From positions 1 to 45,568 of the forward strand of contig CAXXVK010000007.1 of the NCBI GenBank assembly GCA_963676915.2: a stretch of DNA of 45,568 bases. The letters run 5' to 3'. Within the stretch, counting starts at the first letter, position 1. The number at the start of each line of letters is the position of its first letter. Below are positions 1 through 45,568 of this stretch, one piece after another. A program made the position numbers and the translations under genes. This stretch comes from Myxococcota bacterium (lineage in GTDB: Bacteria > Myxococcota_A > SURF-8 > G963663525). A model generated the notes under the pieces. The model was not told the DNA's origin and searched no databases. It was given only the letters and a program-made list of their open reading frames with translations.

Positions 1-322
1 AATAGCACAGGAATGTTACGGGTGTAGACGAGATCCGCCCGGCGGGCCGTTTTCGTGGCGAGAGCTGCCACGGCATGCGCCGCTTTTTCGATCCCCCGGA
101 TCGAAGGGTACAGACTATGAACCGTTTCGATGCGAAACGTCGGTTCGACTTCATAGTACGAACAGATGGTTTCCCGTCGGCCGGGGAACGAAAATTGCGA
201 ACAGGTGCAAGCAAGGTTAGTTCAGCTCCCGCATTTCCCAACGCCGATACCATATTCAGAATTTGCTCGGTGTCCGTGGCGTTTTGCGGAAGAATCTGGT
301 CGGTAACGTAAGCGATATTCAT
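1..322 (-). CDS. Glycosyltransferase family 4 (GT-B), N-terminal part; runs off the window edge; frameshift near 175
   Basis: Hand translation from ATG at 322 gives MNIAYVTDQILPQNATDTEQILNMVSALGNAGAELTLLAP. After a 1-nt shift it continues RETICSYYEVEPTF...ADLVYTRNIPVL. This is a typical GT4 N-terminal pattern. Not in the ORF track. Confidence 0.65.
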   Translation of the reverse strand, partial: MNIAYVTDQILPQNATDTEQILNMVSALGNAGAELTLLAPVRNFRSPADGKPSVRTMKSNRRFASKRFIVCTLRSGGSKKRRMPWQLSPRKRPAGRISSTPVTFLCY

Positions 323-413
323 CGTTCCGGCTTTCGTGGGTTCAACAACCCGGTGACAAGAAATTCATGGAACGGGAACCCCCGGGATTTATTAGAGATT
401 CCAAGACTTTTTC

Positions 414-477
414 AGGTCGGATGGTTCTGCATCCGACGCGAGTTAAAAAATGTCGGGTGAAGATTCACCCGACTTGC
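414..477. repeat. REP-like hairpin doublet
   Basis: GTCGGATG-gttctg-CATCCGAC and GTCGGGTGAA-ga-TTCACCCGAC; the same family recurs at 9116-9135 and 29045-29303. Confidence 0.55.
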
Positions 478-537
478 CTTAGAAACCGATGTCAGCGGTT
501 CAATTTCAATTTCAGTTTCAGTCCATGCAGGAACGGC

Positions 538-1285
538 CTAGACCTCTCCTTTCAGGCGGCGTTCGGCGTGTTCCAGCATTCGGGCGTATCGACATCCTGC
601 CAGAACGCATCGCCGATATCGAGCACGGTCATGGTTCCGCTTCGGGTCAGCGCCTGTACGCCGTCGGAGAGAGAAACGTCTCCTTTGGCTTGGTATACGT
701 CGTCCAATGCCTGCATCAAACCCGGGGTGCAGACAAATACACCGGTGTCTATGCAGTTGTAATTACTTATCGTTTTTCCGATTTCGACAATACGGCCGTC
801 TTCTTCACGAACCTTGGTGGCGTCGTCCATGTCGAAAATGCCGCCGATGTTGTAATCGACCAGCAGGGTTGCTCCACCCGATGGAGGGCGATGCTGCCCG
901 GCCGCCTGCATCATGGCATCGTCCAGGACGTGATCCGCCATGGTAAGAAGGAACGTCCTCGTTTTCTACGATAGGTTTCGCGCTTAGCACGGACAAACCG
1001 TTGGCCAGATCGAACTTGGAATTGAGAGCGAAGACGATTTCCAACGGACCGTCGTAGGCTTCTTCGATGGCGTTACGGATGCGTTCGGCCTGGAAACCGA
1101 GCACCACGACTACCTTGCGGCACCCCGCTTTTTCCAAGCTGGCCAGCGTTCGCAGAATCACCGGTTTACCCAGCACCGGAATCAGCGGTTTGGGCAGGGC
1201 ATTTTCGAGGTTCCCACCCAAACGTGATCCGAATCCGGCGGCCAGTACCACTCCCATGCTGGGAGCGGGGCGCGTTCTCCTGCAT
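538..1285 (-). CDS. NTP transferase, CTP:inositol-1-phosphate cytidylyltransferase (IPCT)-like; frameshifted in this sequence
   Basis: GVVLAAGFGSRL..PKPL motif (ORF 805-1257); FLLTMADH..DATKV..IDTGVF..WQDVDTPE (ORF 552-941). Single-base corrections near 957 and 580 (and possibly near 1268) give MQENAPAPSMGVV...DVDTPEMLEHAERRLKGEV*. Lies directly downstream of ino1. Confidence 0.75.
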
Positions 1286-1288
1286 GGT

Positions 1289-2587
1289 TTACTCCGTGAA
1301 ACTTTCGTCGAGGTGGTGAACCAACTCTTCGCCCAACATTTTGCGCAACGTGTTTTTCAGGCGAATGTGCTGGATGAACAGGTCGTTTTCCTGTACGTGG
1401 CCCGGCGCAACGTGGGGGCTTTTGAAGAAGAACGACAACCACTCCTGAATGCCTTTTTCTCCGGCACGATGGGCGAAGTCCAAAAACAGCGCGATGTCCA
1501 GAACCACCGGAGCGGCGAGGATCGAATCCCGGCAGAGGAAGTCGATCTTGATCTGCATCGGGTATTCCAGCCAGCCAAAGATGTCGATGTTGTCCCAGCC
1601 CTCTTTCGCGTCGCCACGCGGCGGATAGTAGTTGATCCGGACTTTGTGGTACAGATCGCCGTACAGTTCCGGGTACAGGTCTTTTTGCAGAATGTCGAGG
1701 ACACCGGACTTGGTGACTTCCTTGGCTTTGAAGCTGTCGGGATCGTCTAGCACTTCGCCGTCGCGGTTCCCCAGGATGTTGGTCGAGAACCAGCCTCGGA
1801 TTCCGAGCATCCGGGCTTTCATACCGGGAGCCAGGATGGTTTTCATCAAGGTCTGTCCGGTTTTGAAGTCTTTGCCTGCGATGGGCAGGTGTTTTTCCAT
1901 CGCCAGGGCTTCCATGGCCGGGGAGTCGGCGGAGAGGTTCGGCGCGCCGTTGGCGTAGGGAACGCCTTCCATCAGGGCAGCGTAAGCATAAAGCTGCGAG
2001 GGAGCGATCGCCGGATCGTTTTCCTTCAGACCTTTTTCGAAGGTCGCGATATCTTTGTGACAGGCGTCCGGCCTGAGATAGATTTCCGTCGAGCCACACC
2101 AGACCATCACGGCCCGGTCCGCACCGGTTTCCGCGATTTTGTCGCGGATATCTTTGCGAAGCGCTTGCGCCAGGTCGTATTTGTTGGTGATGTTTTTCAC
2201 GTTGGGACCATCAAGGTTTTTCACGTAGTCACGCGAAAAAGCGGCGGGCATCGGCTTGATGGTTTCCAGAAAATCCTTAATGGGATCAAGGGTTTCCGGT
2301 CGCAGCACCTTGGCGTTGGCGGCGGATTCGTACACGTTGTCGCCTTTGACATCCCATCCCGCGAATACGAGATCGTCCAACGGGGCGATGTCCACAACGT
2401 CGCGGATGAAGGGGTTGCGGTCTTCCGAGCGCTTACCCAAGCGAATGGTCTGCATTTGAGACACCGAACCGATCGGTTTTCCCAAACCACGGCGAACGGA
2501 TTCCACACCTGCGATAAACGTGGTGGCGACAGCGCCCATGCCGGGAGTGAGAACCAATAGTTTTCCTTGGTGCTTTTTGATTTCCAT
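1289..2587 (-). CDS. ino1: myo-inositol-1-phosphate synthase
   Basis: GMGAVATT, VWCGSTE, ANGAPN, GKDFKTGQT, STNILGNRDG, YYPPRGDAK, CRDSILAAP motifs. Confidence 0.95.
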   Translation of the reverse strand: MEIKKHQGKLLVLTPGMGAVATTFIAGVESVRRGLGKPIGSVSQMQTIRLGKRSEDRNPFIRDVVDIAPLDDLVFAGWDVKGDNVYESAANAKVLRPETLDPIKDFLETIKPMPAAFSRDYVKNLDGPNVKNITNKYDLAQALRKDIRDKIAETGADRAVMVWCGSTEIYLRPDACHKDIATFEKGLKENDPAIAPSQLYAYAALMEGVPYANGAPNLSADSPAMEALAMEKHLPIAGKDFKTGQTLMKTILAPGMKARMLGIRGWFSTNILGNRDGEVLDDPDSFKAKEVTKSGVLDILQKDLYPELYGDLYHKVRINYYPPRGDAKEGWDNIDIFGWLEYPMQIKIDFLCRDSILAAPVVLDIALFLDFAHRAGEKGIQEWLSFFFKSPHVAPGHVQENDLFIQHIRLKNTLRKMLGEELVHHLDESFTE

Positions 2588-3247
2588 ATTCTTTGTCCTT
2601 TGGGGTTGAATCGTTGACTATATTTCGTAAAAATCCACAGGTTGCCGGAAAAATCCTTTACCCACTATTGATTTTCATCGTGCCTCCAAGCCGAACGGTT
2701 ATTTCGAAACATCGTTCATTAGTGGCGAAATATTCCGATGCCTTGGAAAAAAAACGAGAAAAGTCGGAACTTTCGTCAAAAACCGTTTCGAAATGCGATT
2801 CGGCTATCCAAACCGGCGGCCTGGGTCGGTTGGAAGAACGGACCATGAATCGAGAACGTAACGCTACCTTCTCATAGCAAATTATGGACCTTTTTCCAAC
2901 ACATTATAGTAGAAATATAGTTGCCGATCCTCCTTGGACGATGGTTTCGTACCCTTCCCGAAAACCGGAGGTTCCCAAACGAATGCCTGGAAACAGCCGC
3001 CGGTTTCGAACGATCTTGCAACAAAGACACGATCGTCTCACTTCAATTCGTATCGGTGGATGGAAGAGCAGAAAATGTGCCAAAGATAAAGACACCGAAA
3101 AAAGCGCATTTGCAGGATATAAAGGCAGATTTCTGCTAAATATAACAGTCACAACTGTGGCTTTTAACAGTTGTCTGTTATATGATACAGTAGCGTGCTA
3201 TTTTGGAGAGATGTGCTCCTAATGGGGCTTTTGCAGTTGCTTTCGAT

Positions 3248-3454
3248 TCAGGCCAGGCGAGATTTCAACTCCGAAATGTTTTTCTCGAACCGCTCGATTT
3301 CCAGATCCAGCCGACTCAACTCGCTGGCGCTGATGTGTGCCCCGCTCAGTTTTCCCATAAAATCCCGTTCATGACGGGCGTCTTCAAGCTTTTTCTCCGT
3401 GCGGTTCAATTCTTCTTTCAACTCATCAAGGCTCATGTTGTGGTAAAAGGCCAT
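3248..3454 (-). CDS. Small coiled-coil hypothetical protein (68 aa)
   Basis: AAGGAG RBS upstream of the ATG; heptad-like LDELKEELNRTEKKLE and LDLEIERFEKNISELKSRL. Confidence 0.7.
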   Translation of the reverse strand: MAFYHNMSLDELKEELNRTEKKLEDARHERDFMGKLSGAHISASELSRLDLEIERFEKNISELKSRLA

Positions 3455-3647
3455 GGTAGTCTCCTTTGATACGGGTGGTTATCAGTAGATATATATTACA
3501 AAATAAGAAGCTTTCTATGGACGTCAAGGATACTATGTCTATTTTGTCTATGGGTATTTTCATTTCGTTGAGACCTCTACGAAAAAGGGTGCATCACAAA
3601 ATGGTGCGAATTGGCCCAATAATATTGAACCATTCATTCATTTGGTT

Positions 3648-3742
3648 GTAGCGGCGAGGCGTAAGCCCGCTGAAAAGAGAGATTGGGGGCGTAAAAGCAA
3701 CTTTCAAAAGGCAAAAACGGCGGGCTTACGCCTCGCCGCTAC
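3648..3742. repeat. REPIN-like element: perfect 23-bp inverted repeat beginning GTAG
   Basis: GTAGCGGCGAGGCGTAAGCCCGC (3648-3670) and its exact reverse complement (3720-3742). Confidence 0.8.
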
Positions 3743-3877
3743 GAAAAAAGAGGATTTTAAAAAAGTCGCACTATTTTGTGATGCACCCTACGAAAAATGC
3801 CCGGCGTTTCAACTGTTTACTTCCGGGATAGGGCGTGCTAGAGAGAATTCCACGCCGTACGTTCGGCGAGGAGTCAT

Positions 3878-4810
3878 GTGGCTCCAAAGGAGGAAAAGGT
3901 GAGTTATCGTTCCGGATTCGTGGCGATCCTCGGACGCCCCAACGTGGGTAAGTCCACGCTCGTCAATGCCCTGGTAGGACAGAAGGTGGCGATCACTTCG
4001 CCGAAACCGCAGACCACGCGGCATCGGATTCTGGGCGTACGCCATATGGACGGCGGGCAGCTCGTATTGCTCGATACTCCCGGTTTTCACAAGGCCAAGG
4101 GCGGTCTGAACCGTGTAATGGTCGATGCTGCGCTAGGTGCGCTCGACGGTGCCGACCTTGTGTACATGATGCTCGAAGTCTCGCCGAAATTCCTCGAAAA
4201 ACCGGACATCGGTAAAGGCAACCGGATATTGCTCGATCTCGTCGACAAGGTCGGCTGTCCTGTGTTTGCGATTTTGAATAAAGTGGATCTGATCGACAAA
4301 AACCGCCTGCTGCCGTTTATCGAGCAGTTGCAGAAAGATTTCGATTTCACTCAGGTTATTCCGATCAGTGCTTTGGAAAACGATGGCGTGGACCTGCTGG
4401 CCGATCTCAGTATGCCTCACATGCCGGAAGGACCGGCGTATTTCGAGGACGATACTTACACCGACCGCACGTTACGTTTTCTCGTCGAAGAAATCGTGCG
4501 CGAAAAACTGTTCCAGGTTCTGGAACAGGAATTGCCTTATGCCGTGGCCGTGCAGGTGGAACAGTTCATCGAACCGACGGAAAACAAAAAGCTTTTCGAG
4601 ATTCGCGCCGCCATTCACGTCGAACGTGAAAGCCAGAAAGGCATCGTGATCGGCAAAGGCGGGCAAACCATTAAAACCGTGGGCAGCCGTGCCCGCGAAG
4701 ACATCCGCGACCTGCTCGGACGCGACGTGTTTTTAGGATTGCAGGTCAAACTATCCAGCGGATGGACCACCAACGAACGTCTCTTGAACAGTCTCGGGTA
4801 TTCCAAATGA
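3878..4810 (+). CDS. era: GTPase Era
   Basis: SGFVAILGRPNVGKST, KPQTTR, DTPG, NKVD, QKGIVIGKGG KH domain. Confidence 0.97.
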   Translation: MAPKEEKVSYRSGFVAILGRPNVGKSTLVNALVGQKVAITSPKPQTTRHRILGVRHMDGGQLVLLDTPGFHKAKGGLNRVMVDAALGALDGADLVYMMLEVSPKFLEKPDIGKGNRILLDLVDKVGCPVFAILNKVDLIDKNRLLPFIEQLQKDFDFTQVIPISALENDGVDLLADLSMPHMPEGPAYFEDDTYTDRTLRFLVEEIVREKLFQVLEQELPYAVAVQVEQFIEPTENKKLFEIRAAIHVERESQKGIVIGKGGQTIKTVGSRAREDIRDLLGRDVFLGLQVKLSSGWTTNERLLNSLGYSK

Positions 4811-6190
4811 CAACCAAACAACCGCCCGTTTCCATGGGTCCGAAAACCATTGCTATCGTGGGACGCCCCAACGTGGGTAAATCCACGCTATTCAACCGGC
4901 TTGTCGGCCAGCGCACGGCGCTTGTCGAAAACATACCCGGCGTGACCATCGACCGCCATTACGGAGAAGCGACGTTTTACGACTACACGTACACGATGAT
5001 CGACACCGGCGGTCTCGATCCCGACGCCGAGGGCGACATCAGCGTGGAAATGCGCAACCAGGCGCTATTGGCCATTGAAGAAGCCGACATCATTTTCCTG
5101 ATGTTCGACGGTCGCCAGCCGCCGACGAACCCCGACGAAGAAGTGGTGCAACTGATTCGACGTTCGGGCAAACCCTCTTATTATCTCGTCAATAAAATCG
5201 ATGGTCCCCCGCCACGAAGAGGGCGCATACGAGTACCACAACCTCGGTATCGGTCCGCTGTACTCGATTTCCGCCGAGCACGCCGCAGGTGTTTCGGATG
5301 TGCTGACCGACGTGGAAAACGACCACCCCAGTTTGCCCGCCGATCTGTCGGGACTACCCGAAAATACGTGCAAAGTCGCGGTGATCGGACGCCCCAACGC
5401 GGGCAAATCCACTTTCGTCAATCGTCTGTTGGGGCAAGAACGCCACGCTGTGACACCGGTGGCAGGGACCACTCGCGACGCTATCGACTCTTTGATTGAG
5501 CGAGAAGGCGATCGCCATTACCTGCTGATCGACACGGCGGGCATCCGTCGCCAGAAAAAAGTCGGTAAAAAAGGTCTGGAAAAGCTGACGGTCATCAAGG
5601 CGCTTAAAGCCATCGACCGTTCGGACGTGGCCGTGATTTTGTTCGACGCGGAGCGCGGCATTCACGAGCAGGATGTCAAGGTTGCGGGATTCGCTCACAA
5701 CAAGGGACGCGGCTGCATCATCGTTGTGAACAAATGGGACAAAATCGAAAAAGAAACGAACACGGCACGCGAATACGAGTTGGAAATCCGGGAAAAACTG
5801 AAGTTCATGCCTTATGCGCCGGTGGTGTTCATTTCGGCACTGACCGGCCAACGAGCCGAAAAAGTGCTTTCCATCGTCGATAACGTTCACGAACAGTGCA
5901 AGCGGCGCGTATCCACAGGCGAACTCAATCGCTGGCTGGAGCAATCGGTGGCCTATCAGCCTCCGCCGAACAAGGGCGGACATCCGCTGAGAATCTACTA
6001 TGCTTCCCAGGTAGCGGTACAGCCGCCGACGATCCTGTTGCACGTAAACTATAAGGATCGCTGGCATTTTTCCTACGAACGCTACCTTGTCAATCGCTTC
6101 AGGCAGACGTTCGGATTCGAAGGTACGCCCGTGCGCCTGTATCCTCGTCAGCGTAAGCGCAAGGATCTGCCACCCGGTGAAAGATCCTAG
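4807..6190 (+). CDS. der: Ribosome biogenesis GTPase Der (EngA); +1 frameshift in the C5 run at about 5206-5210
   Basis: Two G domains (GRPNVGKST..DTGG..NKID; GRPNAGKST..GTTRD..DTAG..NKWD) plus a KH-like tail (FGFEGTP). Removing one C joins ORFs 4762-5499 and 5201-6190 as NKIDGPRHEE. The ATG overlaps the era stop codon. Confidence 0.92.
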
Positions 6191-6208
6191 AAAAAACGGT
6201 TCCTTTGT

Positions 6209-7579
6209 ATGAACCCCGATAAAACGCATATCAATCTTACGGAATTGCCGTTGGCCCGTGCTATCGCCAAAATGGCGATTCCGTCGTCCCTGATGATGCT
6301 GGCCGAGTCGCTGTATCATATCGTCGATGCCTTCTGGGTCGGAAAACTCGGTGCGGAGCCGTTGGCCTCGGTGACCGCCGTATCCTTCGTGCTGTGGAGC
6401 TTGTTCTCCATCGGCGAAATCGGTGATGTCGCCTCCCAGACGCTGCTTGCTCAGGCGGTCGGAGCCGACAAAGTCGAGCGCGTCCGTAACCGCCTGCGCC
6501 ATTGCCTGGTGGTGGCGTTCGTTTCCGGGACGGCGTTGGCGGCGATCATGCTGCCATTGCGCGACTGGATTTTCTCTCTGGTTGGCCTGGAACCGGAGGT
6601 GGTGGCTTCGGCGTCCGAGTACGTTTTTCCCTGGTTTGTCAGTATGCCATTGATTTTTCTCGTCTTTCCCGTACTGGCGGCTTTTCGCGGGTTGGGTGAC
6701 ACCTCCACACCGCTACGATTGATGCTGGTGATGGTCGCGGTCAACGTCTGGCTCGATCCGCTGTTGATCTGGGGAGTGGGACCATTCGAAGGCTTGGGAG
6801 TGGCCGGAGCGGCCTGGGCTTCGGTGATCTGCCATGCGGTGGCATTGGTGCTTGGAGCCTGGCTACTGCATCGACGTGGATTCTTCCCGGACCTCACCCG
6901 GCGTTGGCGTGGCAATCTGCAACGAAAATGGTTCGGACGGATTCTCGCCGTAGGTCTGCCCATCGCTTCCAACGGAATGCTGTTCAGCATGATTTACGTA
7001 GGATTGACCAAGGTGATCAGCTCGTTCGGCTCGGCGTCGGTGGCGGCGATCGGATTGGGTCACCGGATCGAGTCCTTCCCCTACTTCGTAGCTGTGGGAT
7101 TCTCCATGGCGGCGACGACCCTGGCCGGGCAGTATATCGGGGCCGGAAAATTCGAGGACGCCGCCCGCGCCGTATGGAAAACCTGCCTGTACTGTTTCGT
7201 AGCGATCCTGCCTTTGGTGGCTGTGATGCTTTTCGCCATCGAACCTATCGTGCGGTTTTTTATCGATGATGCGGAAGTTGTAGCGATTTGTTCCGAATAT
7301 TTACGTATTGTCGGAGCCTGCTGGACCATCGGTTTTCTCGAAATCGTGCTGACCGGCGCATTTAGCGGCGTATCCAATTCATTACCCGCCCTCGTGATCT
7401 GCACGCCGTTGACGGCCCTGCGTATTCCTCTGGCCTACGTACTTGCCGTCAAGCTTGGCTGGGGACCGTCGGGGGTCTGGTGGGCGATTGCTTCGAGTTC
7501 CGTGCTCAAAGGATTGCTGATGGCTTTTTGGTTCTCCCGAAACCGCTGGATGAAAACCAGGGGATTCGAAACGGCGTGA
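6209..7579 (+). CDS. MATE family efflux transporter
   Basis: About 12 hydrophobic segments; AIP..YHIVDAFWVGKLG, FRGLGDTSTP, LDPLLI..GLGVAGAAWAS motifs. Confidence 0.92.
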   Translation: MNPDKTHINLTELPLARAIAKMAIPSSLMMLAESLYHIVDAFWVGKLGAEPLASVTAVSFVLWSLFSIGEIGDVASQTLLAQAVGADKVERVRNRLRHCLVVAFVSGTALAAIMLPLRDWIFSLVGLEPEVVASASEYVFPWFVSMPLIFLVFPVLAAFRGLGDTSTPLRLMLVMVAVNVWLDPLLIWGVGPFEGLGVAGAAWASVICHAVALVLGAWLLHRRGFFPDLTRRWRGNLQRKWFGRILAVGLPIASNGMLFSMIYVGLTKVISSFGSASVAAIGLGHRIESFPYFVAVGFSMAATTLAGQYIGAGKFEDAARAVWKTCLYCFVAILPLVAVMLFAIEPIVRFFIDDAEVVAICSEYLRIVGACWTIGFLEIVLTGAFSGVSNSLPALVICTPLTALRIPLAYVLAVKLGWGPSGVWWAIASSSVLKGLLMAFWFSRNRWMKTRGFETA

Positions 7580-7633
7580 AAACCCACGCCGCTGGCATAG
7601 TCAAGGAAGAACAGGTATTCGCGGGTTAGGCCG

Positions 7634-8998
7634 TTATTCCGCCCATTCGTCCAACGGACCGGCTATGCCGCGTACGGAAAAATCCCAGGGGGAAAACCAC
7701 ATCAGGTCGCCATCGGGGGTAATAAGCCAATCTTGCGGGGTTCCCAAAATGGCTTCAGAAGCAGGAGTTCCGTCAGGAGAAAGACCATATTGAGTAATCC
7801 GACCGGATTTTCCTGCTATTCTTTCATATACTCTGTTTTCCAGATCAATTTTATAGAACGTTTCCTGTTGATAAGAAAGAACATAGGTTGAATCTTTATA
7901 TTGCCACAGATTTCGACTATACATGCAGCAATCTCGAGAAAAGGGAAGCACTGATTCTTCACATTCTTCGTAAAGCAACCAATTTTTACAGCTATGATCT
8001 ATGTTCGCGTACAGAGAAGTAATGATGATATCATCGTTACTTTTACGCTCAAGAGATGCAAGTCTACCGCCGTAAAGAGCTAATCCATCTTGCCCTTTAA
8101 AAGGCACCATTATGGGGGGGATATAGTTTGTTTCGAAAGGATATTCCTGACATGATAATAAATAATCTTGATCCGAATTGCAATCTGTCTTCACAGGTGT
8201 AAATTTTTCCTCCACCAGATCAAATATTGCAAAACCAGTCTTCGTTCTTAAAAATAACGCCTCACTAGAATCTTGTCGGATCATTCCCAATATGTTCAGC
8301 TTGTCCAATGTATCTGCATGCGCATAAACATATCGAACGTTTTTCGATGAAAGATCATAAGATAATAATCCAATGAGATTGTAATCTGGATTGTAGTTAT
8401 AATAAGCACTTTTTCTAAAAGAAAAAATTAGTCTGTCCCCTATAAGTAACATGCTATAGATTCTTGCTGGATCTTCTGTCCATTCCCACATAGGCAGGTC
8501 TATATCAGGAAAGTCAATATAACCTACTATTTCAGATTTTTCTTCCGTTAAAGAATATAGTACGTAATCATGTTCTGGTTGCAAAAGGTTATAAATACCT
8601 GGATCTACAGCAAGAATCCGTTGGTTTTCTTCATCCCAAACCATAGGAAAATTTGTTTTTACATTGCGTGTAAAATGTTCGCGTGGAAAAAACCCCCAGG
8701 TAAACGTATGCCCGGTTTCCACCTCATCCCGCCATAAGGTTTTAGGGTATGCTCTACTGCTGCCTGTTGGTCTTTCACGTACCTCCTCTTCCTGCTCGAT
8801 CTCTTTTTCAACATCCGAAAGCTCCGATTCGGTATCCCCATCCGAGGCGATTCCGCAATCGTCAGAGCAACCAAGCACCCACCCCACGACAATCCACAAC
8901 AGGAAAACGTGTCGAATAGAAAGAAATTGTGCTGATTTGTTCCAATTCATACGCAATCTGATTCCACTTTTCATGGGGTTGTCATACGTCCTTATCAA
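7634..8998 (-). CDS. Hypothetical lipoprotein with AT-rich core and C-terminal NHL-like beta-propeller blade (true start probably a downstream ATG)
   Basis: Lipobox WVLG-C; acidic SDGD linker; C-terminal IAGK..SPDGTPASEAILGTP..TPDGDL resembles an NHL repeat. Confidence 0.7.
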   Translation of the reverse strand: MIRTYDNPMKSGIRLRMNWNKSAQFLSIRHVFLLWIVVGWVLGCSDDCGIASDGDTESELSDVEKEIEQEEEVRERPTGSSRAYPKTLWRDEVETGHTFTWGFFPREHFTRNVKTNFPMVWDEENQRILAVDPGIYNLLQPEHDYVLYSLTEEKSEIVGYIDFPDIDLPMWEWTEDPARIYSMLLIGDRLIFSFRKSAYYNYNPDYNLIGLLSYDLSSKNVRYVYAHADTLDKLNILGMIRQDSSEALFLRTKTGFAIFDLVEEKFTPVKTDCNSDQDYLLSCQEYPFETNYIPPIMVPFKGQDGLALYGGRLASLERKSNDDIIITSLYANIDHSCKNWLLYEECEESVLPFSRDCCMYSRNLWQYKDSTYVLSYQQETFYKIDLENRVYERIAGKSGRITQYGLSPDGTPASEAILGTPQDWLITPDGDLMWFSPWDFSVRGIAGPLDEWAE

Positions 8999-9264
8999 CC
9001 GTTCCGAACGTTAATGAATCTCGTTTTCGGAGTGACGAAATCGGGTTTTTCCGTTCAGCCTAATCGAATATCGATGGTGCTACGTTAACGGTGGGTCGAA
9101 TCGATGTCAAGCAAAGTGAAAATCACCCGACTTGCTAAATCACGCCCTATCTTGTGAGGTACCCAGACTACCGTTGCCACGGGCTGGACTTTCTTCCGTG
9201 ATTCTGCTAGCTTCACCCCAACGTACTTTCATCGATCCCTTTTGATAGAAATTCGAGGTACCCC

Positions 9265-10473
9265 ATGAAGGCCATTGCTTGGATCGCAGTCCTGTTTTTC
9301 ATTCTCCTGCCGGGTTGCGATCAGAAACCGTCCGGTGACTCCAAAGAAGCTCCGATTACCGGAGAAACCAAGGAAGAAGTCGCCAAGAAAATCGCCGAAA
9401 AGGCCCAGGAAGGCAGTGCGAAACCGGCGGAAGCCGGGAAAGAATCTCCCATTCCCGAGGAATTCTCTGCCGCGCATATTCTGATCTCGTTCAAAGGTGC
9501 GCAAAACGCCAAACCCGAGATTACCCGCACCAAGGAAGAAGCCCTGAAGCGCGCCGAGGAAGTGGTGAAAAAAGCCAAAGCCGATCCGGAATCTTTCGGC
9601 AAACTGGCGGCGGAATACTCCGACGGTCCCACCGCACAACGTGGTGGAAATCTTGGCGTATGGACCAAAGGTCGCATGGTTCCCGAGTTCGATACTGCCG
9701 TTTCCGGCATGAAAGTGGGTGATATTTCCGCGCCGGTCGAAACGATGTTCGGTTATCACGTAATTCGTCGCAACGCTCTTCCCCCGAAACTGAAGCTTGC
9801 GGCTCGTCACCTGCTCGTGGCCTGGAGCGGCGCACGAGGTGCGAAGCCCGAGGTCGCCCGAACCAAAGAAGAAGCCTTGAAGCGCGCCACCGATCTACGT
9901 GCGAAAATGGTTGCCAATCCCAAAGGAATCGACGCCCTGATCAAGGCCGAATCGGATGGCTTCCGGGCCTCTGTCGGCGGGGAATTGGGCATTTGGATGG
10001 CTGGGCGCGGGCAGCATCCCGCCATTGACAAGGCCGTGCAGGATCTGGAAATCGATGGCATTTCCCAACCCATCGACACGCAATACGGCTATCACCTGAT
10101 TCAGCGCATCGTTCCGGTCGAGCCGCCGCAGTTCGCTGGAAGTCACATTCTTATTGCCTACAAAGACGCTCGCCGAGCACAACCGGATGTGACCCGTACC
10201 AAGGATGAAGCTTTGAAACTGGCCAAGGAAGTTCTGGGAAAACTCAAAAAGAATCCTGAAAAATTCGCCGAGATGGCCAAAGAGTATTCCAACGATCCTT
10301 CTGCCAAAGCTCGCGGTGGAAGCCTGGGTGTCTGGACGAAAGGCCGGATGATCCCCGAGTTCGACGAAGCGGTGGAAAAACTGAAAGTCGATGAGATTTC
10401 GGATGTTGTGGAAACTGCCTTCGGCTACCACATCATCAAAAGAGAAAAAGTTCCCGAGACTCCCGCCCAATAA
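9265..10473 (+). CDS. Lipoprotein parvulin-type peptidyl-prolyl isomerase with three rotamase domains
   Basis: Lipobox LLPG-C; three repeats of HIL(I/V)..RTK(E/D)EA..GG.LG.W..GYH(V/L/I)I. Confidence 0.92.
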   Translation: MKAIAWIAVLFFILLPGCDQKPSGDSKEAPITGETKEEVAKKIAEKAQEGSAKPAEAGKESPIPEEFSAAHILISFKGAQNAKPEITRTKEEALKRAEEVVKKAKADPESFGKLAAEYSDGPTAQRGGNLGVWTKGRMVPEFDTAVSGMKVGDISAPVETMFGYHVIRRNALPPKLKLAARHLLVAWSGARGAKPEVARTKEEALKRATDLRAKMVANPKGIDALIKAESDGFRASVGGELGIWMAGRGQHPAIDKAVQDLEIDGISQPIDTQYGYHLIQRIVPVEPPQFAGSHILIAYKDARRAQPDVTRTKDEALKLAKEVLGKLKKNPEKFAEMAKEYSNDPSAKARGGSLGVWTKGRMIPEFDEAVEKLKVDEISDVVETAFGYHIIKREKVPETPAQ

Positions 10474-10492
10474 TCGGCACGCTTTCAAATTT

Positions 10493-10535
10493 AAACCGCA
10501 TTCTCCCGTTTTTGTTGGGGAATGCGGTTTTTTTT
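10493..10535 (+). terminator. Rho-independent terminator of the PPIase gene
   Basis: AAACCGCATTCTCC...GGGGAATGCGGTTT stem followed by a T run, about 20 nt after the stop codon. Confidence 0.8.
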
Positions 10536-10581
10536 GATTCCAGACTGGAATCAGGAGGTGACACGTTGGCGATGTCGAATC

Positions 10582-10749
10582 CAGCTTGCTGACAAAGTTG
10601 TTTTGTCGCTTAAACACGCAGGCATACTGAACAGTCTGTCGAGGATGAAAATCGGGAAACAAGTGAAAGATCGAGGATTTTCAAGTCGTAGCAGATTCTT
10701 CATGGATTATGCGGGTTAAGCTTCAATAATTTCAAGAAGTTACAGACGG
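10582..10749 (+). mobile_element. Nested MITE-like elements: family-1 element (about 10614-10716) inside a truncated family-2 element
   Basis: Outer parts match 29180-29243 (CAGCTTGCTGA...CTTCAATAATTTCAA.AAGTTA.AGACGG). The inner ACACGCA...TGCGGGT matches the copies at 17808 and 43337. TTAA is present at both junctions. Confidence 0.7.
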
Positions 10750-10859
10750 GAGGAACAGGTTGCAATCCTGCTCTATCTTCGGTGACGGCCAGATGCGGGA
10801 ATAACGGGTCGTTTCGCGCTGTTTTGTGTTAAATCCTATCGAAAGGATCAAAAAGAAAG

Positions 10860-10925
10860 TCCGATGGTTCAGGTTTTCAACCTGAACAGAAACGTTTAAG
10901 AGCAGGATTCAATCCTGCTCCATCT
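10860..10925 (+). repeat. 66-bp direct repeat, copy 1 (pair of opposed GATGG-hairpins)
   Basis: TCCGATGGTTCAGGTTTTCAACCTGAAC...GAGCAGGATTCAATCCTGCTCCATCT; 2 mismatches versus 11589-11654. Confidence 0.9.
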
Positions 10926-10930
10926 AAGGG

Positions 10931-11497
10931 TTAAACATCAATTGCTTTCCATTTGCCATTGATTCTTTGAACAATATCTAATAATGAGCCATCGTTAAGC
11001 ATTATGCCTTGAAGTTCATTCTTCATTATTTCTTCAATGTCCCTACTTGAAAAATTTAATTTTTCATCAATATTTTCTCTTAAATTTTCAATTGTTGAGC
11101 CATTTGTGTCGCCATTTTTTAGTGCAGTCAGAACTATACCGGCTTCCCAAGAAATCTCAGCGCCCTTCCTTCGATATTTCCATAAATAAAAGACCAGAGA
11201 TGAAATTATAGATATCGCAGGATGCGCCAGTAAAGAAATTGCCCAATTAAGAATTATTTCTTTAGCAACACTATCCACTAAATGAAGATCATTTTCAGAA
11301 ACTACATAGTATTTTGTTTTTTGAGTATTAAGAACGTGATGAAGAGCCTTTTTTTCATATGCCGGTTTCATTTCATATTCAAGATCGCTAATAATCAACT
11401 CCATTATCTTTTTTTGGAGACGTCTTGGAAATGAGGATAAGGTTTTTTCTAATTCATTTTCAAAATCTTCTGCTAGCCAGTATGATGTTATAGACAT
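10931..11497 (-). CDS. Low-GC hypothetical protein with a central hydrophobic segment
   Basis: Open frame in very AT-rich DNA; ATG at 11497 preceded by AAGGAA (ORF track starts at TTG 11524); hydrophobic segment IILNWAISLL...SLVFYLW followed by KYRRK. Confidence 0.7.
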   Translation of the reverse strand: MSITSYWLAEDFENELEKTLSSFPRRLQKKIMELIISDLEYEMKPAYEKKALHHVLNTQKTKYYVVSENDLHLVDSVAKEIILNWAISLLAHPAISIISSLVFYLWKYRRKGAEISWEAGIVLTALKNGDTNGSTIENLRENIDEKLNFSSRDIEEIMKNELQGIMLNDGSLLDIVQRINGKWKAIDV

Positions 11498-11588
11498 AAA
11501 CAATTCCTTTTTACAATAGAGCAACCACTTCAGACGACGGGTGAGCCTACAAGCTTTAAAATTAAATGACGAATGGGTTGCTACCCCT

Positions 11589-11654
11589 TCCGATGGTTCA
11601 GGTTTTCAACCTGAACTGAAACATTTAAGAGCAGGATTCAATCCTGCTCCATCT
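11589..11654 (+). repeat. 66-bp direct repeat, copy 2
   Basis: Matches 10860-10925; overlaps a 10-bp tandem duplication CCATCTTAGC x2 (11649-11668). Confidence 0.9.
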
Positions 11655-11688
11655 TAGCCCATCTTAGCTGAATACACGCCGTTTCGTA

Positions 11689-12834
11689 TCAAATCCGGTC
11701 AAACGGATCGACGGTTTCGCGCTCTTCCAAGCTTTCCTGTCGGCTGCGTAACAGCTTTTTGGTAAACTCCACTTCGAGCGGGAAGTAGGATTCGAAGGCC
11801 GGACAGCGGATGTCGGTATCTTTGAGGGCTTCGAGCGTTGTGGCGCAGTTATGCACGGCCTGGTGATTGAAGTATTCGTAAACCTGTTTCGGAAACGACA
11901 GGATGCTTTCGATCATCGGAATGTACAAAATCCCTTTATACATGGTTTGCGGCACGCCGAAAGAAGGCATCGAGCGCCCGAGGTAGGTGCAACAAAACCT
12001 CGAAAAAACGTTTTGAACGTCAACGGATAGGGATCGCTCAGGTGGATAGGTTCCTCCCGCCGTATCTTTGCGCGCCGTCAAATGCAATGCCGCCTTGACC
12101 ACGTAATCCGATGGCGTGAAGTTGGCGATGCCGTGGCAGTTTCCCGGCAGGAAAATCGGCTTGTTGCGGTCGGCCAGCAACACGGTGAGCATCAACTTCA
12201 GCGGTCCCTCGAAGGCGGTGACCTCGCCGGTCTGACTGTCCCCCAGGAGCGGTCCCATGCGGAAAACGTTGGTCGGAACCTGTTTCATGACCCGGTTGAC
12301 GATGGTTTCACCCCGAAAACAGGTCAATTCCATATGGTTGCGAAAACGCTGGCCTTTATCCAACTCGTTTTCCCGAATCACGCCTTTGCGGCGACCGGAA
12401 GTGTAGAGGCTCGAAAAATGGGCGAAGCGTTTCAGGTTTTCACAATCTTTGGCGAAATCGACGATCCGGGAGACGCCTTCCACGTTGAGCCGCAGGTAAT
12501 CCCGGCGGCTGAGTCCGGTATAGGTACAGGTGGACAGATTGAAAATGTAACGGATTTTCTGGGCCAGCTCGTTGTATTCCTCACCGGAAAGACCCATGTC
12601 CAGGGCGCTGATCGTTCCTTCGTATAGTTTGATGCGCCGCAGTTTCGCACGGGTGTAACGGGCGGCGAGGGTCTTTTTGACACGTACGGAACTTTCGGGC
12701 AGTACGAGCAGACATACGGTTGTTCCGCGCCAGAGATCCAACAATTCATCGACCATCCGCAATGCGATGAATTCCGGGTATCCGATCACGAGAACGTGCT
12801 GTTTTATCGCGTTCCCGGAGGATGTACCTGCCAT
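11689..12834 (-). CDS. Extended SDR / thioester-reductase-like (NAD_binding_4) protein with degenerate motifs
   Basis: VLVIGYPEFIA, LYEG.I..DMGLS, LNVEG, HFSSLYTSG, FRNHME, GDSQTGE. GGGGAGG RBS before ATG 12834. TYHLSDP appears in another frame near 12046, implying compensating indels. Confidence 0.75.
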   Translation of the reverse strand: MAGTSSGNAIKQHVLVIGYPEFIALRMVDELLDLWRGTTVCLLVLPESSVRVKKTLAARYTRAKLRRIKLYEGTISALDMGLSGEEYNELAQKIRYIFNLSTCTYTGLSRRDYLRLNVEGVSRIVDFAKDCENLKRFAHFSSLYTSGRRKGVIRENELDKGQRFRNHMELTCFRGETIVNRVMKQVPTNVFRMGPLLGDSQTGEVTAFEGPLKLMLTVLLADRNKPIFLPGNCHGIANFTPSDYVVKAALHLTARKDTAGGTYPPERSLSVDVQNVFSRFCCTYLGRSMPSFGVPQTMYKGILYIPMIESILSFPKQVYEYFNHQAVHNCATTLEALKDTDIRCPAFESYFPLEVEFTKKLLRSRQESLEERETVDPFDRI

Positions 12835-12885
12835 GCCTGCCTCCCCTGAAGTTCTTATCGAACCCATCGAGCGAAAACGAACGTT

Positions 12886-13516
12886 TCAACAACGAATGCT
12901 TTCGCCCTCTTTTTCCCACTGTCGCCAGAGATCTTGTACTTTTACCAGAGTTTGTTCCGTCGATCCCGAGTTGTCTATGACCCAATCGGCAACTTTCGTT
13001 TTTTCTTCGGTCTTCATCTGGCTTTCGATCATCGCCCGAGCCTGCCGCTCGTCCATTTCGTCGCGAACCGTCAGGCGACGAAGTTGCTCGGCGTCGTTCA
13101 CCGTAACCACCACCAAACCATCGAAAGTATTGTACAAACCGGTTTCGACAAGCAGCGCCGCTTCGTAAATAGCAATGGAGCAATCGGCTTGTTCCAACGC
13201 GACCAGCTTTTCGGAGGTCAGCCGTTGGACTTCCGGATGCACGATGGCTTCCAGATCGCTGCGAGCCGTCGCGTCCTCGAACACAACCCCTCGCAAACCA
13301 GGCACGATTCAAGGTGCCGTCACTGGCAACCGCCTGGGGACCGAAACGTTTGAAAATACGTTCGAAAGCCGGACGTCCCGGTTCCACGGCCTCTCTTGAA
13401 ACCTGGTCGGCGTCGATCACTCCCGCTCCGAGTTTTCCGAACATCGCCGCCACGGTACTTTTTCCGCTGGCGATTCCACCGGTCAAACCGAACACTCGCA
13501 TAGGCAATTCCCTCAT
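12886..13516 (-). CDS. coaE: Dephospho-CoA kinase; frameshift at about 13296
   Basis: GLTGGIASGKST, IDAD, LEAIVHP, EAALLVE, ADWVIDNSG motifs split across two frames; removing one T restores LNRAWLRGVVF. Confidence 0.9.
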
Positions 13517-13709
13517 GGTTTCATAGAAGTATAGCGTGTCACCGGGCTAAGGTCGAATTTTTCCCAGGAAGCAAAGAAAGATAGGGCGTGAATGGCAAGT
13601 GGGAAAACCGAGGTTCCTTGCTAAAAAAACGCGGACTAAAACGAAGGTCGGGCCAATTTCTTGTCTAAAACCCCTCATATGGTTTTTTTGCAGTATCGAA
13701 AATTCCCCA

Positions 13710-15701
13710 TCAGGGATTCAGCACACCAGCACCGTGAGCAGGAATCGTGCTCCCCTCGACCACTTCTTCACTTTCCGACAGGTTCATTTTCAGACGTTGG
13801 CCATCAGGCAACACCCAAGTGGTTGGAACTACATGATGAATTCCATCCACGGCAAAATCATAGACGTGGTTTACCAAGGCATCCGGCGGCTGGCTCGGAT
13901 AGGGATTTTCCGGCCGCGACACCTCGCCTCCCAGCGCCAGTCCTACTCGGACATCGTCAAGCCCCCAGGCGTAGCGCTCGGAATCGAGTTGCCGCAGATC
14001 GTCCGACAGAAACAGCCCGCCTCCCGCCAACGCTACGACCCAGGAACCGAACTCTATTTCGTCCCGGTTCAGTTCGCGCATCAACAGCGGGTCCGGGTCG
14101 CAATAGACGCTTTGACATAAAAACCATCGGCTGGAGAGCGAACGCAACTGGTTGACCATGAAATCTCAAGAGATACCAATAGCATCGTAGGCAATGTCTG
14201 TTCCTAGCCGCCATGCTTCGGCATGTTTGAAGCTGGCTACAGCCGGAGCACCGACCGCCAGCAGCGTCACGTCGTCCCCTGCCGCCTGACGGATGATTTC
14301 CATTCCACAATGAAAAGCTTCCATGCCGGTTACGTCTTCAGCCCGGATGCCTTCAAAGGTCGCGGCAAAGAGAAAATCGATTTTCAGCAGACCATATCCC
14401 CATCCTACGATCCTTGAAATTACTCCCGTCAGGTGTTCTTCCACTGCCGGATTGGTCGGATCGAGAATGAACATCGCCCCGTGGACCTGGTGAATCCAAC
14501 GAATCGGCTTGGCTTTCCCATCGACCGCATCGAGTTCCTTGACGAACCAGTCGGGATGCTCCGTAGCCAGTTCGCTGTCTTCCTGCATGAGAAACGGAGC
14601 CAACCAGATCCCTGCGGCAAAGCCTTTTTCATTCAACGTCGTAGCCAGGCCATCCATTCCGTCCGGGAATTTGTCGTTGGCTTCCCATTCTCCCCATTTT
14701 TTCTGCCAACCATCATCGACAACGATTGTCATCTCAGCGTTTTCACTGGAAAAATCGGCCAGCGCGGTTTTTGTGAGATCCGCATTCGCCAGTACGGCAT
14801 CTTCGTCCACGCCATCCCACAATTCGTACCAGGAATTCCACCCGGCAACCATGCGACCATAGGAGGAATGGCGCGATTCGAGAGATTGGCCGTAGGTTTC
14901 CTGCAAAACGGTCAGATCGGAATCTATCCCGAGATACCAACGCTCGCTGGTTACATCTTCCTCGGCAGCGAGGATGATGCTTTCTCCCGCACCTCCACAA
15001 CCGAGAAGAATACCGAGCGAATCCGATTCTTTGAACATCGACACCCAGGGTTTTAGCCGGTCGCCGGTCAAGGCACCGGTAAAGAAATGATTCGAACCCG
15101 CCCCGGTGAAGCTGTACCACCAGGACATCTCACGACCCTCTCGCGCCGCTTCGGCATCGCCATGCAACTGTATGGATTCCCACAAGGTTTCGTCATCGGG
15201 ACGACCTTGCAAAGCGATCATCCCGCTTTGGGACCAGCTTTGAAATCCGTTGGACATCCAAGAGGTAGCTCCCGGCAATTCGCCCTGTCCCTCCAAAACA
15301 ACGGCTTGGACGGTTTCTTCTCCGGCAGCATGAAATCCGAACGTCACTTCGGGAGGATCGATCTCCACGAACAGCTCTCCACGATCCGCCACAGGGCAAC
15401 TCAAACGAGTTCCCGTGACGTTACAGAACAAATCCGTTCCGTGCCCTCCGAGCTTTCCGTTACTTGTCCATACGGCAGGCAACAACAAGATCGTAGCCGT
15501 CGAATCTCCCGAAGAAACTTTCAAGCCTTGAGGAGTCAGTTCGATGGAATCCCAACCGGGCGGTGACGCTTCCCCTGTGATTTCGGCATCTTGGTCTCCA
15601 CCATCCGCTCCCACTTCATCATCGGAAGTGGAATTGCATCCCATGGACAACAGGAGAAAAATCGTTACGATCCAAAATGGAAAACGTTTCGGAACCTTCA
15701 C
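13710..15701 (-). CDS. Lipoprotein glycoside hydrolase family 36 (alpha-galactosidase-like), interrupted by an in-frame TGA at 14166-14168
   Basis: Lipobox LSMG-C; GWNSWY, DDGWQ, KFPDGM, GIWLAPF, LKIDF, WRLGTD; the same frame continues after TGA (IS*DFMVNQLRS..DPD..LFLSDDL). Confidence 0.8.
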
Positions 15702-15737
15702 AAACTCACCTCGATTCGACTTCGTTTTTCCAGCCTC

Positions 15738-16763
15738 TTATTTACCCACCACGCCAAGAATCTGGTATTTGTGAACCGCGGCGTTGTGTTCTTTCAATGT
15801 TTTCGAAAACTTATGCCGTCCGTTGTTCATCGCAACAAAATACAGATAGTCGGTCTTCGCCGGATTGGCAACCGCCAGAATAGCGTCTTTTCCGGGGTTG
15901 GCGATCGGACCTTTGGGCAGACCTGAGTGAACGTATGTATTGTAGGGATGAGGATCGCGCAGGTGAGCGCGGGTCAGGTTGCCGTCGAAATTCTTCAGCC
16001 CGTAAATCACCGTCGGGTCGGCTTGAAGAATCATCCCTCGCTTGAGGCGGTTGAGATACACGCTGGCGATGACCGGACGTTCCACAGCCGCCCCGGTTTC
16101 TTTTTCCACGATGGCTGCAAGATTCACCGCCTCGTGCGGCGTCAACCCCTTGGCTTGGAATTTGGCCACCACTTCCGGTGTGAAGAGTTCCTGTGTCGAA
16201 CGCACCATGCGCTCGACGATTTTTTCCATCACGAAAGGTTTGGGGAATGAATAGGTTTCCGGCAGCAGGTATCCTTCAAGCGTTTCGGCAGGCACACCGA
16301 GACGCCGAGCCATCTCGGGATCGCGGCATAACTTCGTGAAATGTTTAGCGGAACCCATTCCGGCTTTTTCAACGAGCGCTGCAATTTCCTCGATACGCAA
16401 CCCTTCGGGAATCGTTACGTTGTACTGTTTTTCCACCTGTGTCGCCAAGATTTCCAGCAAATCCTTGGGAGATTTTCCAGTAGGAATTTCGAATTCTCCG
16501 GCACGGGGTGAAGGAAGATCATCGACCAGTCGGTTGAGATATTTCCGGTAAGGATGATCTTTTACAAGTCCTTGCTTTACCAGCAGATTCAACGCGCCCC
16601 GAAGGGTGGTTCCCGAGGAAACGGTCAACGTGACCTGTTTGCCCGCCGTTCCATACGGCGCTTCATACCAGGATTTCAGATCATTGGCCTGATACCCCAG
16701 CCACGCCACCGCCGCCAGAATAACAACCACCAGCCCCAACAAAGCAACCTTCAGGATTTTCAA
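15738..16763 (-). CDS. mltG: Endolytic transglycosylase MltG
   Basis: TIPEG, LEGYLLPETY, AAIVEKE, LQADPTV.YG, PYNTY..GLP.GPIANPG. Probable TTG start at 16763 after GGAGGGG. Confidence 0.95.
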   Translation of the reverse strand: MKILKVALLGLVVVILAAVAWLGYQANDLKSWYEAPYGTAGKQVTLTVSSGTTLRGALNLLVKQGLVKDHPYRKYLNRLVDDLPSPRAGEFEIPTGKSPKDLLEILATQVEKQYNVTIPEGLRIEEIAALVEKAGMGSAKHFTKLCRDPEMARRLGVPAETLEGYLLPETYSFPKPFVMEKIVERMVRSTQELFTPEVVAKFQAKGLTPHEAVNLAAIVEKETGAAVERPVIASVYLNRLKRGMILQADPTVIYGLKNFDGNLTRAHLRDPHPYNTYVHSGLPKGPIANPGKDAILAVANPAKTDYLYFVAMNNGRHKFSKTLKEHNAAVHKYQILGVVGK

Positions 16764-17197
16764 CGTTCCCCTCCACTTGTCCCTGCCATGGACTGCGCGT
16801 CCAGCCATCCTTGCAAAATCATCGTCGCAGCGATTTTATCGATCACGTTTTTTCGCTTTTTCCGTTTGACGTTGGCTTCCAGCAATACTCGTTCGGCGGC
16901 CACGCTGGTGAGGCGTTCATCCCAGAACTCGACCTCCACACCAAGCGCTTCATGCACCAAATCCCCTAATTTTCTAGCCATTTCGGCGCTGGCGCCTTCC
17001 GAGCCGTTCATGTGTTTCGGCAACCCGATCACTACACGGTCAAGCTCGTATTCCGCTACACGTTCTTTCAACGCTACCGTCATCTCTTCGGGCGATCCGG
17101 CCTGAATCACGTCGAGCGGCTGGGCGGTCCAGCCCATTTCATCGCTGATCGCCACTCCCAGCCGTTTCGTTCCTGCATCCAGCCCCAAAATCCGCAT
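16760..17197 (-). CDS. ruvX: Holliday junction resolvase-like RuvX/YqgF
   Basis: RILGLD.GTKRLGVAISD, VIGLP, WDERLTS, IDKIAA..ILQ. Confidence 0.95.
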   Translation of the reverse strand: MRILGLDAGTKRLGVAISDEMGWTAQPLDVIQAGSPEEMTVALKERVAEYELDRVVIGLPKHMNGSEGASAEMARKLGDLVHEALGVEVEFWDERLTSVAAERVLLEANVKRKKRKNVIDKIAATMILQGWLDAQSMAGTSGGER

Positions 17198-17361
17198 ACG
17201 TTAATCCCGTCTTGCTATAAAATCCCACCGTTTTCCGTTGAAACACGAAAAAACGATCGATTTCGTACGTCCTTTGCTAACACTTGATTGTATCGAAAAA
17301 TCCGGGTGTACAAAACCTTTTTCGCGTTTCGGTGAACCCGGAGAGGTGAAACCTGAAAAGT

Positions 17362-17643
17362 TTACTGGCTGAGCAGGTCGCAGCTATCCTCGTCCCATTC
17401 TTCCAGCGTCTGGTGACAATTCTGCCGTTCGTCCTGGGTGGCTTTGGAACATTTGTAGCCCCGCTCCCGCAAACTGCCATTGTCGATGCACAGGCAGGCG
17501 GCTTCCCAGTGCTCGGCGACCGTTGGGCATTGGGAGCAAATCCTGTGCGCCAGCACTTCACAGGGACGGTAATCCCCGCAGCCGATCATCGGAATACCGA
17601 AGACGGTAAGCAAAAACAACAGGATGGCCGACCAACGATTCAT
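17362..17643 (-). CDS. Small Cys-rich lipoprotein
   Basis: Lipobox MIG-C plus 8 further Cys in 93 aa; AAGGAA RBS. Confidence 0.7.
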   Translation of the reverse strand: MNRWSAILLFLLTVFGIPMIGCGDYRPCEVLAHRICSQCPTVAEHWEAACLCIDNGSLRERGYKCSKATQDERQNCHQTLEEWDEDSCDLLSQ

Positions 17644-17807
17644 TTCGTTCCTTGCACGCTTCAGGGGAGTTTTGTTTATCGCTCCCCAAGGGAGAAGTCA
17701 AGCTGGAAGCAGAAAAACGGGTGGAAATAATGAATCCCGCACAATTCATGACAATCGTAGCGAGACGCTGAAAATCAAAACCATTTCATGAGCGTGGAGG
17801 TTTTTTT

Positions 17808-17897
17808 TCACGCAAACGAACTGAACGGTCTGTCGAGGATGAAAATCGGGAAACGAGTGAAAGATCGAAAGTTTCACGATGAAGATGATTCTTCATC
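17808..17897 (+). mobile_element. MITE-like family-1 copy (degenerate right end)
   Basis: CTGAACGGTCTGTCGAGGATGAAAATCGGGAAACGAGTGAAAGATCGA is nearly identical to 10627-10674. Confidence 0.75.
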
Positions 17898-17933
17898 AAG
17901 TTTTTCGGATTTTGCGAATTTGGTATCAAGCAC

Positions 17934-17962
17934 AAAGGATCTACCCGTTGGGCAGATCCTTT
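17934..17962 (-). terminator. Terminator hairpin downstream of htpX
   Basis: AAAGGATCTACCC-gtt-GGGCAGATCCTTT. Confidence 0.65.
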
Positions 17963-17991
17963 CGTTAACCGATCGTTTGGACTTTTTTGCG

Positions 17992-18855
17992 TCAGTATGC
18001 GCCGTATCCGACCTTTTCCTGTTGTTCCATCAGGCGGCGGATGCGCTCTTCGGGATCGGGATGGGTGGAGAAAAGCTGCGCCATGTTCTGGCCAGAAAGC
18101 GGGTTGGAGATGAACATGTGCGCTGTGGCTTGTCCGGCCTCTTGCATGGGGATGGCTCGAGCCGTCGCGGTGATTTTTCGCAGGGCGTCGGCGAGCGCTT
18201 TCGGTTTGCCGGTCAATTCCCCGGCGCGTTGATCGGCGGCATATTCGCGGCTACGGCTGACGGCCATTTGCACCAGCATGGCGGCGATCGGCAGCACGAT
18301 CATACCCACCAGCAATCCGATAAAACCGAAGGGGTTGTCCTCGTCGTCCCCACCGCCGAAAATCATCGCCCACTGCGCCATGCTGGCCAGCATGCTGATG
18401 GCTCCGGCCATGGTGCCCGCGATGGTGCCGATCAAAATGTCCCGGTGCAGAACGTGCCCCAGTTCGTGGGCCAGCACGCCTTCCAATTCGTCTCGATCCA
18501 AGGTACGCATAAGTCCTTGCGTGACCGCCACCGCCGCGTGGTTCGGATTGCGGCCCGTGGCGAAGGCATTGGGAGATTCGCTTGGCAGGATGTAGACTTT
18601 CGGCATGGGAATCTCTGCTTTGCGGGCGAGATTTTCCACGATTTCATGCAGTTGCGGCGCTTCATTGCGCGAGACTTCCTGACCACGGTACATTTTCAGC
18701 ACGAGTTTGTCCGAGTACCAGTAGCTGAAGAAGTTCATACCTACGGCAAAAACCAGCGCGATGGCCATTCCCGTTGGTCCTGCAAGGATCTGCCCGGCGA
18801 CAAGCAGAATGGAGGTCAGGACGAACATCAGAAGCATGGTTTTAAGCATATTCAT
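17992..18855 (-). CDS. htpX: Zinc metalloprotease HtpX (M48)
   Basis: PNAFATGR, GVLAHELGHV (HExxH), SRSREYAAD, LFSTHP. Probable start MNMLKT at 18855. Confidence 0.96.
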   Translation of the reverse strand: MNMLKTMLLMFVLTSILLVAGQILAGPTGMAIALVFAVGMNFFSYWYSDKLVLKMYRGQEVSRNEAPQLHEIVENLARKAEIPMPKVYILPSESPNAFATGRNPNHAAVAVTQGLMRTLDRDELEGVLAHELGHVLHRDILIGTIAGTMAGAISMLASMAQWAMIFGGGDDEDNPFGFIGLLVGMIVLPIAAMLVQMAVSRSREYAADQRAGELTGKPKALADALRKITATARAIPMQEAGQATAHMFISNPLSGQNMAQLFSTHPDPEERIRRLMEQQEKVGYGAY

Positions 18856-18902
18856 GGTGGATACCCTCATTCTTTCGTTTTCGTCCCCCGTCAATTGACC
18901 TA

Positions 18903-18931
18903 AAAGTAAGGTTAGTGTAGCAAAACGTCAA
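18903..18931 (-). promoter_or_regulatory. Sigma70-like promoter of htpX
   Basis: TTGACG-17 nt-TACTTT on the minus strand. Confidence 0.5.
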
Positions 18932-19002
18932 GCATTCGTGAGACGGATTGGATGTCGATTTTTTCGATTGACGATATGAAAAGTCGTAGGTAGGGCGAAT
19001 TT

Positions 19003-19806
19003 TCACCTTACTTTCAAATCATTGGTATCGGGTTTCGATGATCTGGAAGCATCCGCCACATAGGCCGCGAGTGTTACGACGAACACTGCAAACAAACCAT
19101 AGGCCCAGGGCATGTATACCGGCATTCCCAGGATTTCACTCGTGCGATAGCTCCAGGCTCCGGCGAGAATCGGCAGGGATTCCACCAGGGGGCCGAGTAT
19201 TCCCCCCACGATCAGCAGAACCAGCGTTTCCTTACGCAGCATGAACAAGGCGACACCGAAGGTCAGAACGGCGGCAGCGACGAGAGCGGTGATGGTCTGG
19301 TTTCCCAAGGAAACGAAAAGGACGGTTTGCAGCAGAATCGCGCCGATCAGCCAATACGGCGTCAAAATGCTTCGTGGCGTACGAAACGGGCGTTTCGTTA
19401 CTGTTTCGGCAATTACGACCAGCGAAAGGGGAAAACAGGTCCATCCGGGAAGTATCCACAAGGGGATGGCGGGTAGTTCGCCGGTGTCGGAGTACGTCCA
19501 CAGTCCACCGAAAACACAGGCGATTTCTACAATCGGACCAACGATCATTCCCACAAGGGCGAGCCGTAGCACACGTTTTTTATTCCGAAAAAGCAACGAC
19601 AGGAAAAACGGAAAGGGGAGGGCAACCAGAGTCAGTATGTAGGGAGATGCCCAGAACACGCTTACGGCAAAACTGAAGGCTAGAGCCAGCAAACCGACGC
19701 TGGTGAGAGTCGCGATTCTGGTTTTCATCTGAAGCATCGTGGTTTGTTTCGTCGTAAATGGTTGATGATACCTCACTATTGTACGCTTCCTGGAAGATTC
19801 GGGCAA
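19003..19806 (-). CDS. Membrane protein with two internal repeats (DUF2878-like); start possibly at ATG 19737
   Basis: Duplicated G.I.GP.VE...GxWxY....xPxW/Y..xW motif; multiple hydrophobic segments. Confidence 0.65.
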   Translation of the reverse strand: MPESSRKRTIVRYHQPFTTKQTTMLQMKTRIATLTSVGLLALAFSFAVSVFWASPYILTLVALPFPFFLSLLFRNKKRVLRLALVGMIVGPIVEIACVFGGLWTYSDTGELPAIPLWILPGWTCFPLSLVVIAETVTKRPFRTPRSILTPYWLIGAILLQTVLFVSLGNQTITALVAAAVLTFGVALFMLRKETLVLLIVGGILGPLVESLPILAGAWSYRTSEILGMPVYMPWAYGLFAVFVVTLAAYVADASRSSKPDTNDLKVR

Positions 19807-19874
19807 GGTTCGGGTGCTAATTCTTCAAGGAGACTTATTGTTACACCCAGAAACCTGTTTGCAAAAAACCGGAC

Positions 19875-19903
19875 TTGCATTGAAAGCCAAACTGTCATAG
19901 GAT
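19875..19903 (+). promoter_or_regulatory. Possible sigma70 promoter
   Basis: TTGCAT-17 nt-TAGGAT upstream of the 19972 gene. Confidence 0.35.
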
Positions 19904-19971
19904 ACGGTCGTTTTGAGTAGGGTTTATTCGCAACATCTTGGAATCTTTAACGAAAATTAGGAGTGGGACAT

Positions 19972-20907
19972 ATGATACGCCGACTGTCGGTTGCATTTTT
20001 CGTGCTGATGCTTTTTCCTTTCACGCTTCAAGCGCAAACCACGAGTGTGGTGGTTGTGGATGAAGTGCATATGCCGACCGTAAAAATGATCGGAGAAGCT
20101 CGTGGTGAGTTGGCTCGCCTGATCGATGCGGAAGGACGTTACAAAGCTTTGCAGCGCGACGAAGTGGGAGGTATCGAAAACTACGTCAAGAAAAACGTCA
20201 CCTTCGTACTGAAAGTGACCTATCACAAAAAAGGCGATTTCGAACTGGTATGGGAGAAGGTCGGTCTCGAACCTCAAGTATACACCTCCAAACTTGGACG
20301 CGGTGCCGGGTTGAAAAGACTTGGATTCGAAGTCGAAAAAGCGCTTGTAGGATTCGGGGCTTACACAGTTCCGAAACGGATGTACGTACTGAAGATTCAG
20401 GCCAAAGCCGAAGGCGAACCTGGTGACGGCGGGTTGGCGGAAGGTGCCGTTGAAGATTATTTATCCTCCCAGTGGCGACGGATTCCCACCGATGATTACA
20501 ACTGGCCGATCGGGAAAAAGCATTGGAAAGCACTGACCAAAGGAAACAAGAAAGCTTTGTCGGTATTAAAAGAAGCTTCCAAGGCCGATGTGTTGATTCT
20601 CGGGGACGTGACCATTCCCAAGCTGAAAAATATTGGTGGCGCGCAAGACAACCTCTACCGAGGAACGGCGAAAGTCGATGTTCGTGCCTATGATATGGCT
20701 TCCGGCGAATTGCTGGGACAGGCTTTGGTCAATCTGAAAGGACAGGGGCAGTACAGCGAAATGGTCTTCACCTTAATGGCCAACGCAGGCGAGTACATCG
20801 GCAAGGAAATGGCTGCAAGCATGGGTGTTCCCGAGAAAAAAGCCCAGGAAAACCCGGCGGAAGGCGATTTCCCCAGCGATGGTCGTAACCCCAAAGAAGA
20901 TTACTGA
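19972..20907 (+). CDS. Secreted hypothetical protein; C-terminal half resembles the CsgG/FlgT-middle (TolB-N-like) fold
   Basis: Signal peptide ending LQA-Q; ADVLILGDV...VDVRAYDMASGELL pattern. Confidence 0.6.
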   Translation: MIRRLSVAFFVLMLFPFTLQAQTTSVVVVDEVHMPTVKMIGEARGELARLIDAEGRYKALQRDEVGGIENYVKKNVTFVLKVTYHKKGDFELVWEKVGLEPQVYTSKLGRGAGLKRLGFEVEKALVGFGAYTVPKRMYVLKIQAKAEGEPGDGGLAEGAVEDYLSSQWRRIPTDDYNWPIGKKHWKALTKGNKKALSVLKEASKADVLILGDVTIPKLKNIGGAQDNLYRGTAKVDVRAYDMASGELLGQALVNLKGQGQYSEMVFTLMANAGEYIGKEMAASMGVPEKKAQENPAEGDFPSDGRNPKEDY

Positions 20908-20917
20908 TTCCGGTACG

Positions 20918-21601
20918 TTGGAGAATTTTCCTTCCACTGAAATTCTGTTGGAACTCTACGGGAACCTACGAAACCATTTCGGTGACGCGCATTGGTGGCC
21001 CGCTGAGACGCCGTTCGAAGTCTGTGTCGGTGCTGTTCTGACACAGAACACGAACTGGAACAACGTCCGTCGGGCTATCGACAATCTGCGGGCGGATGGA
21101 CTTCTTGACGTGCGTTCGTTGCAATTCGTTTCGGTCGAAGACCTGGCGCATCGAATTCGTCCCGCAGGCTATTTCAACATCAAAGCCAAGCGCTTGAAAT
21201 CGCTGGTGGATTTCATCTGGCGACGCAGTCGGGGGGATTTTTCGTGTTTTGAGGCGTTTTCTACCGAAACATTGCGCCGCGATCTGCTCGACGTTCATGG
21301 CGTCGGTCCCGAAACCGCCGATTCGATTCTTTTGTACGCTATGGAGCGACCGGTGTTCGTCATCGATGCTTACACTCGGCGCATTGTTCACCGGCTTGGA
21401 TGGACAGAAGCCGCCCCGGACTATCACAAGCTGCAACAGGCGTTTGTCTCCCGGTTGCCTGAAGATGTCCCTCTTTTCAACGATTTCCACGCCCAGTTCG
21501 TTCGTCTCGGAGCCGAGACCTGCAAACCGAAGCCAGATTGTTCAAAATGCCCGTTATCGCGTGAGTTTTGTGCGTTTTCCCAAAACGAAGCCGGTTTGTA
21601 A
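20918..21601 (+). CDS. HhH-GPD endonuclease III-related DNA glycosylase with [4Fe-4S] motif (start uncertain)
   Basis: WWP..PFEV.VGAVLTQNT.W, GVGPETADSILLY, FVIDAY, C-x5-C-x2-C-P..C cluster. Confidence 0.9.
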   Translation: MENFPSTEILLELYGNLRNHFGDAHWWPAETPFEVCVGAVLTQNTNWNNVRRAIDNLRADGLLDVRSLQFVSVEDLAHRIRPAGYFNIKAKRLKSLVDFIWRRSRGDFSCFEAFSTETLRRDLLDVHGVGPETADSILLYAMERPVFVIDAYTRRIVHRLGWTEAAPDYHKLQQAFVSRLPEDVPLFNDFHAQFVRLGAETCKPKPDCSKCPLSREFCAFSQNEAGL

Positions 21602-21725
21602 AACATGACCGGAATTAGTTGATTCTCTTTGGGTCTTCCCCTAGAATCATGCCATTCGAAACGACGCGAACCCGATGACAAAATCGGGAAAATCCGCACG
21701 GACTTACCCCTACGGAGGAATCATT

Positions 21726-22991
21726 ATGGAATCATTGCGTGAACGGTTGAAAATCGATGCCGGACGGTTGGATGAAGTCAATGCTTTTATCCTGGACCCG
21801 GACAACCCGATGATCGGACGCTTGTTGGAAATCGTCGAGCACTTCGGAGGACCGGAGGCGATCAACGCCAAGGCTGCAGAGGCTCGAAAGCTGGATAACC
21901 TATTGGAACGATTGAAGAACGAGGGTTCCTCCTATTACGACGACGTGCAGTGGCTGATCCGAAAACGGGACGAAGGCGCGTTTATCAAACTGGAAGACTG
22001 GCGTAAAAACGTGCTGGGCGAAGAACAGGCGAAACAGCCGGTCAATCAAGAGAACGCCGTTACCTTGGAAATCAGCGCCTTGCAGTTCTTCCCGTGGCTG
22101 ATGACCCAGGCCAAGCAGGCAATCGAACGTGGCGAGTTGATGCCGGGGCGCTACATTCGCGTAAGGAATATGGCCGAGCAGAGCCGTGACAACGGTGACA
22201 TTCTGGCCGTAGCCGCAGCGATGCAGGTGGTCGGAGCAAGTTATGTGGAAACCCTCGATACCAAGGGGACCGACGGCTCGAACGTTCACCTTGGCGGACC
22301 GGAAACCATCACCGGATATTTCGGAGGTGTCGGACAACCCAACGATCATCCGTTCCAATGGGTGGAGGAATACCTCCGCTTTTATACCGAGTACGGCGTC
22401 CGGCAGGTGCTCAACGTGAATCCCGGAACGATTCTCGCAGGATACATGTTGCACAAACTGGGAATCGACAACGAGTTCAAGATTTCCGTCTACATGGGCA
22501 ATGACAATCCGTTTTCCGTGCTCTGGACCCTGATGACGGCTCGTCTGTTGTCTCGCGAGGACGGCACCACCTCGCTGATCGGTTTCAATTTCAGCAATTC
22601 GGTGAACAACGACACCATTCGCGAGGCCAGCCGTATTCGTAAATCGCTGGGTTTGGAGAAAGTTGTGCGATTCGAGCATCACATTACCGAAACATACAAA
22701 TCGATCGTGATTCAGCCGTATTTGCGTCGTGACGAGTTGGTGGATGTGGCTGCCGACGTGCCGAACATCAGTGCGAAACACGAGGGTGGAGACCCCGAAA
22801 TCGATGGCACGCGGGAGCATCCCAGTGACATTCTCGATTATTTCCTGCCCAAGGAAGAAATCGAAAATCAGGGGATTTACACGGCGATGGAAAACAACTA
22901 CCTCGACAAGCACGAGGCACTCAACCGCACCGCGAAAGATTTGGCCAAGGCTGGTATTGGATTTGTGTGTGCAAAAAACTTACATACTTAA
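21726..22991 (+). CDS. Cytoplasmic hypothetical protein (about 421 aa), function not recognised
   Basis: GGAGG RBS, long ORF with host-like codon usage; enzyme-like segments DTKGTDGSNVHLGG, FEHHITE, SAKHEGG. Confidence 0.8.
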   Translation: MESLRERLKIDAGRLDEVNAFILDPDNPMIGRLLEIVEHFGGPEAINAKAAEARKLDNLLERLKNEGSSYYDDVQWLIRKRDEGAFIKLEDWRKNVLGEEQAKQPVNQENAVTLEISALQFFPWLMTQAKQAIERGELMPGRYIRVRNMAEQSRDNGDILAVAAAMQVVGASYVETLDTKGTDGSNVHLGGPETITGYFGGVGQPNDHPFQWVEEYLRFYTEYGVRQVLNVNPGTILAGYMLHKLGIDNEFKISVYMGNDNPFSVLWTLMTARLLSREDGTTSLIGFNFSNSVNNDTIREASRIRKSLGLEKVVRFEHHITETYKSIVIQPYLRRDELVDVAADVPNISAKHEGGDPEIDGTREHPSDILDYFLPKEEIENQGIYTAMENNYLDKHEALNRTAKDLAKAGIGFVCAKNLHT

Positions 22992-23296
22992 GATTTGTTA
23001 TTAAATATTGTGTAAGTGGTGTGGTTGAAAGAGTGAGAAAAAAGACGATAAACCTGTTAATTTTGGCCGTGTCGTGAAAAAAAAGGGTTCCAGGCGTCTA
23101 ATTGTCATTGGGCGACAAGGGAAAATGCCCTTTGTGAGCAAAAATCGGTGCTCGTTAATACGAGCCTGTATACAACTTTAACTTGACCCTGGATAGGGTA
23201 GGAAGCTACATTTGGGTGGCTTCAGACTTTTCTATGTACGAGTCGCAAAAGAACAAAAGACGTATACGTTTGACCCATTTTCTCGGGGAGTGTGTG

Positions 23297-26200
23297 ATGA
23301 GGAATCCGCTTAGGTATTCAACGAAAAGTTTGGTCTGGCTTGCGATCCTTCTAATGACGGTCCCGTGGGGCTGTTCCGAGGAAGGCGTTGGAAGTCCGGG
23401 CGGGGGACTGCTCGACGATGCGGTCAAAGACATGGAGGGGATGAGTCCAATTCCCCAGCCGGGGTATCCGGTCAATGAAAAGCTCCGTGGTCTCGGCACG
23501 TTACGCCTGACCAACACCGCCATCCAGTTCCTGGAGGACAACGGCACCGATATCATCATGCAAGCGCTGGGTGACAGCCTTGTGATCGATGATCTGGAAT
23601 ACGATGTTCCGGTTCTCGGCACGTTATCTCTGAATCAGCCGATTACCATCGACCTACAGTCGATTCATATCGATCTGACGCCTTCGGATATTCTTACGGC
23701 GACAATCACCGCCGCTCCTCTGTTCGTGGATGCCGCTATCGGGGAATGCCAATACACGATCCGAACGAACAATAACCTTGTGATTCCGGTAGAAATCCAG
23801 TTGAAGATCGATCAATATTCCTATCGGCTGTACCCGAAGGTTGAAGTGCTGGACATCCCGTTGGGCGATGTCGATATCCAGTACACCGGATGCACTGGTA
23901 ACTTTTTGGAGTGCCTGGGATGCTGGGTCGAGGGTGGAATCGCCGAGTTGGCGGACAATCTGCTTCCGGCCATCAGCGGCTTGATTCAGGAACCGGTGAA
24001 AAACCTGATCGACGAGCAATTGGAAGGAATGCTTTGTGGTCGATGCGAAGGGGACAGCGATTGCCGCACATTGCATGGTTACACCTGCAAAGACGGGAAC
24101 ATCTGCCGTCTGGCCGACGGAACCTGCGACTGGATGTTGATCGGTCTGGAACAAGCCTTCGACCTTGGACCGATGCTGGCAGGTTTCATGCCTGGTCTGG
24201 CCGCCGAGTTGTGGTTCAGTCTCGCCGCAGGATATCGGGTGGATATTCCGCAGGATGAATCCTATCTCGATCTCAATCTGTTCGGTGGCACGACGCTTCC
24301 CTGTCGGCTCTGTCCCAGCGGTTCGGATGATGAATGTGGCTCGGATTACAGTTGCTTCAATTACGTTTGCCGCGCCAGTCCCACCGACTTGTGCGAGCTT
24401 GATCCGGCCAAAAGCGAACCTTGCGTCGATCCGATGTATTTCGGTGGCAACCCTGACCTTCCACGTACGGACATCGGCCGCACGGTTCCGGGAACCGGCG
24501 AAGCCTACATGGTGGGTATCGCGCTGCGCGAGGAAATGCTCGACCAGTTGGGGTACACGCTCTACAACTCGGCCCTTTTGTGCATGACACTCGATAGCAA
24601 CATGCCGAGCGTGGGTGGATATCTCGATCTGATCTGGACGTTTTACGGCGGTATTTCGAACCTCGTTCCCGGCGGCAATCCTCCGACGGCGATCCAGCTT
24701 CAGCCTTCTCCGCCGCTGGATGATAGCAACCCGATCGAATTCACCATCGGTCAGAACACCTGGCATTACGAAGACGAGGAAGGCACGGACTACGGCCACA
24801 CCTGCCCGGACAGCGAAGAAATCGCCTGTACGGCCAAGGTGGACGAACCGCTGCTTCGTATCGACATCAACGGCCTTCAGCTTCACATGTACGCCATGGT
24901 GGACGAGCGCTGGTATCGGGCCTTTACACTCAAGATGGATATCGGACTACCCCTTGCCATCGATCTGACCGACGGTATGCTGCTGCCGATCATCGACATC
25001 GGTGGATTGGAAATCAAAAATATTACAGCCCCTTATTCCGCCCTGGATCTGGATCTCGCCGCTACGGCGGACAATCTCGGTGGCTTGTTAGGCGCGGTTA
25101 TGCCGATGCTCAGTAATCTGGTTCCTGCCATGGAACCGATGGAAATCCCGATGGCTTTCGACTTCAATCAGGATCACGTTACCGATATCCGGTTGGTTAT
25201 CAACGCATTGAAGGGAATCGACGCCAAAGATACCATGGAAACCCAGTTCGGTGCCTTGGGAATCTACGCTTCCATGGAAGTACCTTCGGGTGCCCGTACC
25301 GTGGAACAGACCACGGTGGTGGATACCGAAATCGTCAAGATCGAACGCCGCACCATGCCGACCACCGAAGAATTGCGCCAGGGACAATGGCCGTCGTTGG
25401 TTCTGCGGGTGGATGGCTCGGACCTCGACTTCGACAACGACAACCTCGAATACCAGTACCGCGTCGATCAGACGGCCTGGTCGATGTGGATTCCCAGCAA
25501 CCTTCTGGCGATTCAAAGTCCCATGTTGGCCGCTCAGGGTGAACACACCATTTACGTAAGAGCACGAGACCGACGCGACGGAAGAAGCTGGGACCGCCTG
25601 CCCGCCGAAATCACAGTGCGCACGGACTGGACGGCTCCCGAGATCCGCGTCATGCAGGACAACAACATCGTCCGATTCGACGTTCATGACAACACCAGCA
25701 ACGCTTCCGGTATCGTGACCCGTTGGCGCGTTGCTGGAGACAGTACCTGGAGTGAGGCGAATCAAGTGAAACTCGATGCCCTTAACCTGCCGGTGACGTT
25801 GGAAGTCAGTGCGACCGACGAAAGCGGTAACGAAGCGATCGTTACGAAAGAAGTGAAAGAAAAACTGCCTCGGGAAATTCTGCAGACCGGTCAGCAGACC
25901 CAGGATATATTGTCTCCCGAAGACGCCAAGCGGATGCTCGAAGGTCGCGTAGGCTGTTCGGGAACCGATGCCAAAGCGGCCTGGTGGATGCTCTTCCTGT
26001 TGCTGCCGCTGTTCCTGCTTCGAAGAAAACCTCAGGATATCAAAGCCTTAGTACTTCTTCCCGCTTTGCTGCTTCTTGTCACCGCTTGTGACAGTGGAAG
26101 CACCGGAGCTCCCTGCACTGAAAATTCGGATTGCGGGGTAGGGGAGATGTGTCAGGCTGGCGTCTGCGTGCCGGAGAGCATCGAATGCCTCAGCAACGAC

Positions 26201-28691
26201 GATTGCCATCGCTGTGACATGTGTCAGTCCGGGCAATGCGTCGCTCGTGGCGATGTCTGCGAATGCTCGGAAGATGAACCCGAGTGCTGGGACGGCTACG
26301 TTTGCGACACCGAACAGGGAATCTGTGTGGTGGACGAAGGCGGACAAGACTGCGTAGACGGTGAATGCCCCTGTACGGATGGCGAATGCCCACCGTGCTA
26401 CTACTGCTCGAAAGCTACGGATACCTGCAAGGTACAGCTTTGCGATCCTGAGTGTACCAATTCCGAAGAACTGGGAATGCTACCCTGTTACGACCAGAAA
26501 GAGCATAAGGGCGAACCCGACACCTGCGCCGTTTGTACGATCCGTGAAGGTCGTCCCAACGAGTGTGTCGCACCGCAATGCGAATCGGACGAAGACTGTT
26601 CTTGCCGTGTCTGCCCCGATGGCGATCCGCCTGCCGTGTGTACCTCCACCAAGGAATGCGTATGCCGCAAGCCTTGCGGTGGCGTTTGTCCGGGTGAAGA
26701 GGAAGGCATCGGCGGTTGCTGCCTGCCGACGGATACCTGTTATACCTGCAAGGGCTGGTGCGAAGATGTCGAATGCCCGCCGTGGCAGGAAGCCGGCGGT
26801 TGCGATCCAACCGATACCGACGAATGCAACGTCCCGCCGTACAATCTTCCGCGCTGGACGCTGTGCGACAACTATGAGCCGGATAGCTGCTCTTACAGCG
26901 GTCCCGGATCCGCCGACCACTCGACCTGTGCCTGCCGGGACAAGCCTCCTCTAGATGTCGGCAAGGTTGGACGTTTCCATTCCATGACCGAATACCAGAC
27001 CGAAGTTAACGGCAACCCTGTCAACCGGCTGTTCTTTGCTTCTTACAACGACACCTACGGCGATCTGGTTGTTGCGGACGTGATGCGTAATCAGGCGATG
27101 TTCGGCCAGGGTGGATGACGAAGACTGGGTGTTTTTGGATGGTATTCCCGACGAAGTGCCAACTGCTGAACCGACGGGACCGCGTGGCGGTGTCGCCCAG
27201 ACAGGAGATGATGTCGGTCGCTATACCTCGGTGGTCGTCACCTCCGAAGGTCATCCTCGGATCGTGTACCAGGATGTGGAAAACGGCGATTTGATTCTGA
27301 TGTGGCACGATGGTCCTGAAGTTGTGGTCGAACCGGACGGCGACGTGGACGAAGAAGCCGAAGATGAAGCGACCGAAGAGGAAGCCGAGGAGGAAACCGG
27401 CGGATCGCGCAACCTGCGGGATGAAGAAGAGGAAACCCAGATCGTCTGGAAACGCATGGTGATCGATAGTGCCGGAGATACCGGATATTACAACAAAATC
27501 TATCTCGACGAGCAGGAACGCCCGATCATTCTGTACATGACGGCTACTACGGAGGACCGTAAATACAGCCAGTTGAAAATCGCCATGTCCACAACGCCGA
27601 ATCTATCTCTTGATAGCCTGAAGGACGACTGGATCATCGGTGTTCTCGACCAGGTACGAATTGCCGGAGATGCCTGTGCTTCCGTAGAAGGCGGATGCGA
27701 AGGCGACAACCAGATTTGTGTGTGGGATTATTCACTCGATGATGATCGTTGCATCACCAACAATGACGTGGGTAACGATTGTATGCCGGAATGCGATGAA
27801 GATACGGCCGTGTGTGTCGATGGATACTGCCTGCCGGTTCGCACGGCGACCGGTCCTACCGGACTGGCTCGCGGAACGGGTATTCGTCCGCAGATGACGA
27901 TTTTCCCGGATGTCCAGCCCATGAATTACGGCAAAGTCTGGATTACCTACTATCACCACGACACCTTCACTGCCGGGCAGTGGGCCACCCATGGAAATCT
28001 GATGCGTATTCGCCTGGATTCGATGTTTACGCCGGAATCCTTGGCCGCTGCGATCGATCAGGACACCCGCCGCGTGGTGGGTTGGGTGCCGCAGATCATA
28101 CTCGGTACGCCTTCGGCCTGGGCGGATGGCGATATCGGACGTTTCTACAGCATGGATGTGGCCAACACAGGCGCTTTCGTGATGTCGTTCTACAACGCCG
28201 ATATCAACCGTGTTGGGATCTGGTACGACATGAATCTTGGCGGCGGATTGCAGGCCTATTACATGGACGACGGTTTCCGACGTGATGATGAAGACAACTT
28301 CTACCGGGCGAAAGTCGGTGCAGACACGCAGGTGCGGCTGGTTTCCGGTGAAATCATGTTGGCGTACCAGAATCAGACCGATGGTCAATTGTTGCTCAAA
28401 TCATTCGGTGGATTGAGCCTCGATAGCTACAACCCGAACCTGTACACCTGCGACGAGCCGGACAATCCCTGCGTGGTTCCGATGCGCTACTATCCCGAAA
28501 CGGTTCTTGGAGGAACGCCGGTTCATGACGATCATGGTCACAACCACGGCTTCTTCATCAACTTCCTCAAAATCGAAGATGGAGCTTCGGGAATCATCTC
28601 TTCTTACTTCCTGCATCTGAACAACCAGAATGTCGATGAGGGAGAAGAAGCGGAACCCCATGAATTCAAAGTGGAACTCTTCATTCCATAG
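23297..28691 (+). CDS. Giant Cys-rich lipoprotein/polyprotein: LBP/BPI-like region, Ig-like region, internal MYXO-CTERM-like signal, second lipoprotein signal, Cys-rich repeats, beta-propeller-like domain; frameshift at about 27110
   Basis: ORFs 23183-27118 and 27111-28691 join as FGQVDDEDW if one G is removed from CAGGGTG. Lipobox PWG-C; GCS...LFLLLPLFLLRRK; LLLLVTA-C; repeated VGR(F/Y).S...Y blades. Confidence 0.8.
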
Positions 28692-28710
28692 AGATTGTTT
28701 CACGTTTTTC

Positions 28711-28739
28711 AAAGGGGCGACCTTGCGTCGCCCCTTTTT
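28711..28739 (+). terminator. Rho-independent terminator
   Basis: AAAGGGGCGAC-cttgc-GTCGCCCCTTTTT. Confidence 0.85.
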
Positions 28740-28843
28740 GGTTGTTCGGTCGCGTCTCTTTCCTTCTTCAAGAGAAAATATAGCCGTTATCATTTGCTTT
28801 TAGCGATCCTTCCCCTTTTGGTTGTGGGTGTCATGGGCGAACC

Positions 28844-29304
28844 GTAGGTTGCCTATGGTTATCGTTCGACCACGGGCAAGCAGACGTTTCACCGCCACCC
28901 TTCGTTTCCATGATTCTCTATCGCTAAAACCAAACAATAACGGCTATACAATGAACGGCGTTCGTTTTTGTTCGTTTATTGCAAGGTTCCTGCAACGAAT
29001 TGGGTTTCAAGGATAAACCCAGCTACAAACGCGCGTAAAAATAAAGGTCGGGCAAGAAATGCGCCCGACCTGCAGACTGATACTATTTCGCTATCAAGTA
29101 TCGAAAAACATCTCGCGTAGGTTGGGCAAATTTCTTGACCGACAATGCCAAGGTGTCGAGCTAAAAATTAACCCGACCTCAGCTTGCTGATTAAGTGGTT
29201 TTGACGTTTTAGATCTTCAATAATTTCAACAAGTTATAGACGGATGATTGTTTCAAGTGGGGTTTGTCAACAGTCTGTGTCGGGCTAAAAATTAGCCCGA
29301 CCTA
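28844..29304. repeat. Cluster of GTAG-type REP-like hairpins
   Basis: Hairpins at 29001-29026, 29045-29071, 29117-29143, 29154-29179, 29278-29304 with consensus (GTAG)GTCGGGC...GCCCGAC(CTAC). Confidence 0.7.
29180..29277 (+). mobile_element. MITE-like family-2 element (98 bp) flanked by 26-bp direct repeats
   Basis: Imperfect terminal inverted repeats CAGCTTGCTGA / TCAACAGTCTG; flanks 29154-29179 and 29278-29303 differ at 2 of 26 positions. Confidence 0.7.
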
Positions 29305-29369
29305 TGGGATTATCCGCTTTCACCGAGATGTAAGAAATTTGATCGTTGAAGGCGAAATGGTATGAAAAG

Positions 29370-29433
29370 AGTCTGTCGATGATGAAAGAAGAGTTTTCAC
29401 ATCGTAGCAGGGTATTCATGAATACTACGGGTT
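29370..29433 (+). mobile_element. MITE-like family-1 copy, internally deleted
   Basis: AGTCTGTCGATGATGAAA...GTTTTCACATCGTAGCAG...TTCATGAATACTACGGGTT. Confidence 0.6.
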
Positions 29434-29482
29434 CGATGTGGCTCACCAATCCGTTGATTCAGAACCCCTGCCGTCATCGGAC

Positions 29483-32400
29483 TTACTGCTCGACACTCAT
29501 GCAAACCGCCGGAGGGCCGGGATCGCAGGTGCCACCAAACGAAGCGCAATCTTCGCTGGTCTGCCAAGAACCACCGATGCAAATCTCCAAGATATTTCCA
29601 TTACACTGGGTTTCATCCGTGGAACATTCGGTGGGTAGTTCCGTTGATGTGTCGTCTTCCACTTCGATTTCGATTTCCGCTTCCCACTCCTCTTCACCTT
29701 CCTCGACCTCGATTTCGTCGTCCATATCGCCATCGACAGGCACACAATAGGGATCACTCGCGGTGGAGCGCGTCACCGCCATCGGTTGATAGCATTCCAT
29801 TTGCGAGTCGGCGCAGTCCTCGATCACCATCCATTCACCGCTGTTGCACAATTCGATTCGCGTCCCATTGCAGCGCATCTGGCTGTCTTCACAGGGAAAA
29901 ATGATTTCATCCTCGATTTCGTCTTCCATTTCGTTTTCGATCTCTTCTTCGTTTGCGACTTCAGTTTCGTTTTCGATCTCTTCTTCGTTTGCGACTTCAG
30001 TTTCGTTTTCGATCTCTGTCTCATTTGAGACTTCCGCTTCGTCCTCCAGGTCGCCATCGGCAGGCATTTCGCAGTAAGCTCCTCCGCCCTCGGTCACGCA
30101 GACCTGCTCCATGGCGTTGCAGTCCATGTAAAGCGTCCACTTGGTGCCGTCCAGACACTCTTGGGCCTCGTTGTCCATGCAACGATACGCGCCGGACTCG
30201 CAAACGATGGGCAGGCAGTCGGGATAATTCGTGTAACCTTCGGAACATAAACAATCGTAGGTGTCGGTTCCGGTGATTTCGCAGAGATTCCGGTTGTCTT
30301 CGGTGCAGGGATTGGGATTGCAGGCATCGATATATTCCTCGCATACTCCGTCGTAATCCACGTATCCCGTGTTGCAATGGCACTGATACAGTCCTTCACC
30401 CAGAACTTCGCAGAGATTCTGGTTGGTTTCGACACAAGGATTGATCGCGCAGGGATCGACAATGCAGGCCCCCTCGAACTCAATGGTTCCAACATCGCAC
30501 AGGCACTCGTACGTCTCGTCGCTTGTTACTTCACACACCGTCCGGTTGGGTTCCAGACAGGGGTTGGGGTCGCAGGGGTCCGGTTTGCAAATACCCAGTG
30601 CGCCGGGTTGTGTTCCGGAGACCGAGCACTTCGAGCCGGGACAGCACAACGGCATCCCGTAGCCGCAATACTCGGGTTCGGTGCATTCCTCGCAGACGAA
30701 GCACATCGGGGCGGAGTCTCTGTCACAGCACGCCGCATCCGACGTACAAGACGGACAATGGAGGATGCATTCCCCGAAATCTTGATCGCAGACGTATCCC
30801 GCCGGGCAACTGGTCGGGCAGGAATACTCCTGTTCGGGACGGCAGCGGCCATCCTCTTTGCAAACCAGCAGGCCGGGACAATCTTCGTTCAGGCTGCAAT
30901 TCGGGTAACATTCGCCTTTGGAATGAACGGGTGGGATTTCGCAATGCTCTCCCTCTGCACATTCTTCGTCGTTTTCACAGGGATTCAACAACGCATTGTA
31001 AACACAACTCCGATAATTGGGGTCGCTCGAATCTCTGGTACACAGGTAGTTTTCAGGGCAGCCGAAAATCAGACAGTTTTCATCGCAAATTCCCAGTTTG
31101 GACGGGCCGAAGAAGTAGTGACAGAACACTTCGCCTTCGCAATCATAATCATCGTAACATTGCCCGGTTTGCACGATGCGCGTGCATTCCGGGGGATTCT
31201 CGTAGCCGTCCAGGCATTGTTCGCAATAATCTCCGGCCGCTCCTTCCTGGTAACAGTCACAAGTACCGTCTATCGGATCGCATTCCCCCAAACCCTCGCA
31301 AGGGTCCGGGTCGCATAAATCCATGTCTTTACACATATATCCCGTATGGGGACCACAGTCGAAGCCATCCGGGCAACTCGGGCATTCCAAGGCAACGCAT
31401 TCGCCGATATCCGAGCAGACCTGACCTTGTTCGCAGGGCGGGTCGCAGCATTCTCCGCAGGTCCATTCCTCCCCCGATACGAAGTTGCAGCATTGACCGG
31501 CACTGCACAACGGATCGCAGAATTCACAGCGTTCGGTCACTTGATTGCAGATATCGTATTCGCAGCCCAGCTCGGTGCAGTCGTCCAGGCACCAATTGTT
31601 CGGGTCGCAGGACTGGCCTTCGGGACACGTGAATTCTGCGCCGCATTGCACGTAGGAAACGTCCCATTCCTCGAATTCTTCGATGTCGCCATCCGTTTCG
31701 ATCTCGTCCTCCAGATCGTCGTCGGGAACGATATCGACGCATTCGGCCCATTCGCCATAATCCTCGCAAACCCGGTCCGATAACGCACAGTCTTCCTCGA
31801 ACTCCCATTGTCCCATTTCGTTACAGAATTCCGTCGAGCTTTCGTAGCAGCGCATGGTTCCGGGATCGCAAACCGCTTCGGCCATACACAATTTCCATCC
31901 TATGGCGATCAGGCTGGCCGCATCCGGCATGGCAACGACCGGAACCCGGTCGGCGGGAACCACCGAACCGTCCACCAGCGTCAGGGCCAGCACGTCGAGC
32001 GGTCCCGGCGCCATGTCGATCAGGGCGAAACGACCGTCGGTGTTGGTAACCGTTTGAGTCACCGAGGGAAGGAGGTTGCCCATCTCCCCGTTGAAATAGC
32101 TCGATTTTGTGGAACGAACCGATGCCCCCACCGTGGCGTTGCGAATAGCGTAGCGGTTGCAGTCCATCACTTCGCCAACCACCATCGATCGGCCTTCTTC
32201 GATCCCCTGAGCAATGCCTGCCGTGAGGGGATAGAGATCCCAGTCGGTTTCGCTCAAACCCGCCACGAATAGAGGCGCTTCCGAGAGTCCCGCGAACTGT
32301 TCGGAAGAAAGGTAGGTATTGAAAAAGTAGCTTTCCCGGATCGACAGGTCGAGATTGTATACTTTGAACACTAGCCAGCGATCCAAAGGCAGGTTTTCGA

Positions 32401-34906
32401 TGGTAAACGGACAACTTCCGTGCTCTTCGACGGTGGAATTGACCCGGACGACGTTACGCAACGGTTCGGTGAACGTCGTGTTTTCCACGCCGCTTTCGTC
32501 GTATTGCGCGTAGACTTCCACGAAGGCTCCCTCACAAAGCGAAGGATTGCCGATCACGAAAAGTTCGGCGTTACCGGTAATGGTTTCTTCCGTGGCAAGA
32601 TTGTCAACCGGGCGGTCGGTGATACCTTCGACGTTGACGGGAACCGGCTGCTGCTCGTCGTCCACTACCGGACTGTACATGCCTTCCATATCGCCCGATT
32701 CGCTGTTGTAAGTCGCGTTTTCCCAGTACAATTTTCCTTCGGTGATCGGTTCGTCGATGCAGATTCCCATGGAGGTATCGGGCCAATCCAGGTAGCAGTA
32801 TCCTTCCGGGCAATCCGCAGGAACCAGACACAACCCGCTGTCGGAGGGGAAAGATTCCTCTTCCTCGAATTCAACGTCACTTTCTTCATCGCCATCGATG
32901 GGCAGATCCACACAAAGGGCGGACTCTTCCTCGACCTGACAGATTTGATCCGAATCGGTGCAATCCTGAATCACGATCCACGAACCGCCCGTCGAGTCGC
33001 ATTTGACAAGTACGGTTTCCTGGCAATCGGTGACGCCCGGCGTGCAGACTTCGCCTTCCTCTTCCTCGTCGCCATCTATTTCACTGGGTTGCTCGCAGAC
33101 GGCCGCGTCACCGATCAGTACGCAGGGACGGTTGAACTCGGCACAGTCATAGGTGCTTTCCCAGACGGCTCCGTTTTCGGAACAGACTTCGATAACCGAG
33201 CCGGAACAGCGGCTCTGCCCCGAATCGCAAATGACTTCGACTTCTTCTTCAATGTCGCCATCGGAGGGAATGATGGTGTCGCAGTAGGCTTCGTCTTCCG
33301 ACTCGCGGCAGATCATCTGTTGGTCGGAGCATTCCTTCTCGGTGACCCACTCGCTGCCGTCGTCGCTACAACGCTGTACACGGGTCAGCAGGCAGCGCAT
33401 GGCGTCCGGTGTACAGACCTGATCCAGCGTGCAGTCCGGGTAGCCGGAATATCCCAGCGCACACAGTCCGCAATTGGGCCCGGTATAGCCTTCGTTGCAT
33501 TCGCAATCCCCCGTGGTTTCGGCACAGGTTCCATGCTCGTTGCACGTTACCGTTTCACCGACACAATTCCCACTGTCGCAGCGATCGTTGGTGGTGCAGA
33601 GATTGTTGTCATCGCAGCTTGCGAGATTGTCGGACGACCAGTTTTCGGCGTCCAGCGTCGGAGAACAAACGAGGCAGGCGTTGCCTTCCGGAGTGTCGTT
33701 CCGGCTGTAACAGGTCTGATCGATCAGGCAGGCATCGATTTCCAGCCGGTTGACACATTCGCCGTTGAGTGGGTTGCAGAGATCCCGCGTGCAGTCGTAG
33801 TCGTCGGAGCAGTCTTTTTCCGTGTATTTACATGTGGTTCCGTCGAGTTCGTCGGTGGTGCAGGCGTTGAGGTCGTCGCAGTCCGGCGTTTCCGAAACCA
33901 GCCTCACGGTCCAACTTCGATAAACGCCCGGCGCATTGTCGCCGGATTGCAGGGCGATCATCAACACCGCCGCGATGTTGTTGGCCTCGAATTCGGGCGA
34001 CAACACGCTGGAAACCACCACCATGGAACCGTCTTCGTACGAAAACGCATCCGCTTCGATGGTCACGTAACCTTCGAGCATCGGAATACCGAAAATCACG
34101 TTGGCTTTCATATCGGGGAAAACGAATTCCGTATAGATATTCAGGGTGAATCCTTCGCCGGGGGAAAGCGTTTCCGGTCCGTCTATTTCGAGGATCTGCG
34201 GAGCGGCGTCGCTACGGTCGGAGGCCGGTTTGATCGCCGAGGTAAATCTTCCGCCTTCCACGCCCTGAGCCAGTTCCGAAGCGCGCTCCACGATGGGGTC
34301 TAGGTCCGTAACATCGAGTTGCCAAGGCACGAACGCGCCGACGTTGCCTTCCACGTCCTCGAAAGCGAAGTACAGGTTGTAATCTTGCATTCCGCGAAGG
34401 GTTTCATCGACTTCGAGCAATCCGAACAGTTCGGCCCAGAAGCCGTCTTCGTCGTACGATAAATTCACGGGTACCCGCAAATAGCCGTTCATGCCGTCCA
34501 TTTTGATCAGCACGGCTACCACGTCGAAGGTCGGGTCATCGAGAACCTTGGCGAGGATTCGTTTTTCGGCGACAGCTTTCTTCTTTGTTGTCTGCGCCAG
34601 TTTCAACTTGGTGGTGAAGCTTTGGCCAAGTGTAAGCTCGGTTTCAGCCTTCATTTTATCGATTTGAGGAGCTTCGTTGGGGTTGGCGTTGCCTTCGGGC
34701 GCTTCTCCTTCCATCAACGTGCTGCCCTCGAACTTGAGAGACCCGGCCATGCGTTCGTTGAGTGCGTCGGAGATGTTTTCCACGTTGCTCTTGCCGCCTT
34801 TGGAACAGGAAATTCCGGCGGTCAGTATGATCGAGACGAAAACGAGGAGGACACCTCGAAGAATCGTTTTCCCTGTGAATTTATCGGTAAAAGTATTGCA
34901 AAACAT
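29483..34906 (-). CDS. Giant (1807 aa) Cys-rich surface lipoprotein / putative adhesin with EGF-like, laminin-EGF-like and other Cys repeats
   Basis: Lipobox AGIS-C; duplicated N-terminal APQI domain; CDD.N.CTTD repeats; C.PNPC EGF-like repeats; seven 6-Cys modules, six followed by acidic DGD-type linkers; GEVMDC...TNTDGRFALID region. Confidence 0.88.
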   Translation of the reverse strand: MFCNTFTDKFTGKTILRGVLLVFVSIILTAGISCSKGGKSNVENISDALNERMAGSLKFEGSTLMEGEAPEGNANPNEAPQIDKMKAETELTLGQSFTTKLKLAQTTKKKAVAEKRILAKVLDDPTFDVVAVLIKMDGMNGYLRVPVNLSYDEDGFWAELFGLLEVDETLRGMQDYNLYFAFEDVEGNVGAFVPWQLDVTDLDPIVERASELAQGVEGGRFTSAIKPASDRSDAAPQILEIDGPETLSPGEGFTLNIYTEFVFPDMKANVIFGIPMLEGYVTIEADAFSYEDGSMVVVSSVLSPEFEANNIAAVLMIALQSGDNAPGVYRSWTVRLVSETPDCDDLNACTTDELDGTTCKYTEKDCSDDYDCTRDLCNPLNGECVNRLEIDACLIDQTCYSRNDTPEGNACLVCSPTLDAENWSSDNLASCDDNNLCTTNDRCDSGNCVGETVTCNEHGTCAETTGDCECNEGYTGPNCGLCALGYSGYPDCTLDQVCTPDAMRCLLTRVQRCSDDGSEWVTEKECSDQQMICRESEDEAYCDTIIPSDGDIEEEVEVICDSGQSRCSGSVIEVCSENGAVWESTYDCAEFNRPCVLIGDAAVCEQPSEIDGDEEEEGEVCTPGVTDCQETVLVKCDSTGGSWIVIQDCTDSDQICQVEEESALCVDLPIDGDEESDVEFEEEESFPSDSGLCLVPADCPEGYCYLDWPDTSMGICIDEPITEGKLYWENATYNSESGDMEGMYSPVVDDEQQPVPVNVEGITDRPVDNLATEETITGNAELFVIGNPSLCEGAFVEVYAQYDESGVENTTFTEPLRNVVRVNSTVEEHGSCPFTIENLPLDRWLVFKVYNLDLSIRESYFFNTYLSSEQFAGLSEAPLFVAGLSETDWDLYPLTAGIAQGIEEGRSMVVGEVMDCNRYAIRNATVGASVRSTKSSYFNGEMGNLLPSVTQTVTNTDGRFALIDMAPGPLDVLALTLVDGSVVPADRVPVVAMPDAASLIAIGWKLCMAEAVCDPGTMRCYESSTEFCNEMGQWEFEEDCALSDRVCEDYGEWAECVDIVPDDDLEDEIETDGDIEEFEEWDVSYVQCGAEFTCPEGQSCDPNNWCLDDCTELGCEYDICNQVTERCEFCDPLCSAGQCCNFVSGEEWTCGECCDPPCEQGQVCSDIGECVALECPSCPDGFDCGPHTGYMCKDMDLCDPDPCEGLGECDPIDGTCDCYQEGAAGDYCEQCLDGYENPPECTRIVQTGQCYDDYDCEGEVFCHYFFGPSKLGICDENCLIFGCPENYLCTRDSSDPNYRSCVYNALLNPCENDEECAEGEHCEIPPVHSKGECYPNCSLNEDCPGLLVCKEDGRCRPEQEYSCPTSCPAGYVCDQDFGECILHCPSCTSDAACCDRDSAPMCFVCEECTEPEYCGYGMPLCCPGSKCSVSGTQPGALGICKPDPCDPNPCLEPNRTVCEVTSDETYECLCDVGTIEFEGACIVDPCAINPCVETNQNLCEVLGEGLYQCHCNTGYVDYDGVCEEYIDACNPNPCTEDNRNLCEITGTDTYDCLCSEGYTNYPDCLPIVCESGAYRCMDNEAQECLDGTKWTLYMDCNAMEQVCVTEGGGAYCEMPADGDLEDEAEVSNETEIENETEVANEEEIENETEVANEEEIENEMEDEIEDEIIFPCEDSQMRCNGTRIELCNSGEWMVIEDCADSQMECYQPMAVTRSTASDPYCVPVDGDMDDEIEVEEGEEEWEAEIEIEVEDDTSTELPTECSTDETQCNGNILEICIGGSWQTSEDCASFGGTCDPGPPAVCMSVEQ
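29930..30016 (-). repeat. 36-bp in-frame tandem repeat (NETEVANEEEIE), 2 full copies plus a partial copy
   Basis: TTCGTTTTCGATCTCTTCTTCGTTTGCGACTTCAGT repeated directly. Confidence 0.85.
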
Positions 34907-35242
34907 ATCGCCACCTTCAGGTTGGAAAAAGCTGAACCTACGATCAACAAGGGAAGAAAAACCGAAACGTTTCCATTTTATGCCATCATAATGGAACCTT
35001 TAGGTTTTCACAACTCCCGTAAAACGATGGAGAACGCAACGTTAAGTTGGACTGGTTTACTAGACAATTTATTTCAATCCAAATTTCAGAGGATCGAACA
35101 AAGCGGGAAAGCAACATAAGGTAAGAACCGTAATTTTCTTAGCATGGACAATTTATGACAAATCTTCGTAAAATGCCGAAAACCTAAGATATTTCAATAG
35201 GTTGGAGTAATTCTTCAACGGAAGCAACCTTGCCAGCATTTT

Positions 35243-35320
35243 GAGTCGTGAAAATTGTGAAACGAGTGAAAAATCGAGGATTTTCAAGTCACAGCAGGTT
35301 TTCATGAAGGATTCGGGGTA
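35243..35320 (+). mobile_element. MITE-like family-1 copy (diverged)
   Basis: GAAACGAGTGAAAAATCGAGGATTTTCAAGTCACAGCAGGTTTTCATGAA matches 10656-10704. Confidence 0.65.
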
Positions 35321-35454
35321 ATGAGTACTCCGCAGTCAGTCTCGTCGACATGAAAACGGTCAAAGCTTACCTCACGAACTTTTCAGTCCGTGAGGCGATG
35401 TCACCCTGAAACCTCATTTAAGGGATTTTGAAAGTTTTTCGATCGAAAAGGAGC

Positions 35455-37641
35455 TTACTTGCTACTTTCGATTTCCGGCCAGATCGCTTCGCCCTGGACT
35501 TCGCTTTGTCCGTCGTCGCTTTCGAGGCAGGTTTTGAAGAAATGCACCATTTGAGTTCGTGCTTTCAGACCTACATCGGTGTCTCGGGTGATGAAGGTAT
35601 GCCAGTTGCTTTCCGGCTCGAATTGTGTGGCCACCAGACCATAAGCCGGGGCGTCTACCTCCTCGACGAGCGAGACGTTGCGCACCACCGGTTTTACCAA
35701 CTGGAAGCCCCCGGAACGAATCATGTTTTCGGTAACGGGATTGGGTACGGTTTCATCGTTGATCGATTCGATGGCCAGAACGCTCTTGACGGGGAAATCT
35801 TCCGAACGTGGGTTTTGGTAATACTGCAGGTAGCCGATGCCGTCGCCCGGGTACAGTAGGTTCTGGGCCACATTGGAGAACTGGTTGAGTTCGAACTCGG
35901 GCCAGACGAAGGTCATGCCATAGTCTTCCAAGTAGGAAGATACATAGTCGATCAGCCCAGCGCCGCCGACATCCAGGACACCGCATTTCACCCAGGGGCT
36001 GGCGGCCACCACCGGTGCGCCGACGATCGACCCCAGGCTCATGCCGAAGTACATGATGTGATCGGTATCCAGGTCCGGTACGCCGTCTCCGCCTTCCGGC
36101 CAGATGTCGTAATCCCAATTGTGCAGAACGTCGATCAGCCGGTGCAAGTCGATCTGGGATTGCTGGAAACTACCCGCCGCCTGGAGAGGATAGGCCACGT
36201 TGATGAATTCCATCGGCAGGCTCGTAGAGCTGGGCGAGCGTTCGCCGTGGTAGATAAAGTCCATATAAACCACGGCCCAGCCTTCTTTCGTCCATTCGTC
36301 GGTCAGGCTCGATTGCCCTTCCTTGGAGGCGTTCAGGCCGTGCTGGTTGATCACCACCGGATAGGGCTGTTTGGCCGTGTCGGAAGGAAAGACGATTACC
36401 ACAGGTACTTCGATGCTTTCGGTCTGGGTGGGATCGCCGTTTTCATCCTGAACGATCGAGTTCTGAATCAGGCTGTCCTCGGTATCGTTGGGTTGCAAGA
36501 ACCACGGTAATTCCAAGGTCATACGCAAAACCTTACCCACGGACGGATCGCTGAGTTGGCTGCTGAGATTCGGCCAGGGCTGATCCCGGTATTCCTGGTT
36601 GGTGTAGAAGTCCGGTTGTCCGTCATCGTTGGGGTCGAAATTCGGTTCAGCCGCTTGGATGGTCTCGGAGCGAAAGCCTTCTTCCGCAAAAAAGACGTTG
36701 TGGGTGGTGGTCATCGTGGTGAAATCGAAAGCCACAATCCATTCGTCCCGTGTGGTGTCGGTCAATTCTTCGATCCGCGTCAGCACCGGAGCCATTCGGT
36801 CGCGCTCGGCCAACAAAAGATCCCGATTGACCCGGTCGTCCGCAGGGTCGGCCATATCGGCGACGATCTGAAAATCTTCCGATGGTCCCAACTGGTTACC
36901 ATCGGTGTCGGTCCAGCCTTTACGCAGAACGACGGCATATTTGCGCTGTTCCGGCAAAGGATTCGCGGGTCGGAGATACAGGTAAGTGTACTTGTAAACG
37001 GTGGCTTCGTAATTTTCATCGAAGTCCAGCGCTTCCTTGACCGAAGCGAACATCATGTAGCGCGTGCCTGCATCGGGGCTGTTTTCATCGATATCTACCA
37101 CCCAGATGAGGCTGTCGTCCGCGATCGAGGCTTCCGCTGTTTGGGGTGCCATGGAGGCATCCGTATAGCGTGTCAATTCGGCCGAAATTCCGCCGTAGCC
37201 GCTGAAGCCGTCGAGATGATTCAACGATTCCTGGTAGCCGTCGAACATATATAGACCGGAATCGATGAGGTTGGTATTGAATATGTCAGCCGTAAAATCA
37301 AGGGGATAGTCCACCATATTCAGGCGCAGACCGGTTTTGGTGGTCGGATCCTCTCTGGTGAAGTAATCATAGGGATAGGGCAGGTGGTTGGCTCGTTTAG
37401 TATTGTCCGCTGTCGCCGGACCTACGAGACTGTAGACCGCTTTTTGCGGATAGGCCACCACGTTCCGGGAATCGTCGGTTTCCGTTTCAACCGCTTCCGT
37501 ATCGCCAACGGGGGTGATGTTGAGCACGCCGATATCCGTTCCCGGATTGCAGGCCATGCACCAACCCAAAATAACCACGCCCCCCAGCGCAACCACAAGC
37601 TTATTAAACGAACGTTTCACCTTACGAATCCTCCCGGCCAT
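35455..37641 (-). CDS. Lipoprotein alpha/beta-hydrolase (Pla-1/Lipase_bact_N-like lipase or esterase)
   Basis: Lipobox WCMA-C; PYPYD..TGLRL, LNHLDGFS, LRPANPL N-domain; INQHGL, DF..HGER, nucleophile elbow GMSLG; DETVPN and a C-terminal His. Confidence 0.82.
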   Translation of the reverse strand: MAGRIRKVKRSFNKLVVALGGVVILGWCMACNPGTDIGVLNITPVGDTEAVETETDDSRNVVAYPQKAVYSLVGPATADNTKRANHLPYPYDYFTREDPTTKTGLRLNMVDYPLDFTADIFNTNLIDSGLYMFDGYQESLNHLDGFSGYGGISAELTRYTDASMAPQTAEASIADDSLIWVVDIDENSPDAGTRYMMFASVKEALDFDENYEATVYKYTYLYLRPANPLPEQRKYAVVLRKGWTDTDGNQLGPSEDFQIVADMADPADDRVNRDLLLAERDRMAPVLTRIEELTDTTRDEWIVAFDFTTMTTTHNVFFAEEGFRSETIQAAEPNFDPNDDGQPDFYTNQEYRDQPWPNLSSQLSDPSVGKVLRMTLELPWFLQPNDTEDSLIQNSIVQDENGDPTQTESIEVPVVIVFPSDTAKQPYPVVINQHGLNASKEGQSSLTDEWTKEGWAVVYMDFIYHGERSPSSTSLPMEFINVAYPLQAAGSFQQSQIDLHRLIDVLHNWDYDIWPEGGDGVPDLDTDHIMYFGMSLGSIVGAPVVAASPWVKCGVLDVGGAGLIDYVSSYLEDYGMTFVWPEFELNQFSNVAQNLLYPGDGIGYLQYYQNPRSEDFPVKSVLAIESINDETVPNPVTENMIRSGGFQLVKPVVRNVSLVEEVDAPAYGLVATQFEPESNWHTFITRDTDVGLKARTQMVHFFKTCLESDDGQSEVQGEAIWPEIESSK

Positions 37642-37940
37642 CGGCCCAATTGCATCGATGATCCCAATTACGAAACTCTTTGTACTGGAATAACAGGGAT
37701 TTCGCCAGTGCAAAATACCTTTAAAGATGGTCTAAAATATCCATATACATATTGAAATGTTCATCATCGTAGACGGATTCACGTTCGATTCTCACAATGG
37801 GGTCCATTTTCAAGGCATTATTCCGTGATCTTTTCCACGGTGTCTCTTCGAAATTCTTACTATTGCTCTCTACGAGCGAAATCGTATAAGATGAATTTTT
37901 CGTTTCAGTATCGAGGATTTTCGAATCTGGGAGAGACATC

Positions 37941-40124
37941 ATGAACGTGCGTTGGTCCGTTTCGTTTTTTTTGATTTTTCTTGGAATATTCATGGGTTTT
38001 GTAGCTTGCAGCTCGGACGATTCTCCTTCACAGTCAGCCGGGGACACTGATCTCGACCTCGGCGAGATCGAAGAAGCGGAGGAGGAGGAAGAGGTCATTG
38101 TCTTCTATCCCGAAGCGGCAGCGAAGGCTTTTCAACTATATTATAAGGAACGTGTGGAACGCTCGGTGACCGCTTACCAGCGCTACGGCATCTTCGGCGA
38201 CACAGGTTTCGGCGTCACCATCGGCAAAGCGGGTGTAGCCCGCGAAGGCAACAACCTCGAAATCGTCCCCGGTCCCAACGACAACAACATGATCGGGCTT
38301 TCGGTCTGGACCGCCTGGAACGCCTACAAAATCTTCCGCAGCCGTAAGCTGGCCTTGGGTATGGTGCGCATGTTCGATGGACTGGCCTTTATGGAATCGG
38401 TCAGCGGACACCCCGGCCTGACCGCCCGCAACGCCTATCCCGGCTGGACCTTGACCATCGATGGCGTGGCCGGAACCGCCTCCCGCAGCCGGGACGGCCA
38501 GACCGTCGTTTCACCGACTCCCATCGGCAGCGAGTTGGAAAGCGAAATCATCCACGCCTTTTTCGACGGCTTGCAGGTTACCTATCGCGAGAATCCTGCC
38601 GAGTTCATGTTCGACTACATGCCCGCCACCGAAGTCGGTCCGTACTGCGTTACGTACGGGTTCAGTATGTTGCCCGATTACATCCGTGTCAGCGACTGCT
38701 GTACCTCGCTGATGCAGACCCCGGAAGGCTACGATTGGAGTGGCGCATTCTGGAGCAATCACAATTCCCGCGACAACTTCCCCGATCTCGGTCTGGGATA
38801 CCTCGCCGCGCTGGAAGCCAGTCAAATGGACGAGTTGGACGAGGACGTGAAAGCGGCGGCGTTGCGTGCCTGGGAATCCGGCAATCGGGTTGGGGATTCG
38901 ATTCAGACTCACGAGGGAAAATTGATGACCGTGGACGAACACCACGGCTACGATACTCTGACCGTCGCCGGAAAACTCCGGCCCGACGGAGAAACCGAGA
39001 TCGAAGACCTAGGCAGCTTGTCGAGTTGCCCCATGGCATTTTTGGGACGGGCGATTTCCTCCGAAGGACTCTCGCTACCTTCTCCGGCTTTGCCGTTGCC
39101 CGGCTCGATAGAATTCATCATGGATGGGCTGTTTGACGAATGCAAAGCATCCGATTCCGTGCGGCTGTGCCAACAAATCGACGAAGCCTATTGCGGTGCG
39201 AACTGGGAAAACCTCGATCAGTTGCACTTTTTCGGGACGCCATGGTTGGAAATGGCGCAGCAGATTGAAAACGACTCTCCCGGTTCCGCCGAGAACCTGA
39301 TCGGCTCGTTCCAGGACGATTATTATGAAATGACGTTGGGCATGATGGCGCTGACTTACTACGCCAGAATCCGTAAGGATCCAGAATTATTAAGAGAAAC
39401 CCAAACGTCGGTGTTGCATCTGACCGACCTGATGCGGACGTTCGCAGATATTATCTACAAGCAGACCAAACCCGACCGCTGGAAGCGCCGCCGGTATGAA
39501 GCGGCTCTTTTCGATGCTTGGGCCGAGCGTGACCCGATTACCGAGGATTTCTACGATTTCGCCCGCGCCGAAAGCGCGGCAGCTTTTCTCGATACGTTGC
39601 TGGATTTCCAGGAAGCTTCTCCCGCCGAATTGTTGAGCGATGAAGAAATCGCCGAGAAAGTGGAAGATCGCCTTTCGGCGCGAAGCGATACGGTCAAGGC
39701 GCGGTACGAGGAAACCTATGGTTCCACCGTACCACCGCTTCGAGTCACCGAGGACGGCTATGAGGCACGTATTCATTCGCCGGAAGGAACTTCCGACTGG
39801 CAGGCGGTCGAGCGTCCGCGACACAAGGTCATCGGCGGCTTCAAGCTGCTCGAAGCCCTGCCGTTGTGCGTAACCAACCCGGAAATTCTCCATTGCGCCT
39901 GGGCGCAGTTGGGTTGCGAACGCCCCGACCTGGACGCCAGCGGGAGCGTGGATCAAACCGACCTCGACAACTTTACAAGCCTCGAAACGACGTACGCCGC
40001 CACAACCTGCAAGGACGAAAACGACTGGTGCGAAGGCGCAGACCTGGATCGTTCGGGAAGCCTGGACAGCGATGACCGAACTTTCATGGAGGCTGCGCAA
40101 GGTTGTTGGTACGAGGTGAAGTAG
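37941..40124 (+). CDS. Hypothetical lipoprotein with C-terminal dockerin/EF-hand-like duplicated Ca-binding loops
   Basis: Lipobox FVA-C; acidic linker; DLDASGSVDQTD and DLDRSGSLDSDD. Confidence 0.8.
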   Translation: MNVRWSVSFFLIFLGIFMGFVACSSDDSPSQSAGDTDLDLGEIEEAEEEEEVIVFYPEAAAKAFQLYYKERVERSVTAYQRYGIFGDTGFGVTIGKAGVAREGNNLEIVPGPNDNNMIGLSVWTAWNAYKIFRSRKLALGMVRMFDGLAFMESVSGHPGLTARNAYPGWTLTIDGVAGTASRSRDGQTVVSPTPIGSELESEIIHAFFDGLQVTYRENPAEFMFDYMPATEVGPYCVTYGFSMLPDYIRVSDCCTSLMQTPEGYDWSGAFWSNHNSRDNFPDLGLGYLAALEASQMDELDEDVKAAALRAWESGNRVGDSIQTHEGKLMTVDEHHGYDTLTVAGKLRPDGETEIEDLGSLSSCPMAFLGRAISSEGLSLPSPALPLPGSIEFIMDGLFDECKASDSVRLCQQIDEAYCGANWENLDQLHFFGTPWLEMAQQIENDSPGSAENLIGSFQDDYYEMTLGMMALTYYARIRKDPELLRETQTSVLHLTDLMRTFADIIYKQTKPDRWKRRRYEAALFDAWAERDPITEDFYDFARAESAAAFLDTLLDFQEASPAELLSDEEIAEKVEDRLSARSDTVKARYEETYGSTVPPLRVTEDGYEARIHSPEGTSDWQAVERPRHKVIGGFKLLEALPLCVTNPEILHCAWAQLGCERPDLDASGSVDQTDLDNFTSLETTYAATTCKDENDWCEGADLDRSGSLDSDDRTFMEAAQGCWYEVK

Positions 40125-40192
40125 GGACGTTTCCGGCCGTGTGAGATTTTCTTTTTGCCGGAACGAAAACTCTTACAACCTGTTGATATTGC

Positions 40193-40229
40193 AATAAAAA
40201 ACCTCTCCGTCAAGGAGAGGCTTTTTATT
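40193..40229. terminator. Bidirectional terminator between convergent genes
   Basis: AATAAAAAACCTCTCC-gtcaa-GGAGAGGCTTTTTATT. Confidence 0.8.
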
Positions 40230-40261
40230 GGGTAAGTCGCTTAGAGAGGATCTCCCGAACA

Positions 40262-41740
<1,479 letters not shown>

Positions 41741-41764
41741 TTACGCCATTCAATGTGGATTCGC

Positions 41765-41793
41765 ACCTTAATCAAAGGGACGATCAGTGTCAA
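41765..41793 (-). promoter_or_regulatory. Sigma70-like promoter of guaB
   Basis: TTGACA-17 nt-TAAGGT on the minus strand. Confidence 0.55.
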
Positions 41794-42051
41794 GAAGGAT
41801 CGATTCGTAAAGGGTACGAATTGAAAAATCATTCGGATTTCAAACGAAACCGGAATATTTGAAATGTGCCGGAATTTCTTGGGAAACAACCGGCACTACG
41901 ATTGAAACAGGCTGAAATTATTGCATAAATCAGAACTGTTGACAGCCTACTGCAAACGATGTGTATCTTCGTCTAGCACCTGCGAAGAGCGGGATTTTTC
42001 TCGTCGATTGCTCCTATAGGATTTGACACGAAACAGCACGAAACGAACCGT

Positions 42052-43317
42052 TTATTCCCGTATCTGGCCGTCCCCCATCACAACGAATTTCGAGGTGGTC
42101 AACTCCCGTAATCCCATCGGACCGAAGGCGTGGACTTTTGTTGTGGAAATTCCCATTTCGGCGCCAAGTCCCAGTTGTCCGCCGTCGTTGAATCGGGTGG
42201 AGGCGTTGACCAGCACGCAGGAGCTGTCCACCTCACGTAGAAAACGCCGGGCACGGGAATAGTTTTCGGTGACGATGCTTTCGGTATGTAGCGACGAATA
42301 CTGCCGGATGTGCTCCAGTGCTTCGTCCATAGTATCCACGACTTTCACGGCCAGTTTGAGATCCAGATATTCGGCAGGCCAGTCGGCCTCGGTGGCGGGA
42401 AGCGCTTTGGGCACAAGGTGGCAGGTGGTATCGCATCCGTGCAGTTCTACCCCGGCTTCGAAAAGTTTTTCGGCCATTTTCGGCAAAAATTCCTCGGCGA
42501 TAGGACGATCCACGAGCAGTGTTTCCAGAGCGTTGCAAACGCCGGGACGTTGCACTTTGGCGTTGAACGTCAACTCCTGCGCCATATCGAGGTTGGCTTC
42601 CCGGTCCACAAACAGGTGGCACACGCCTTTGAAATGCAGCACGACCGGCACCCGTGCGTGCTCGTCCACGAAACGGATCAGCGATTCCCCACCGCGTGGG
42701 ATCATCAGGTCGATTCCTCCCCGTGCTCGCAGCATTTCGAGCACCACGGCCCGGTCGGTGGTGTCGATGACCGTTACTGCGGCTTCGGGCAGACCGGCAT
42801 CGTGCAAGGCGGCTCGCAGGACATCTCCCAAAACTTTGTTGGAGTGTTCCGCGTCCGAACCGCCACGCAGCATGACACAGTTGCCGCTTTTCAGGCACAG
42901 CGCCGCCGTGTCGCAGACCACGTTCGGGCGGGATTCGAAGATAATGCCGATCACTCCGAGCGGAATGCGCATTCTCGACACCAGTAGTCCGTTGGGACGT
43001 CGTTTAACATCGTAAAGTTCCCCCACCGGGTCGGGAAGCTCGGCGATTTCTTCCATCGTGCAGGCCATGGCTTCGACGCGGGCTTCATCTAGCCGCAGAC
43101 GGTCCACCAGCGCTGCCGGTTTCCCTTCCTTCTCGGCCCGTTCGACATCCAGCCGGTTTTCGGTGAGTATGCGTGTCACGTTTTCGCGCAATCCCTTGGC
43201 GATGGCGGCCAACGCCTCGTTTTTTCTCGTAGAATCCAGTCTCGCCAAAGTCTCGGCGGCTTTGCGGGCTTCCTGGATACGGGGTTGCAACCATTCCTGC
43301 GCTTCGTGTTCGTTCAT
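42052..43317 (-). CDS. proA: Gamma-glutamyl phosphate reductase
   Basis: PLGVIGIIFESRPNV, LRGGSDA, CNALETLL, VNASTRFNDG..GLGAEMGIST. Start MNEHE at 43317. Confidence 0.97.
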   Translation of the reverse strand: MNEHEAQEWLQPRIQEARKAAETLARLDSTRKNEALAAIAKGLRENVTRILTENRLDVERAEKEGKPAALVDRLRLDEARVEAMACTMEEIAELPDPVGELYDVKRRPNGLLVSRMRIPLGVIGIIFESRPNVVCDTAALCLKSGNCVMLRGGSDAEHSNKVLGDVLRAALHDAGLPEAAVTVIDTTDRAVVLEMLRARGGIDLMIPRGGESLIRFVDEHARVPVVLHFKGVCHLFVDREANLDMAQELTFNAKVQRPGVCNALETLLVDRPIAEEFLPKMAEKLFEAGVELHGCDTTCHLVPKALPATEADWPAEYLDLKLAVKVVDTMDEALEHIRQYSSLHTESIVTENYSRARRFLREVDSSCVLVNASTRFNDGGQLGLGAEMGISTTKVHAFGPMGLRELTTSKFVVMGDGQIRE

Positions 43318-43336
43318 TCCATCTCTCCGTTTCTTA

Positions 43337-43439
43337 TCCCGGAACATTCATGAAGAATCTGCTACGACTTGAAAACTCTCGATCTTTCACTTGTTTCTCG
43401 ATTTTCATCCTCGACAGACCGTTTGGTATGACTGCGGGT
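43337..43439 (-). mobile_element. MITE-like family-1 copy, full length, between proB and proA
   Basis: Reverse complement reads ACCCGCAGTCATACCAAACGGTCTGTCGAGGATGAAAATCGAGAAACAAGTGAAAGATCGAGAGTTTTCAAGTCGTAGCAGATTCTTCATGAATGTTCCGGGA and aligns end to end with 10614-10716. Confidence 0.8.
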
Positions 43440-43495
43440 GAAAATCGCTCCAACTTCATGAAACCTCTTCGGTTTTCTGCGTCTCGCTACGATTC

Positions 43496-44638
43496 TCATG
43501 ACTGTTCCGGTCTATCGATCACCATATCGTCCCGGTGGACGATTTCCTCACCGAAGGTATAGCCCAGAATCGGGCGGATATCTTTCGAATGTCGCCCGGC
43601 GATGCGTGGCACATCCAGGCTTGAATAGCGCGACAAACCGCAGCCGATCACTCGACCGTCGCGGTCTTTGATTTCCACGAGCGCACCGCGTTCGAACTGG
43701 CCGACGATACCGATAACTCCGCTTGGTAACAGGGATTTTCCACGTTCCAGCAAAGCTTTGTACGCGCCCCGATCGACGATCACCCCGCCTTCCGGCTCCA
43801 ACGAGCGGGAAATCCAGCGTTTGCGGCTGATCATGCGGCTTTCGGCGGCATCCACCCAAGTGCCGCAACGGTTTCCGGCAACGAGTTGATCTAAGGTGTT
43901 GCGGTCGCCTTTGGCGATCATCGTGGGTATTCCGAAGTCGGCGGTGGTTTTGGCAGCCAGCAGTTTGGAATGCATTCCTCCCCGACCCAGCATGCCGCCT
44001 TCGCCCGCGCCATCGAGCAGTTCCTGTGTGACTTCCGAGATGTGGCTCAATGCGTGGGCGTCGTTGCAACGGTGCGGGTCGGCGTCGTAAACGGCTTCGA
44101 CATCCGTTAGCAGTACCAGCAGGTCGGCGTCGATCAGACCGGTGACGAGGGCGCTGAGGTTGTCGTTGTCGCCGAACTTGATTTCATCGACGATTACCGT
44201 ATCGTTTTCGTTGACGATAGGTACACAGCCCAGGTGAAGCAGTTTGAACAGCGATTCCCGCGCATTGAGGTAGCGCCTGCGGTCCTGAAAATCCTCACGG
44301 GTGATGAGAATCTGTGCGGCTGGCAGTTCCAAGCGGTTGAATTCACGAATGTAATGGCTCATCAGCAAGGGTTGTCCCGCTGCCGCTGAAGCCTGCTTCG
44401 TGGGAATGTCGGGCAGGGGGAGTTCCAGCTTGAGAAGGCGATAGCCCAGCGCAATCGCGCCGGAACTGACGATCGTGACCTCCACGCCCCCCTCGTTGAG
44501 TTTTCGAACGGTTTCGCACAAGGTTGCGAGAAATTCTCCGGCGATACCGCCTTCGGAATCCGTAATGGTGCTGCTGCCGATTTTTAGAACCAGCCGCTTT
44601 ATGTTCTGTAACAAATCTCCATCCATGGTGTCTTCCAT
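43496..44638 (-). CDS. proB: Glutamate 5-kinase with PUA domain
   Basis: LKIGSS, VSSGAI, AAAGQ, NENDTV..FGDND.LSA, GGM.SK, SLLPSG. Confidence 0.97.
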   Translation of the reverse strand: MEDTMDGDLLQNIKRLVLKIGSSTITDSEGGIAGEFLATLCETVRKLNEGGVEVTIVSSGAIALGYRLLKLELPLPDIPTKQASAAAGQPLLMSHYIREFNRLELPAAQILITREDFQDRRRYLNARESLFKLLHLGCVPIVNENDTVIVDEIKFGDNDNLSALVTGLIDADLLVLLTDVEAVYDADPHRCNDAHALSHISEVTQELLDGAGEGGMLGRGGMHSKLLAAKTTADFGIPTMIAKGDRNTLDQLVAGNRCGTWVDAAESRMISRKRWISRSLEPEGGVIVDRGAYKALLERGKSLLPSGVIGIVGQFERGALVEIKDRDGRVIGCGLSRYSSLDVPRIAGRHSKDIRPILGYTFGEEIVHRDDMVIDRPEQS

Positions 44639-44851
44639 GCTTGTTTTTCATCCCCCGTGGCTTTTTCGTCGCGAAACTGTCTGCAGTGTACGACGAAGCC
44701 GCAAAAAATCCAAGCAAGGAGAAACAGATTGAGAAAGCATAAAGAATTTCGATGAAAAACGATGCTTTATAGATGAAACATTGACAAACTGACGTCTGCT
44801 TATTGTACTGAAAAACGAAAATAGATTTTCAAGTTAAGAAAAGGTCGAATC

Positions 44852-45568
44852 ATGACATCCTTGCAAAAGGTTGCCGTCGTCGGGGCTGGCTCGATGGGAA
44901 TGCTGATCGGAGGTCGGCTTGCAGCAGTGGGCTGCGACGTAACTTTGATCGGGCGCAATTCGCGAAGTTTCGAAGGCTGGCCTTCGAAAACACTCAAGAT
45001 CGTGCGGGAAAGCCAAGAGATTCTTACCTCGGTCGAAACAGCCTGGGAGATGTCCGATGTGTCGCCGTTCGATCTGGCGCTGTTGATGGTCAAAACGCCG
45101 GATACACGGTCGGCTATCGAAGCGCATAGCAGCTTGTTCGCACGGGCAGGCGTGACTTTGACTTTGCAAAACGGTGCGGGAAACCTGGAAGCCTTGGCCG
45201 AGGTCGTGGAGTCCGAGCGCCTGATGGGAGGGAGCACCACTCATGGGGCGTATCGTCTTGGGTCGGGGGAAGTCTGCCACGCCGGTGAGGGTGACACCGT
45301 GGTGGGTCCGATGGCGGAACAGAGCGCCGATGCCCGCCGACGTGCCGAAGCCGTGGCCGAGTTGCTGACCCGTGCCGGGTTGGTGACTGTCGTTCACGAA
45401 CGTATTCAGGAAGTGATCTGGACCAAGCTCGCCGTCAATGCCGGAATCAATCCCTTTTGCGGGCTGTTGGAAGTGAAAAACGGTGTATTGGCTCAACACG
45501 AACAGACCCTCGAACTCAGTCGCGAGGCGGCCGCCGAAACCGTTGCAGTAGCTAATCGGCTAGGGTAT
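44852..45568 (+). CDS. panE: 2-dehydropantoate 2-reductase (partial, runs off the window)
   Basis: Hand translation: MTSLQKVAVVGAGSMG..., VK, LTLQNG.G, IWTKLAVNAGINP. Not in the ORF track because there is no stop codon in the window. Confidence 0.9.
   Translation, partial: MTSLQKVAVVGAGSMGMLIGGRLAAVGCDVTLIGRNSRSFEGWPSKTLKIVRESQEILTSVETAWEMSDVSPFDLALLMVKTPDTRSAIEAHSSLFARAGVTLTLQNGAGNLEALAEVVESERLMGGSTTHGAYRLGSGEVCHAGEGDTVVGPMAEQSADARRRAEAVAELLTRAGLVTVVHERIQEVIWTKLAVNAGINPFCGLLEVKNGVLAQHEQTLELSREAAAETVAVANRLGY

What the first reader, a model, noticed from the sequence alone, without database searches (positions are those of the whole stretch)
23297..28691. Candidate bacterial polyprotein: internal MYXO-CTERM-like signal fused directly to a second lipoprotein signal peptide
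Seen: one reading frame contains three membrane-anchoring signals. (1) An N-terminal lipobox PWG-C (Cys at 23372). (2) Mid-protein GCSGTDAKAAWWMLFLLLPLFLLRRK (25952-26029), i.e. Gly-Cys, linker, TM helix, basic tail. (3) Immediately after it, with no stop codon, PQDIKALVLLPALLLLVTA-C-DSG (Cys at 26087), a complete type II signal peptide. Established: MYXO-CTERM is normally C-terminal and is processed by the CPBP-family myxosortase (e.g. Myxococcus TraA), while lipoboxes are processed by Lgt/LspA and are normally N-terminal. Inference: a helical-hairpin cassette lets one translation product be cut into two separately anchored surface proteins in 1:1 stoichiometry. These would be an LBP/BPI-like plus Ig protein and a Cys-rich plus beta-propeller protein.
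Basis: partly seen in the sequence, partly recalled or inferred. Interest (0 to 1): 0.85.

Follow-up and report, generated by a model that had tools for sequence, protein, structure and literature searches.

The report
Two-protein precursor split by membrane signals
A very large surface-protein gene of a myxobacterium-like organism carries, in its middle, a membrane "end tag" fused directly to a lipoprotein "start signal", an arrangement kept in over a hundred related gene families that most likely lets one precursor be cut into two lipid-anchored partner proteins.

Summary
Frame 23297-27118 holds an N-terminal signal peptide with a Cys, an internal Gly-Cys/helix/RRK tag (25952-26029) and, with no stop, a lipoprotein signal peptide (Cys 26087). 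The gene continues to 28691 only across a 1-base frame break near 27103-27112. That break sits at a low-depth contig end and is absent from the same-genus ortholog (one 1802-aa frame).

The hairpin is conserved. It occurs in 17 of 17 relatives, at least 114 of 149 cluster representatives and 41 of 49 Myxococcota loci.

A minority clade is split into two genes. Gene A ends in the tag and gene B starts with the lipoprotein signal. Their stop and start codons overlap in 3 of 3 adjacent pairs read.

The genome encodes a myxosortase-family protease, Lgt, LspA and GspD.

Predicted folds are a BPI/LBP-like lipid-binding module plus two Ig-like domains (A) and a Cys-rich region plus beta-propeller (B). 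A split A/B pair is predicted to bind (0.77 against 0.01 for the best control).

Best reading: an envelope polyprotein resolved by myxosortase and Lgt/LspA. Cleavage itself is untested. One published sentence notes a different internal MYXO-CTERM protein, so this is a new variant of a known kind.

The parts
23297..23374 (+). Start codon and N-terminal signal peptide ending in Cys26 (box P-W-G-C, atypical at -2 and -3).
   Evidence: The ortholog G001 starts at the same Met. 14 of the 16 homologous open frames printed show a hydrophobic stretch ending in [GAS]-C near the start. One has a signal-peptidase-I-like AHA|G and one (G019) is unclear. 96 of 149 representatives match a lipobox core within the first 70 aa.
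23441..25291 (+). Part A, a BPI/LBP/CETP-like (TULIP) two-barrel module (mature residues about 24-640).
   Evidence: AlphaFold model, pLDDT 81.7, pTM 0.79. Foldseek against PDB: BPI 1bp1 E 7.1e-15 (TM 0.60 by target), LBP 4m4d 1.1e-14, CETP 2obd 3.3e-14. No Pfam hit.
25319..25861 (+). Part A, two Ig/FN3-like beta-sandwich domains (mature residues about 650-830).
   Evidence: Secondary structure of the model. FN3 tandem hits such as 3lpw_B and 5myb_A, TM 0.39-0.41 by target.
25952..26029 (+). Internal MYXO-CTERM-type tripartite tag: Gly-Cys (Cys887 at 25955-25957), short linker, 15-residue hydrophobic helix, RRK.
   Evidence: G and C are invariant in 16 of 16 homologs. Homologous to true C-terminal tags of the split forms.
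26030..26089 (+). Rest of the cytoplasmic loop (PQDIK) and a lipoprotein signal h-region ALVLLPALLLLVTA with lipobox V-T-A-C (Cys931 at 26087-26089).
   Evidence: The Cys is invariant in 16 of 16. 92 of 102 detected hairpins fit a lipobox core rule, and the -1 residue is G, A or S in 99 of 102. No ATG, GTG or TTG lies in frame between RRK and the h-region.
26087..27118 (+). Part B, the Cys-rich region and start of the beta-propeller, up to the stop of this frame (27116-27118).
   Evidence: many invariant Cys. Weak Myxo_Cys_RPT hit of 16.2 bits, cut-off 25. Model of the G001 ortholog.
27103..27112 (+). Frame break: one base more than in the same-genus ortholog.
   Evidence: blastn alignment. 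The only public contig over the gene ends at 27110. Positions 27111-27196 are uncovered and depth falls from 3.7 to 2.
27111..28691 (+). Part B continued in another frame: the rest of the 7-bladed-type beta-propeller, including the stop codon.
   Evidence: Continuous with the upstream frame in G001. Foldseek on the G001 model: propeller lectins PLL/PHL, E 1.7e-9, TM 0.61-0.68 by target.

Best explanation
This is one gene for an envelope polyprotein of about 1800 aa. It belongs to a large, unnamed Myxococcota family.

Proposed mechanism (inferred):
1. The N-terminal signal peptide takes part A across the inner membrane. Part A is a BPI/LBP-like lipid-binding module plus two Ig-like domains.
2. 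The first helix of a 45-residue hairpin stops transfer. RRK stays in the cytoplasm.
3. The second helix re-starts export of part B, a Cys-rich region plus beta-propeller.
4. The second helix is a lipoprotein signal peptide. Lgt lipidates Cys931 and LspA cuts before it, releasing B as a lipoprotein.
5. The first helix, with its Gly-Cys, is a MYXO-CTERM-type tag. The genome's myxosortase-family protease cuts at Cys887, freeing A from the hairpin, presumably with a lipid on that Cys.
6. A and B then pair one-to-one.

Shown here: the signals, their conservation, their homology to terminal signals of split genes, the enzymes in the genome, the predicted folds and a predicted A-B interface.

Inferred: both cleavages, lipidation, the final location and any lipid or glycan binding.

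The frame break near 27105 is most likely an assembly error.
For: Anatomy.

Conservation of the hairpin:
- 17 of 17 sequences from the window's genome and 14 relatives keep GC, helix, R(R/K), helix and lipobox Cys in one open frame.
- G, C and the lipobox C are invariant in 16 of 16.
- A profile search of 1.84 billion representatives gave 3576 hits at E<=1e-3 and 568 at E<=1e-30.
- Of the 149 best other than the window's own protein, 100 have the hairpin by pattern and 14 more by eye.
- Of 49 Myxococcota loci, 37 have it by pattern and 4 more by eye.
- 119 of 401 genomes sampled across the phylum match at E<=1e-20.

Split forms:
- 20 of the 149 representatives are 491-950 aa proteins that end in GC, helix and RRRR.
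- 7 of the 49 loci are stand-alone part-B genes that begin with a lipoprotein signal.
- In 3 of 5 complete split-A loci, gene B follows directly and its start overlaps A's stop (TGATG twice, GTGA once).

Tag scores: 23.9 against 22.5; 16.9 against 20; 18.4 bits, rank 6 of 15 in the genome; internal tags of homologs score 21.4 and 20.7 against cut-off 20.

The genome uses such tags: 32 pattern matches at C-termini.

Enzymes in the genome:
- Myxosortase core domain, 133.6 bits against cut-off 100.
- LspA, 100.4 against 73.95.
- Lgt, 165.3 against 118.9.
- Two GspD genes over the cut-off.

Partnership: the complex model of the natural split pair of G219 scored 0.77 (median of three runs) against 0.01 for the best of 3 controls. 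That mark was reached by 58 of 80 solved complexes and 2 of 110 mismatched pairs. The runs share at least 56% of contacts and the partner's pLDDT is at least 84. My own alignments were used, so the calibration counts hold only roughly.

Precedent: the text of PMC11980579 states that sorting tags work when internal and that MrtX cleaves after a presumed lipidation, possibly by Lgt.
Against: - No experiment or proteomic data bear on cleavage.
- The window's own tag is below the MYXO-CTERM cut-off (16.9 and 18.4 against 20).
- The genome's myxosortase is short (207-227 aa). It is below the MrtP (176.9 against 250) and MrtC (160.7 against 195) equivalog cut-offs and passes only the core-domain model.
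- The N-terminal box of the window's protein is atypical.
- 10 of 102 detected hairpins fail the lipobox core rule. That rule is recalled from PROSITE, not taken from a tool.
- 2 of 5 complete split-A loci have no B gene downstream, and the 7 stand-alone B genes have no A gene upstream. A and B can therefore exist apart.
- The complex model used alignments that contain the same fused proteins on both sides.
- Read support is one run at depth 2-4, probably the source data.
Confidence: 0.65

Rival explanations
1. Only the lipoprotein site is used. LspA releases part B, while part A stays in the inner membrane, held by the uncut hairpin. The Gly-Cys then has another role or none.
For: The window's tag is under the MYXO-CTERM cut-off. 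The myxosortase is atypical and short. Part A already has an N-terminal Cys anchor.
Against: The Gly-Cys is invariant in 16 of 16, and G precedes the Cys in 89 of 102 hairpins. Split homologs end in this tag as ordinary MYXO-CTERM proteins. The genome holds about 30 such tags and one myxosortase-family gene.
Confidence: 0.15
2. There is no cleavage inside the protein. The hairpin is a plain two-helix membrane anchor joining two periplasmic domains in one 1800-aa protein.
For: Nothing here shows cleavage. A and B are predicted to touch, which a single chain would also allow.
Against: A plain anchor does not need an invariant Gly-Cys and a lipobox Cys with G, A or S at -1 in 99 of 102. The second helix is only 14 residues, the length of a signal peptide. 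Split genes place the two signals at true termini.
Confidence: 0.1
3. Only the myxosortase-type tag is used. Part A is released and part B remains anchored by its uncleaved signal helix.
For: None specific.
Against: The lipobox is conserved. Lgt and LspA are present. Stand-alone B genes begin with the same lipobox.
Confidence: 0.05
4. Artefact: a stop codon and start codon between two genes were lost through sequencing or assembly error in this low-coverage assembly.
For: Depth is only about 3.7, and there is a likely error 1 kb downstream.
Against: The same open junction is found in the same-genus genome, in complete chromosomes among relatives (G003, G007) and in over 100 cluster representatives. 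An independent assembly agrees with 0 differences.
Confidence: 0.01

Closest known systems
MYXO-CTERM / myxosortase sorting (TraA, MrtX of Myxococcus xanthus; MrtP of Bradymonadales)
   Same: Tripartite tag with an invariant Cys, a helix and an Arg-rich tail. A myxosortase-family CPBP protease is in the genome, and many other proteins there carry the tag at their C-terminus (PMC11980579 and preprint 10.1101/2023.06.07.544157, passages read).
   Different: The tag lies about 900 residues from the end and runs straight into a second signal peptide. The tagged part also has an N-terminal Cys box.
MXAN_5598, the one internal MYXO-CTERM protein discussed in print (PMC11980579, discussion passage)
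   Same: An internal MYXO-CTERM, thought to come from fusion of two genes. The authors propose that the N-terminal part is processed and surface-anchored.
   Different: It is a different protein: an adhesin, then an outer-membrane barrel and an OmpA domain. In the passages read there is no mention of a following lipoprotein signal, of family-wide conservation or of split counterparts. Table S1 of that paper could not be opened.
Archaeal ArtA substrate with a non-terminal PGF tripartite signal (Abdul Halim et al. 2017)
   Same: A sorting tag that is processed although it is not at the C-terminus.
   Different: Different enzyme family and domain of life. Only the title in a reference list was seen; the paper is not held.
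Bacterial lipoprotein maturation (Lgt, LspA)
   Same: Positive n-region, short h-region and lipobox V-T-A-C. Both enzymes are encoded.
   Different: The signal is internal and is presented to the membrane as the second half of a hairpin, not at the N-terminus.
Viral envelope polyproteins (flavivirus, alphavirus, bunyavirus glycoprotein precursors); recalled, not from a call
   Same: The same logic: a stop-transfer anchor, a short cytoplasmic loop, then an internal signal sequence that re-starts export and is cut in the membrane, giving two anchored partners in equal amounts.
   Different: Those are eukaryotic-host systems cut by signal peptidase I. Here two bacterial lipid-linked sorting systems would do the cutting.
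BPI / LBP / CETP (TULIP lipid-binding fold) and PLL/PHL propeller lectins
   Same: Fold-level matches for part A (E about 1e-14) and for part B (E about 1e-9).
   Different: No sequence-family hit. Identity is 8-12%. Ligand-binding residues were not examined.

Membership tests
MYXO-CTERM sorting domain (TIGR03901 / GC_trans_RRR) | Tripartite layout: short motif with an invariant Cys (usually Gly-Cys), a hydrophobic helix and an Arg/Lys cluster. | tested here: met
   GCSGTDAK-AAWWMLFLLLPLFLL-RRK. G and C are invariant in 16 of 16.
MYXO-CTERM sorting domain (TIGR03901 / GC_trans_RRR) | Score at or above the curated cut-off of the model. | tested here: inconclusive
   Window: 16.9 bits and 18.4 bits against cut-off 20. 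It does score 23.9 on the sister model Synerg-CTERM, cut-off 22.5. Internal tags of homologs score 21.4 and 20.7, which pass, and 17.2, which does not. True terminal tags of split homologs score no better: 17.1, 17.0 and none, although one passes the GC_trans_RRR model at 18.7 against cut-off 15.85.
MYXO-CTERM sorting domain (TIGR03901 / GC_trans_RRR) | Located at the extreme C-terminus. | tested here: not met
   The tag ends about 886 codons before the end of the gene. It is met in the 20 split representatives.
MYXO-CTERM sorting domain (TIGR03901 / GC_trans_RRR) | A cognate myxosortase is in the same genome. | tested here: met
   G000:C43:268860-269162 scores 133.6 bits on Mrt_core NF040914, cut-off 100. 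It is below the MrtP and MrtC equivalog cut-offs.
MYXO-CTERM sorting domain (TIGR03901 / GC_trans_RRR) | Cleavage by myxosortase and surface display. | not testable with these tools
   Needs experiment.
Bacterial lipoprotein signal peptide (type II) | Positive n-region, h-region of 7-22 residues and a lipobox [LVI][ASTVI][GAS]-C. | tested here: met
   RRKPQDIK / ALVLLPALLLLVTA / C. 92 of 102 hairpins fit a lipobox core rule recalled from PROSITE. No SignalP-type predictor was available.
Bacterial lipoprotein signal peptide (type II) | N-terminal position in the translated product. | tested here: not met
   The Cys is residue 931. It is N-terminal in split and stand-alone B genes.
Bacterial lipoprotein signal peptide (type II) | Lgt and LspA are present. 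| tested here: met
TULIP / BPI-LBP-CETP fold | Two tandem barrels, each a long helix wrapped by a curved sheet, at fold level. | tested here: met
   Foldseek E 7.1e-15 to 3.9e-14. TM 0.42-0.62 by target and 0.26-0.36 by query, because the query is longer.
TULIP / BPI-LBP-CETP fold | Sequence-family membership (Pfam LBP_BPI_CETP) and lipid binding. | tested here: not met
   No Pfam family at E<=1. Lipid binding is not testable here.
Beta-propeller lectins (PLL/PHL type) | Propeller fold. | tested here: met
   Foldseek E 1.7e-9, TM 0.61-0.68 by target. Glycosidase and sialidase propellers score almost as well, so no specific family is implied.
Beta-propeller lectins (PLL/PHL type) | Sugar-binding site residues. 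| not tested
   Not examined.

The most novel reading that the evidence does not exclude
A phylum-wide, ancient bacterial envelope polyprotein. One Sec substrate is resolved at a 45-residue helical hairpin by two different membrane sorting systems, myxosortase and Lgt/LspA. The products are a BPI-like lipid-binding protein lipid-anchored at both ends and a lipoprotein beta-propeller. They re-associate one-to-one on the cell surface, perhaps as a device that recognises and extracts outer-membrane lipid or lipopolysaccharide from other cells in these predatory or social bacteria.
Probability: 0.35. Interest if true: 0.85.

Novelty: new variant of a known kind. Interest (0 to 1): 0.72.

Why it matters
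Bacterial secreted proteins are almost always made one per gene, and polyproteins cut inside the membrane are a hallmark of viruses. Here a C-terminal sorting tag and an N-terminal lipoprotein signal are fused back to back and kept across deep divergence. Natural split versions show what the two products should be.

This gives a ready test bed for several open questions:
- Can myxosortase act on internal tags?
- Is Lgt the unknown enzyme proposed to lipidate the tag's Cys (an open question in PMC11980579)?
- How are very large lipoproteins threaded across the membrane?

It also defines an unnamed family with no Pfam or NCBIfam model. The family pairs a BPI/LBP-like fold, rare in bacteria, with a propeller. 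Annotation pipelines currently call these genes 'hypothetical' or 'MYXO-CTERM sorting domain-containing protein' and do not flag the second product.

Cultured carriers exist (Lujinxingia species), so the tests are practical.

Tried and rejected
- Word-indexed protein search with part A: only the window's own protein among 7999 scored candidates of 501-1595 aa. This is uninformative, because most of the relatives found later are long (many over 1595 aa) or distant. The full profile search replaced it.
- Pfam on both frames: nothing. NCBIfam on the whole protein: only sub-threshold hits.
- ESM Atlas: the nearest clusters are 'hypothetical protein' with no common Pfam family.
- Synteny: the upstream genes are shared only with the same-genus genome, so neighbours give no functional clue. 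Pfam and NCBIfam on neighbours gave nothing relevant.
- RNA evidence: no RNA holder listed.
- Reads: only contigs of one run, probably the source sample, could be laid. Positions 27111-27196 have no cover, so the frame break cannot be settled.
- An internal start for part B was rejected. No ATG, GTG or TTG lies in frame between RRK and the h-region. In one search, 31 of 102 hairpins contained a Met somewhere from the first basic residue up to eight residues before the lipobox Cys.
- The three other in-genome pattern hits for an internal hairpin look spurious: short frames, with no family or signal context.
- A looser hairpin pattern picked up false sites upstream in several proteins and was dropped in favour.
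- Literature searches for an internal lipobox, an internal lipoprotein signal or a bacterial polyprotein with signal peptidase II found 0 papers. A search for BPI-like/TULIP with Bradymonadales or MYXO-CTERM found nothing relevant.
- The paper PMC5350275 is not held.
- Supplementary Table S1 of PMC11980579 and Table S1 of the Haft preprint, which list MYXO-CTERM proteins, could not be seen. They may already list members of this family.

Full report
THE OBSERVATION

- An N-terminal signal peptide ends in Cys26 (23372-23374).
- GCSGTDAKAAWWMLFLLLPLFLLRRK lies at 25952-26029.
- With no stop, PQDIKALVLLPALLLLVTACDSG follows, with Cys931 at 26087-26089.

The two Cys are 44 residues apart. Between them lie a 15-residue hydrophobic stretch, an 8-residue loop of net charge +3, and a 14-residue hydrophobic stretch ending in V-T-A-C. 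This geometry fits a helical hairpin with the basic loop in the cytoplasm. No ATG, GTG or TTG lies in frame between RRK and the second hydrophobic stretch, so the downstream part cannot get a signal peptide of its own by internal initiation.

TWO CORRECTIONS

First, the frame stops at 27116-27118 and the protein goes on in another frame (27111-28691).
- The same-genus genome G001 has a single uninterrupted frame of 1802 aa at 81% identity.
- A DNA alignment shows one extra base in the window near 27103-27112.
- The only public run that holds the stretch (0.94 of sampled words, kept as contigs, probably the source sample) gives a 9272-base contig. It matches 23297-27110 with 0 differences and ends at 27110. 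Positions 27111-27196 have no cover, and depth falls from 3.7 to about 2.
- I read the break as a probable assembly error, though this is not proven.
- The same contig confirms the stop-free junction at 26020-26090.

Second, the window's N-terminal box (P-W-G-C) is atypical. G001 has F-A-G-G-C.

THE HAIRPIN IS CONSERVED

- A search of 40 relatives found long open frames of 1424-1896 aa spanning the junction. All 16 that I extracted, from 14 genomes, keep Gly-Cys, helix, R(R/K), helix and lipobox Cys. That makes 17 of 17 with the window.
- In a 16-row alignment the Gly, the Cys and the lipobox Cys are invariant.
- A profile of that alignment, run against 1.84 billion cluster representatives, gave 3576 hits at E<=1e-3 and 568 at E<=1e-30.
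- Among the 149 best other than the window's own protein, 100 carry the hairpin by pattern and 14 more by eye. Twenty end in the tag. The remaining 15 are giant Ig-repeat proteins that match only the Ig-like part, or are fragments.
- A stricter script found 102 hairpins. G precedes the first Cys in 89. The residue before the second Cys is G, A or S in 99. A lipobox core rule, recalled from PROSITE, fits 92. The Cys-Cys distance is 37-77 residues, median 47.
- A scan of one genome per species returned 49 loci. All that carry a specific taxon label are Myxococcota or Deltaproteobacteria MAGs, including Bradymonadia, Polyangia, Haliangium, Kofleriaceae, Nannocystineae and Microvenator; three carry only broader labels (Proteobacteria or bacterium). 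Of these, 41 are fused with the hairpin (37, 4), 7 are stand-alone part-B genes and 1 is a contig-end fragment.
- Across 401 genomes sampled from the phylum, 119 match at E<=1e-20.

SPLIT FORMS SHOW WHAT THE TWO SIGNALS ARE

- The 20 short representatives (491-950 aa) are part A alone and stop 0-12 residues after an RRRR-type tail.
- Stand-alone part-B genes begin with a lipoprotein signal whose Cys aligns with the internal one.
- In five complete split-A loci taken from the phylum scan, three have gene B immediately downstream, with its start codon overlapping A's stop. These are TGATG in L077 (G309) and L076 (G018), and GTGA in L075 (G219). In each, B begins with a canonical signal ending in G-C. 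Two loci (L078, L080) have no B gene downstream.
- One frame slip at such an overlap turns the pair into the fused hairpin, or the reverse.
- On a FastTree of the 400 residues before the tag (118 rows: 100 fused, 18 split), 17 of the 18 split forms make one clade (support 92) nested among fused ones. The fewest changes is 2. The rows left out were the 29 remaining proteins that the script did not pick up as fused (fused ones it missed, unrelated giants and fragments) and 2 short split fragments. The root is only a midpoint, so 'fission in one lineage' is suggested, not shown.

THE TAG BEHAVES LIKE THE GENOME'S OWN TAGS, AND THE MACHINERY IS PRESENT

- Cut at RRK, the fragment scores 23.9 bits on Synerg-CTERM (cut-off 22.5) and 16.9 on MYXO-CTERM (cut-off 20).
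- In a six-frame scan of the genome it ranks 6th of 15 MYXO-CTERM matches, at 18.4 bits; 4 pass the cut-off.
- Internal tags of homologs score 21.4, 20.7 and 17.2. Terminal tags of split homologs score 17.1, 17.0 and none, and one passes GC_trans_RRR. RefSeq names the Lujinxingia vulgaris homolog 'MYXO-CTERM sorting domain-containing protein'.
- A pattern finds 32 C-terminal Cys-helix-RR tails in this genome, about 28 of them convincing.
- The genome has two CPBP-domain genes. One, at C43:268860-269162, passes the myxosortase core model at 133.6 bits against cut-off 100. Its best full-length models are MrtP (176.9 against 250) and MrtC (160.7 against 195). MrtP is the Bradymonadales type according to the Haft preprint.
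- LspA, Lgt (plus three weaker Lgt-like loci) and two GspD secretins are present.

WHAT THE TWO PARTS ARE

- Part A of the window (862 aa, 49-row alignment) folds with pLDDT 81.7 and pTM 0.79. Foldseek finds BPI (E 7.1e-15, TM 0.60 by target), LBP and CETP. OrfX/P47-type TULIP proteins follow, then FN3 tandems for the last two domains.
- Part B of G001 (867 aa, 44 rows) folds with pLDDT 80.7 and pTM 0.73. About 290 Cys-rich residues are followed by a propeller most like the PLL/PHL lectins (E 1.7e-9, TM up to 0.68 by target), with glycosidase and sialidase propellers close behind.
- No Pfam or NCBIfam family covers either part. The ESM Atlas neighbours are 'hypothetical protein'.

DO THE PARTS WORK TOGETHER?

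I folded the natural split pair of G219: the second barrel plus Ig-like domains of A (448 aa) with mature B (477 aa).
- The score was 0.77 (median of three runs) against 0.01 for the best of three controls.
- That mark was reached by 58 of 80 solved complexes and 2 of 110 mismatched pairs.
- The runs share at least 56% of contacts, and the partner's pLDDT is at least 84.
- The confident contacts join residues 131-142 and 179-183 of the A piece to the propeller of B.
- My own alignments were used and hold the same fused proteins on both sides, so the calibration holds only roughly. The model supports binding; it does not show it.

MECHANISM

The steps from the signals to two products are inferred. 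They follow the established Sec, Lgt and LspA pathway and the working model for MYXO-CTERM in PMC11980579. [quoted passage not shown] The same paper states that sorting tags work when internal and mentions one such protein, MXAN_5598. Its references are Navarre and Schneewind 1994 and Abdul Halim et al. 2017, for which I saw titles only.

The hairpin logic is stop-transfer, a basic loop, then a re-initiating cleavable signal. This is what viral glycoprotein precursors use; that comparison is recalled, not taken from a call.

NOVELTY

Searches for MYXO-CTERM or myxosortase (26 papers), for an internal lipobox or internal lipoprotein signal (0 papers), for BPI-like/TULIP with Bradymonadales or MYXO-CTERM (nothing relevant), and for a bacterial polyprotein with signal peptidase II (0 papers) found no description of this family or of a tag-plus-lipoprotein-signal hairpin. 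Supplementary tables were closed and may list members.

I rate it a new variant of a known kind. The parts are known. Their fusion as a conserved processing cassette, and the family itself, appear undescribed.

Noticed in passing
window 27103-27112: A one-base frame break inside the propeller part, relative to the same-genus ortholog. It coincides with the end of the only public contig and with a drop in depth. The 526 codons after it stay open.
   Followed up: partly
window 29483-34906 (- strand): The convergent neighbour is a 1807-aa Cys-rich lipoprotein (signal ending ...AGISC). It has a teneurin-like EGF hit and long acidic repeats. It has no internal hairpin and is unrelated to the finding.
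   Followed up: partly
G000:C21:5020-5739, C33:30970-31776, C62:3912-4427, C31:60649-61374: Four Lgt-like loci lie in one genome. Two pass the Lgt cut-off (C33 only when its two adjacent stretches are summed). Extra Lgt paralogs are of interest because the enzyme that lipidates the MYXO-CTERM Cys is unknown.
   Followed up: no
L053:4604-5824; similar N-terminal sequence upstream in L068 and L070: In genomes where part B stands alone, the gene just upstream looks Lgt-like. L053 scores 68.2 bits on TIGR00544, below the cut-off of 118.9. L068 and L070 were not scanned.
   Followed up: partly
G000:C43:268860-269162 (L024:1468-2091, - strand): The only myxosortase-family gene is short (207-227 aa) and lies directly downstream of hisS. 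It passes the core-domain model but not the MrtP, MrtC or MrtX full-length models, so it may be a further architectural type.
   Followed up: partly
G000:C16 (L025:1-1815): A 604-aa open frame joins a ribosomal protein L11 methyltransferase (PrmA, 191.3 bits, over the cut-off) to a C-terminal CPBP protease domain.
   Followed up: no
L020 (G040:C220) and L017 (G040:C189); L021 (G019:C217): One genome holds three paralogs of the family, two of them in tandem. Another genome has an 1896-aa variant with the hairpin much further along (first Cys at residue 1403).
   Followed up: no
window 26090-26092: The residue after the internal lipobox Cys is Asp. In the family this position is G (31), S (29), D (18) or K (9) of 102. 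In E. coli an Asp here keeps lipoproteins in the inner membrane (recalled); its meaning in this phylum is unknown to me.
   Followed up: no
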